Shown piece after piece: positions 1 through 64,000 of a stretch of DNA of 64,000 nucleotides. The stretch is taken from assembly GCF_028641065.1 (NCBI RefSeq), contig NC_073393.1, positions 20,212,001 to 20,276,000 of the forward strand. Direction: 5' to 3'. Made by a program: the position numbers and the translations under genes. The notes beneath the pieces are model-generated. The model ran no database searches. It was not told the DNA's origin and saw nothing but the letters and a program-made list of their open reading frames with translations. How positions within the stretch are numbered: the stretch's first letter is position 1; the number at the start of each line of letters is the position of its first letter. The DNA is from Leucoraja erinacea. Its lineage: Eukaryota.

Positions 1-360
1 AGGGTGTGCGACCAAGGGTACACACTCCTGTGCTCATTGTATTGTCTTGTGAAAGTGTGTACATAAACGGGGCCTATACTCTATCCAGGGGAGAAAAACG
101 AGGGCTGATATCACGACAGCCTATACAGTTCTACTGCTGCTCGGTGGGGTAGATGCGGGGAATATGTTTGTCCTGACTTGGCCGTCCGGGGCCAGGGTTC
201 ACACTCGGAATCAGTGACTTGTTATTCGGCAAGCTTCATTCTTCTCTCAGCTCCCCCTTCCTCTTGGTTACGGGTGTTGTGGGATTGGAAGGAAGTGAAA
301 CGTACTGATACTGAAAACACGGGTTCTGGAAGATGCAGCGTGCTCCTTGCAGTTTAACAC

Positions 361-503
361 TGGAAAGGCCATTCGCCGAATCGTCCGTACTTCCCATTTC
401 AGGGAATAATGGTTTCGTTCTTCGGAGTAAGGTCAATGTGGAGTCTAGGGACTTTACAGGCAGCCCCTGCATTCCGGTCTGACTCTCCCGCTACCCTTTA
501 AAA
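361..503 (+). promoter_or_regulatory. Proximal promoter of chemokine A: two GAS/STAT-like TTCN3GAA sites, a kB-like site and a TATA-like box
   Basis: TTCGCCGAA 372-380, TTCAGGGAA 398-406, GGGACTTTAC 448-457 (one mismatch to GGGACTTTCC), TTTAAAA 497-503. All are also present in paralog B. Motif matches only. Confidence 0.5.
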
Positions 504-568
504 GGTAGACGGAGTGTAAGCTGCTCAGTCACTGAGCCCCAGCCAGCACTTCCATCCTAGGAAGCACC

Positions 569-1350
569 ATGAAGACAGCGCTCTGCGTCGTTGCCCTTGT
601 AGGAGCCCTGGTGATCTGCAGTTTCCAGAATGTTGCAGCCGCCCCGAGTAAGAGACCTTCCTTATTCCCAATATTCCGTCTTCTCCTGACTTTGAACCAC
701 GAGCTGCTCATTGTCGTTTCCCTCCGTCTGGTGATGTCGGTGAATAGCTCCCAGTTGAATAATCTCCTCGCTATTTGGAGGGAGGGGTCGGGGAGGATAC
801 AACAGCATCTGAGGGGGTGAGGGGTTAGCAGACTGGAAACTTGTATTGATGGTGGGAGTGGGGGGGGGTGGGGGGGGTTAAATTGTTGGCGGATGGGTTG
901 GCCAGCCAGTGTAAAACACGGAAAATCTACAGAGCCGAGGGCAGCAGTGCACCCCTTGCTGTGTATTTTCTGTAAACGTGGGGCAGTACGGTAACCTGCG
1001 ATGGAGAATGCTGGAAAAAGCCTCAGTGTGTAACGTTGTCTCTTCCTCCCTCTCCCCCAGTGGGATCGATAATCCCGGAATGCTGTGAGACGTTTAAAAC
1101 CACTCGTATTCCTCACAGGAGGCTTAAAAGCTACATGGCAGCTCCATGGTGCTCGACTCCCGCTGTCATGTAAGTATTTTAATGTGTTGCTCCAAAGTGT
1201 GTTTGAACAAGTGAGTGACTTTCAGGTAATCACACCTGCTTGGTCTGCTTCAGATTCGTCAACCGGAGGGATATGAAGATTTGCACCAAAGCCGGCGACG
1301 GATGGGTCAAAACTGCAATGAAGTATCTGGACAGCAAACACAAGAAGTGA
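569..1350 (+). CDS. CC chemokine (CCL17/CCL22-cluster-like), paralog A, 94 aa; exons 569-647, 1061-1169, 1254-1350
   Basis: All introns are GT-AG with the canonical chemokine phases (1, 2). Spliced protein: MKTALCVVALVGALVICSFQNVAAAPMGSIIPECCETFKTTRIPHRRLKSYMAAPWCSTPAVIFVNRRDMKICTKAGDGWVKTAMKYLDSKHKK*. It has a signal peptide, CC-X21-C-X15-C and the conserved WV. TATA-like TTTAAAA at 497-503, AATAAA at 1618-1623. Orthology to a specific CCL cannot be assigned from sequence alone. Confidence 0.93.
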
Positions 1351-1836
1351 GAGACGAAGTGAAATCTCTGCATTCCAACAGACTGCCAAGAGTCGTCCCT
1401 GAAAGTCCGTTCCATTCCCTCAGACCCACTGGTGTGGATAAAAGCGTCGGCATTGAGTCCACATCCCACACAGGTCGGATTACTGCCTGGTGCGTTGTAG
1501 AATTGGACATCATAAAGCATTCACTCGTTCTCCTTATCGACGATATATCCTGTATATTATGTTAATTTATTTGTAGTTCTTGCAATTATCTTCTTTTATT
1601 TGTCGAGTTGCAGTGTTAATAAACTTTGAACATGCGGTTAATGTGTGTGAGCTTTGATCAGTGTGACCGTATCTGCAAGGGTTCGGGCTGTGCTCAGAGA
1701 ATCGGTGGGAGCGAAAACTACCTGCTTATAGTGGTGGGCGGTCTGCGCCGGTGGAAGAAGATGGGTCCGTGTCATTCCTTTAAAAAATAGCGAGGAAAGG
1801 GAGGAAACCTCCGGATAAGAAACCTGAGATAGAAAT

Positions 1837-2012
1837 AGACACAAAAAATTGGAGTAACTTAGCGGCACAGGCAGCATCTCTGGAGAGAAGGAATGGGTGA
1901 CGTTTCGGGTCGAGACCCTTCTTCAGACCATCCAGAGATGCTGCCTGTCCCGCTGAGTAACTCCATCTTTTTGTGTCTATCTTCGGTTTGAACCAGCATC
2001 TCCAGTTCCTTC
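1837..2012. mobile_element. Palindromic non-autonomous repeat (Penelope-like derived) with a hammerhead core on the minus strand
   Basis: Inverted arms (gacacaaaaa..ggagtaact..gcagcatctctgga / tccagagatgctgc..agtaactcca..tttgtgtc). The reverse complement of 1899-1926 is CTGAAGAAGGGTCTCGACCCGAAACGTC. Confidence 0.7.
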
Positions 2013-2013
2013 A

Positions 2014-2995
2014 CATTAATGATCTGGATGAGGGAATTGAAGGCAATATCTCCAAGTTTGCGGATGACACTAAGCTGGGGGGCAGTGTTAGCTGTGAGGA
2101 GGATGCTAGGAGACTGCAAGGTGACTTGGATAGGCTGGGTGAGTGGGCAAATGTTTGGCAGATGCAGTATAATGTGGATAAATGCGAGGTTATCTATTTT
2201 GGTGGCAAAAACGGGAAAGCAGACTATTATCTAAATGGTGGCCGATTGGGAAAGGGGGAGATACAGCGAGACCTGGGTGTCATGGTACACCAGTCATTGA
2301 AGATAGGCATGCAGGTGCAGCAGGCAGTAAAGAAAGCGAACGGTATGTTAGCTTTCATTGCAAAAGGATTTGAGTATAGGAGCAGGGAGGTTCTACTGCA
2401 GTTGTACAGGGTCTTGGTGAGACCACACCTGGAATATTGCGTACAGTTTTGGTCTCCAAATCTGAGGAAGGACATTATTGCCATAGAGGGAGTGCAGAGA
2501 CGGTTCACCAGACTGATTCCTGGGATGTCAGGACTGTCTTATGAAGAAAGACTGGATAGACTTGGTTTATACTCTCTAGAATTTAGGAGATTGAGATGGG
2601 ATCTTATAGAAACTTACAAAATTCTTAAGGGGTTGGACAGGCTAGATGCAGGAAGATTGTTCCCGATGTTGGGGAAGTCCAGGACAAGGGGTCACAGCTT
2701 AAGGATAAGGGGAAATCCTTTAAAACCGAGATGAGAAGAACGTTTTTCACACAGAGAGTGGTGAATCTCTGGAACTCTCTGCCACAGAGGGTAGTTGAGG
2801 CCAGTTAATTGGCTATATTTAAGAGGGAGTTAGATGTGGCCCTTGTGGCTAAGGGGATCAGGGGGTATGGAGAGAAGGCAGGTACGGGATACTGAGTTGG
2901 ATGATCAGCCATGATCATATTGAATGGCGGTGCAGGCTCGAAGGGCCGAATGGCCTACTCCTGCACCTATTTCTATGTTATGTTTCTATGTTTCA
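2014..2995 (+). mobile_element. CR1 LINE, 5'-truncated (RT C-terminal half plus 3' UTR)
   Basis: ORF 1973-2734 contains INDLDEG..SKFADDTKL..RPHLEYCVQFWSP. The 3' tail is a (ttctatgt)-like short repeat. Confidence 0.93.
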
Positions 2996-3197
2996 TCTAC
3001 ATAAGAAACCTATGAAATGGATATAATCTCTGGTAATTTGCATGTCTTCTTTATGCTGCGATAGTGCACTTGCTTCTTCAATCTTAGCCGATCAGATAAA
3101 CTGTGGAGAATTAAGACACCACCACTGACCGCTGGGAAGGTAGTTGTCCATCCCACCGATGCTCTCAACTTAATAATGTCACCTCTCAGCCCCCTAC

Positions 3198-3490
3198 CAC
3201 GGTGGCGCAGCTGGTGGAGCTGCTGCCTCACATTGCCAGAGACCCGGGTTCGATTCTCATTGTGTGGAGTTTGCACGTTTGTCACAGGACTGCTTGGAGT
3301 TCCTCCGGATGCTCCGGTTTCCATTCACATCCCCAACACGTGCGAGTTGGTAGGTTAATTGGCCTCTGTAAATTGCCACCAGTGTGTAAGAAGGAGATGA
3401 ATAAGTGGAATAGCATTGAATTAGTTTGAACTGGTGGGCGGCGCGGTGGGCAGACGGGCTTGTTTCCATGCTGTATCTCTAAACATATCT
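3198..3490 (+). mobile_element. tRNA-derived V-SINE (elasmobranch HE1-like)
   Basis: A box (ggtggcgcagctggtgg), B box (gggttcgattc), V-domain core (gtgtggagtttgcacgtt...ctccggtttcc) and CR1-like tail (gtttccatgctgtatctctaaac). Confidence 0.8.
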
Positions 3491-4730
3491 CTAAAAAGGT
3501 GGTGACAGTAACCACTCACGGAAGGATCTTAAACATATGTCAAAAATAAAACCTTGAATCTGAAATGTTGCAAAGAGAGACAACCACCCTGGAAAAAAAC
3601 ACCTCTTCGCCTTAGTTGAGACAGCCAATGCTGTGCGGATCGCGAAGGAAATGTGGAATTGAAACAAATCAATAGCAAAGCTGGAAGAAGTGGCGGGTGG
3701 GCCGAGTAAAAAACCGCGCTAGGTTATCACTGGATGACTGGTACGCGGATATTGGGTGTATAGATGAGTCGAACAAACAATACAAAGAGGGCGAGAAGAG
3801 GATACAAAATAATAGTAGGAGCCAGTCCAAACTAACGTTCAAATTGAATAGAGAGAAAATAACCAATTACCTCATCTGGAGGATGATCAATCTGAAACCA
3901 CAGAAAGCACTGTCAGGATTATACTACCATAAAATTACAAGAAACAGGAGCCAGGATGAAACAGCCACCTGGCGAGCCATTGTCTACCTAGATCACCCGG
4001 TTGTGGGCTCAGGGTGCCGGCCAAATTGATTTACAAGAGACTGAAGTAAGACACATGGGTCCGTTAAGTACAATGCACTTGTGGCAGCAATACCTGTCGG
4101 TAACAGACACATAATCTCTGGTACTGGATCACTCGGCCGCTTAGAAACTGCTACCCCATGGTCACAAATTGGGAATCAGAACCCCAGAACTGGCGCACAG
4201 TTTGAGAAGCTATTTCTAGATTACGGGGCAAGGTTTCTCATATGGAGATGTGTACGCAGCTTTTTGAATGTCCGGAGGCTGAAATATTTGGTGACGTGTA
4301 GCTGTCTGACAAGCAGAGGGCCCAAACTCTGCATGAGATCTTGTTAACTGTGCTAGGCTGACTTTAGGCAGGATCGTAATAGGTTACTATGCTTGCACAA
4401 CTGGATGCGGTAATTGTGGAACTAATTAAAACTAAGGCAGCCAAAATAAATCTAGCACAAAACAAGAGTGAAAATAAATGGAAAACAAAGCTAAACCGAA
4501 ATAAGCGGGAGCTTACTCAGAAATATATATTTTGGAGCCCAGACAGAGATATATGAATTGTCACTAGACATGGGTGAGGTGCCAGATGACTTGGGGATGA
4601 CTAATGTTGCTGCTCTGTTTTAGAAATGTTTGAAGACAAACCCTGGGTACTATAGACCAATTATTCTACCATCTCTGGTCGACAAGTTACCGGAGAGGCT
4701 ACTGATGGAAAATATATATATATATATATA

Positions 4731-5105
4731 CTAGACCAAGTGCAGACCCGTCGGGTCTGTATCCCCAACGGCGTTTGCAGGAGGGGGAGGGCTGCGGCAT
4801 CACACTCACATTAACCACCCCCCAAACACACAGGTGGGGGGAGGGGGATGAGAAGAGGGGAGGGCGGGGAGAGGAGGAGGAGGAAACGGGACAGATTTGG
4901 GAGGGAAATGAGAGCGGAGTAGGGGGAGAGGTGGAAGAGTGGGGAGGGAGGAGGTGAGGGGTAGAGGGAGTGATGGAAGAGGGACAGAGGGGGAGGGGAG
5001 AGGGGAAGGAGGAAGGGGGCGGGTGGAGAGAGGGAAGAGGTGGGGTAGAGAGGGGAAGGGGTGGGGAGAGAGGGATGGGTGGCAGAGGGAGAGGGGTGAG
5101 GAGAG
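4731..5105 (-). mobile_element. Helitron-like non-autonomous fragment (3' end) inserted in a (TA)n tract, followed by purine-rich low-complexity DNA
   Basis: The minus strand ends ...CAGACCCG-A-CGGGTCTG cacttggt CTAG|T, a GC hairpin a few nt before the terminal CTAG (plus 4731-4759). The insertion is absent at the paralogous site (about 19595-19615). Confidence 0.6.
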
Positions 5106-5108
5106 GGG

Positions 5109-5625
5109 AAACATAGAAACATAGAAATTAAGTGCAGGAGTAGTCCATTCGGCCCTTCGAGGCTGCACAACTATTCAATATGTTCATGGCTGATCATCCA
5201 ACTCAGTATCCTGTACCTGACTGCTCTCCATACCCCCTGATCCCTTTAGCCACAAGTGCCACATCTAACTCCCTCGTAAATATAGCCAATGAACTGGCCT
5301 CAACTACCATCTGTGCCAGTGAATTCCAGCGATTCACCACTCTCTGTGTGAAAAATGGTTTTCTCATCTCGGTCATAAAATATTTACCCCTTATCCTTAA
5401 ACCCCTTGTTCTGGACTTCCCCAACATCTGAAACAATCTTCCTGCATCTAGCCTGATCAACCCCTTAAGAATTTTATAAGTTTCTATAAGGTATCCCCTC
5501 AATCTTCTAAAATCTAGCGAGTACAAGCCGAGTCTATCCAGTCTTTATTCATATGAAAGTCCTGACATCCCAGGAATCAGTCTGGTGAACCTTCTCTGTA
5601 CTCCCTCTATGGCAACAATATCTTT
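5109..5625 (-). mobile_element. CR1 LINE 3' fragment
   Basis: ORF 5203-5526 (YSLDFRRLRG.LIETYKILKG...FFTQRVVN.WNSL) and an aaacatag tail repeat. Confidence 0.9.
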
Positions 5626-5667
5626 GTATATATATATATATATATATATTTGGATATATCGAGATGG

Positions 5668-5912
5668 TCAACAGTGGCATGGCTGGTAGAGCTGTTGCCT
5701 CATAGCACGAGAGAACCTGGTTCGATCCTGACCTTGGATGCTGTATGTGTGAAGTTTGTACATTCTCCCTGTGACTGTGTGGGTTTCCTCTGGGTACTCT
5801 GGTTTCCCACAACATCCCAAAGATGTGTGGTTTTGTGGATTAATTGGCCTCTGTAAATTGCCCCAAGTGCGTAAGGAGTGGATGGAACTGTGGGATAACA
5901 TAAAACTAGTGT
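5668..5912 (+). mobile_element. V-SINE (paralogous copy at 19641-20062)
   Basis: tRNA-like head, V core and ggcctctgtaaattgccc motif. Confidence 0.75.
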
Positions 5913-6145
5913 GACAGACACAAAATGCTGGAGTAACTCAACAGGACAGGCAACATCTCTGGAGAGAAGGCGTGGGTGACGTTTTGGGTCGAGCCCCTTC
6001 TTCATATCTTATGAATTTGATTGAATATTTTGAAGAACTAACCAAGAAGTTTGATACGGGCAAGGCCGTGAACATCCTCTGTGTGGATTACAGCAAGTCC
6101 TTTGATATGGTTCCACATGATAGGCTGCTCTGGAAGGTAAGGTTA

Positions 6146-7728
6146 ACATAGAAACATGGAAACATAGAAAATAGTTGCAGGAGGAGGCCATTCGGCCCTT
6201 CGAGTCAGCACCGCCATTCATTGAGATCGTTGCTGATGAGCCCCAATCAATAACCCGTGCCTGCCTTCTCCCTGTATTCCTCTGTGGCAGGGAATTTCCA
6301 CAAATTCACAATTCTCTGGGTGAAAACGTTTTTTCTCACTGCAGTCTTAAATGGCCTTCTCTTTATTCTAAGACTGTGGCCCCTGGTTCTGGGCTCGCCC
6401 AACATTGGGAACATTTTCCCTGCATTTAGCTTGTCCAGTCCTTTTATAATTTTATAAGTTTCTATAAGATCCCCCCTCCCCCCCATCCTTCTAAACACCG
6501 GTGAACACAAGCCTAGTCTTTTCAATCTTTCCTCATATGACAGTCCCGGTCATCCCAGGGATCAACCTCGTGAACCTACGCTGCACTGCCTCAATCACAA
6601 GGATGTCCTTCCTCAATTTAGGAGACCAAAACTGTACACAATACTGCAGATGTGGTCCTACCAGAGACATATACAACTGCAGGAGAACCTCTTTACTCCT
6701 ATACTGATATCCTCTTGTTATGAAGGCCAACATTCCATTAGTTTTCTTCACTGCCTGCTGTACCTGCACGCCAACTTTCAGTGACTGGTGTACAAGGACA
6801 CCCAGGTCTCGCTGTAACTCCCCCTTACCTAACCTAACCTCATTGAGATAATAATCTGCCCCCTTGTTTTTGCCGCCAAAGCGGATAACCTCACATTTAT
6901 CTATATTATACGGCATCTGCCACGCATCTGCCCACTCACTCAACGTGTCCAGGTCACCCTGCAACCTCCTAACATCCTCTTCGCAGTTCACACTGCCACT
7001 CAGCTTTGTGCCATCCGCAAACTTGCTAGTGTTGCTCCTAATTCCTTCTTCCAAAACATTAATATATATGGTTAACAGTTGCAGCCCCAACACCGAGCCT
7101 TGCGGCACTCCACTCGCCACTGCCTGCCATTCTGAAAATGACCCGTTCACTCCTATTCTTTGCTTCCTGTCTGCTAACCAATTTTCTATCCACGCCAACA
7201 CTCGACCCCAATACCATATGCTCTAATTTTAGTCACCAGTCTCCCGTGCGGGACATTATCAAAGGCTTTCTGAACGTCTAAATACACTACATCCACTGGC
7301 TCCCCTTCATCCATTTTACTTGTCACTTTCTCCAAAAATTCCAGAAGATTAGTCAAGCATGACTTTCCTTTCATAAATCCATGCTGACTTGGACTAATCA
7401 TTTTACTGCCATCCAAATGCCCCATTATTACCTCTTTAATACCGAAGTCAGGCTAACTGGTCTGTAGTTACCCGTTTTCTCTCTCACTCCTTTCTTGAAA
7501 AGTAGGATAACATTAGCTATCCTCCAATCCACAGGAACGGATCCTGAATCTATTGAACATTGGAAAATGATCACCAATGCGTCCACAATTTCTAGAGCCA
7601 CCTCCCTGAGGACCCTGGGCTGCAGACCATCAGGTCCAGGGAATTTATCATCCTTCAGTCCCATTAGCCTACCCAATACTATTTCTCGCCTAATGAAAAA
7701 TTATTTCAGTTCCTCTACCCCCTTAGAT
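6146..7728 (-). mobile_element. CR1 LINE, RT domain, frameshifted
   Basis: ORFs 7428-7676, 7186-7425, 6533-7201 and 6247-6525 give PGPDG..NYRPVSLTS, QHGFMKGKSCLTNL, GVPQGSVLG and KFADGTKL. Absent from duplicate copy B. Confidence 0.92.
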
Positions 7729-8357
7729 TTCCGGACATAGAATTGGGTTCATTGATGGGAGCAGAGGATGGCAGTAGAAAGTTATTTTTCGGACTGGAGG
7801 CCTGTGCTCGTGGTGAATGTTGCTGGGCCCGTTGTTCTTTGTGGTTTATTTCATGATTTAGGTGAGAATGTGCAAGGCATGATTAACAGGTTTACAGATA
7901 ACACTGACGTGGGTGACAAATGACACCCCTCCCCGAGTAAAATGTTTGGCGACTGGGGCAAGGAAAAGGTGAATATGAAAAAGGAATCTTCAAACACGCA
8001 GCATGGCCAAGAAATAATACGAATGGGTGAAAGGGTGCGCACAGCGTGCGTGAGGACTACGGGACAATGTTGAAATGGAAAGAGCAGTGTGTAACTTCCT
8101 GGGCCCGAGATTCTCAGTATCGGCAGCACTCACTTCCTTCAGGCAATCCCACAACATCCGTGCAGGACAGGAAGAAACCTGGGTGACAGCAATCCAGTTT
8201 CCTGACCGGCAAGTCCCTCATTCTGAGAGTATGGACCGGGTTCTGAACAGTCCAGTTAAAAGAAATATCATCCCTGCAATTACCCACCAAGAGGAATTAG
8301 TCTGTGCTGCAGTGAAATTAATGTTCCCTGCTGGCGAATAAAGCCCCAGTCTGTGTA

Positions 8358-8552
8358 AGAAGTAACTGCAGATGCTGATTTAAACCGAAAAGAGACACAA
8401 TAAGCTGGGTTAACTCAGCAGGTCAGACAGCATCTCTGGAGACAATGAATAGGTGACATTTCGGGTGTAAACCCTTCTTCAGACTGTCACAACAAACGTC
8501 ACCTATTCCCTTTCTCCAGAGATACTGCCTTTTCCGCTGAGTTACTCCAGCA
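8358..8552. mobile_element. Palindromic Penelope-like repeat with a hammerhead-like core
   Basis: Same family as 1837-2012. The reverse complement of 8455-8482 is CTGAAGAAGGGTTTACACCCGAAATGTC. Confidence 0.65.
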
Positions 8553-9704
8553 AGGTCAATCGCGTGGACAAAGGAATGACGCTGGGGAGTCTTAACTGTG
8601 CTCCTTTTATTCGAGGGATATCATTCCTTCTGTAGGGAACCAGAGCTGACCATAATATTCAGCAAATGGTCCATCTTGGGCCGTAAAGTAGTGAATGCTA
8701 GCGCTTTATCTTGGATTCAGATCCTCTAGTAATGAGGACCATTGTGTCATTTACCGCACAGTGGTCCCGCAGTTGCAGCGCTTTGTGTAGAAGGACAGCG
8801 AGTCCACCCGAGTACAGATATTCTTCACTCTGTCACTATTGAAAATACAACGCTTTCCTGTGGCTGGATCACACTGACTAATCTGCCTATGTTCTCAATG
8901 CGTTTCACTCATTCACTCCGTCTGCTACATCCCGTTCAGCTTCTCTACCCCCTGTACTGGGCTGCTCCGGCACCAGGTTTATTTCACCGAATACCCTGGG
9001 TCATTTAGGTGGAAATGCCGGCTCGGCTGCTGATCGGGTGGGTAGATTCAGCAGGAGGATGTGTCGAGTATTCATCAACATACCGAGTGTCCTCAATCTT
9101 CCAAGGAGGTACATATATTGGTGGCTCTCTTTATGATTGCATCAGTATGCTAAGACCAGGACAGGTCTTCAGAGATATCCACATCCACGAACTTGAACGC
9201 TCTCCACCCCCAGATCTCTCTCCATTTGAACTTCCACTTTAGTCTGCCTTATATTCCCCCAATTATGCGCCTATGCCAAAGTTCAGCGGGTCCTTGTCTG
9301 CTCCTTTGAGCTCCGACAAAGCTCCCCTAACTTGCCTGTTCTCCTGTTGTTCCAAGAACAAATGGGGCTGCAATGTATGGACTCTTACCACGGGAACCTC
9401 TTAATGATACAGATTATAATCAGTCGAGGCCGAGCTCTGTGTAATCCATCCGTCAATGATAACATTGTCCTGATTTTCGGGACTCTGTTAGTTGCCGATT
9501 CATGCTAACATTGTGGGATGATCTGGTAACTTCGTGTAACAGCCAGCACTCCGAATTCAACACTCACTCTTGTGATCAATATTCCAGTGATATGGTAAGA
9601 ATGATAATGTCAAGGAATATGGTTGATTTATTCAGGTGCATTTTATTTTGATTAGAGCTGTTAAGATAGGCTTGGCACTTGTTTAAATTGTAATAACCCT
9701 ATAA

Positions 9705-9955
9705 CATTCACCCAGAGAGTTGTGAATCTGTGGAATTCTCTGCAACAGAACGCAGTGGAGGCCAATTCACTGGATGTTTTCAAGAGAGAGTTAGGTTTAG
9801 CTCTTAGGGCTAAAGGAATCAATGGGTGTGGAGAAAAAGCAGGAAAGGGGTGCTGATTTTAGATGATCAGCCATTATCATATTAAATGGCGGTGCTGGCT
9901 CGCAGGGCCGAATGGCCTACTGTTGCACCTATTTTTCTATGTTTCTGTGTTTCTA
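9705..9955 (+). mobile_element. CR1 3'-end fragment
   Basis: cagagagttgtgaatctgtggaattctctg...gggccgaatggcctac...ttctatgtttc tail. Confidence 0.8.
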
Positions 9956-10417
9956 ATTCTTACATTTTATACCTGCATTTGGACAAATGGTCTGAGCATT
10001 TATTGCAGCCTAGCTGCTTCATATTCACAAATCCACCCCCCTGCCATCGTATGAGAAGTCTGGTGACCATTTCCCAGCCAGTGTTATCGAAAACCTCTCC
10101 CTGCGATGCTCTTGGGACATTGCATAAGGAAACTAACTTTCCATCAAATGCTTTTTTTGTACATTTAATTAGAAAGAATTCGTGGAGTTTCTTTCTGAAA
10201 TTACCCAATTGTGATCTTCATGGAAAACTAGGAAGCAGTTTGTTTCCACGTTCACCAGAACCACTCTAAAATTGAAAATCTGCCGTGAATCAGAAAATGT
10301 TGCAACCACTTCCTCTAACCGTCCATTTTATAAATGAGTCAGCACACAGTTTAGCTTTGCTGAATGAAAATTATAGATTTAGAGATTTTGAGTGAGAAGA
10401 ACCAAATATGGGTAAAT

Positions 10418-13400
10418 AACCATATAACCATATAACCATATAACAATTACAGCACGGAAACAGGCCATCTCGACCCTGCTAATCCGTGCCGAACACATAA
10501 TCTCCCCTAGTCCCATATACCTGCGCTCAGACCATAACTCTCTATTCCCTTCCCATCCATATAACTATCCAATTTATTTTTAAATGATAAAAAACGAACC
10601 TGCCTCCACCACCTTCACTGGAAGCTCATTCCACACAGCTACCACTCTCTGAGTAAAGAAGTTCCCCCTCATGTTACCCCTAAACTTCAGTCCCTTAATT
10701 CTCATGTCATGTCCCCTCGTTTGAATCTTCCCTACTCTCAGTGGGAAAAGCTTATCCACGTCAACTCTGTCTATCCCTCTCATCATTTTAAAAACCTCTA
10801 TCAAGTCCCCCCTTAACCTTCTGCGCTCCAAAGAATAAAGCCCTAACTTGTTCAACCTTTCTCTGTAACTTAGTTGCTGAAACCCAGGCAACATTCTAGT
10901 AAATCTCTTCTGTACTCTCTCTATTTTGTTGACATCCTTCCTATAATTAGGCGTCTAAAATTGTACACCATACTCCAGAATTGGCCTCACCAATGCCTTG
11001 TACAATTTTAACATTACATCCCAACTTCTATACTCAATGCTCTGATTTATAAAGGCCAGCACACCAAAAGCTTTCTTTACCACCCTATCTACATGAGATT
11101 CCACTTTCAGGGAACTGTGCACAGTTATTGCCAGATCCCTCTGTTCACCTACATTCTTCAATTCCCTACCATTTACCATGTACGTCCTATTTTGATTTGT
11201 CCTGCCAAGATGTAGCACCTCACACTTATCAGCATTAAACTCCATCTGCCATCTTTCAGCCCACTCTTCCAACTGGCATAAATCTCTCTGTAGACTTTGA
11301 AACTCTACTTCATTACCCGCAACCCCACCTATCTTAGTATCATCTGCATACTTACTAATCCAATTTACCACACCATCATCCAGATCATTGATGTACATGA
11401 CAAACAACAGTGGACCCAACACAGATCCCTGTGGCACCCCACTCGTCACTGGCCTCCAACCTGACAAACAACCATCCACCATTACTCTCTGGCATCTCCC
11501 ATTCAGCCACTGTTGAATCCATCTTGCTACTCCACCATTAATACCCAACCATTGAACCTTCTTAACCAACCTTCCATGAGGAACCTTGTCAAAGGCCTTA
11601 CTGAAGTCCATATACACAACATCCACTGCGTTACCCTCATCAATTTCCCGTGTAACATCTTCAAAAAATTCAAGAAGATTAGTTAAACAAGACCTTCCAG
11701 GCACAAATCCATGTTGACTGTTCCTAATCAGACCCTGTTTATCCAGATGCTTATATATATTATCTCTAAGTATTCTTTCCATTAATTTGCCCACCACTGA
11801 CGTCAAACTAACAGGTCTATAATTGCTAGGTTTACTCTTAGACCCCTTTTTAAACAATGGAACAACATGCGCAGTACGCCAATCCTCCGGCACTATTCCC
11901 GTTTCTAATGACATTTGAAATATTTCTGCCATAGCCCCTGCTATTTCCACACTAACTTCCCTCAATGTCCTAGGGAATATCCTGTCCGGACCTGGAGACT
12001 TATCCACTTTTATATTTCTCAAAAGTGTCAGTACTTCCTCTTCTTTGATCCTCATAGTTTCCATAGCTACTCTACTTGTTTCCCTTACCTCACGTAATTC
12101 AATATCCTTCTCCTTGGTGAATACGAAGAAAAGAAACTGTTCAATATCTCCCCCATCTCTTTTGGCTCTGCGGATAGTTGTCCACTCTGACTCTCTAATG
12201 GACCAATTTTATCCCTCTTTATCCTTTTGCTATTAATATAGCGGTAGAAACCCTTCGGATTTACTTTTACCTTACTTGCCAAAGCAACCTCATATCTTCT
12301 TTTAGCTTTTCTAATTTCTTTCTTAAGATTCTTTTTACATTCTTTATACTCCTCAAGCACCTCATTTACTCCATGCTGCCTATAATTATTGTAGATCTCC
12401 CTCTTTTTCCGAACCAAGTGTCCAATTTCCCTTGAAAACCATGGCTCTTTACAATTTTTACGATTTCCTTTCAACAGGGACATAAAGATTCTGTACTCTT
12501 AAAATGTCACCTTTAAATGTACTCCATTTCTCTTCCACATCTTTCCCATAAAACAAACTGTCCCAATTTACTCCTTTTAAATCCTTTCGCATCTCCTCAA
12601 AGTTAGCCTTTCTCCAATCAAAAATCTCAACCCTAGGTCCAGTTTTGTCCCTCTCCATAATTATATTGAAACTAATGGTATTGTGATCACTGGACCCGAA
12701 CTGTTCCCCAACGCATACCTCTGCCACCTGACCCATCTCATTTCCTAACAGGAGGTCCAGTACCGCCCCTTCTCTAGTAGGTACTTCTATGTATTGTTGC
12801 AAAAAACTATCCTGCACACATTTTACAAACTCCAAACCATCCAGCCCATTTACAGAATGTGTTTCCCAGTCTATGTGTGGAAAATTGAAATCTCCCACAA
12901 TCACTACCTTGTGCTTACTACTAATATCTGCAATCTCCTTACATATTTGTTCTTCCAATTCTCGCTCCCCATTTAGCGGTCTATAATACACCCCTATAAG
13001 TGTTGCTACCCCTTTCCCATTTCTCAGTTCCACCCAAATAGCCTCCCTAGACGAGCCCTCTAATCTATCCTGCCAAAGCACTGCTGTGATATCTTCCCTG
13101 ATAAGCAATGCAACACCTCCACCTCTTGCCCCTCCAATTCTATCACACCTGAAGCAACGAAATCCTGGAATATTTAATTTCCAATCACAGCCCTCCTGCA
13201 ACCATGTTTCACTGATCGCCACAACATCATACTTCCAGGTGTCATAGAAACATAGAAACATCAAAATTAGGTGCAGGAGTAGGCCATTCGGCCCTTCGAG
13301 CCTGCACCGCCATTCAATATGATCATGGCTGATCATCCAACTCAGTATCCCGTACCTGCCTTCTCTCCATACCCCCTGATCCCCTTAGCCACAAGGGCCA

Positions 13401-14590
13401 CATCTAACTCCCTCTTAAATATAGCCAATGAACTGGCCCCAACTATCCCCTATGGCAGAGAGTTCCAGAGATTCCCCACTCTCTGTGTGAAAAAAGTTCT
13501 CCTCATCTCGGTTCTAAAGGATTTCCCCCTTATCCTTAAGCTGTGACCCCTTGTCCTGGACTTCCCCAACATCGGGAACAATCTTCCTGCATCTAGCCTG
13601 TCCAACCCCTTAAGAATGTTGTAAGTTTCTATTAAGATCCCCTCTCAATCTCCTAAATTCTAGACAGTATAAACCAAGTCTATCCAGTCTTTCTTCATAA
13701 GACAGTCCTGACATCCCAGGAATCAGTCTGGTGAACCTTCTCTGCACTCCCTCTATGGCAATAATGTCCTTCCTCAGATTTGGAGACCAAAACTGCACGC
13801 AATACTCCAGGTGTGGTCTCACCAAGACCCCGTACAACTGCAGTGGAACCTCCCTGCTCCTATACTCAAATCCTCTTGCTATGAAAGCCAACATACCATT
13901 TGCTTTCTTTACTGCCTGCTGCACCTGCATGCCTACCTTCAATGACTGGTGTACCATGACTCCCAGGTCTCGCTGTATCTCTCCCTTTCCCAATCGGCCA
14001 CCATTTAGATAATAATCTGCTTTCCCGTTTTTGCCACCAAAATGGATAACCTCACATTTATCCACATTATACTGCATCTGCCAAACATTTGCCCACTCAC
14101 CCAGCCTATCCAAGTCACATTGCAGTCTCCTAGCATCCTCCTCACAGCTAACACTGCCCCCCAGCTTAGTGTCATCCGCAAACTTGGAGATATTGCCTTC
14201 AATTCCCTCATCCAGATCATTAATATATATTGTAAATAGCTGGGGTCCCAGTACTGAGCCTTGCGGTACCCCCACTAGTCACTGCCTGCCATTGTGAAAA
14301 GGACCCGTTTACTCCTACTCTTTGCTTCCTGTTTGCCAGCCAGTTCTCTATCCACATTAATACTGAACCCCCAATGCCATGTGCTTTAATGTGTCATGTG
14401 TCAATCCAGGCTCTAAGTTCATCCACTTTTCTTACAATGCTCCTAGCATTAAAATACAAACATTTAAGAAACCCACCCTCTCTTATTCTCTGATTATTTT
14501 CTTTTTCTTCTCTCTCCCCTACATTTTGGGTCAGAGTGCTACCATTCTCTGCCCCCTGCTTCACACACTGACTGCTAGCTTTCCCAATTT
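10418..14590 (-). mobile_element. Near full-length CR1 ORF2 (APE endonuclease + RT), interrupted by a nested CR1 at 13243-14390
   Basis: The EN N-terminus LKCLYFNARSIVRKVDELRAWIDT (ORF 14394-14681) joins WKYDVVAISETWL...GDFNFP...SDHN (12458-13238). RT is in 10955-12064 (KYADDTK) and the C-terminus in 10580-10894. Tail (aaccatat)n. Only a few frameshifts. Confidence 0.93.
13243..14390 (-). mobile_element. CR1 LINE (same subfamily as 2014-2995), nested in the EN domain of another CR1
   Basis: ORF 13610-14275 is nearly identical to ORF 1973-2734. Flanked by gtgtca direct repeats (13239-13244; 14391-14396 and 14398-14403). Confidence 0.92.
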
Positions 14591-14824
14591 GATAGTACGC
14601 GTTCAGATGTGGAATCTTAATTGGCATGGACGAGTTGGGCTGAAAGGTTCGTTTCCATGCTGTACGACTCCATGGCTCCATATGACCATGACAATATGTT
14701 TATCCTATAGTCAGGGAATTGAGTATAGCGGTTGGGACGTCATGTTACAGTTGATTGAGACCTTAGTGAGGCTGCACAGTTAAATAAACACTCTGCACAG
14801 ATAACACAGATAAATAAATTAAAT

Positions 14825-15125
14825 GGCACAATGACGCAGTGGGAGAGTTATTGCATTACTGCTCCAGAGACCAAGATTCGATCCAGACCACGGGTGTTGG
14901 CTGTATGGAGTTTGTAGGTTCTCCCTGTAACGGTGTGGGTTTTTGCCGGGTGCTCCAGTTTCCTCCCACATTCCAACGTCGTACAGCTTAGTAGGTTAAT
15001 TGGCGTCTGTAAATTGATCCTAGTGTGTAGGATAGAACGAGTGTACGGACGGTCATTGGTCGACGCAGACGGTGGACCGAAGAGACTGTTTCCGCGCATA
15101 ATTCCTAAACCAAAATAAACTAAAT
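14825..15125 (+). mobile_element. V-SINE
   Basis: tRNA-like head, ggagtttgtaggttctccc...gggtgctccagtttcctcccaca core and taaactaaa tail. Confidence 0.75.
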
Positions 15126-16462
15126 TAGCAAATAAGGCATATGGTAGACTTGCCTTCTTTGATCATGACACTGGATGTATGAGTCAGCTCGTCATAATGC
15201 AGGTTAGTGCATTAGTTAACATTAGTTAGGCTGCATTTGGAGTATTGCGTGCAATTGTAGTCGGCCCATTATAGAAGGTTGTGGAAGCTTTGGAACGAAT
15301 GCAGAGAACATTACGATAATTAAATTAGGGGGTATTAGCCACAGGGTGAGGTTGAACAACTTGGATTGTTTTATCTGGAACACTGGTGATTGTGACAAGA
15401 CCTGAGATAAATAGATAAAATTATGAGGTACAGACAGGGTAGACAGGATGTACTATCGGGAAGGGACTCAGGAAATTGAGGCTCTGGTCAAGAGTTAGAA
15501 GGCGGCATTTGGCAGGTATAAGCAACTGGGTCCAGTGTATCCCCGGAGGAGCGTTGGGAACTAAAGAACAAGCTAAAAAACAGAAATCAAGAGGGGAAGA
15601 AAGGGGACAGAGATATTGGGCACACAGGCGAATAGATCCAGAGTGATGCAAACACAGGAAGGTCGTGTATATTCGATGGTGATACAATGAACGATGTTGG
15701 TGCTCAGTAGGCCCCGCTCCCCTTGAAAACAAATCACTGCACGGTAACATCTAGAGACAAAAAAGGAACTGGGCGTCAAGTGACAACTTGGTCTTGATGG
15801 CCAGAGGATCTGACCAAGTGTCCCGTTCAGTTCTATACAGACCTCGGAACACCACATCTAGAATGTTGTGGTCAGCTCTGGTCTCTCCGCCATATGATTA
15901 TGTCCCAGCGATAGCGAGTGTGCGCTAGGGTCCTCAGATATACTCACTCCTGTGCTCATTGGATTGTCTTGTGAAAGTGTGTACATAAACGGGGCCTTTA
16001 CTCCCTGCAAGACTGATCTCACTGCAGCCTACAAAGTTCTACTGCTGCTTGGTGGGGTAGATGCGGGGAATATGTTTGTCCTGACTTGGACGTCCGGGAC
16101 CAGGGTTCACAGTCTCTGAATCAGTGACTTGTTATTCGGCAAGCTTCATTCTTATGTCAGCTTTCTCTTCCTCTTGGTTACGGATGTCGAGGAAGTGATA
16201 CGTATTGATAATCAGAAACCGGGTTCTGGAAGATGCAACGTGCTCCATGCAGTTTAACACTGGAAAGACCATTCGCCGAATCGTCCGTACTTCCCATTTC
16301 AGGGAACGTCGGAATAATGACATGGGTCCATGTGGACTTTGGGGACTTTACAGGCAGCCCCCGAATTCCGGTCTGACTCTCCCGCTACCCTTTAAAACGT
16401 AGACGGAGTGGAAGCTGCTCATTCACTGAACCCCAGCTAGCACTTCCATCCTAGGAAGCACC

Positions 16463-17319
16463 ATGAAGACAGCGCTCTGCGTCGTTGCCCTTGTAGGAGC
16501 CCTGGTGATCTGCAGTTTCCAGAATGTTGCAGCCGCCCCGGGTAAGATATCTTCCTTATTAGTATAGGTTGATGAGTACGGGTGTTAGAGGTAAAGGGGA
16601 GAAGGCAGGAAAATCGGATTAGGAGGGAGAGATGGAACAGCCATGATTGAATGGCGGGCTAGACAATGCATAGAATGGCCTAATTCTACTCTCCTGCCAA
16701 TGAACCGCGAGCAGCTCATTGCCGTTTACCTCCGACTGATGATATCATTGAATAGCTCTCGGTAGAATTTGGAGGGAGGGGTAGGGAAGAATACAACAGC
16801 ATCTGAGGGGGTGAGCAGGCTGGAAAATTGTATTGATGGGGGGGCTGAGATTGTTGGAGGAGGGGTTGGCCAGCTAGTGTAAAACACGGAGACCGCTACA
16901 GAGACGAGGGCACCAATGCCCTCCTTGCTGTGCATTTTCTATAAACGTGGGGCAGTACGGTAAACTGCGATGGAGAATGCTGGAAAATCCCTCAGTGTGT
17001 AACGTTGTCTCATCCTCCCTCTCCCCCAGTGGGATCGATAATCCCGGAATGCTGTGAGACGTTTAGGACCACTCCGATTCGTCACTGGAGGCTTAAAAGC
17101 TACGAGGCAACTCCTTGGTGCTCGACTGCCGCTGTCATGTAAGTATTTTAATGAGCTCCAAAGTGTGTTTGAATATGTGGTGATTGACTCTCAGGTAATC
17201 ACACCTGCTTGGTCTGCTTCAGATTCGTCAACCGGAGGAATATGAAGATTTGCACCAGAGCCGGAGAGAGATGGGTCAAAGCTGCAATGAAGTATCTGGA
17301 CAGGAAACACAAGAAGTGA
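16463..17319 (+). CDS. CC chemokine (CCL17/CCL22-cluster-like), paralog B, 94 aa; exons 16463-16541, 17030-17138, 17223-17319
   Basis: GT-AG introns and the same exon sizes as paralog A (79/109/97). Protein: MKTALCVVALVGALVICSFQNVAAAPVGSIIPECCETFRTTPIRHWRLKSYEATPWCSTAAVIFVNRRNMKICTRAGERWVKAAMKYLDRKHKK*. TTTAAAA 16391-16397, AATAAA 17579-17584. Confidence 0.93.
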
Positions 17320-17995
17320 GAGACGATGTGAAAGATCTGCATTCCAATGGATTGCCAAGAGTCGTCCGTGAAAGTCCGTTCCATTCCCTCAGGCCCACTG
17401 GTGTGGATGAAAGCGTCGGCATTGCGTCCACATACCACAGAGGTCGGCTGTGTGCCCGGTGCGTTGTGGAGTTGTACATCATTGAGTTTTCACTCGTTCT
17501 CCTTATAAACTATATATCCTGTATATTATTTGTATTTCTGCACTTATCTTTTTTTCATTTGTCGAGTTGCTCAGTGTTAATAAACGTTCAACATGCTCTG
17601 GGCGTTTAATGTGTGTGAGCTTTGATCAGGGTGACCGTGCCTGCAAGGGTTCTGGCTGTGCTCAGAGAATCGATGGGAGCCACAACTACCTACTTGGGGG
17701 GGGGGGGGGGGGGGGGGGGGGGCGATGTGTATGCGGTCGGCGGAAGAAGACGGGTCCGTATATTTCAAAGATAGCGAGGAAAGGGATGACAGATGTCCGA
17801 ATAAGAAACCTGAGAAATGGATGTAACCTCTGGTAATCTACATATTCTTTATGCTGCGATAGTGCACTTGATCCCTCAATCTGGGCCGATCAGAGAAACT
17901 ATGGAGAGTTAAGACCCCATCACTGATCGCTAGGAAGGTAGTTGTCCATCCCACCGATTCTCTCAGCTCAATAATGTCACCTCTCAGCCACCTGC

Positions 17996-18350
17996 CACGG
18001 TGGCTCAGCTGGTGGAGCTGATTGTGGATGATCTGCCATAATCACTTTGAATGGCGGTGCTGCCTGAAGGGCCGAATGGCCTACTCCTGCACCTATTGTC
18101 TATTGCCAGAGACCCGGGTTCAATTCTGATCGTGTGGAGTTTGCACGTTCTCCTAGGACCTCCAGATGCTCCGGTTCCCTCTCACATCCCCACCTCGTTC
18201 CCGTCGGTAGGTTAATTGTCCTCTGTAAATTGCCCTGAGTGTGTAAGAAGGAGATGACTAAGTGGAATAGCATTGAATTGGTGTGACGGGTGGTCGGCGC
18301 GGTGGGCAGACGGGCCTGTTTCCATGCTGTATCTCTAAACATATCTCTAA
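17996..18350 (+). mobile_element. V-SINE (paralog of 3198-3490), interrupted by a short CR1 3' fragment
   Basis: Same head, core and tail as 3198-3490, with gggccgaatggcctactcctgcacct inserted. Confidence 0.7.
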
Positions 18351-20889
18351 AAAGATGGTGACAGTAAGTACGATTATCAACACTTACAGAGGGATCATAA
18401 ACGTGTGTTAAAAATAAATCTTGAAGCTGAAAGGCTGAAAAGGGAGTTAATCAACCTGAAAAAAAAAACACCTCTGAACCTTGATTGAGACAACCAGGGT
18501 TGTGCGGGAACGGGCAGGAAATGTGGAATTGAAGCAAATCAAAAGCGCCTGAAAATTCCCTACTTTGTTCAACAGCAAAGCTGGAAGGAATGGTGGGTGG
18601 GCCGAGTAAAAGCACGCCCTACGTTATCACTGAATTATTGTAACGCGGATATTGGATACATAGATGAGTCGGACAGAGAATGCAAAGAGGGCGAGAAGAG
18701 GATAAAAAAAAAACAATAATAGGAGCTAGTCTAAACTATCGAACACGCTGAATGGAGAGAACTAACCAATTAACTCAGCTGGATGATCAAACTGAAACCA
18801 CAGAAACCACTGTCAGGATTATACTAACATAGAATTACAAGAAACAGGAGTCAGGATGAAACAGCCACCTGGTGGGCCATTGTCTACATAGATCACCCGG
18901 CTGTGCGCTCAGGGTGCCGGCCAAATTGATTTACAAGAGACTGAAATAAGACACATGGGTGCCTTAGGTACAGATACACTTGTGGCAGCAATACCTATCG
19001 ATAATAGACATATAATATCTGGTACTGGGACACTTAGTCTCTGAGAGACTGCTACCCCGTGGTCACAGATTGGGAATCAGAACCCCAGACCTGGCGCACA
19101 GTTTGAGAAGCTATTTCTAGATTACGGGGCAAGGTTTCTCATATGGAGATGTGTAAGCAGCTTTTTGAATGTCAGGAGGCGGGAAGATTTAGTTGCATGT
19201 GTAGCTGTCTGACAAGAAGAGGGCCCACCCTTCTGCGGAGATCTTGTTAGCTGTGCTTTAGGGAGGATCGTAATATGCTACTCTGTTTGCCAACTGAAGG
19301 CGGTAAAAGGGGAACTGATTGAAACTAAGGCAGCCAAAATAAATCCAGGACAACGCAAGACTGAAAATAAAGGGAAGCAAAGCTAAACCGAAATAAGGGG
19401 GAGCTTACTCAGAAAGAGATATTTTTGGAGCCAGATATATGAATTATCGCTTGACATGGGTGAGGTGCCAGATGACTGGAGGATGAATAATGTTGCTCCA
19501 CTATTTAAGAAGGGTTTGACGGAAAACCCTGGGTACTATAGGCCAGTGAGCCTACGATCTGTAGTAGACAAATTACTGGAGAGGATATTGATGGATAATA
19601 TATATAGACATTTGGATAGACCGAGGCTAATTGGAAATGGTCAACGGTGGCTCGGCTGGTAGAGCTGTTGCCCTTCAGAACGAGAAACCCTGGTTCTATC
19701 CTGACCTTGGGTACTGTCTGTGTGAAGTTTGTACATTCTCTCTGTGACTGTAGATTTCCTCCGGGTACTCTGGTTTCCTCTCACACCCCAAATATGCGTG
19801 GGTTTGGGGGTTAATTGGCCTCTGTAAATTGCCCCTAGTGTGTAAGGAGTGGACGGAAATGTGGGAGAACATAAAACTAGTGTGACAGACACAAAATGCT
19901 GGAGTAACTCAGCTGGACAGGCAGTACCTCTGGAGAGAAGGCATGGGTGACGTTTCGGGTCGAGATTCTTCTTCAGACTGAACTAGTGTGAATGGATGAT
20001 CAATGGTCAGCATTGACTAGGTGAGCCGAAGGGCCTGTTTCCATGCTGTATCACTAAACTAAACATGGTTTTGTACATAGGTGACCATATCTTATGAATT
20101 TTTTCCTCATTGAGTTTTTTGAAGAACTTACCAAGAAGGTTGACACAGACAAGGCCGTGAACATCCTCTATGTGGACTTCAGCAAGTCCTTTGATATGGT
20201 TCCGCATGATAGGCAGTTCTGGAAGGTATGATTGCCGGACATAGAATTGGCTTAATTGATGGCGGAGGAAGGTTGGAGGTTGGAGGATGGCGGTGGAAGG
20301 TTATTTTTCAGACTGGAGGCCTGTGCTGGTGGTGCGCCCATGGTGATTGGTGCTGGGCCAGTTGCTCTTTGTGGTTCATTTCATGATTTAGCTGAGAATG
20401 TGCAAGGCATGATTGATTGGTTTGCAGATCACACTAAAGTAGGTTGCAAGTGACAACCCCTCGCTGTATAAAATGTTTGATGACAGGGGGCAAGGAACAT
20501 GTGAATTTGAAAAAGGAATTCTCATACACGTAGCATGGTGGAGAAATAACAGGAAAGTGTAAAATTAGCTACAGTGGAGTACGCACAGTATAGGGAATGA
20601 AAAAAAAGCCATGCATGAGAATGGTTGATATTGTGTTGTCCACCTCCCCGCCAGAGGATGGAGACGACATTGACGAAGGAAGTTTAGATTTTGAGGCGCA
20701 TTGATGTGTTTATCATGAGGACTATGGGTTTCCCACACACTATGACAAGTAAAGAAACTAGCCACAGAACCAGCGGCACTGATTAGGACAGTGGTCAGGC
20801 CGACAGGGACAGTTAATGGACGATATTACCGTTGAGGAGGTGCTGAGCATCTTAGGATGTATAATCATAGATAAATCTCCATGTACTTA

Positions 20890-21076
20890 AGAAGGAACTG
20901 CAGATGCTGGTAAATCGAAGGTACACAAACATGCTGGAGAAACTCAGCGGGTGCAGCAGCACCTATGGAGCGAAGGAAATAGGCAACGTATCGGGCCCGA
21001 AACGTTGCCTATTTCCTTCGCTCCATAGATGCTGCTGCACCCGCTGAGTTTCTCCAGCATTTTTGTGTATCTTCTA
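20890..21076. mobile_element. Near-perfect 158-bp palindromic element (Penelope-like derived) with a 12-bp flanking direct repeat
   Basis: 20917-21074 is self-complementary around cggg|cccg (20995/20996). tccatgtactta occurs at 20878-20889 and 21077-21088. Confidence 0.8.
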
Positions 21077-21648
21077 TCCATGTACTTATCTGATTGTTTC
21101 TTAAATATTGCGATAGTCCATGCCTCAACTACCTCCTCTGCCAGTTCGTTCTATACTGGCCTTTGTATAAAAAGGTTACCTCTCAGATTCTATTTAAATA
21201 TTTTCCCCTTCTCCTTAAACCAATTGTGCTCGATTCCCCTACTCAGGGCATGAGACTATGTGCGTCTACCCGATTTATTCCTCTGATGGTGTTATACACC
21301 TCCATAAGATCACACCACATCCTCCTACGTTCCAAGGAATAGAGTCCCAGCCTGCTCAACCTCTCCCTATAGTTGAGATCCTCGAGTCCTGGCAACATCC
21401 TCGTAAATCTTCTCTGTACCATAACAAAAAACAGAATTATACTGTTTTAATGTCATAATCCATGGTCTCACGAGACTGATCACGGTTGTAGACAAGAAAT
21501 TGAACATTGCAAGAACATCTGATGTAAGCTCTGGTGTGTTCGCGATAGACTCGGACAAAATTTCCACCAATACCATACCTCCACGCTGATTGGAAGGCAC
21601 TAATGAAGGAGGGCGAGATGGTCGTTGAGGAATGGTCCAGGGAAATTA

Positions 21649-21876
21649 ATGCCCCTGTCCCACTTAGGAAACCTGAACGGAAACCTCTGGATACTTTGGG
21701 CCCCACCCAAGGTTTCGCTGCGGTTCCCGGAGGTTTTTGACAGTCTCCCTACCTGCTTCCACTACCTGCAATCTCCTGCAACCACCTGCAACCTCTGGGA
21801 ATCGCACGGAAACATTGGGTGGGGCGCAAAGTCTCCAGATGTTTCCGTTCCGGTTTCCTGAGTGGGACAGGGGCAT
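21649..21876. mobile_element. MITE (non-autonomous DNA transposon) with long TIRs
   Basis: Left atgcccctgtcccacttaggaaacctgaacggaaacctctgg; right ccagatgtttccgttccggtttcctgagtgggacaggggcat. Flanked by TA on both sides. Superfamily not determined. Confidence 0.8.
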
Positions 21877-23319
21877 TATTACTCTATCTGCGTGCGCCGA
21901 TTTCCTGCTGCATCCAAAGACGTGCTGGTTGGCAGGTTAATTGACCTCGGTAAATTTCCCCTTGTGTGCAGATGAGTGGTAGCACTTTGAGTTTAATCAG
22001 AGTGTCTCTCCGTATATACTGCCAAGGCTGAATAAACAAACTTGCTCGAGAAACTCGCCACTGCTCTACAAGATTTTCTTTGTGTAGAGTCCCGATGTGC
22101 GTCCCAATCGAGAAGGCGACAGGGCCCCACGTAAATGCTAACATCGTGGTACACGTCAAACAATTCCATCCAACAGAGGGTTACCTGGAAAAGCTGTCAG
22201 AGGAAATTGTGATGGCAGATACAATTACAATATTGAAAAGGCATTTGGACAGATATATGGATAGGAAATATGGGACTAACATGGGCGAATGGAAGTAGTG
22301 TAGACAGGCCATCACATACATACAGAGCTGTATGATTCTATAATCCTGGGGACAAGGCCGCGGAATATATTCGCAGTTAAAGGAAACTGTTTATTTTCTT
22401 CTTGCATCTCGTTTCACCGCCAATGTTTATCCCCAGGGAAGGAAGACAACATTCTTCTCGGGTCGCTCAGTCTGGGCGCTGATCGCGAAGCCACGCTGCG
22501 TTGGAGAGGGGGTTCCGGGATTTAGGTCCAGCAATAATGAAGGGTCACATCAGGATGGTGAGCGACGACATGGATGTGATGTCTCCTGCTCATTCCTTCA
22601 GCCAGAAGAGTTTGTGCTTTTGGCAGATGATTGCAGTATTTTCCTCATCTTGCTCTAAATTAGTTTACCTCATATCCTCAGAGTGTGACTCATGAACCTG
22701 AACGTTCTGTTGGGTCTAACCTGTAACGTAATAGCATCCGTTTACGTACAAGTAGCGTTCAATGTTAACTTGGAGAGGCATTGATAGGAAAATTAACAGG
22801 AATACTGACACTGCATTTCGTTGTCTCTGTACTGTACACTGCACAATGATAATAACGTTTGAATCTGAATCCGAACAAGGTCTTTCTGTTCTTCAGCTTG
22901 CTCGAAAGACATTACAATAATTATGTGAACTGGACGGGTGCCAGCCACTGGCAACTGCATCAATGCCAACTGTTGCTGAGTCTTGCGTTTTCTCTCCGCT
23001 GTCCCATGCAGTGCCAGGCTTGCTGACCAACACAAGGACCATCTCCACGGTAACGCTGAGCACGGGGGGGCGCTCTGCCCGACATGCACCAATGGCAGCT
23101 CGGCTTGATAGTTCGCCCCAAACCCCAGCGAGGTAGCCTTGTTGTGTTGACGTGGCCAAGATTGGGAATCCAATAAATCAGCTCTGTGGGACTTGGCGCA
23201 GAAATCCTGTCATTCCATTGTAACTTGGCGTGAAAGTTTCCTCATTAATTAATCAGCAGGCGTGCATTCCTGGCACAGGAACGAAGAAAATGCCATGTCA
23301 GCCTTTCTCGTTCCCAAAC

Positions 23320-23361
23320 CTCTCTCTCTTTCTCTCTCTCTCTCTCTGCTTCAGTATAAAT
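23320..23361 (+). promoter_or_regulatory. (CT)n tract and TATA box of chemokine-like gene C
   Basis: (ct)n 23320-23347 and TATAAAT 23355-23361, about 77 nt upstream of ATG 23438. Confidence 0.65.
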
Positions 23362-23437
23362 AGTGGACTGCTTCTATGTTTCTATTTACACCGCTTTCCG
23401 TGCATCTGCCCATCCCGGGTGTGGTTGGGAGCTAGAG

Positions 23438-25978
23438 ATGAAGGGTCACCTTGTCCTCGGACTCCTTCTCTTGGAACTGGCCCACACCCGGCTCGCTGGT
23501 TCTGCAGGTAAGGTCAGAGTTGTCGTCAGGCGAGAGCGATCACATTCTCACAGTTACATCGCGGCGTTTCAAATCTACATTCCGAAGGTCAGCTTGGCAT
23601 GGTGATCTCAGAGAGAGATTGTGGTCCGGGTTAACATCCAGTGATTCCGCCAGGGCGAGGTAAATCCCAGGATCCCCGTCTCTATGCAACGTTACCCGAA
23701 TTAACAACTTGAAAATGCCCGGGCTACCTACCCCTGATCAACGGTACTTCAGATAGGGAGTCCCTGGAATCGCCTGGGCAACTGCTCCTGACCAATGTGA
23801 TGTGCATCGTGTGCCGGGTAGGAATGACGCCGCAGACATCGTGGCTGGAAACATGTACGGAGGATCTCGTCAGAAACAGCGTTTTCTAGACCGGGAGCTT
23901 CGTATAGGGAACGTTCCCGAAAACAGTCCTCCCCTACCCCCATTAAGCAGAGAGGGTAGGATTAATTTCCCAGCCAAATCCGGCAGAGAGGCGGGTAGTG
24001 CGTCTCGCCCTGTTACAGGCGCTCGCCTCTGGAATAATGGAGGAGCTGATGGCTTGTGGGGATAATGGGTTGCAGCCGGGGTCCATCTACAGCAGTGGGT
24101 GTAGTTATGGCCCGTGCAGGTTGAATTAACCCTGCAATATGTCACTTGAGAGGGTGAGATAATTCTGGAATCACCGGCTCACTCTCTTAAAAACTATAAT
24201 TATCCAGTCATATGGTTGCGGCAAAAATAGACACAGAACAATTTTCCTTTATCCTTTTCAAAGATTTCACCATGCAGTCGACCATTGGTGCAGACCGAGT
24301 GTACGTACGGGACTGGCTCTCCACTGCTGGGGTATGAGGTCCAATGAGATTGAATTGAGATTGAGGGTTTAGATGGGGAGTGTCTGAAGTTTCTGGATGT
24401 AGGATGAAAGAGAATCGACGTTGAGAAAACGAAAGAGTCCCGAGAGGAAGTGGGGAGCCCTTTGGGGTAAGAGCATCGTGGGGTCTCAGAGAGGCAGATA
24501 CAAGTCGGCTGAGGGGGTAGGGAATTAATTTCCACATTAGGTCTCAGGGAATGCACAGCCACTTGACCACAGCAAGTCACGAAACAGGTGGCTGAGCCGA
24601 GATGATCCTTTAAATTAAAGTCATAAATTCGTGTGATAGAAGCATAATTAGACCATTCGGCCATCGTCTCCTCCGCCATTTAATCGTGGCTAATCTATCT
24701 CTCCCTCCGAACCCCATTTTCTGCCTTCTCCCTATAACCCCTGACACATACCCCGAGGTCGGTGGCCTGTGGTGCCACACTGCTTCGTTGTTCAACATTG
24801 AACCGGGGTGTTAAAGGGACATCCAAATGAACGTCAGGCTGCTTTTCTCCACTGCCCGAGATACTGGGAATATCCAGCCCTTTCCGCGGCCAGAATGTGG
24901 CGTATTGACGTAGAATGGAGGCACGCTGGCCAATAGAATTACGAACATGAATGGCCTGCTCTTATGTCAGTCAGAAAGCGGGGTTGTCTCCGGACAGCTG
25001 AACACCGGTGCAAGACTACAGAGAGTTTACCAATGGCATCTGGCAGTGGATGGAATGTTGATGCGTTTTTTATTTGCACACAGCGGTTCCAACCGTCCCT
25101 TTCCTGTCAGAGGAAAGATCCATTGATGGGCCGAAGGTGGAACTGAAATGCATCGCTCCCAGTGTACTGTAAGTTGACTGCAATTTGCCATTCTAATGTG
25201 CAAGCACTCGGACGCAAGCACTGCTCACCGCGGATGTACCTGCTGTCCTTCACACCCTAATATCAGCCAAGGGGGCATCAGACAACACATCCCATTAGTC
25301 AAAAATACCACACTGCAGGTGCCGGGAAAATAAAGAGCAAATGCTGCCAGCACTCAACAGGTTAGGCAGGGTCTCTGGGGAAAGACACACGTGGACACAC
25401 ATAGCTCAGGCCTATGCTCTTTCATAATGGTGATATTTGGGAAGCAGGGCACTCGTTCCGCCAGACGATCCGTTATATCCCAACTCCCATTCCTGTCACC
25501 ATGCTTGTACACCGATCCCTCCTGTTTTCCAGACCACTATGGCATTGAAGGAGAACAATAAACTGCCCAGGAAATGTTCACGTCACAGAGATAACATGAA
25601 TTGGGTCAATAGTGGGGTGTCAAAGAGTTGTTGACGACAGTTGAGGGCACCGCCGTTCAATATGATCATGGCTGATCATCCAACTCAGTATCCCGTACCT
25701 GCCTTCTCTCCATACCCCCTGAACCCCCTAGCCACAAGGGCCACATCTAACTCCCTCTTAAATATAGCCAATGAACTGTAAAAGAGTGTCAAAGAGTTGT
25801 TGACGACAGTTGAGGGGAGAATGTAGCCGCGTGTACCTGGACCGTCACCTCACACCAACCTCGTTATACTCTGCACAGGTTCAAAACGAAGGGCGGCGTG
25901 GAGATCTGCGTGGAACCTTCTGAGACATGGATGCAGAAAGCGCTAGATGCGCTGAAGAAACGCTTTCAGCAAGGCTAG
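23438..25978 (+). CDS. Atypical chemokine-fold secreted protein (gene C); exons 23438-23507, [optional 24278-24331], 25084-25168, 25879-25978; 84 aa or 102 aa
   Basis: Exon 1 is a signal peptide MKGHLVLGLLLLELAHTRLAGSA with donor CAG|GTAAGG (phase 1). Exon 25084-25168 ends ...KCIAPSVL|GTAAGT (phase 2, equivalent to CxxPAVI|F). The last exon FKTKGGVEICVEPSETWMQKALDALKKRFQQG* has the canonical C-X15-C and W at C4+7. TATA upstream, AATAAA 26259-26264. No adjacent CC/CXC pair is found. Confidence 0.75.
25648..25785 (-). mobile_element. Internal CR1 3' fragment flanked by a 31-bp direct duplication
   Basis: gtgtcaaagagttgttgacgacagttgaggg at 25617-25647 and 25786-25816. The insert matches the CR1 3' UTR (cf. 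13305-13436). Confidence 0.8.
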
Positions 25979-26354
25979 TACGAAGAAGCCGCCAGAGCCC
26001 TGGGACAGAGGCGACTCGTCAAATACAACATGTGTCCTGGGCAGTATCAGCCGACTATAATCGCCGTCTCTGCTTGCAATGATCATTCGCTTCAGGCCAT
26101 GTAACCGGCGGCCCTGGGCATATGTCCTTTCGGTAGTGTACTCTGTCCTTGCTCAGTCTACCTCCCTCTTGGTTCTGGCGATGCTCGGAGTACTTGCTTC
26201 CGCAGTCGAAGAAGAGAGCCAGATCTATACACCTAAACATCAGTATAATAATGTAGATAATAAATTCAGCCATGCACCTCTCTGTGGCTTGGTATTAAAC
26301 GAGTACGTTTCTCATTGCACTATCGCTAACACAGGGAATCCATGATCGTCGCCG

Positions 26355-27252
26355 TCACTAATCTTCTGGATTTTTTTGAGGATGCAACAAGTAGAATGGA
26401 TAAGAGAGAGCCCGTGTATATGGTGTAGCTGGACTCTAAAAGCTCTTGACAAGGTCCCACACAAGAGATTAGTGCGCAAAATTAGAGCACTTGGTATTGG
26501 GGATAGGGTATTGACATGGAGGGAGAATTGGTTGGCAGACAGGAAGCAAAGAGTAGGAATTAACGGATCATTTTCAGAGTAGTAGGCAGTGACTTTAGGG
26601 GTGCCGCATGGCTCGGTGCAGGAACCTCAGTTATTTACAATATCTATTAACAATTTAGATGAGGGAATTAAAGGGGACATCTCCAAGTTTGAGGATAACA
26701 CAAAGCTGGGTGGCTGTGTGAGGTGCGATGAGGATGCTATGACGCTGCAGTGTGACTTGCATAGCAGATGCAGTATAATGTGGATAAATGTAAGGTTATA
26801 CATTTTGGTGGCAAGAACAGGAAGGTAGATTATTATCTGAATGGTGTCAGATTAGGAAAAGGGCAGTTGCAACGAGACCTGGGTGCGCTTGTACATCTGT
26901 CACTGAAAGTAAGCAAGCAGGCACAGCAGGCAGTGAGGAAAGCTGATGGCATGTTGGCCTTCATTTCAAGAGAATTTGAGTTTAGGAGGTCCAACTGCAG
27001 TTATACAGGGCCCTGGTGAGACCGCACCTGGGGTATTACGTGCAATTTTGGTTTCCTAATGTGAGGAAGGATATTATTGCTATTGAGGGAGCGCAGCGTA
27101 GGTTCATCAGATTAATTCCCGATTGGCGGGACTGACATATGATGAAAAAATAGGTTGATTAGGCTTGTATTCACTGGAATTTAGAGTGATGAGAGGGGAT
27201 CTTATAGAAACATATAAAACTCTTAAAGAATTGGACAGGCTAGATGCAGGAA
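26355..27252 (+). mobile_element. CR1 LINE RT region, decayed
   Basis: ORF fragments KALDKVPHKRL, GVPHGSV..INNLDEG..KFEDNTKL and QYNVDKCKVIHFG. Confidence 0.88.
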
Positions 27253-27272
27253 AAAAAAAAATCCCACAGCAC

Positions 27273-27304
<32 letters not shown>

Positions 27305-27756
27305 CTACTGCCTCTCCCACAGCGCAGTAATTCCTTAGTAATGCCCTTTTAATAGTGTGTTGCTCCCTCAGTACTCCTCCCACAATGAAGCATGCAAATT
27401 GATAATAATGGGGGACAAGTGATGGATCTAGCAAAAGATGAAGCCGCATCGCTGAGAGCACAAAGCACATGGCATGAATCTGTGTACAAGACATTCACAT
27501 CTGCTCTGGCAGAAAACTGCAAGATATTATTTACAATTTATTTCCCCACCTCAATAAACTCCCGGAATTGAGATCACAAATTAGTTCAGTTACTTTGTAA
27601 TGAGATAATAATTCAGTCTGACTGCATCAAATCCAACAATTCACTGATTTGGTTGAGGTAAGAGAGCACAGATCTGACAGTTCTAATGGAAGGAACAGAA
27701 TCTCCCAGGTGTGGAGACAGGCAGCGGCAGTCCATCAAAGACTTTCTTCAAACACA

Positions 27757-30700
27757 TCAGGCATCGCTCAGAGTCTTGTTCGTCAGCAGGATCTGTTCAC
27801 CAGGCTTGAAGGCGGGCATCCCCATGTATGGACAACTGGCACAGCGGAACGCATCGCCCAGATAGCACTGCAAAGTCAAGCAGCAACTTTAGAGCTCTTC
27901 ACACTATTACACAGAGAAAATCAGGCCCAATAAAATAAGAGTAGCAAGGCCATGTTGAGAAAGGGCCAGCAATATAACAATACAGGGAATGCTCACCCAT
28001 TAGCAGAGGTAAGAGGTCCTTGCAAATAACAGGCAGTATCCAGTGCACAGAGATGATAAATAGAGAGCCAAGAACTGATCCATGGAGCTCTCCACCAGTT
28101 ATAATTTGGACAAGGTGGAGGGCCCTAACCCAACTGTTTATTTCATCCCCGTCTTCTACATGATAAATCACCCACCTTTCCCCCGTAGTGTCAGCTTGTA
28201 TTTTGTACACTGAATGGAATATCTGTTGAAAATTATCTATATTAACACCTCCCCCTCTATCAACGCAGTTTGTTTTATCCTACAAGAACAATTTCCCTTA
28301 AAAACTCCAATATGATTTTTATTCCTTCTCTCCTAGTTCCTGCCACATCTATTTACAGGATATTACATGAAAGCCCCCAGTGTTATAAGGTTTAATGGGA
28401 CTCATGCAGAGCAAGACTAGGTCTCTGCATGCATCATTGATTCTTGTTTCTTACTGCCTTGTTGGGAAGTATTGGACACCAGATCAAGCTCCGATATTCA
28501 TTTGGGCAATCACACTTTGAGGAAACTTACACTTCCACAAGACGATTTGACCTGCACGGACTTCACATCTTTGGGTCCTTTCACCACCAACTCTTCTGCG
28601 AGACCACATGTGCTGAAAAAGAAAGACCAAGTCATACATAAATACAAGCACCTTGCTTTAACTAATCACAACAGCAGTGAGACCGTGAGAGTTGATGGGT
28701 GGACCTGGAGGGAGGAGAGCGCCAAGAGTGATGGGGGGGGGGGGGGGGGGGGGGGGGGGTGCCAAAAACGAAGGAAACCAGCAAAGTGGAGGAAGAGGCC
28801 TGCTACCACGTGCAATGGCAGGCACTAGTCAAAACTGTTCGGTGTACTGCCTAGGTGAGGTTTGCTGTATGAATTTACCGAGTTGTATGAAAAACAAAAC
28901 ATTTCACTGTACCTCGGTATATATGACAATAAAGTATAATTGTGTAGTGCATGGTTCTCAAAAGGATGCACGGTCCAGTGTTTTGAGAGGCACCTTTTAT
29001 TATGTTCCTCCCGGTTGTAGGGAAGACCAAACAAGAGAAAGATGGCACCCAAACCCCTGCCTTTAAACCCTCTAGCTAAGAGCCGCCTCCGGACTGAACC
29101 ACTCCCGTGCCAAGGGGTTCAACAGTATGATGGCATGACCCTTGGGAGCCGCCACAATTGACTCATTAAATCATTGGAGAGGTCAACTGGGAGCGCCCCT
29201 CGTGGAGGGCAAAAGCAATGACAGCGCCCCTTGGGAGGGTTTTGGAGGTGGTGGGAAGGGCATGTTGATTTGGGGAGGTGGACACCTGAAATTGGAGCGT
29301 CAAAGCAAAAGGTGTTGTTTGCAGAGTGGGTACAGAAGGAGGAAGATCTGAGTAGCTGGCATCACAGACACAAGGTGACTTGAAGTAGATGATTCACGTG
29401 ATCACCACAGTACTGAAGGGCCTGAGTGCGAGCAGGACACTGACCAGTTTTTACAGGCACGCTTTTTCTTTTTGCTGTCTCCACAATTCATGATCCGGAG
29501 CGAGGCTGGGTCAGGTTTCTTTAAATCATTTTCGTCCAGCAACTCGTCAGAATCTATGAAATCCTGCGAAAGAACAGGAAGGGAAAATCTGTTACTGAAT
29601 GGACTGAATTCCTTCCCATTGTTTTCTTGGATGTGCACCCGACACCTCCAACCCAACAGATTCCATCATGCAGATATTACAGCTCAGAGCAGCATCTCTC
29701 TCTACGTATTCATCTCTTTAATAATAAAAGGTGTGAGAAAGATGTGCCAGTGCGGAGTAGAGCAATGGAAGAGCACAGCTTTCACTGGTAGCTTTCGATG
29801 TTCCCTCTCCATGATGTTCCCTTGGAGAACTGCAAGCTAAAGGGTTTTCATCATTCTCAGTGCGTGGGAACCTCGGCCTTGAGCAGCATTTGATCAGCAG
29901 CAAAATATCACAACAATCCAGTTTTAATTGTCATATGTAGATTAACACGATGTCAACGTTACAATGAAATGTGTTTGACAAGACAACGGGTCACCTCAAC
30001 AATAATATAACAAGGATAAGATAAAAATGACATTTGTAAGATAAAAAGACAATAATAAAATAATCAACATATATGATGTGAAATGGCCTGATGGTAAAAA
30101 CTGTTCTTAAGTCTGGTGGTACGTGCAACCATGCTCCTATGTCGTCTGCCTGACGGTAACAAGAATAGTCTGTGTGCTGGGTGGCTGTGGTCCTTGATGA
30201 TACTGTGTGCCTTCCGCAAGCACCGCTGGTGGAAAATGTCCTGAATGGCTGGGAGACAGTTGCCAGTGATGTGCTGTGCCGCCTTCACCACTCTCTGTAG
30301 TGATTTGCGACTATGGGCAGAACAGTTCCCGTACCAGACTGTGATGCAGCCCGTCAGCAGACTCTCGATGGTGCAACTGTAGAACTTTGTGAGGATGCTG
30401 CCGTTCGTGTCAAACTTCCTCAGTCTTCTCAGGAAAAAGAGCCGCTGGCGGACTTTCTTAGTTATTGTGTCCATGTGCAGTGTCCAGGAGAGGTCCTCAG
30501 TGATGTGCACGCAGAGGAACTTGAAGCTGCTGACCCTTTCAATCTCAGCATCACCGATATGGATGGGGAGGTGTCCACTCCCCTGCTGTCTTCTGTAGTC
30601 CACGATCATCTCTTTAGTTTTGCGAACATTGAGAGGTTATTTGCCTGGCACCAGCTGTTTAGTGCCCCTACCTTCTCCCTATAGGCCGTCTCATTGTTGT

Positions 30701-33700
30701 CTGTGATGAGGCCCAGGAAGGTTGTGTCTTCAGCAAACTTTAGGATGATGTTTGAGCTGTGCTTAGCAGTACAGTCGTGCGTGAACAGGGAGTACAGGAG
30801 AGGACTGAGCACACAGCCCTGTGGTGTGCCTTTGTTGAAGATCAGTGAGGAACAGGTGTGGCTGCCAATTCTCATCACCTGTGGCCTGCCAGTCAGGAAG
30901 TCGAATATCCAGCTGCAGATGGAGGTCTCCAGTCCAAGATCAAGGAGCTTGGGGACGAGTTTTGAGGGAATGATAGTGTTGAATGCCAAGCTGTAGTCAA
31001 TGAAGAGCATTCTCACATATGTATTCCCTTTGTCCAGGTGAGTGAGCACAGTGTGAGTTGCCATGGCAATGGCATCGTCCATGGCCCTGTTTGGTATATA
31101 CGCAAACTGAAGAGGGTCCAAGGTGTCAGCAGGGAGAGAGCAGCAGATGTGAGTTTTGACTAGCCGCTCGAAGCACTTCATGATGACTGATGACAGTGCG
31201 ACAGAACAGTAGTCATTTAGACAGGTTTCTTTGGAACAGGAATGATGGTGGATGTTTTGAAGGGGGTGGGAACCACAGACTGACTCAGGGTGAGGTTGAA
31301 GACAGTGGTGAATCTGGCAGTTGACCAGCGCCGCCCTGAGAGCGCGCCCTGGAATACCATCCGGCCCTGGAGCTTTGCGGTAGTTGACCTTTTTGAAGGT
31401 CTGCCTCACGTCTGCCGTTTGTAGGGTCAGTGAGGTAGTCCCCCTGCACACCTGTGGGCTCACGGTGGGCGCTGTGTTGTCTGTATCCAACCGGGCGTAA
31501 AAGGTGTTAAGCTCGTCCGGGAGCGATGCGGTCGGCTGAACAGTGCTCCTATTTTTCCCTTTGTAGTCTGTGATGCAGCATAATCCACTCCACCTTTGTC
31601 TGGGGTCAGAACTGTAGTAGTTAGATTCCACTTTGTTTCTGTAGTCTCTCTTGGCTTTCGTGATGGACTTCCGGAGGTCATATCTGACTGCTTTGTAGGC
31701 GTCGGGGTCCCCTGAGTTGAAGGCAGTGATCCGTGCTTTGAGTTTAGCGTGAATTTCCCGTCCGACCCAGGGTTTCCGATTTGGGTAAGTGCGGATGGTG
31801 GCTTCTGGAGCAAATCATCGATGCACCTACTTATGTAGCCTAAGACAGAGGCTTGAAATAAATTCAGAAAATGTCTGGAACAAACATTTGATGAGGCAGC
31901 TTCCAACAGAAGCAAGAAAAGAAATTGCAGGAGCCCAAGCTGAGATATACAAATCATCATAAGACATGGGTCTAATGCTGGCTAATGTTGTGCCTCTATT
32001 TAAGAAGGGCTGCAAAGATATGCCTGTGAACTAAAGACCACTAAGTCAAACATCTATAGTAGGTATATGGAATGAACTTCCAGAGGAGGTAGTTGAGGCA
32101 GGTACTATCACAACATTTAAAAAACATTTAGGCAGCTACATGAATAGGAGAGTTTTAGAAGGACATGGGCCAAACGCAGGCAGGTGGGACTAGTGCAGAT
32201 GGTGCATGTTGGTCAGTGTGGGCAAGTTGGGCCGAACAGCCTGTTTCCACGCTGTATGACTGAGAGATCCCACCACAAACAGGGGAAGGTAATGGTGACA
32301 AGAGGAATCCCACCACTAACACAGAAAGGTTGCAGGTACAGAGGGATCGCACCACATTAGACAGGGTAAGGTAATGAGGAATTAAGGATCTTACCGCACC
32401 AACTATGGAAAGGTAGTGGGGACTGAGGGATCTCAACACAAACAGAGTAAGGTAGTGTGGAGGGAGGGATATCGCCACATTGAACAGGCAAAGGTAGTGA
32501 GGATTGAGGGATCTCACCACATCGTCGTCATTCATATCGGTAGCTGACAAGGTCCAAGCCTTTGCTGCATTGGGGTCCAACTGTGGCTTCTCTGGAATAG
32601 TAAATTCCATCAATTAGTCCAACTGCCTGCACCCGCTCCTTAACAGCCTCCTATCTTCCACCCACCCCCCGTCACCTGATAGTATTGCAGCCGGCCACAT
32701 TACCTTGTACATTACACTACATTAAATGGAAAGACGATCACTTTCCTGCTGCTCACCGGTGAATACACCCATTCCATCATCTTCAAACCTTGGGAGCTGC
32801 CTGTGAAGTGATCTCTATTAACAATTTTACATATAACTGGATTGTAGCATCTTTTATCGCTACCAAAAACGAATTTGTTTGACTGGTGGATTTACTATCT
32901 TGGTTACATACCAGAAACTCCATTGTGGTTAGCTTATAGCATAAAAACATGACAAGGAAAACCCATGAAGAACAGTGGAAACAGGGACATTGTATAGACC
33001 GGGAGCTGCATTCTGGGGGCAAATCTGTGCTTTACCTGCCCTGGGACATTTAAGTGTGGTGGAGACTTCATTTTACATCATTCTAATATTGTGGATTAAA
33101 AAGAGATTCTCATCATGCTTATAGTTGCAAAGTGAATTTCCCCTTTGACTGCTTACCAACACTTACCTGGTGCCTGGTTGTTTTTTTTAACAAACGACAG
33201 TTTGAGTTGAGACGAGGATCCGACTTCAAAGTCTGGTTTCTTCGCCTTTATTCCGTGCTTCACCAAGTTGCCACTTGGGGAGCCGATGCCATGGTCTATG
33301 GAACTTAGTTGATCAGCAGTTAAAAGTTCTTTTCCCATCTGTGACAAAGAGTCAGTGGTACAATCACTGCTGATGTGTGTGCAAAGTGGAGCTGGAACAA
33401 ACCACAGCAATGCAGGAACAATGAAGCACAGGGACCCCAATGCCACTGCCATTGGTTTGTTGACTACGTACATTTATGGAACAGAGCAACTGAGCGGCAA
33501 GTTTCTTGCGCAAGCACGAGTGGCAAACACCTGCCTCGGGTTACAGCGAAAGAAATGCAGCTGGGCTAAGGCTCCAGTGTCGGGGGAAATAAAGTCGGCA
33601 AGTGCGAATCTTTAAGGTTAGAGGAGACATTTTAAACATTTGAAAAAGAGGATAACAAAAGGAAAGGGCCTGTTACACTATCAGAAATGTAACCTGAGCA

Positions 33701-36700
33701 AAGGCATGGATCTAGTCCAATGAACTCTTCACAGTTGTCTTTATAAAAGGACAGGGAACACAGGCACTGACATCAAAGAGTGATGTGCGATGCATTGAAT
33801 GTGATTATACGTAACGCCTCCTCTCCAGCCCTTCAGGCATCCCAATCACTCCTACTCTCTGAGAATCTCTGGAATTCTCTGCCACAGAATGTAGTTGAGG
33901 CCAGTTCATTGGCTATATTTAAGAGGGAGCTAGATGTGGCCCTTGTGGCTAAAGGGATCAGGGGGTATGGAGAGAAAGCAGGTACAGGATACCGAGTTGG
34001 ATGATCAGCCATGATCATATTGAATGGCAGTCTAGGCTCGAAGGGCTGAATGGCCTACTCCTGCACTTATTTTCTATGTTTCTACAGTCGGCACCCTCCT
34101 CTCACCCTCTCTCCAACCCATCAGGCCACCCTGATGTCCTCCTCATGCCCTTTCCACAGGAACTCTCCAAGCTGCTCCTTCATTTTTCTCATCTGTAACC
34201 TAAAAATCCCCACCCGAGCAACTTCACCCCCACCTCTCACCTCCTACATGGCTCATTCTCTCCTTCAACACTCCAACCTCCATACATGTACTCCCCCCTC
34301 TAGCACAGTAAAAGATCCTCTCCGGAATAATACTACGCCTGCTTAGCTGTAGTAGACCACCCTTACCCCTTCGGCGTGTCCCCATCTCTCAGCATGTCCA
34401 ATTTCCCAGACCGCTCTCTTTACAAAACAACACCCCATCCCCCAATGACATTCCCGGCTCGTCCCGGACCAAGAGGGCAGTTTTCTCATTTTCTGGATAG
34501 TGCGACTCTCTGGTCTGAACCATACCTCACAGATCTCCGTAAAGCCAGCCAGTTTAAGCAGAGAGCCGAGCTGGGATGCAGTCTTCAATCTCCCATTATC
34601 ACCTAATTCAGAGAAAAGACGGTGGTAAAGAGCAGCAACCTTCACATTAATTACTGATATTATGCTTTTAAGGCCTAGTGAATGCTGGATTAACCCTCGA
34701 CTACTGCATGCTGAGGCTTGAAGGAAGATGCTTGATGAGAGGATGATCAAATACCTGTGAAAGCAGGATGCATCAAAGCAGCAGGAAGCATGCTGGAAAT
34801 GTGCTGGACATGCAGGCATCAGCAAACATTTCTGTTCACTGCTCTGGGTGGTCTCCTGCCCCAGCACTACAGAGCAACACCACTTGCTACTGCTGTGACT
34901 TCAAAGGTGAGACAGACCAGAGACAAAGATACATCAGAACATAGAGGCCTTTGAGTGGGCAGACATCGTTGGGGATTGGATAATGAGACTATACTCCAAC
35001 AGCTTTTCCACTGCCCATTAATTTCAAAATGAATAAATGAAGAAGCAGGACCACAGCTGGAACACTGTGAACGTTAAACCTCGGGATAATCTGGCATAGC
35101 AGCCATTACATTAGAGCCTGAAGATTTGAACAGAAAAAAATTGCATTTCATTCATCTTGTGTGTTGACTTAAGCCTGATGAATGAGTAGGAATTCATTAG
35201 AACTAGTGGCAGACATCTGGAAGAGCAGTCACAAGGCAGTCTGTGGTCCAATGTTCAAGAACGCTAATGTCAACAAGAATCTGTTTTTATTGGGTAATAC
35301 TACCATTATATTTACTATATTATTGATATCTGAATGATAAATTTCAATTTGGGTTTGGCCGAAACAATTTAATTAATTTATAAAAACGTTTCCCGAGGGT
35401 GGATCTAAGACAAGTATTGCTTCCCAATTACTAGCGATGTTACAAAACCTACATTCAGCGGCGCTGCAGATCTGCCACGGGCTGTGTGTGCGACTCCAGC
35501 GCCTTTGGAGGAGGGGGAGGTGGGATGAAAATGCAGATTTGTATCGCTTGTCGGAGAGGGATTTCCTCGGGCTGCTAGTCGATGAAGAAAAATCGATCGA
35601 ACTTCCTTTCCCGTTTAAAAAAATGTTTTATTAATATAAATCGCTGGACAATTTAATAGTTGGATTAAAGTAAAAGGCGATTTCGAAGGCCCTCAACGCC
35701 TTCAGCGTGACGGATCGTAATATCAGGACAAAACAAAGGGCAAGTCGTTTATTTCACATATAATCTTGTTTCTTGGGGCGGCTTTAGTCTAATTTTACGA
35801 TGCGAAAATGTTATTTAGTCCCCAAACGATTCGGCCGTGTCTTGCCTGCCGATATGGGGTTAAAATTCACTGCAATTTTAACCCCAGAAACACCCACTCG
35901 CAAGATGATTACATTTCTCTTTTTTTTGGACAATCATGTCATAAGAGCATCTAAATAGTCTATATTTTGTGTAATTGTCTAACCATAATCAATATTTTTA
36001 TACTAAATAGCCACAACAGTTTTAGTCAGATGTATTGTGCAAAAAATAATAATTTTGATTATATTGAGAGTGGATGTTTCTAGATTAATTATGGGAATTA
36101 AACATTAAATTCCTTCCATTTGCATATGTTCATGACAGTAAAATTTCCCTGCTGTTTGACTCGACTCTTGATATCTCATTTTTGAAAGCTTCTCACTGGC
36201 CAGAAATCCCCTTACCTGACACTCTGAATCGACCACTGCAAGCTCCCACCACATGCTTCCAAAGTCAGTCTTTTCCCAATTTAAGACCTTAACATATGGA
36301 CCAGTCCTATACTTCTCCCTAACTACTTCAAAACTAATAGAATTATGGTCACTTACACCAGTCACTTGCCACCTCATTCCCTATTAGGTGGTCCAGTGTT
36401 TCAACCTCCCGAGTCAGAATCCCTTATATTGAATAATTAAGTTTCCTTGGACAAATTTAACAAACTCTCTCACTCGCACCCCATCCCGTACAAGTTCTAC
36501 ACATTATAGAGGACCCAGTCAATTTCAGGGAAGTTGAAATCTCACATTAATAATACCCTGTTATATTTACAGCCATCTGCAACCTCCCTAGACATCTGTT
36601 CCTCTAATTCACCCTGTCAATTGGGAGGTCGATAATGCAGTCCCATCAAAATGATGCTCCCTTCCTGTTTTTAAATGCCACCCATATGACCTCACTAAAC

Positions 36701-39700
36701 GATCCTCCAAGAATAGCCTCTCATTAATGTAATTATGTTTCCTTGATCAAAAAGCACCCCCCCCCCCCCCCCAAAATTTCCCCAAATTTTGGCTTCACTC
36801 GTACCTGGATCCAGGACCTGCAACAGAATCATAACAGGCCCCAGTACTCACATTCCAAAATGTCTTGCTGTAAATGCATACCATAAAAAAAAACAACATT
36901 CCTGCGTACATTAGGACTACATACTTCCTTCTTTCTGCATGTCACCAGGAGCTGCCCTCTATGACAAACTGTCTCACTCTCCCAACACTCCAATAACTGT
37001 CCTGTTCCCTGTGGCACCCGCCTGTTCAGGGGCATAATACACGCCCTTCCACTTTCTCCCTCTCCACCTTCCTGAATTCTGAACACGAGTTCATGATGTT
37101 ACTTCCGTTCCATGGGGACTCATAGACATAGGCTGAGTGATTGTTTTTCAGAACCACCTTCTTCAGTTATGAATTTGGGAGCTACTGGCATAGAGTTAAA
37201 CAATTGCATACGTAGTCACTAGCAATGATCTTCCCGCCAGTCCCAGCTCTTGCTCCGCCATCTTTAGTTTAGTGACTTGTCCCACTTATACCTCCTTTTG
37301 CCTTTCATATCCATTCAGATCATTGAATCTGTATTGCCTGATGAAATCACTCGAATATTTTCCAGTTCCAACAGGAGGTCATAGACAATGTCAAGTCTAT
37401 TTCTGTGTTCACAGTTGCCATCTAACCTGTGCATTTCCAGATGTTGTACTTTTACTTTTTCAACTTAACATATTAAATGTTTTATCATCATTACCATCTG
37501 CATTTCATCACTTATTTATTTTGTAAAGCTTGCACAAGAACTTGTGCAACACTGCATATCAAAAGTCCAAAGTACAATGCTACCTGATATACACCCGGGC
37601 TCCTTGAAGTAAAATCTTCCTCCAGGCTTCAGAATTCGAGCTACTTCAGCAAATACGTCAAAACTGTGCAGAGTGGTAGACTCTGGCACGACACCAGAGA
37701 GCACAACGTCAAAGCTGGAGTCCTTGTGAGCAGCTGAAAATAGAACAGAGGGTGATTCACAGTCTGACACACTGACAACCGTCTACATGACATACAAGGG
37801 GCAGCAGCCACTGTACAATCAACAGGACCCTAGTGTCATGCAACATCAAAGGCAGCTTATTAATGCAGACAAGGGATTGCAGATGCTAGAATGCATCTAC
37901 AATCCCTTAATCCAAAATAATGCATTTCGTTGTCTCTGTACTGTACACTGACAATGACAATTAAAATTGAATCTGAATCTGAGAATCTTGAACAAAACAC
38001 AATGTGTTGGGGGAATTCGGCAGGTCAGGCAGTATCAATGGAGCAAATGGGCAGATGATATTTCGGGTGACTATCCTTCTTCAAACTGATCAGTCTGAAA
38101 AAGGGTCCAAATCCAAAAGGTCATCTGTCCATTCTCTCCACAGATGGTGCTTGATCCACTGAGTTTCTCCAGCATGTTGTGTTTTGCTCATTTATTTGTA
38201 TAGCTAGATATTAAACAAATACTATAACTGGATAATATATCTAATAAAGAAGAGTCTTTTCACTTTACACAGATATTTGTAGAATATGCAATATATCAGC
38301 AGAGATCATGCAGGAATTTGTAGGTCAGTGCTGAGAATAAAGGGCCCTGGAACAAAGCAGGAAATTATGATTGGAGCAGAACATTGGACATGAGAGACTG
38401 CACATATTGAAATCTGGAAAAACAAACAATCTGCGGGGGAAACTCAGCCGGTGAGCAGCTTTGGATTAGAGTACTATTTGTGTAGAGAATAAATCTTTCA
38501 CCTACAAAATTTCTATTGCAGTTTCTCGAGGATATTGACAATGGACGAATCAGAACTTAATTAGCCAGAAACTGTGTGGAACTGCACCGAGGAAGTGTTA
38601 ATGGGAACATGATGTTCCACAGAGAGATAATGAACAACACAGGAAAATGTCAGCAACTCACTGGTGTGCGTCCAGCTACCCGACTTCAGCCAGTTATAGA
38701 CCATGGCTGAGTATGAGGCGAAACAGTAACTAGTTCATCAAGAAAGAGTAAAAAATCATGAAGTTTTAAGATCACAATTGTATTGGTCAGATCACTGGAT
38801 CAAAGTCATGACTATCAGGCACAAAGTTGAAAAAGTTATTTCTGAGACATAGCCAGCATGTGTAAAAGCCAGCCACAGCATTGGAAGACATAATGTACAG
38901 ACCTGACCTCTGAATATCAAGTAGTAAGTGGGAGCTAATGCTAGCACAATCTGGGCAAGATGTCCAGTGCCGAGTATAGAAGCCGTGCTGACTGTGCAAG
39001 CTGAGCACAGGTCAGTCACCTGAGGGTAGTATAAAAATGCAGCTTGTAGTGCCACAGCTCGAGTGACCCAGGTTCAATCTTGACCTTGTGTGCTATTTTG
39101 TAGTTTATATGTTCTCCCAGTGATTGCATGGGTTTCCCACAGTGGCTATGGATTCCTAGCACATCCCAAAGATGGCCCGGTTGGTGATGAATCGGCCGCA
39201 ATAACGTAGCAACCCTAAATGTGTAGATTAGGCGCAGCATCTGGTGGTTGAAGGGAATTTGGAGAGAATAAAAATGGGATTAATGTAGGACCAGTGTAAA
39301 TGCGGGTCGAAGGACCTGTTTCCATGCTGTATGACTCATTGGTTAAGCAGTTAGGGAGAACTGATATGCTGTGAATATTGACAATGGACTGTGGAAACAC
39401 TAAATTGGTTATTGTCCCATGGTTTGAGGCACAATTGCAGAAACTGGGGGATTCTGGTCTCCAAGCTAAAGGAAGGAACTTATTAAGCTGGAAAAAGTAC
39501 AGAAAAGATTCATAAGAGTGGGGGGCTTGAGTTATAATGCTTTTCACTGTATCATGGTATATGTGGCAATAATAAACCAATCCCCCCCCTCTCCCATTAT
39601 TAACATAAGTTGTAAATATCTGAGGGCTAAGAACTGACTCTTGGACCACTGCACTATTTACACCATTCCCGCCTGTCTAAAAAGGACTTATTTATGCTCT

Positions 39701-40491
39701 GTGTTCTGTGTGATAACTAATCCTTATTCCATGCTGACACACCATAAGCTCTTATCTTGTGCACCAGCTATCAACGAGGCATCTTGCACGAGCTCACATG
39801 CACTTGCTAAGTAACCCCATCGGGACTCACACCAATTTCTCCCCTCCCACCTACATTCCTTCCTCGAGTTTCACATTTCTTATTTCACATTTTTTATTTT
39901 GTCTCATAAGTTGTGCCTTTTCATTTCTGGCCTCTGTCCATCTCTCTGCCTGTAAAAAAAACACCCTTCCCTGTATAAACCTATTACCCGCCATGCTTTG
40001 TCATCCTTCCTGCTTTCTTCCCCCTGCCCACAATCTGTCTGAAAAAGGTTCACGACACAAATCTATGTTTTGCAGAATGCTGCCTGACCCACTGAGTTAC
40101 TCCAGCACTTTGTGTTTTTTAAAGGTGTTGATGGACAGATGAGAGTGATTCAGGAGAAATGTTACAGGGTAGTGGGAGGAGAAAATGACTTATGGGATTG
40201 CTCTACTGGGAGCTGGCAGGAGTCGAATGACCAAGCTAGTAAGAGTTCTTATCCGACAAAGTACTAAAAGCTGCATTTTGTTAAAAGGTGATAGGGGGAG
40301 AAAGCGACTACGTAGTCTTGTTCTCCATACTTACATAGCTGAAGCCTCTCAATGTTTTCCATTGCTACATTTCCTGAAGAACCAGTAACTGCCCGAATGT
40401 CCTGCACCAGCTTGGAATTGGATTCAGCTGTGGTCAAATCATCCCAGATCACTACCACATAGTGTCCTGGCTTTATATCAAACTGATCCAT
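27757..40491 (-). CDS. CIAPIN1: Anamorsin (cytokine-induced apoptosis inhibitor 1, Dre2 homolog), 313 aa; coding exons 40491-40335, 37733-37584, 34602-34526, 33338-33167, 32591-32518, 29563-29445, 28612-28531, 27867-27757
   Basis: All introns are GT-AG with consistent phases; 942 nt in total. Motifs: MDQFDIKPG.., [53 protein letters not shown]9CX2CXC ([15 protein letters not shown]) and CX2CX7CX2C ([28 protein letters not shown]). Poly(A) signal at 27537-27542 (-). Likely non-coding exon 1 near 42410-42480. Confidence 0.97.
29920..31840 (-). mobile_element. Rex1/Babar-type LINE in a CIAPIN1 intron, decayed
   Basis: ORFs 30606-31631 and 30064-30609 give [57 protein letters not shown] and LPSGRRHRS. 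Confidence 0.9.
32258..32520 (-). repeat. Degenerate 38-42-bp tandem repeat (about 7 copies) whose unit starts with the CIAPIN1 exon donor site
   Basis: Minus-strand units: gtggtgagatccctc..., gtggcgatatccctc..., gtgttgagatccctc..., gcggtaagatcctta..., gtggtgcgatccctc..., ggtgggattcctc..., gtggtgggatctctc. Confidence 0.8.
33858..34085 (+). mobile_element. CR1 3'-end fragment (young subfamily)
   Basis: Near-identical to 2763-2990. Confidence 0.85.
35230..36140. mobile_element. Possible non-autonomous DNA-transposon remnant
   Basis: Compositionally distinct block (AT-rich flanks, CpG-retaining core) without LINE or SINE motifs. No termini could be verified. Confidence 0.25.
39054..39335 (+). 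mobile_element. V-SINE, decayed
   Basis: gacccaggttcaatcttgacc..gttctccc..gggtttccc; tail cgaaggacctgtttccatgctgtatgact. Confidence 0.65.
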
Positions 40492-41624
40492 TGTAAACCT
40501 GTTTTAGAAGAAGAAGTAAATATTACAGAATGACATCAGTCGCAGATGTGAAGGAAGTGAAATCTACACGATTATTCACCATGGGGAGCTAGGGAATACA
40601 ATCTAAAAAAACAGTGAGGATGGGGTGAAAGTAGGGATTGTGCTGATTGGGAGAAGGCAAGGCTCAGGATAAGGAGGGAGGAAGGTATGCAAGTAGGGAG
40701 GTGGAGGGAAGTAGAATGTAAGTGCTTAGTTATGCGATGGAGCAATTTCAACTGCGATAAGAAAAGTTCTATAGAACATATATCATTAAAAAAGTACAGC
40801 ACAGGGTCAGGCTCGTTGACCCACTATATCTGTGCCGTACATGATGCCTGGCTAAATAAATCTCATCAGCCTGCACATGATACATACCCCTCCATTCCCT
40901 GCATATCTATGTGCCCATCTACTGTATCTGCCATCTATCCTATCCACACCTCTCAATTTTATGCACTTCTATCAGGTCTCCGCTCAGCCTCTGATGCTCC
41001 AGAGACAGCAATACAAGTTTGTTCCATCTCTCCTTATAGTAATATCCTCTAATCCAAGCAACAATCTGGTAAACCTCTTCTGCACCACCTCCAAAGTCTC
41101 CACATCCTTTCTCCAAAGGGCAACCAGCATTGCACTCAATATTCCAAATGTGGCCTAACTGAATTCTTATAAAGCTGCAACATGACTGTCATATTCAATG
41201 CCCTGTTCAATAAAAGGAAGCATACCGAATGCCTTCTTTACTTTATATTTACTTTACACTTCCCCCTTGCATTGGACCTCCCAAAGTGCAATATCTTATA
41301 CTTGCATGGATTACATAGAACAGTACAGCACAGGGACAGGTTCTATGGTCCACAATATTTGTGCAGAATATGATGCCCAGTTAAACTGTTCTCACCTGTC
41401 AAATGATCTATATCCCTTTATTCCACACACTTCCTGGGGAAAAGGTTCTGATTGTCTACCCTATCTATGCCTCTCATATTAAACCGGCTTCTTCCTGTCT
41501 TTCCACACACCTGATCACCGACCCCATCGGAAATGTTGTAATCTCTTCTGCACCTCCTTCAAAGACTTGACAACCTCTAGTTAAAGAAATTCCTCCTCAT
41601 TTCCATTCTAAAGGTACGCCCATT

Positions 41625-42140
41625 AATAGAAGCTGGGATGTTACATTATAGTTGCACAAGATGTTGGTGAGGCCACATTTGGCGCACTGTGTTCAGTTTT
41701 GGTCACCCTGCTATAGGAAGGATGTTGTTAAGATGGAAAAGGTGCAGAGAAGATTTACAAGGATGTTGCCAAGACTTGAGGACCTGAGCTCCAGAGAGAG
41801 GTTGGGCAGGCAAGAACTTTATTCCTTGGAGTGCAGGAGGATGAGGGGTGATCGTATAAAGGAGTATAAGGTCATGAGGGGAACAGATGCACAGTCTATT
41901 ACTCAGAGTAGGGGACTTAAGAACCACATGGGCTGTGATGGGCATATGGCTACCAGATGAGGTAATTGAGGATGAGGGGAATGTGGAACAAGTTGTCAGA
42001 GGAAGTGACTGAGGCAGGTTCAATTGTTAAGTTTAACAGGTATTTAGACATTTATATAGATATGAATGGTTTAAAGGGACATCAGCCAAATGCAGAGAAA
42101 GTTGTGAACAGGTATGTTTCTGTGCTGTATAACTCTGTGA
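41625..42140 (+). mobile_element. CR1 3' fragment
   Basis: ORF 41652-41960 LVRPHLAHCVQFWSP..VQRRFTRM. Confidence 0.85.
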
Positions 42141-42369
42141 TTAATTCCCCTTGATTATAATCCTAGTGATGAGTCCATAGCGTCCCCCACCCTTCAGTGC
42201 ACAATCCCAAACCCGCTCGCTCACTCCTGCCCTCACTGCAACATATCCACCCCCTCTGTGCCCAAGAACACGCAACACCCCTGTACAGGCAACGCCGCTT
42301 CAACCCCCATGTATGGCAGCACCTCTTCTGCACCGTCCTATTACTGCCCCTCGGTGCCCAACACCCACC

Positions 42370-42670
42370 ATTGCCGCGTCCTCCTCCTGCCCCCACCTCT
42401 TTAACTCACCGCCCGGCTCTTTAACTCACCGCCCGGCCGACAAACAACCCCGTCACTCGCCGCAGTCCCGGGACTCGAGCTCCTGCGCACGGTGTCGCGC
42501 GGGTGACGTTGCGTGGGCCCGGCGCGTACCAATGACGTTTGCGACCCGGCGATGGCGTTGTGCCGGAGACCTGCTCTGCGGCTTCTGCACCGATTACTCG
42601 CCGGAGGTCGACCTGTCCCAGTGCAGGAAGCGCGCCATGGTGCTGACCGTTAGATGGTCGGAGACGCGAA
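42370..42670. promoter_or_regulatory. CpG island / bidirectional CIAPIN1-COQ9 promoter
   Basis: High CpG density. CIAPIN1 5' exon donors (GCG|GTGAGT, minus) at 42410 and 42430; COQ9 ATG at 42552. TGACGT (CRE-like) at 42504-42509 and 42533-42538; CCAAT at 42529-42533. Confidence 0.75.
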
Positions 42671-45600
42671 GAGAATGGAATGAGGGCGGGGGGGATATGG
42701 GACAGGGAGGAGAATTAGAGGGATGCCCTCCAATTCTCCTCCAAGCAGAATAGAAGGGGAGGGAGGAGTGGGATGCAGAGGCAAGAGGATAGAGGATAGA
42801 GTAGATGCGGTGGTACAGTGGTTAGAGGGGGGCAGGAGAAGGAAGCTGCAGCGTGCGAGGGGAGAAGGAAGGGGTAGGGTGCGAGGGGAGACAGGGTTAC
42901 TGTGGCACGCAGGGGTGAGGAGTTGAGTCTGAGGTGCAGGGGCAAGTGTAGGGGGGGAGAATGAGGGAGATGCAAGTGGCAGAGGGGGATACAGCGGCAA
43001 GGGGGAAGGGCAGGTCTATGCCTAGGACAGTGGGTTTGTGTAGTTGTCGGGGAGTGGCCGGGTTTGTGCAGACAGGAGGGAGGGGGTGGCATACAATTTT
43101 GTGATCTGAATTTAACCTCCTTCCTCCCCACCCCACCGCTTAGTGGAATTAGTGAATTCTCTCTGGAGATTGTAACTGTGTGATCCCATGTTCCTCTAAT
43201 GTAACAACTCCCACCCACCCCAAGTGATGTTTGTGAGAGAGCAGTGTTAGGCAAATATTTACTGCGTGCAGCCTGATTGATCAGTGTCTTCTCAGAGGAG
43301 AGAATACCTATGCAGTATTGATATTTCTTGGCTTATATTTGTCACATGTACTGAGATGTAGTGAAAAACTTTGTCTCTCACCTGTGAAGGACCTGTGTAA
43401 TGTTTGATGGGAGTGATGGGTTTGGTATTCTCTGTTGACTGGGGCGAACTGAGGCTCTCTTTCTCTCGTGCCAGCTGGGCTAAGTTTCCACAAGGAGCTG
43501 CGTAGGGGACTGCGATCGTCAATATACTTAAGAATGGTGCATGAGGAGCACTCCCATGCAGATCCTGGACACCAGGACTCATACTCTAGGTATGCTGAAC
43601 TGCTCCATTTCTTTGCTTTAGGACAATAAACTCACATTATTTACAATATAATCCAAAATCTGCTTTCTAACATATCAAAAGCTGAAACGTGTGCAAAACC
43701 AGAAATAAGTTACTAAGTTGTTTGTCAGGCATAGGTTGAAGAATTTGAGATATAAGACAATAATATAGGGAGTTAAGACTGTAACATTTTATTTAGGATG
43801 TTATGTTTTGGGTTGTGCACAGAGTAATATAGGTGGTAACTTTCACACCTGAATGTTCATATAAAATTGGTCTATTTTCAGTTGTATTTTCAGTTCAGTG
43901 TTCTTTCAAAAAACTGAAACCTCATCTTAGGTGGAGGTCAATTTTTTTTTTGTGCTCCACACAAGAAGTGACAGCAACAGGATGCAGCGTAAATTCGCTG
44001 GATGCTTGGTTATGAGGAAATATAATTGCAAAGACAAATGGATTGCGTGTGTTACAACAGATACATAGCATTATTGGTATATGTGCCTGCCCAGGCCAAG
44101 CATCGTGGGTAAATGTGCTGACCGGGGCACAAATAAATGTCTAATTTCCGAGTTTGGAGGCTGTGACTCATTGGTTGCAATGGCTATCGACGCTGGTGCC
44201 CCAGCCGTTCGCAGTTAAATCAATGATTTGGACGAAGAATCCAAAGGTTAAAATATCCCTTTTTTATCGTATAAGGCTGGGTGCCGGTGTGGGCTCTCGG
44301 AACGATGCAAAGACGTCCATGTACACTGTCGATGTGACTGGGCAAGGCCAAGTAGGTAAGTGAGCAGTTGAAAGGTGTTGGTATTCAGAGGACACAAATG
44401 TCCTTGGAGATGAATCATTAACTTTCAATATGTAAATACAACAAACTTTTTTTGCAAGAGGATTTAAAGGAGAGAGTAACGTTATGATACACCATTCATT
44501 TAGTATTCTGGTGAGCCCACATCTGGAATGTGTATGGTCTGGTCTCCTGACCTAAAAGAAGATATACCATAATTAGTGACCATGCAGCAAAGGTTCACCT
44601 GATTGGACTGGGAATTCCAGTTTGGAGCAAATGAAGTGAAATCCTTAAAATGTACAAAATTACTGTGGGGCTTGACAAGTATGATATGCTTCCCCCTAGC
44701 TGGGATGCATAAAACATGCAATCTCGAAATAATGAGTTGGCCAGATGAGAATTTGTTTACCCAGAGGTTAGCAAATGTTTTGGAGTTCCCTTCCTGAGAG
44801 AGCCTTGATGACAACATTAAAGGCAGAAGGACAGATTTTTAAATCTTAAGAGCATCAATGAATGTGGTGGAAGTACAGGAAAGTAGACAGTAAGGAAAAG
44901 TTCAACTGTGGTCTAATTAAACAGAGTAGACATGGGGGTTTGAATCGCCTATTGGTGTTTCAATGCTCTGCATCTGCAGGAGACCCTGAGATAATTTAGT
45001 GTTTTCTGGTCTCTATTGTATTAACCAATGCTGTTATGTACCTTGTGGATTAACTTGTGCCTATAGCATTCCATCTGCTGGTCACTGGTGCTTATGCATT
45101 AGCATGGTTGTGCCTGGCATCCTCTCTGGTTGGCTGGTGTCTGACTATTTTCAGCCAAGTTAGCTGGTACATGTTGGGTGACCTTGTTGGGATACTTGTT
45201 ATATGATTTGTTATTCACTGCCGGGTTAGTTGGTGCCTGCTTGCAATAGAGGACTGGCATCTGGGGCTTTTGGGTGAAGTCCTGGCTGAAGTTTGACGCT
45301 TCCCACTGTGTCCTCGGATATACCTAAGGAGATTTATCTGCTTTCATCGCTGTAGCTCATTCAGCACCTCCTCGACCTTGGAAAAATCTTATTTTAAGGG
45401 TGATAAATCTTCAGAATTCTTGACCCCTGGAAAGCACAAATGCAGAGTCATTGAACACATGCAGGGCAGTGACTGAGGTTAGATTGCAAGGGATTGGGTT
45501 GTGGGGAGAGAAAGGTACTAGGGTGTTGAGGTCAAGATTGGACCTGTATGGCGCTTCTGCATTTAAATGTACCTGTGTCCAGGCATCATGTTGATGAGAT

Positions 45601-48600
45601 AACAGGCCAGCAGTTTGCTGTGGCTTTTCCCAACAAGACTTGGCACAGTGACAACTGGGAAGTAGTGGGGCTCACTGACAAGAGTTTGCTCTGGGTAATA
45701 TGTGACACAAGTGTTAGGTTCACTTACCATTCCATTCTCCTTTCCACAGCAGTTATTCAGATCAGAGTGCAGAAAAGGGAGAGGGATTCGAGTCTGAGGA
45801 TCAGCTGAGGCAGCAGCTCCTTTCAGCGGCACTGAAATTTGTCCCTAAGTTTGGCTGGACAGTGGAGGCCATTGCGGAAGGAGCCAAGGTAGAAACTGGT
45901 CATAGTTGTAACAATTTAAAAACAATATATCTGCATCACCCACCCTACTAATCACTTTGTTAGCATGTCTATGCTGATATCATGTTCCTCTCTAAACAGC
46001 ACTTGGCCCGTAGCCTACTATGCCATGATGATTCACTGCTAATGCTAACAAGATCCTGCCTCCATATCACCTCGGGTTCCAGATTCCAACTAACCTCTGG
46101 GTAAATTTTGCTCTCACCATTTGAATCGGCTTTCCATGTGGGACCTTGTCAAAGGCTTCACTGAGATTCATATTAACCACATCAACCGTACTGCCCTCAT
46201 CAGCATAATTTGTTATAACTTCTGAATCAATTTAGTCAAATAGGATCTCCCACCTATATCCGTGCTAACCATCCCTGATCAATCCCAGTCTTTACAAGTG
46301 TAACTTAATCCCATCCCTCTGTATTTTTACCAAAACTATTCTTACCATTGGTATTTGGCTCATTGACCTGAACGTAACTGTCCTATCCATGCAACCTGTC
46401 TTGAATAAAGGAAGCACATTTGCTGTCTTTCATCATCCTCTACCTCCCCCGTGAACAGCTGCGATATGAAAATCTCTGCCAATGCCCTAGTAATCTCTGC
46501 CTTACCTCCCACAGTAGCCCACACAGGGATACTTCTCTACAGAAAGGCCCCAAATTGCTGGAGTAACTCAGCAGGTTACGCATCTCTGGAGAATATGAAT
46601 ACGATATCCATGTAATGACAAGGAACTGAAGATGCTGGTTTATACCAAAGATAGACACAAAATGCTGGAGTAACCGGCAGTCCATCTTGTCGATTTTGGG
46701 AATGAGATAGAAAAGGGCAGTGTGGTTTTGGGAGGGTATAAGAAAGGTGATTGCCAGAGGTGATGAGATCGGGAACGGTCTGGGAGATGCTGGCCTGGTG
46801 TTCATACTTATGATCATAGTAAAGTGGTGATATAAGGTGTGCCTATTGCGATTGTTACTGTGTGAATGGGGGGGCTGTGCATTTAGAGGTTTGAGATGGA
46901 GTGAGTAAGCAGATTGGAGAAGTCAACACAGTTCTCAGGATTTCCAGGGTAGATGTCAGGAAACACAGAGACTGTAGATGAAGTCACCAAGTATTTCAGC
47001 GGGTCAGGCAGCAACCTTGGCGAACATAGATGTTGGACATTAAGATCGGGGCCCTTCTGCATCTGCAGATGTTAGTCTGAAGCAATTAACAAACTTGCAA
47101 GAAGTCAGCAAGTCAGACAGCACATTGGAGAGAAATGGACTATCTAATAGCTGGGTGGAAGTCACAATGCGTCAACTAACATTCTCTCCTCTTGTTAAAG
47201 GTGTTGGATCTGTCGCCAGCAGTGACTGGGATGTTCAGTCATGGTTCGGGTGACTTAGTGCTGCACTTTGTCAATCAGTGCAACAACCAGCTCTCACAGA
47301 TGCTGGCCGAGCACCACAGTCTGGTCGAGCAGGGACAGGAGGAGTAAGTACCACACCATGGAGCACTCTCTCTGCCAGTGGCAGACTTGAGCACTTGCGT
47401 GGGAATTCAGCGAGTCTGAACCTCTGTAGAAGGGGGAGAATTTCAGGTCAGTTTCAAGGCAACACAACTCTGCTGTCAAAGTGACTGTGATCCTAAGGGA
47501 TTGGCATAAAAGTCCAGTAGATCAGCTGGGGTAGTAGGAGTTCTCCCTCCACCTCGTGCTCTGCCCCGCTGGGACTTACCCCCTGCCCTTCAACATTGAC
47601 GTGCTAATGTTATGTTGAGACGGCGGCTCAGTCCATTCTGTGGGCCAGCAGGAATGGAGAATGAACCCCAATGTGGAAAACAACCGTACCCCTCTGTGGA
47701 CCTGTCGACTGCTGATCTGGATCTTGTGGAGGCATGCCCATCGGGAAGGTGATTGTGATGGTAGGGTGGACAGCAGTGTGGTCCTGAGGAAGGGGCTTTG
47801 CACCATTTATTACTTGGCCTGCTGCTGACTTTGGGTTTTGGAAGGTGGGAGGGGTTGCTGTAACACTGTGGGACGAGGCCGTCCAACCCATCAGCCTGCC
47901 CTGCTATTCATCCAGGTAATAGTGTAAATCCTTAAGCGTCATTTTCCTGCCCAATTACCATGCCCATCGATTCCCATCCAACTGATTAAATAATCTAAAT
48001 GCCTATAACTTCATGGGGAAGAGAATTCCAATGATCCACCACTCTCTGGGTGAAGACATTTCTTTTCATCTCAATCCTAAATGGCCTGCCCTTTACTCTG
48101 GGAGGGCAATCCTAATTCTAGGAAAATACCCACCTGCATCCAGCCTGCAAGTGCCGTTGCAATTCTGTTAATTTCAAGGAGGCTGTCTCCCCTTCTAAAT
48201 TCTTGCGATGCTGGCCCAGGTCACTTGACTCCTGTTCTCTCAATTCCTCAACAGTGTAGTCACATTTTCTGCCTTTCAATCCACAGGAAAGAATGCAGAA
48301 TCTGAGACCTCTGGGAGATGGTAATTAGAGCATCCCCTCTCTAAAAAGCTATCTTATTCCAAGCTCTGTGTCACTGTGGCACAGTGCCGGAGACCCGAAT
48401 TCAATCCTGATTATGGGTGGTGTGTATGAGGTTTGTACATTCTCCCTGTGAACATGTGGGTTTTCTCCAGTTGCCCTGATTTCCTCCCACAACCCAAAGA
48501 TGTGCAAGTTTGTAGGTTAATTGACTTCTGTAAATTGTCCCGAGTGTCTGGATAGAACTAGTGGGCAGGTGATCATGGTCGGCGTGGACTCGGTAGGCCG

Positions 48601-51600
48601 ACAGGACTGTGTTCAAGAAGGAACTGCAGATGCTGGAAAATCGAACGTACACAAAAATGCTGGAGAAACTCAGCGGGTGCCGCAGCATCTATGGAGCGAA
48701 GGAAGTAGGCAACGTTTCGGGCCAAAACCCTTCTTCAGACTGATAGGGGGTGGCGGGGAGAAGGAAGGAAAAAGGAGGAGGAGGAGGAGCCCGGGGGCTG
48801 TTTCCTGGATCTCTAAGCTAAACTATGCTCTGCTATATTGATCATTGGGTCTTTGCGATTTATCAACCTTTAGTTTGACCAACCCCTCCAGTATAATTTT
48901 TTATTTAATGCTTATTTTGTTGGTTCTCGTTGTCACTTGGTTGTCCAATACCTCTTGCGGAATTTTGCAAACACAAAGCAGGGGCAACATGGTGGTTTAG
49001 CACCAGAGACCCGGGTTCGACCCTGACGCTGAGTGCTGCCTGTACTGCGTTTATATGTTCTCGCTATGACCAGTTTTCATGCTGCATCTCCCTAATTCAG
49101 TCATTTAAAAGACTTTTCCTTGTTGCCCATAATAAATCCTCCCCATCTCTCCTGCAAGGACACCATGTCTTCTTTTGTTTTCCTTCCTTTTAATGTGAAA
49201 GGTTTTCCTGATGATGGGAGTACCTTCAGGAAAGGTCTGAGAGATATTTGGTTCATTGCCTCATTGGAATATTCCATTTCTTCATTGTCCGCAGGGTGAA
49301 GAAGACCGAGGTATTTGTTAGAGATGCAGTGGAGGCCCGGCTGCGGATGATCATCCCGTACATTTACAACTGGCCACAGGTAGGGGTGCATCTGTCACCA
49401 AAGGGTATGACGTCAAATATGGACTGGTTGGATTCTGAGGGCACGAGGAAATATCACATCACTAGGATGGGGACATTGCCTTTCAGTCTGGTGTCAGCAC
49501 TGGACGCAGGACAGATCTGATCCCAGGGAGCAGGTCTCATGGGACCAGGCCCCACTGGACAAGGTCTTGGTGGGGGGAAGGTTCAAGGAAACACCCTGAG
49601 TCCAGGGGTATCCGAGGGAATGGGCTCCACCAAGCCCAGACGGGGGTTGCCTGAGCGAATAGATCCCACCAACTCCAGTCCGGGGATGTCTGTGAGCATG
49701 GTGGGAATGCTGTTGGCTCTTGGTTGGACATTTCATCTCTTACTTCCACACTCACTTGGGATCCAGTTCACAAAGAATATCAACGCTTCTCCATACACCA
49801 TCCTTCCTCCCATTCCCCAACGTAACCACTGAATATCCAGGCCCACGATGATGCCAGCAGAACAGTCAGCGCTTGCTTCCCCGTGGCTCTATTGGGGTTT
49901 ACGCCGATGTCTCTGGGCTGGGAGAAACCCTCCCGTTGTAGGTTGGCGACAGGTCTGTCACGACTGAGCTGCAAAAGTTGCCTGGGTCTGTATTCGTTAT
50001 TGAATGCTCATCAGTGGTAAAGAAGTAACTCAACTATCTCCTGTCTAATAGGCAATAAGCATTCTACTGATGCCGGAGAATGTTGCCGATAGTTTGAGGA
50101 GCCTGACGGAAATGGTGGGTGAGATATGGTACTACGCAGGGGACAAGTCTACAGACGTGAGTAAAGAGTGTGACTCACTATGTACATAACAGCGTGCAGC
50201 TGGCAGGAGTTCCTTTCACGGATTCAGCTGGCATGCGTCAGCAGAGGTGGCGAGTGAGAGCAATGTGGAAGGAGGCGAGGGCAGTAGGAAAGGGGAGGAC
50301 TGTCTGGGGAGGGGGATTAAAGAGGTATCAGGATGGAGGATTTGGTAGTATCATGTTTCACAGCTCCCGAGATCCAGGTTCATGGGTTACTTGGCCGTTC
50401 TAAATTGTAACCAACGAGCAGATTAGTGGCAGGAGAATCATCTGGTGTTGCAAAACAAGTTAAAGAAAAAACTTGCAGAACTGCAGAGCAAAGAGGGGCA
50501 AAAGGACTGATGGGGTTTCTGGGAGCACACACTCGATGGACTGAATGATCGGCTGCTGTGTTGAATGAGGAACTGAGCAGCTGGAATAGGAGAAAGAAAA
50601 GAAGGGTGGAGGATGGGTTTGGGGACTGGGAGATCATTGAGGGAGGCAGAGGAGGTGATGAGGCAGGAGATCAGCGAAAGAGAGAGCAGGTCTGCTTGAA
50701 GCTGGGGGTGAATGTTTCCTGGTGGCTCAGTGCCTGTCACAAGGAGCTCTCTCGCTCAATGCAGGGCAGCCCTTAGGGAGTTGGATGCTGCTCTTTGATG
50801 ATCTCTGCATTCTGTCACTGGGATATTTCAGGAGCCCGTTCTCACTGAGCGGTAGCTAGGGAGATGATAAACTCTCAGCTTGTCCTGTGTCACACATCCC
50901 CCTACTCCCTCAAACTGTCATGGTCCTCTGGAAAGTTACAAGACCAGAATACAGGCCACCATCAATCTGCCTGACAGGGTCAGAACACAGCCAACCAGCC
51001 ATGCACCTTCCTAACAGGGAGTGTGTACAGCCCATCAACCTGCCACTGCCTTAGGAGGCCAGAATATAGTCCATCAGCCCTGAGAACAACACATCGAACC
51101 TACCTCGCTCTGATTGATAGGGCTGGTGTACCGCCTGCAGGCCTGAAAGTCATACAGTGTGGAAACAGGCCCTTCAACCCAACATGCCCAAGCGGACCAA
51201 CGTACCCCATCTACACTTTTCCCATCTGCCTTCATTTGGCCCATATCCTTCTAAACCTATTCTATCCATGTAACTGTCCAAATGTATTTTAAAAGTTGTG
51301 ATGGTACCTGCCTCAAATACCTCCTCTGGCAGCTGGTTTCATATACCCACCACCCTTTGTGTAAAAAAAAAAGTTAATTCACAGGTTCCTATTCCCCTCT
51401 CACTATGTCCTCTGGTTCTTGATTTCCCTAATCTGGGTTAAAGACTGTACATTTACCCTGTCTATTCCCCTCATGATCTTATACATCACTATAAGATCAC
51501 CCCTCACCCTCCTGCGCTGCAAGGAATAAAGTTCAAGCCTGCTCAATCTCCCCTTATAGGTCAGGCCCTCATCTCCTGGCACATCCTTGTAAATCTTCTC

Positions 51601-54600
51601 TGCAGCCTTTCTAGCTTGGGAGGGGTCAGAGTACAGGCCGCTGGCCAATCCAGGCCCACCAGATGTTGGGACTGGAATGCAAGCCATCACCTACCTACCT
51701 ACTGCCTGACGGGGCCAGAGTACAGGCAGCTGGCCACCAGCAACACATCACCCCATGCCTGGCGAGGCTGGATTGCAGGCCATCGGCTCAGGCTGACGGC
51801 CCTACTTCCATCTATCTCGGTGATATCTGAAGGTTGGAGCTGTTGCTGTTGTCTGCTAACCTCCATTCAATTAATGAACCTCCACATCACGTGCAGCCCC
51901 AACAGCGGTCACCACAGCACGCGGGCACACCTCTTGCCAAAAATGTCTGCTGACCCTTATGCCTTTTCTTCCCTGAGCAGTTTAACTGGTACACAAAGAG
52001 GGCGATTCTGACTGGAATCTACAGCACCACAGAACTGGTGCTGGTGCAGGACTCTTCCCCAGATTATGAGAACACCTGGACCTTCCTTCATCACCGTGTT
52101 AGTGACGTGGTCAACATGGCTCATTCCGCCCAGCAGGTGAGTCGCTGGAGCTTCCATTTCAAAAAACAATAATGCAATCCTTATTGAGGATATGTGCTGT
52201 TGTATTGGGGTTGCTGGTCAGCACGGACTCAGTGGACCAAACGTCCTGTTTCCACACTGTATCTCTAAACTAAAACCAAACTAAGTAAAAATGCAATCAC
52301 CGAGAATCAATTAACACTGATCGGTAAGTTTACAGTAGGATCTTGATCAGTTGGGAAGGTGAGCCGAGGAATGGCAAATGAAATTTAATTCTGAGAAGTG
52401 TGTGGTGTTGTAGTTTTGCATGTCAAATTGGTGCAAGACTTGCACAGTAAATGATAGAGCCCTGGAGGGTGCTGCAAAACAGATATCTGAGAGTGCAGGT
52501 GCATAATTCCCTGAAAGTGGCGAATCAGGGCAGGACGGTAGGGAAGGCCTTTACTTGCTTGCCTTCATTGGGAAGTTGTGACATCATGATGTAGCTTTAC
52601 ATGTCATAGGTGAGAGCACACTTGGATCATTGGTGCAATGCTGGTTACCAAGCTATAGGAAGCATGTCATTCCTATAGCCTGGAAACAACAGGCAGGTGA
52701 GCCCTACATCACAGTTCAGAGTGGTAAAGGCAGTCATCAAACTATACACAGAAACAGCCATTTGGCTCATCTTGCAAGTTTAGTTTAGAGATACAGTGCA
52801 GAAACAGGCCCTTCGGCCCACCGAGTCTGCACCAACCACGATCCCCGTACACTGGCACTACCCTGACATTAGGGACGATTTACAACCAAAGCCAGTTAAT
52901 TTACCAACATGTGCATCTTTGGAATTTTGGAGGAAACGACAGCTCAAGTCACGGAGCCTGCGGAGCTGGCCAGCTTCGGAGCGTGGAGAGCAATGGTGGC
53001 TCGCTGCTGCGACCCGACTCCAGTGGATGGTGACACCGGGAGCTCGCGGGTCCCCGGTGGGAGACCACTTTGCGGGGCACCGGCAACGGCGACTTCTCCC
53101 GCTCGAATTGCGGGGTTGAGAGTGACCTGGAGCGGGTCCTTGCATCGCCCTGCGCGGCTTTAAATGGCCGCGTCCCGCCGGGGGCTCCAACATCAAGACC
53201 CGGAGCAGGGCCTTACATCGCCCGAGGCGGTTTTAAGTGGCCGTGGGACTTGCTAGCGCCCACCGGGGGCTTTGACTTTGACTTCGGGAGAGGAATGGAG
53301 AGCAGGGGAGAGACAAGACTTTGCCTTCCATCACAGTGAGGAGGAGATTCACTGTGATGGATGTTTGTGTAAATTGTGTTGGTGTGTGTCTTGGTTCTTT
53401 TCTGGTACGGCTGCAGAAACCAAATTTCGTTTGAACTTCATGTGAGGTTCAAATGACAAATAAACGGTATTGTATTGTATTGTTGAAAACCCACGTGGTC
53501 ATCGGGAGAACGTACAAACTCTGTACAGACAGCACCCGTAGTCAGGTTTGAACCTGGGCCTCTGGCGCTGTAAGTCAGCAACTCTACCCCTATGCCACCG
53601 TGCCGCCCTTGATCTATTTGTGGATCTCCACAGATGCTGCCTGACCTGCTAAAAATCACAGCAATTCTGGATTTCTAATTAGGTCCCACAATATGAAAAC
53701 CACAGCAAGATTTCATGCTCATAGTTAGTCCTATATGCTTACACCTGACCCCCATCTCTCTAACCCTTCATATCCATATTATTGTTCAAATGTCTTTTGA
53801 AAGTTGCATTTGTATGCACTTCTTCCGGTTCCTCTTCCAACTCATTGCAGATATGAACTGCCTCAGGGTGCAAAAGAAGTTCTCCAAGATGTTTAATTTA
53901 GAGATATAGCATGGAAACTAACACCAGGTTGTAACATCAACTTGTGGGCTTGATGTCGTAGGGAGAAGCTGGATAGGCTGGCTCTATTTTGAGAGTAGGA
54001 GGCTGAGGGGTGAGGGTTGGATAATTTAGTTTAGAGATACAGCGTGGAATAGACCCTTTGGTCTTCCGAGTGCGCTGACCAGCATATACTAGTTCTGTCC
54101 TATACACCAAGGACAATTTACAGAAGTCAATTATCCTACAAACCTGCACATCTTTGGAAAGTGGGAGGAAACCAGGGCACCTGGAAAAAAACCCATGTGG
54201 TCACTGGGAGATCGTACAAACTCCATACGAACAACACCCGTAGTCACGATCGAACCCGGGTCTCTGGTGTTTAAGGCAGCAACTATCGTTGTGCCATCAA
54301 TGTGCAAGATCATGAGAGATAAAATGAACATTGTTAATTTTCCAGAGTAGTGGATTCTAAAAGTAGAGGGCATTGGCTTAAGGTGTGAGGGGAGAGCTTT
54401 ACGAACGATATCGGGGATAACCTTTTCGAGCAGAGGCAGTAGATATCTGGAATAAGCTGCCAGAGGAAGCCATAAAAGTGGATGCAATTATGATTGTCAA
54501 AATTTGGATTGATATGTGGATAGTAGGAATTTAGAGGGATGAGGTGAGCCAATGGGCACGTTTCTGACACCATACAGCTCTATGACTCTACCGCTCATGT

Positions 54601-55315
54601 AGAGCTCACTGACCTGTAGTTTCCAGGCTTCACAACATTCACTATCTGGTACCTCACATCTACATGATCACAGGGATAACATGCACACTCCACACAGTGT
54701 CTCTGTGGTCAGGATTGAACTCTAGTTGTGAGAGCTAAGAAGTTGCAGCTCTTCACTGCGACAGTCCAAGCTGAACTTTGTAGTTTTTTTTCTCTGCAGG
54801 CTCAGTTAACAGGGAAGGCTGTGTGTCAGGGACTGCTGGGAGCTGCGGTTACAGTAAGTATCACACATTGAGTCCAGGCTGTGTAACTCCCGATTTCTCC
54901 TTGTGTGCTGTACGCAAGGGGCCAGGGGCTGTCTGACTATGCTGAGGTAACAGATTCCAGTTGATGGCAAGAGTATGTTTGATCTCTCCTAACCCCAGCT
55001 TAGTCTCTGCTCTTGAGCTCAACAGTAAGGGGGTAAGATAGAAATAGACAGCACCAGGCCCACTGCAGTTCAACGTCTCACTGTTCTGGCAATTGAGGAT
55101 CATGCCTGGTGACTGGGAGTGTTTCAGCACCAGTCATGACCAAGAAATGTCAGGTGGTGTTTTACAAAAAGTGAGGATGGGGAAAGATCGTCTAAGTCCT
55201 CCATTCCCCTTCTCCTCCCTGTGCCAAGTCTCCCTTCTTTAGCCATTGTAATGTGTGTTCTCTTGTTCTGTTTGCACAGGTGAAGAACTTAGCCGGGATC
55301 GCAAAGAATCGATGA
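42552..55315 (+). CDS. COQ9: Ubiquinone biosynthesis protein COQ9, mitochondrial; exons 42552-about 42639/42648 (donor uncertain), 43475-43589, 45750(45753)-45888, 47201-47343, 49295-49379, 50052-50156, 51981-52136, 54800-54853, 55280-55315
   Basis: Arg-rich targeting peptide [16 protein letters not shown]. Conserved blocks: [68 protein letters not shown]|[45 protein letters not shown]|VKNLAG. GT-AG introns with matching phases; AATAAA 55427-55432. Confidence 0.96.
48395..48830 (+). mobile_element. V-SINE with a nested Penelope-like repeat (about 48615-48790)
   Basis: SINE core 48395-48612. The reverse complement of 48711-48738 is CTGAAGAAGGGTTTTGGCCCGAAACGTT. Confidence 0.7.
51148..51615 (-). 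mobile_element. CR1 3' fragment
   Basis: ORF 51403-51690 [37 protein letters not shown]. Confidence 0.8.
52935..53483 (+). mobile_element. GC-rich SINE-like element with a LINE-type 3' tail, nested in an antisense V-SINE (52779-52932 and 53485-53610)
   Basis: Internal hairpin ccatcacagtga...tcactgtgatgg; tail aaatttcgtt..atgacaaataaa..(tattg)3. The SINE halves on either side join up. Confidence 0.65.
54027..54285 (-). mobile_element. V-SINE
   Basis: Reverse complement of the head (gatcgaacccgggtctctgg) and core. Confidence 0.75.
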
Positions 55316-55468
55316 GCTCTGCCTGTGGGCATGCAGGCAAAGACTTGGGGCTGTGTGTGTGAGAGCAGGGTTGTGTTACCTGCAGCCTTTGTGTTAGAAT
55401 CCAGATATGAAGCAATGTAGTGAGACAATAAACAATGGTAATTAATCTACTGTATGAATGATCATTCG

Positions 55469-58400
55469 AGTTTGAAGTTTGATCTGTATTTTATGAGGAG
55501 GAACGTTGAGGGAATACATGAAAGAAACCCGCTACGCGCATGCGTGTCATCCTTCAAAGCAGCGGTGTGAGGTCACAGATACCCTATATTGACCTAAAAT
55601 AGCAAGATTATCAAAGAGATACCAGCTGAAGATTTGACCCTATGAGGGTGGGAGCGGAGGGCATGTATTCCCTCAACGTTCCTCCTCATAAAATACAGAT
55701 CAAACTTCAAACTGGTAAGTTCTCGTTTAATCTTACTATTTTACTTCGGAGTCACGTGAGGGACTCCATGAAAGATTTCAAAGCTCTGTGACCTCATGCC
55801 GTGGAAACGAGTCCATGCTTCACAACTGCCTTGGTAGTTAGAGAGAAATTGTTAATTATATTCAAAGCATTCATACCAATTATTTAATGGAAATGATAAA
55901 TAATATCGAATTAATTGAAATCATAACCCTGTATTCTTCAGGGATAAATTATCATACAGAACTAAAATTGGTCCCCGAAAACACGTTCCCATACTGCTAA
56001 CTGGTTTGTTAACATTTCTGAAACGTATTCTCCAACAACCATCCTGCAATCCTGATGATTTGGTCCATGGATACATCAAGGCGTTTTGCTGCAGATGTAG
56101 CTGCAGCCCTGGTGGGGTGAAAATTAAATATGTTATTGTCCACTCCCGCCTATCAGACCATTTCGCGGTGGCAGAAATATGGGATATGAGTTACACTCTA
56201 TGGTACAGTATCTTAAAGCTGATTAAACGCCAATTCCTTGCCTCTGATAGCCTTTTTTCTTACTGTATAACAAAACCGTACTTTACTATACAGAGGCATT
56301 GTCCTCCGGGTAGGCCATCAATTCTATGACCTGCCCCGCTAATCCTGGCCTATTTTGTTTAATAATACGGTCTTGGATCACAAACCTCAATCTTCGTGCC
56401 GCAATAGTGAAGCCATCCAGTCTTACTTTTAGCAATAACTGGAGCTTATACACTGTGACTAGCGCTATCAGCATACCATTTCTAGTTAGTTATCCAGATT
56501 TAATGCTGTAGCCGGCGACCAATTCCTTAGCAAGATCAAAGCCACACTTACATTCCAAATATAATTATGTTACTGTTTCTTGCCATTAATAACTTGACAA
56601 TGCACTTTCGGCATTATTCACAGTGCTGAAACACAGTCCTCCATATTGCAGGCTGGTAAGCAACTGTAGCACCCCCGGAACATCCTTATTTCTGTGGTCC
56701 AGAAAGTTATCATGGCAGTAATTAGTCCATTTTAATAGGACGTAAATACTGTTATAGAGTAGACCTTCTTTGTGCTGCTGTGATCATGTCCACAGTTCTA
56801 TCGATAGCCCCATGTCCCATAGCGGTGTTATAGAGTCTACAACCTACTAAATCAATATTTTCTATGACATGGATAGCTATCCTCAGTTACTGGATGCACC
56901 AGCAACTTAGGACTACGGCTATCGTTATACATAGTTCCAGCACCATGTCCTGTACCCCGGGAAAACCATAGTTGGGTAAGCCAATCAGGTACTAAGACAT
57001 CCCCAATGCCGATTCCTGTTGAATGTCCCTTCGTACCCCAAATTTATAACTAGACAAGGAGGTAATACATAAATGGAAAACCCCTCCCCTAGTGCAGTGA
57101 AAACAGCATCTGTAGCTTCTGCCTCAGGATCTGGTATCAATGATACATACCTCGGTAACTGGTGATTTAACCCCGGATGCAATTCTAATATCCGGCCTTA
57201 CCTACTTTACTGATTTTAGCAAATACCATCTATCCAACATCCATTTAGTACTTCCAATAATTTTTCGTGGCCTGGTGTCTGCCACTGATTTAGTATCCCT
57301 GGTAGATATGTAGCCCATAACCAAATATTCCTTTGGACACACCATTCCCAACTTTAATTTGCCAATTCATCACAAGCTGGTGATATCTTTCCACCCATAT
57401 GACTTAAATATGCCATCACCGAGGTATTATCTATCTACCATCTAGCATGCTGCAGTTTCATTCCTGAGCAATAAGATTTTTGCCCATGAAATGCACTTAA
57501 CATTTCTAACCCTTAGTGTTATGTAGGTTAGCTTCTTATATATTCCATCTCCCCCATAGCTCGAGATGGTATCAGTTGTACCATAACCAATTGCACTGGC
57601 GTCTGTTTGTAATAGCACAGACGGGTTGTGAATAACTATTGGGTTTGGAGCAATACTAAACATTGTGTTCCCCACATTGTAATTCTTTTATAGCTTCTAT
57701 CATTTTCCCATTGGCCAAAATAAATGACCTCTATAATATATGCACCCATTAAACTCTGTGGCTTTCCATATTAGTAAAGTCATTAACATATTAAATGTGT
57801 TAATGGTGTCAATTTTGACTTAAGTGGATGGATAATGAATCCCAGCTGTTCAAACAATAGTTTAGTGGCAACCACTGGCTAACATGCCGATTCATAAGTT
57901 ATTCCCACAATAAGGATATCATCCAACTATACCATTACTCTATGATTTTGGTGTTGCAGCAGTCCCAACGCTGGTTTAAAATTTTTCCCCCTGTTGGATA
58001 TTGAGTAGCAAGGATCTTAAAGATTAATACTTGCCATACAGTAGTCTGCTGAACACTAAGTCTTTAGCACTGCTAAAAATATCCATTTTTAAAATGAATA
58101 TATTGCACAACATTGTGAAGTATTGATAATCCATAATAATACGGCAACCCCCATCTTTCTTATTTCTAATAAAGATATTTGAGACAAATCCTGTTGTTCA
58201 GGTTTGGTTTATTCCATTACCAGCATGTATATCTGTCCGGTATATGTTATACTGGAGGGTTTTGTTTGTGTAGAAACTCTATCAGATATCCCTTAAAACT
58301 GCTAAGGATATATCTGTCCATAGATATATTACACCACGCTTCAACATGAAGTTGCAATATCCCTCCAACTTCCGTGCTCCCTATTAATGCTGGAGCCCCA

Positions 58401-60379
58401 AATTCACCTACCTCCATGGTATTGGTGGTAACCAAGTTATTTTTCTTGGTTTCATATGCGGTTGTGGAGAGCCTAATGGTTAATGTTACTTATGCATCTT
58501 CCACAGTGGTCGTCCCGGCCCAAACCCTAAACAGGACGCTGCTGCTGGGTACCTCTGCCCAATTCTTTGTAGTATAATTACAAAAACACTACCTCTCTTA
58601 GGATGCACATGAGGGTAATGTCTTCCCCAGATAACCTTTGGATGCTTTAATCAGCCCCCCAAAGTGAAGCCTCCTCGCCAATTCTTTACCTGTTTAGACA
58701 GGTCTCCCCCCCCCCAAATAACGGGGTGTATAGCCCTTTGCTTACATAGTATAGCGAACTAGGGTGTAGAGCTGGCTTAATGGCCCTTCAAACTGCACAT
58801 TCCAAAAAAATAGTGCTAATGGCATCCTTGTGGTCACTAATATTGTACACCTTATTTAACATGCGGGCCAAAGCTGTTATGCCCGCCATGAGACCTTTCA
58901 GAGTATTACGGATTTTCCCAACTCCTAACGGCCTTCCCAACATGTCTGCAAATGCACCTGTAACAATGGCTACATTAAGAGCACCACAATATTCCGGGGT
59001 ATAGAAGCCTTGCCAACACTTCAGCAAAAATATTAGCTTGAACTTGATGGGTGGACTCACAGTCCTTCAATACTCACAGCCATCCTCTCGCAATCCTTCT
59101 CCGTGAGTTCTGCTGGCAGTACTGCTCATCATGTTCGGCAGGTTGTTTTCCCCCCCTTCAATAGGGGACAGTGGCTCCATCACCTGCTCAGGCTTTACCC
59201 CGTCAGACCTTCCATACCCTCCTAAGAGGCGTCCGACATTTCATGCAGCCAATATGGGAAACTGCTGTGGGACTTATATTATTATTTGCCCACTGTGGCT
59301 ACCTCCAATCCCGGAGCCTGCCAATATGGAGAATTTTACTCCAGCAAACCGCTCCAGCCGACTTACATGCTCTCGGGCACTCGTCGTCGCGGGTGCTTAA
59401 TATATGGGACCGCTCCTGCCGACCTTGGTGCTCTCGGGCACTAGTCGCACGCGGTATATCCCACAGCCCGTCCACATGCCTACGGGCACTGGACCGTTCC
59501 CCATGGTCCTGGTCCTCACGGGCACCTCTACCCATTTAGGGTGAAGTTTGGCACTCGCTCCCATCTGGGAGATGCTGGTGCCGACATTTATAGCTGGCTG
59601 CTGCTGGTCATTAAACAACAGCCCTTCAGCTCTATACTGACATCAGTCGGTGGCTCCCTGCTGTTCAGCATCCCACCAGTAACCACCTGTGGCTGTGGCC
59701 TGCCTTCCTTAGGTGGCTCCCTGCTGTTCAGCAACATACCAGTCTCTCCAGAATTCAGCAAGCACTCTGGAAAAAGCACCAAAAAAGGTAAGGGAAATTT
59801 GTTCTTACCTGTACTGGTTTTCAGCCTGCCGTTTTCGGAGGAACGTCCTTCCTCCCGCAGCCCCACGGACCCCGTAGCACAGGTCCATGGGCTGCTGTTC
59901 CCGATGTCTGCTCTCTCTCCCCCCGGGTGGTGCAGCTGATTTAATCAGCTGCGGAGCGCCGAACGACTGCGTCTAAAAATAGACCCGACTTGATCTAGAA
60001 ACTCCCCGGGCCGTGTAGCTTAGTTTCCCGCCCGGCAGCAGTGTCTTGCCGGTGCGGGGAACAACGTCGGGCACAGCTGTTCTGTGCTAAAAATAGCCGT
60101 TAGGGAAACCTCTCTGGAGGGTTCCCCGCTAACGGCTGCTGCTAGCTGGTTCTGGCTGCAACATTTCTACAGTCTCCCTCCAGCTCCTGCAGCTTCTTGT
60201 ATTTCCTACCTGCAAGGTAAGTGGAAAAATTTTGCAGTCTCTTACCTGCTTCTTTGCCTTTCTCTCTAGGGAGACGTCGTCTCCCACTTCTGACTCCTTC
60301 AATGCGTGTATGCGATATGACACGCATGCGCGTAGCGGGTTTCTTTCATGGAGTCCCTCACGTGACTCCGAAGTAAAAT
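55469..60379 (-). mobile_element. DIRS1-type tyrosine-recombinase retrotransposon, coding regions decayed, termini and ICR readable
   Basis: 34-bp ITR (55517-55550 = reverse complement of 60317-60350). ICR 55662-55713 is complementary to 55469-55520 and 55738-55775 to 60342-60379. Minus-strand remnants: RT V*LDDIL (about 57913-57935), RNase H LQTDAS.IGYG, MTase-like NHQLPRYVS..PDPEAEATDA..YVLPP, YR HPTRAAATS (about 56094-56119) and AGW..ENTF. Confidence 0.92.
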
Positions 60380-61494
60380 CCATTGCAGAGCTGGGATCAT
60401 GGTTATGGGCAGTAGTAACACACAGGAATTTGTGACCAAGAGAACTTCAATTATTGATAAAATTCAGACACTGCGAGGAAAATAGAAAAAAGGTTGGCCT
60501 TTGGAGGCATGGTTAGATATGTTCCACAGAGGGAGGGAGGAATATTACAGTCAGAGTTCTCCGGGGAGTGATTGGGAGCAGCAGAAAACAAAATGTGATA
60601 AGATGAGTAGGGAAGATTAAAGGAAGTAGAGGCGGAGAAAGTGCAGGAAAAGATTGATAGCAATCATTGAACGGAATCCAACATATCCGATAAGAACATG
60701 AACAGAGAATGGTTGCAAGGAGAGAGGGCTCTGACCAGAGGCAAAGAGGAAACAACACTGGAGGTGAAGAGAATGGCTGTGGTATAAAGAAAAGCAGTGG
60801 CCACTTGGAGGATCTACTATATGTCAGTCTTCACCAAGAAGAGTTCTGGAGTTTCAGCAGAATATAAGCGAAAGTCCAGCAGGAAGTGAAGTAGTTGATT
60901 CTTCAGTAGTGGTGCCCAGGACTGGAAAACTGCAAGTCTTGCAATCTTGGTTAAGATGTAGAGATAAGGCCAGTAAACACAGGAAGCCAATTTAACATCA
61001 ATTAATCCCAGACCCAATTATCAGGATGTGCGTCAAAGATCCCCATCCTCATCATGGCAGAGCAAGAACTGGGGATTTAATGTCTGACCCTCCTTCCATT
61101 TATGGACTTCAAAAAGACTTCTTGTAAACTGTTGGCTGGATTGACATCAAGATTGTAACCGTGCAATAAAAGGGCTGTTGCTACACGGACAAAAAAAGTA
61201 GCTGGGAACGGGACGTGTTGTTGTGTTTTATGGCGGGCGGGGGGGGGTGCGTACATAAAGACCAAAGTTTGGCCCATATCCCTCTAAACGTGTCCGATCA
61301 ATGTGCCCAAAGATCCTATAGCAGAGCCTGCTATAGGATCTTTGAATGTGCCTGCCTAATTGCTTCTTAAACATTGCGATAGTAGTACCTGCTTCAACAA
61401 CCTCCTCCCGCAAGTTCCATGCCCCACCCTTCCGTACCTTCTGAATTTTGTAGTCGGCAGGGCATATCGCCAACTTGGACAATTTTACTTCTTT

Positions 61495-62050
61495 TAATCA
61501 AGCCAATTTATCAAGCCAATTAACCTACAAACCTGTTTAAGAAGGTGCAGCAGCATCTATGGAGCGAAGGAAATGGTCAACGTCCTTCGCTCCATAGGAC
61601 GTTTCGGGCCGACGTCTGATGATACTGCTGATGCTGATGCACCCGCTGAACCTCTCCAGCATTTTTGTGTACCTTCGATTTTTCAGCATCTGCAGTTCCC
61701 GCTGATTTTCTCCAGCATTTTTGTGTACCTTTAACCTGTACGTCTTTGGGGAAACCGAAGATCTCGGAGAACGTTTCGGCCGGAAACGTCGCCTATTTCC
61801 TTCGATCCAAAGATGCTGCGGCACCCGCTGAGTTTCTCCAGCATTTCTGTGTATCTTTAACCTACAAACCTGTACGTCTTTGGAGTGTGGGTGTGGTGGG
61901 CTGGTGGTGGGGGGGACCGAAGATCTCGGAGAAAACCCACGCAGATCACTGGGAGAACGTACAAACTCCATGCAGACAGCACCCATTGAACCAGGTCTCT
62001 GGCGCTGCATTTTGCTGCAAGGCAGCAACTCTAGCGCTGGACCACCGTGA
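61495..62050 (-). mobile_element. Cluster of rearranged palindromic Penelope-like fragments and a V-SINE
   Basis: Repeated gcacccgctgagtttctccagcatt..gtgta and accgaagatctcggagaa segments; SINE head at about 61985-62050. Confidence 0.65.
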
Positions 62051-62219
62051 CCTTTGTGTGGAAAAGGTTACCACTCAGATTCCCATAAAATCTTTCCCCC
62101 TACAGTTACTTTTCGTTGTTCTCAACTGATACAAGGGGGTTCAGATCAGTTACAGACATGGAGAGGGGGTGGTGTGGGTGGGGGGTGAGGGTGATGTCAG
62201 GCTGGGAATGGAGGCAGGC

Positions 62220-62600
62220 GAGGTGACGGGCCGAAGGTGCTTGTTCTTGGGCATGTAAACTGGAGGTGGTGCTGCCCCCTCCCGGGCGGCCTGAGAAGCG
62301 CAGGGACTGCGGCGCGGGGCTCGCCGGGAAGCGGGAGGTCCGGCTTTGGCGCGCAGTGTTCGGCGGGTAGGGAGCAGGATCCGGCCGGGTGGGTGGGGGA
62401 GAGAGAGAGGGAGGGCTGTCTTCGGTAGACGCGGCCGCTGCCTGATCTTTGGTCGCCGCCATGCCGTACGCCAACCAGCCGACGGTGCGGATCACCGAGC
62501 TAACGGACGAGAACGTGAAGTTCATCGTGGAGAATACGGAGCTGTCGTGAGTACCGGCGAGGGATGTACGTGAGGGGGAGGAGTAGCACGGCCACGGTGA
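62220..62600 (+). promoter_or_regulatory. CpG island promoter of POLR2C
   Basis: High CpG density; Kozak gtcgccgccATG at 62461. Confidence 0.7.
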
Positions 62601-63738
62601 AGAGGGGACTGACTGACCAAGGACAGCGGTTCCACATCGTTGCTGCCGATAAACTTGTCCACCTGAGCTAGTACCAGTTACCCGCGTGTTGCCCAATTCC
62701 CTCTAAACCTTTCCTTTCCACCCACTGTCCAGATGTCTCTGAAATGCAGTAATTGTACCCTGCCTGTGCTGTTGCAGCTCGTTCCATATTCCCACCAGCC
62801 TCGGTGTAAAACACTTGCCTCTCAGACCACCTTTAAATCTTCGCCACTCACCATATGCCTCTGCCCACTTGTTTAAGACACCCTTCCCCTGGGTACAAGA
62901 CTGATCACCCACCTTGTCTACTTCTTTCATGATTTTATAAATCTCTATAAAGTCAGCCTTCTACACGTCTGGAAGGAAACTGGGTTGAGACCCTTCTGAA
63001 GAACCAAAACGCCACATTCCTTTTCTCCAGAGATGCTGTGTGACCCGTTGAGTTACTCCAGCTTTTTGTGTCTATCTTCGGTTTAAACCAGCGTCTGTTC
63101 CTTCCTACAGAATCCAAAGGGTCATGCATACCCGTTGTTGTGGGAAATGGCCTCAGTCGATCCCTGCTCTTTCTGCCTACTTATTTTCTTTGACATGTAT
63201 GACAAATTCCATCCGAGCAACACTATCAAATATCCCAGTCAGGATATAGCGGGTCAGACCTCCACTGTGAGTGTCTAAGGGGTGTGTGGGGGGGGGGGGG
63301 GGGGGGGGGGCGGACAATCTGGGGGTTGTGGTGTCAGGGTCATTATGCAGTGGTGGTGTGCAGAGGGAGATCCGTCTGGGGCTGGGGTGTTGGAGGGGGG
63401 AGGAGGGTTTGTCCCATCCTGGGTTTGTTCTGGAGCTCTGTCTTGGGTTGGAGATGTCTGGTGGGAATCTTTCCAGGGTATGGGAGAATGTTTGGTGTGG
63501 AGATCTGTAGATGGATGGATGGTGGTGTTGCAGTATGTCAGTCTGGGAGGTTGAGGTGTCATTGCCAGACTGTCTGGGTGCCGGAAGGGGCTGGGCTTTG
63601 TTCTGACGTTGGGGTGTATGGATATCTGTCTGGGTGTGGGTCCCAGGGGTCGTACCTCAGCAGTGAGTTCTCCACATTTGTGTTGCAGGGTGGCCAACGC
63701 TTTGCGCAGAGTTCTGATGGCCGAAGTAGCTACGTTGG
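62461..63738 (+). CDS. POLR2C: RNA polymerase II subunit RPB3, exons 1-2 (62461-62546, 63689-63738); gene continues beyond the window
   Basis: [29 protein letters not shown]|[16 protein letters not shown]; both exons end at GTGAGT donors; syntenic position after COQ9. Confidence 0.95.
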
Positions 63739-63781
63739 GTGAGTTGGCATTCATTGTTTGCACTCGCCGTCCTCACCAAGT

Positions 63782-64000
63782 CAATAGACAATAGGTGCAG
63801 GAGTAGGCCATTTGGCCCTTCGAGCAAGCACCGCCATTCATTCAATGTGATCATGGCTGATCATCCCCAATCAGTACCCCGTTCCTGCCTTCTCCCCATA
63901 TCCCCTGACTCCGCTATTTTTAAGAGCCCTATCTAGCTCTCTCTTGAAAGCATCCAGAGAACCTGCCTCCACCGCCCACTGAGGCAGAGAATTCCACAGA
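63782..64000 (-). mobile_element. CR1 3' end in POLR2C intron 2
   Basis: aatagacaataggtgcaggagtaggccatt...cactgaggcagagaattccacaga. Confidence 0.85.

What the first reader, a model, noticed from the sequence alone, without database searches (positions are those of the whole stretch)
23438..25978. Chemokine-fold gene without a CC/CXC/CX3C motif: a possible new chemokine class (C-X11-C, or C3/C4 only)
Seen: a TATA box, a signal-peptide exon, a middle exon ending CIAPSVL|F in phase 2, a terminal exon with C-X15-C and W at C4+7, and a poly(A) signal. This is the architecture of the two neighbouring CC chemokines, but the middle exon is 85 nt rather than 109 and has no N-terminal cysteines. Model 1 (3 exons, 84 aa) has only the C3 and C4 equivalents. 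In known chemokines these pair with C1 and C2, and XC chemokines keep C2/C4, so this pattern is unusual. Model 2 adds a symmetric phase-1 54-nt exon at 24278-24331 (pyrimidine tract, ...catgCAG| acceptor, GGG|GTATGA donor) encoding VDHWCRPSVRTGLALHCW. The 102-aa product has C-X11-C-X23-C-X15-C, with chemokine-like C2-C3 and C3-C4 spacings and C1 four residues after the predicted signal peptide. Inference: model 2 would be a four-cysteine chemokine with a C1-C2 spacer I do not know from any chemokine class, lying where CCL17 lies in mammals. Caveat: a competing AAG acceptor at 24261-24263 would be out of frame.
Basis: partly seen in the sequence, partly recalled or inferred. Interest (0 to 1): 0.88.

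Follow-up and report, generated by a model that had tools for sequence, protein, structure and literature searches.

The report
Skate chemokine-like gene lacking CC cysteines
This is a real, transcribed three-exon gene for a small secreted chemokine relative that has lost the two N-terminal cysteines defining every known chemokine class, and the same loss is seen in the matching gene of all 12 skate, ray and shark species found.

Summary
Two transcript assemblies from two studies join 23507|25084 and 25168|25879 at GT..AG introns. The three exon translations equal the RefSeq protein XP_055504735.1 of Leucoraja erinacea, named 'C-C motif chemokine 4-like'.

Model 2 is rejected. The 54-nt exon (24278-24331, C-X11-C) is in 0 of 2 transcript contigs, has zero depth in all three RNA runs laid, and no insertion appears at that junction in 12 of 12 orthologues.

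The gene is an ortholog group in 12 elasmobranch species: 3 batoids and 9 sharks. All 12 predicted mature proteins have exactly two cysteines, the C3 and C4 equivalents. They are acidic to neutral (pI 4.6-8.0). The gene tree follows the species tree.

Homology to chemokines is significant only for the C-terminal half (Pfam IL8 above cut-off; CCL18 E 1.2e-9). The mature N-terminus starts where the CC motif would be.

The fold, the disulfide state and the function are untested; structure models were uninformative. Six literature searches found no description. I rate it a new variant of a known kind. The scan had not found it before.

The parts
23355..23362 (+). TATA box (TATAAATA)
   Evidence: Sequence. 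It lies about 30 nt upstream of the first laid base (23388) of the X1 transcript contig. That contig has 21 further unlaid letters at its 5' end, so the exact start is not fixed.
23388..23507 (+). Exon 1: 5'UTR from at least 23388, then CDS 23438-23507 (signal peptide, 23 codons + 1 nt, phase 1)
   Evidence: X1 contig piece 23388-23504/7, and the joint to 25081/4 in both X1 and X2. The translation equals residues 1-23 of P0012.
23508..25083 (+). Intron 1 (GT..AG), with repeat-derived sequence at about 24615-24750
   Evidence: Joint 'skips 1576, GT..AG (cut +3)' in X1 and X2. Very high repeat depth in bins 24615-24856 in all four runs.
24278..24331 (+).
   Evidence: Zero depth in bin 24252-24372 in X1, X2 and X12. 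It is absent from both spliced contigs. No matching insertion in 12 of 12 orthologues.
25084..25168 (+). Exon 2 (85 nt): N-loop/beta1-equivalent region and the C3-equivalent Cys46; no CC motif
   Evidence: Contig pieces 25081-25168 in X1 and X2. The translation equals P0012 residues 25-51. The A2 family profile hits this frame at E 7.5e-8.
25169..25878 (+). Intron 2 (GT..AG) with a SINE-like insertion at about 25647-25778 flanked by a direct repeat
   Evidence: Joint 25168->25879 'skips 710, GT..AG' in X1 and X2. Repeat depth and loose ends at 25647/25778. The organism-C contig passes from 25621 directly to 25792 (table 8).
25879..26301 (+). Exon 3: CDS 25879-25978 (C4-equivalent Cys62, Trp69, C-terminal helix, stop at 25976-25978) and the 3'UTR
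   Evidence: Contig pieces 25879-26301 (X1) and 25879-26284 (X2). Pfam IL8 hit of this peptide alone. The translation equals P0012 residues 53-84.
26259..26264 (+). Poly(A) signal AATAAA
   Evidence: Sequence. The transcript contigs end 20-37 nt downstream.

Best explanation
The locus is a functional three-exon gene that sits beside tandem CC chemokine genes and descends from a CC-type chemokine gene.

Compared with its CC neighbours, exon 2 is 24 nt shorter at its 5' end. The product therefore lacks both the pre-cysteine N-terminal segment and the CC motif. The predicted mature protein (about 61 aa) begins at about the point where C2 would be.

What is kept, under strong constraint across elasmobranchs, is the second half of a chemokine: Cys46 (C3), the LFKT-GG hairpin, Cys62 (C4), Pro65, Trp69 and an amphipathic C-terminal helix ending in LKK-F.

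Shown: the transcription, the splicing, the orthology, the two-cysteine pattern and the homology of the C-terminal half.

Inferred: it is secreted. C46 and C62 have no C1 or C2 to pair with, so they pair with each other or form an intermolecular bond. The protein lacks the N-terminal segment that in classical chemokines triggers the receptor (established knowledge from N-terminally truncated CC chemokines, recalled). It is also acidic to neutral rather than basic. I therefore think it no longer acts as a classical chemokine-receptor agonist. It more likely works as a modulator or antagonist, a ligand of a scavenger-type receptor, or has been taken over for another partner through its conserved C-terminal helix.

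My confidence is about 0.93 for what the gene is and about 0.45 for the shift in function. The figure given is a blend of the two.
For: - Splicing: X1 (649-nt contig, depth 16.4) and X2 (517-nt contig, depth 74.3), from two studies, both carry joints 23504/7->25081/4 and 25168->25879 at GT..AG, with no depth in unique intron sequence.
- Identity: the exon translations equal P0012 = XP_055504735.1 of Leucoraja erinacea.
- Homology: PF00048 is above its cut-off in 6 of 6 full-length proteins tested, at 26.9-33.6 bits against 21.3. A family profile against PDB sequences gives 113 sequences at E<=1; I read the 60 shown as all chemokines or chemokine fusions. Best is CCL18 4mhe at E 1.2e-9, with the two Cys aligned to C3 and C4 of CCL18 and CCL2.
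- Same intron phases (1, 2) and same strand as the CC genes at 569 and 16463.
- Alignment with the CC paralogue places one 10-residue gap over its GTVTIECCEN segment.
- Conservation: 12 species; C46, C62, W69, QKAL, LKK and F81 are invariant. Exactly 2 Cys in 12 of 12 predicted mature proteins, pI 4.61-8.04.
- Mean pairwise identity is 0.75 for residues 46-84 against 0.50 for residues 24-45. For batoids against sharks the values are 0.68 and 0.31.
- The gene tree recovers batoids (99/97) and orectolobiforms (100/98).
- In the organism-C DNA contig no difference is listed between 23145 and 23526 (promoter and exon 1), while the flanks differ at about 3% (the table is truncated).
Against: - No functional data of any kind.
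- Secretion was judged by eye from the hydrophobic N-terminus; no signal-peptide predictor was available.
- The fold is not established. AF2 is confident only for residues 41-84. Foldseek gave no match at E<=0.001. VIA-align Z did not exceed 3.0 for chemokines. In the unbiased search PH-domain fragments scored as well, Z 3.3 against 3.0 for XCL1.
- The disulfide state could not be read, because model coordinates are not returned.
- The control shows the weak N-terminal model is not informative. The canonical CC paralogue P0023, with a similar shallow alignment, was modelled even worse (pLDDT 50, residues 1-58 below 50).
- The shark N-terminus (AIQSNP..PEE) is fairly conserved, so it might still engage a receptor.
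- Some classical CC chemokines are also acidic (CCL3, CCL4; recalled).
- The raw oligo-dT run X12 gave essentially no reads on the exons in the roughly 5% of the run that was read. Tissue and expression level are unknown.
Confidence: 0.6

Rival explanations
1. It is still a classical chemoattractant. It folds as a chemokine without the two N-terminal disulfides and activates a chemokine GPCR through its short conserved N-terminus. It would then be simply a sixth cysteine class with ordinary function.
For: - Pfam IL8 membership.
- It lies inside a CC chemokine cluster.
- Long-term conservation, including the shark N-terminal AIQSNP..PEE motif.
- XCL1 works with one disulfide (PMC11751857, passages read), and zebrafish CX chemokines work with three cysteines (PMC3568907, passage read).
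Against: - The whole pre-cysteine segment is missing.
- No disulfide can tether the N-loop to the core.
- pI is 4.6-8.0 in all 12.
- The N-terminal mature part is only 31% identical between batoids and sharks, against 68% for the C-terminal part.
Confidence: 0.3
2. It is a transcribed pseudogene, or a decaying copy of a neighbouring CC chemokine that lost its CC motif by chance.
For: Exon 2 is 24 nt shorter than in the neighbours and has no Pfam hit on its own. The frame upstream of the acceptor contains a stop.
Against: - Intact ORFs of 77-84 aa in 12 of 12 species spanning batoids and sharks, with 22 invariant columns.
- The gene tree matches the species tree.
- Canonical splice sites are used in RNA.
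- The 25-nt deletion in organism C just after exon 2 appears to keep the GTAAGT donor. This is my reading.
Confidence: 0.03
3. One reading: a four-cysteine C-X11-C chemokine made by including the 54-nt exon 24278-24331, at least as a minor isoform.
For: The exon has a pyrimidine tract, AG and GT flanks, and keeps the frame.
Against: - It is in 0 of 2 transcript contigs, with zero depth in X1, X2 and X12.
- 0 of 12 orthologues carry an insertion there.
- The peptide has no convincing match elsewhere in the window (best E 0.008).
- Caveat: contigs drop rare variants, and the only raw-read run had no coverage of this gene, so a rare isoform is not excluded.
Confidence: 0.02

Closest known systems
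CC chemokines (closest by profile: human CCL18, then CCL2, CCL3, CCL7 and CCL4; closest in the locus: the tandem CC genes at 569 and 16463, whose counterpart in Mustelus asterias is P0023, 'C-C motif chemokine 5-like')
   Same: - Three exons with intron phases 1 and 2.
- Signal peptide encoded in exon 1.
- C3-X15-C4 spacing, the LF-T-GG hairpin, C-x-P, W at C4+7 and a C-terminal helix.
- Location in a CC chemokine cluster.
   Different: - No CC motif and no residues ahead of it.
- Exon 2 is 85 nt rather than 109 nt.
- Two cysteines, not four.
- Acidic to neutral, not basic.
- Only profile positions 26/28-58/59 of 60 of PF00048 are matched.
XC chemokines (XCL1, lymphotactin)
   Same: Only two cysteines and therefore at most one disulfide. 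The 'XCL1 ancestor' (7jh1) and XCL1 (1j8i) are among the best sequence and structure matches. Loss of a conserved disulfide underlies XCL1's fold switching (PMC11751857; abstract and passages read).
   Different: XCL1 keeps C2 and C4, so the N-terminus stays tethered to the core, and it keeps an N-terminal segment. This family keeps C3 and C4 and has no N-terminal cysteine at all.
Zebrafish CX chemokines
   Same: A lineage-specific chemokine group defined by loss of an N-terminal cysteine while C3 and C4 are retained (PMC3568907; passage read).
   Different: [quoted passage not shown] This family lacks both, and it is found in elasmobranchs.
Immunoglobulin J chain as a co-opted CXCL chemokine
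   Same: A chemokine-cluster duplicate that kept the gene structure and a beta-strand core but changed its disulfide pattern and charge. The authors expect further cases of chemokine 'transitioning' (PMC10801876; abstract and passages read).
   Different: J chain derives from CXCL genes with four exons, gained cysteines and a long C-terminus, and has a known function. This family derives from CC-type genes, lost cysteines, and has no known function.

Membership tests
Chemokine superfamily (Pfam PF00048, IL8-like small cytokines) | Significant sequence match to the family profile | tested here: met
   Exon-3 peptide alone: 21.9 bits against a cut-off of 21.3. 6 of 6 full-length orthologues score 26.9-33.6 bits. 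Only profile positions 26/28-58/59 of 60 are matched.
Chemokine superfamily (Pfam PF00048, IL8-like small cytokines) | Four conserved cysteines forming C1-C3 and C2-C4 disulfides (two in XC, three in CX) | tested here: not met
   12 of 12 predicted mature proteins have exactly two Cys. These align to C3 and C4 of CCL18 and CCL2. C1 and C2 are absent.
Chemokine superfamily (Pfam PF00048, IL8-like small cytokines) | Gene structure and location: small 3-exon gene, phases 1 and 2, signal peptide in exon 1, inside a chemokine cluster | tested here: met
   There are two CC chemokine genes on the same strand, 6 and 22 kb upstream.
Chemokine superfamily (Pfam PF00048, IL8-like small cytokines) | Chemokine fold: N-loop, three-stranded beta-sheet and C-terminal helix | tested here: inconclusive
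   AF2 gives beta 51-54, beta 60-63 and helix 68-83 with pLDDT 83-92. Residues 19-38 are below 50 and no beta1 is predicted. Foldseek gave no E<=0.001. Z<=3.0 for chemokines; in the wide search the best Z was 3.3, for PH-domain fragments, against 3.0 for XCL1. The control CC paralogue was modelled worse.
Chemokine superfamily (Pfam PF00048, IL8-like small cytokines) | Secreted; chemotactic through a chemokine GPCR | not testable with these tools
   The hydrophobic N-terminus was seen by eye. No signal-peptide predictor or assay was available.
CC subfamily | Two adjacent N-terminal cysteines | tested here: not met
   No CC in the mature region in 12 of 12. The gap falls over the CC segment of the paralogue.
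XC subfamily | Retains C2 and C4; lacks C1 and C3 | tested here: not met
   The first retained Cys aligns to C3 (Cys36 of CCL2), not to C2.
CX subfamily (zebrafish) | Lacks one N-terminal cysteine; keeps three cysteines | tested here: not met
   Two cysteines, not three. The definition is taken from PMC3568907.

The most novel reading that the evidence does not exclude
This is a sixth structural class of chemokine-family protein. It keeps only C3 and C4, lacks the N-terminal trigger segment, and dates back at least to the common ancestor of sharks and rays. It would be a chemokine 'in transition' in the sense proposed for J chain. With neither N-terminal disulfide it may adopt a non-canonical or fold-switching structure, as XCL1 does after losing one disulfide. 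It may act through its almost invariant C-terminal helix and tail rather than through an N-terminus, as I recall is reported for GPR15L.
Probability: 0.35. Interest if true: 0.8.

Novelty: new variant of a known kind. Interest (0 to 1): 0.62.

Why it matters
Chemokines are classified, and largely understood, through their N-terminal cysteine motif and the N-terminal segment that activates the receptor. This protein family has kept half of a chemokine under strong constraint throughout elasmobranch evolution while discarding exactly those two features.

That makes it a natural test of what the chemokine core can do without them: whether it folds, whether the two remaining cysteines pair, and whether it binds a receptor, a scavenger receptor, glycosaminoglycans or something else.

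It also shows that automatic names such as 'C-C motif chemokine 4-like' or '18-like' hide a group that has no C-C motif. Repertoire counts of shark and ray CC chemokines should treat it separately.

If it is a natural antagonist or a co-opted protein, it would be a second example, after J chain, of a chemokine duplicate changing role early in jawed-vertebrate immunity.

Tried and rejected
- Paralogue search in the window with the exon peptides by tblastn and by regular expressions. This gave only noise apart from the two CC genes. The 'C*C' just upstream of the exon-2 acceptor would lie 28 residues from C3 and has a stop inside it, so I treat it as chance.
- Structure comparison could not tell a chemokine from any hairpin-plus-helix. 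I therefore do not use it as evidence for the fold. The AF2 control on the CC paralogue shows the low-confidence N-terminal half cannot be read as disorder.
- The search for homologous proteins with P0022 returned only 3 proteins. No deeper alignment could be built, and the neighbouring CC genes could not be assigned to a mammalian group.
- Promoter motif scan: no NF-kB, ISRE or GAS consensus in 22900-23440. This is weak evidence and I do not build on it.
- The search of earlier findings: nothing at this place. The three chemokine notes from other pieces of this genome did not bear on this gene.
- The raw RNA run X12 gave no useful coverage, so expression level, strand and tissue stay unknown.
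- The differences table is truncated (102 rows not shown). Exon 2/3 differences in organism C, and therefore an exon-versus-intron divergence test, could not be completed.
- No holocephalan or bony-vertebrate orthologue was found. Those searches depend on strict E-values or on shared 5-residue words, so absence is not shown.
- Literature searches found no description of this family. Subscription journals and supplements were not visible, and early shark chemokine cloning papers that I recall were not checked.
Full report
**What is in the sequence**

- TATAAATA lies at 23355.
- The ATG is at 23438. Exon 1 is 70 nt and ends at 23507 before GTAAGG.
- Exon 2 is 85 nt (25084-25168), lying between ...CACAG and GTAAGT.
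- The terminal exon starts at 25879, with TAG at 25976-25978.
- AATAAA is at 26259-26264.

The exon translations give a hydrophobic leader, then a 27-residue middle piece ending in a single Cys, then a 32-residue piece with the second Cys, a Pro three residues later and a Trp seven residues later. The 54-nt candidate exon at 24278-24331 also reads as described.

**Is it transcribed, and how is it spliced?**

The look-up of sequencing runs listed four small runs of 2019. Their record gives no library type, and they hold 0.07-0.17 of the sampled words. That share is about what the exons alone would give.

I laid X1 and X2 (two different studies), one raw oligo-dT RNA run (X12) and one DNA run of a related organism (X8) on 22800-26400.

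- X1 has one 649-nt contig covering 23388-23504, 25081-25168 and 25879-26301.
- X2 has one 517-nt contig covering 25081-25168 and 25879-26284, with 23 letters on the exon-1 side of the first joint.
- Both show the joints 23504->25081 (GT..AG with the cut shifted by 3, which is 23507|25084) and 25168->25879 (GT..AG).
- Depth is zero in unique intron sequence. These runs therefore behave as transcript assemblies.
- The bin holding the 54-nt exon (24252-24372) has zero depth in X1, X2 and X12.
- X12 gave almost nothing on the gene in the roughly 5% of the run that was read, so tissue and level are unknown.

Model 2 has no support. Contigs drop rare variants, so a rare isoform is not formally excluded.

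**What the product is**

- The exon-3 peptide alone passes the Pfam IL8 (PF00048) cut-off: 21.9 bits against 21.3, E 2.1e-4. The other two exon peptides hit nothing.
- An exhaustive phmmer search of the exon-3 peptide against 1.84 billion representatives gave 11 proteins at E<=0.001. Four are short proteins of 83-128 aa, at 75-100% identity to the exon-3 query. The other seven are longer proteins, most of them with several CC-chemokine-like repeats.
- The cluster look-up names the best hit as XP_032892381.1, 'C-C motif chemokine 4-like' of Amblyraja radiata. Its cluster mate P0012 is XP_055504735.1 of Leucoraja erinacea.
- Residues 1-23, 25-51 and 53-84 of P0012 equal the three exon translations exactly. 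The two split codons (G|CG and CT|G) give its residues 24 and 52.

The window is therefore most likely little-skate DNA, and the RefSeq model equals model 1.

**A conserved family**

Profile searches with alignments of these proteins found 12 proteins at E 1e-25 to 1e-42, then a wide gap. With the cluster mate they come from 12 species.
- Three batoids: Leucoraja, Amblyraja, Pristis.
- Nine sharks: Heptranchias, Pristiophorus, Heterodontus, Hemiscyllium, Stegostoma, Rhincodon, Cetorhinus, Mustelus, Scyliorhinus.

No holocephalan or bony-vertebrate member appeared. These searches cannot prove absence.

In the 12-sequence alignment 22 columns are invariant, among them C46, C62, P65, W69, Q71-K72-A73-L74, L77-K78-K79 and F81. 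Cutting at the predicted signal-peptide site, 12 of 12 mature proteins have exactly two cysteines and a pI of 4.61-8.04.

The C-terminal part (residues 46-84) is 75% identical on average, against 50% for the mature N-terminal part. Between batoids and sharks the figures are 68% and 31%. The maximum-likelihood tree recovers batoids (99/97) and orectolobiforms (100/98), and otherwise fits the accepted relationships. This is what vertical descent of one gene predicts.

The pseudogene reading is therefore very unlikely.

In the DNA contig of organism C, which is a few per cent diverged, no difference is listed from 23145 to 23526 (promoter, 5'UTR, exon 1), while the flanks show about 3%. The 25-nt deletion just after exon 2 leaves GTAAGT in place. 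This is my reading. The differences table is truncated, so this is suggestive only.

**Relation to chemokines**

- 6 of 6 full-length proteins pass the PF00048 cut-off (26.9-33.6 bits), but only profile positions 26/28 to 58/59 of 60 are matched.
- The family profile against PDB sequences gives 113 sequences at E<=1. I read the 60 shown as chemokines or chemokine fusions. Best is CCL18 (4mhe_A, E 1.2e-9), followed by CCL2, an XCL1 ancestor, CCL3, CCL7 and CCL4.
- In those alignments the two cysteines fall on C3 and C4 (Cys36 and Cys52 of CCL2).
- The ungapped CCL18 alignment (profile 26-78 to chain 15-67) puts the CC motif at family positions 22-23, the end of the signal peptide.
- The neighbouring CC genes (ATG at 569 and 16463) have the same phases and a longer exon 2 encoding ...IIPECCETF....
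- Aligned with the Mustelus paralogue P0023, the family shows one 10-residue gap over GTVTIECCEN.

The family is thus a CC-type chemokine without its N-terminal trigger segment and without the CC.

**Linkage**

P0022, a RefSeq 'eotaxin-like isoform X2' of Mustelus asterias, has the first 20 residues of the family member P0017. These are followed by CC-chemokine exons like those of window genes A and B. The two kinds of gene therefore seem to be adjacent in a shark as well.

The CCL17-position claim therefore could not be tested.

**Structure**

AF2 with the 12-sequence alignment gives mean pLDDT 69. A confident hairpin (51-54, 60-63) and helix (68-83) are predicted. Residues 19-38 are below 50.

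- Foldseek finds no match at E<=0.001, although the top rows are chemokines.
- VIA-align gives Z<=3.0 for chemokines.
- The unbiased search scores PH-domain fragments at 3.3 and XCL1 at 3.0.
- The control model of the canonical CC paralogue, made with a similar alignment, is worse (pLDDT 50).

These models neither support nor contradict a full chemokine fold. Coordinates are not returned, so the Cys46-Cys62 distance is unknown.

**How it probably works**

Shown: this is a conserved, transcribed gene for a small protein whose best-kept part is the beta2-beta3 hairpin, two cysteines and an amphipathic basic-tipped C-terminal helix.

Inferred: it is secreted, and the two cysteines pair with each other or between chains. 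The N-terminal segment needed for receptor activation in classical chemokines is absent, and the charge is not basic. It is therefore more likely a modulator, a scavenger-receptor ligand or a co-opted protein than a classical agonist.

Two precedents from papers:
- XCL1's loss of one disulfide goes with fold switching (PMC11751857; abstract and passages).
- J chain is a chemokine duplicate with a changed disulfide pattern and function, and its authors expect more such cases (PMC10801876; abstract and passages).

The five recognised classes (CXC, CC, XC, CX3C, CX) are defined in PMC3568907 (passage). None of them fits this pattern.

**Novelty**

The gene is already modelled in RefSeq under CC-chemokine-like names, so its existence is not new. 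What seems undescribed is that it forms an elasmobranch-wide group without any N-terminal cysteine.

Six searches of the paper library, including one for five of the accession numbers, found nothing on it. Subscription journals and supplementary files were not visible. I file it as a new variant of a known kind.

Noticed in passing
window 569-1350 and 16463-17316 (+): Two near-identical tandem CC chemokine genes about 15.9 kb apart. Each has three exons with phases 1 and 2, the same signal peptide, and an exon 2 with ...IIPECCETF.... Intron 2 is very short, about 80-90 nt. They are most similar to Mustelus asterias P0023, 'C-C motif chemokine 5-like'.
   Followed up: partly
P0022 against P0017 and P0023 (Mustelus asterias RefSeq proteins): One RefSeq isoform joins the signal-peptide exon of the two-cysteine gene to exons 2-3 of a CC chemokine paralogue. 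This is either real alternative or read-through splicing between neighbouring genes, or a gene-model artefact. In the skate window the CC genes lie upstream, so the gene order may differ between species.
   Followed up: partly
window 25622-25791 (intron 2): A SINE-like fragment lies between two copies of a direct repeat of about 29 nt (about 25620-25648 and 25781-25810). The DNA contig of related organism C passes from 25621 straight to 25792 (table 8). The insertion or duplication is therefore specific to the window's lineage.
   Followed up: partly
window 25112: The X1 transcript contig reads T for G, changing Glu33 to Asp in exon 2. X2 and the organism-C DNA read G. This is probably an allele.
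   Followed up: no
P0013 and P0004 (Heterodontus francisci isoforms X1 and X2): Alternative 5' ends replace the signal peptide with a Cys-rich leader that contains a CC about 40 residues before C3. This spacing is unlike a chemokine's. It is probably an alternative first exon with a spurious ORF.
   Followed up: no
window 1973-2734, 6533-7201, 10955-13336, 13610-14275, 30064-31631 and others: Many LINE reverse-transcriptase and endonuclease ORF fragments on both strands fill most of the space between and after the chemokine genes.
   Followed up: no
window 23145-23526: No difference is listed between the window and organism C across the promoter, 5'UTR and exon 1, while the flanks differ at about 3%. 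This may be a conserved regulatory block, but the table is truncated.
   Followed up: partly
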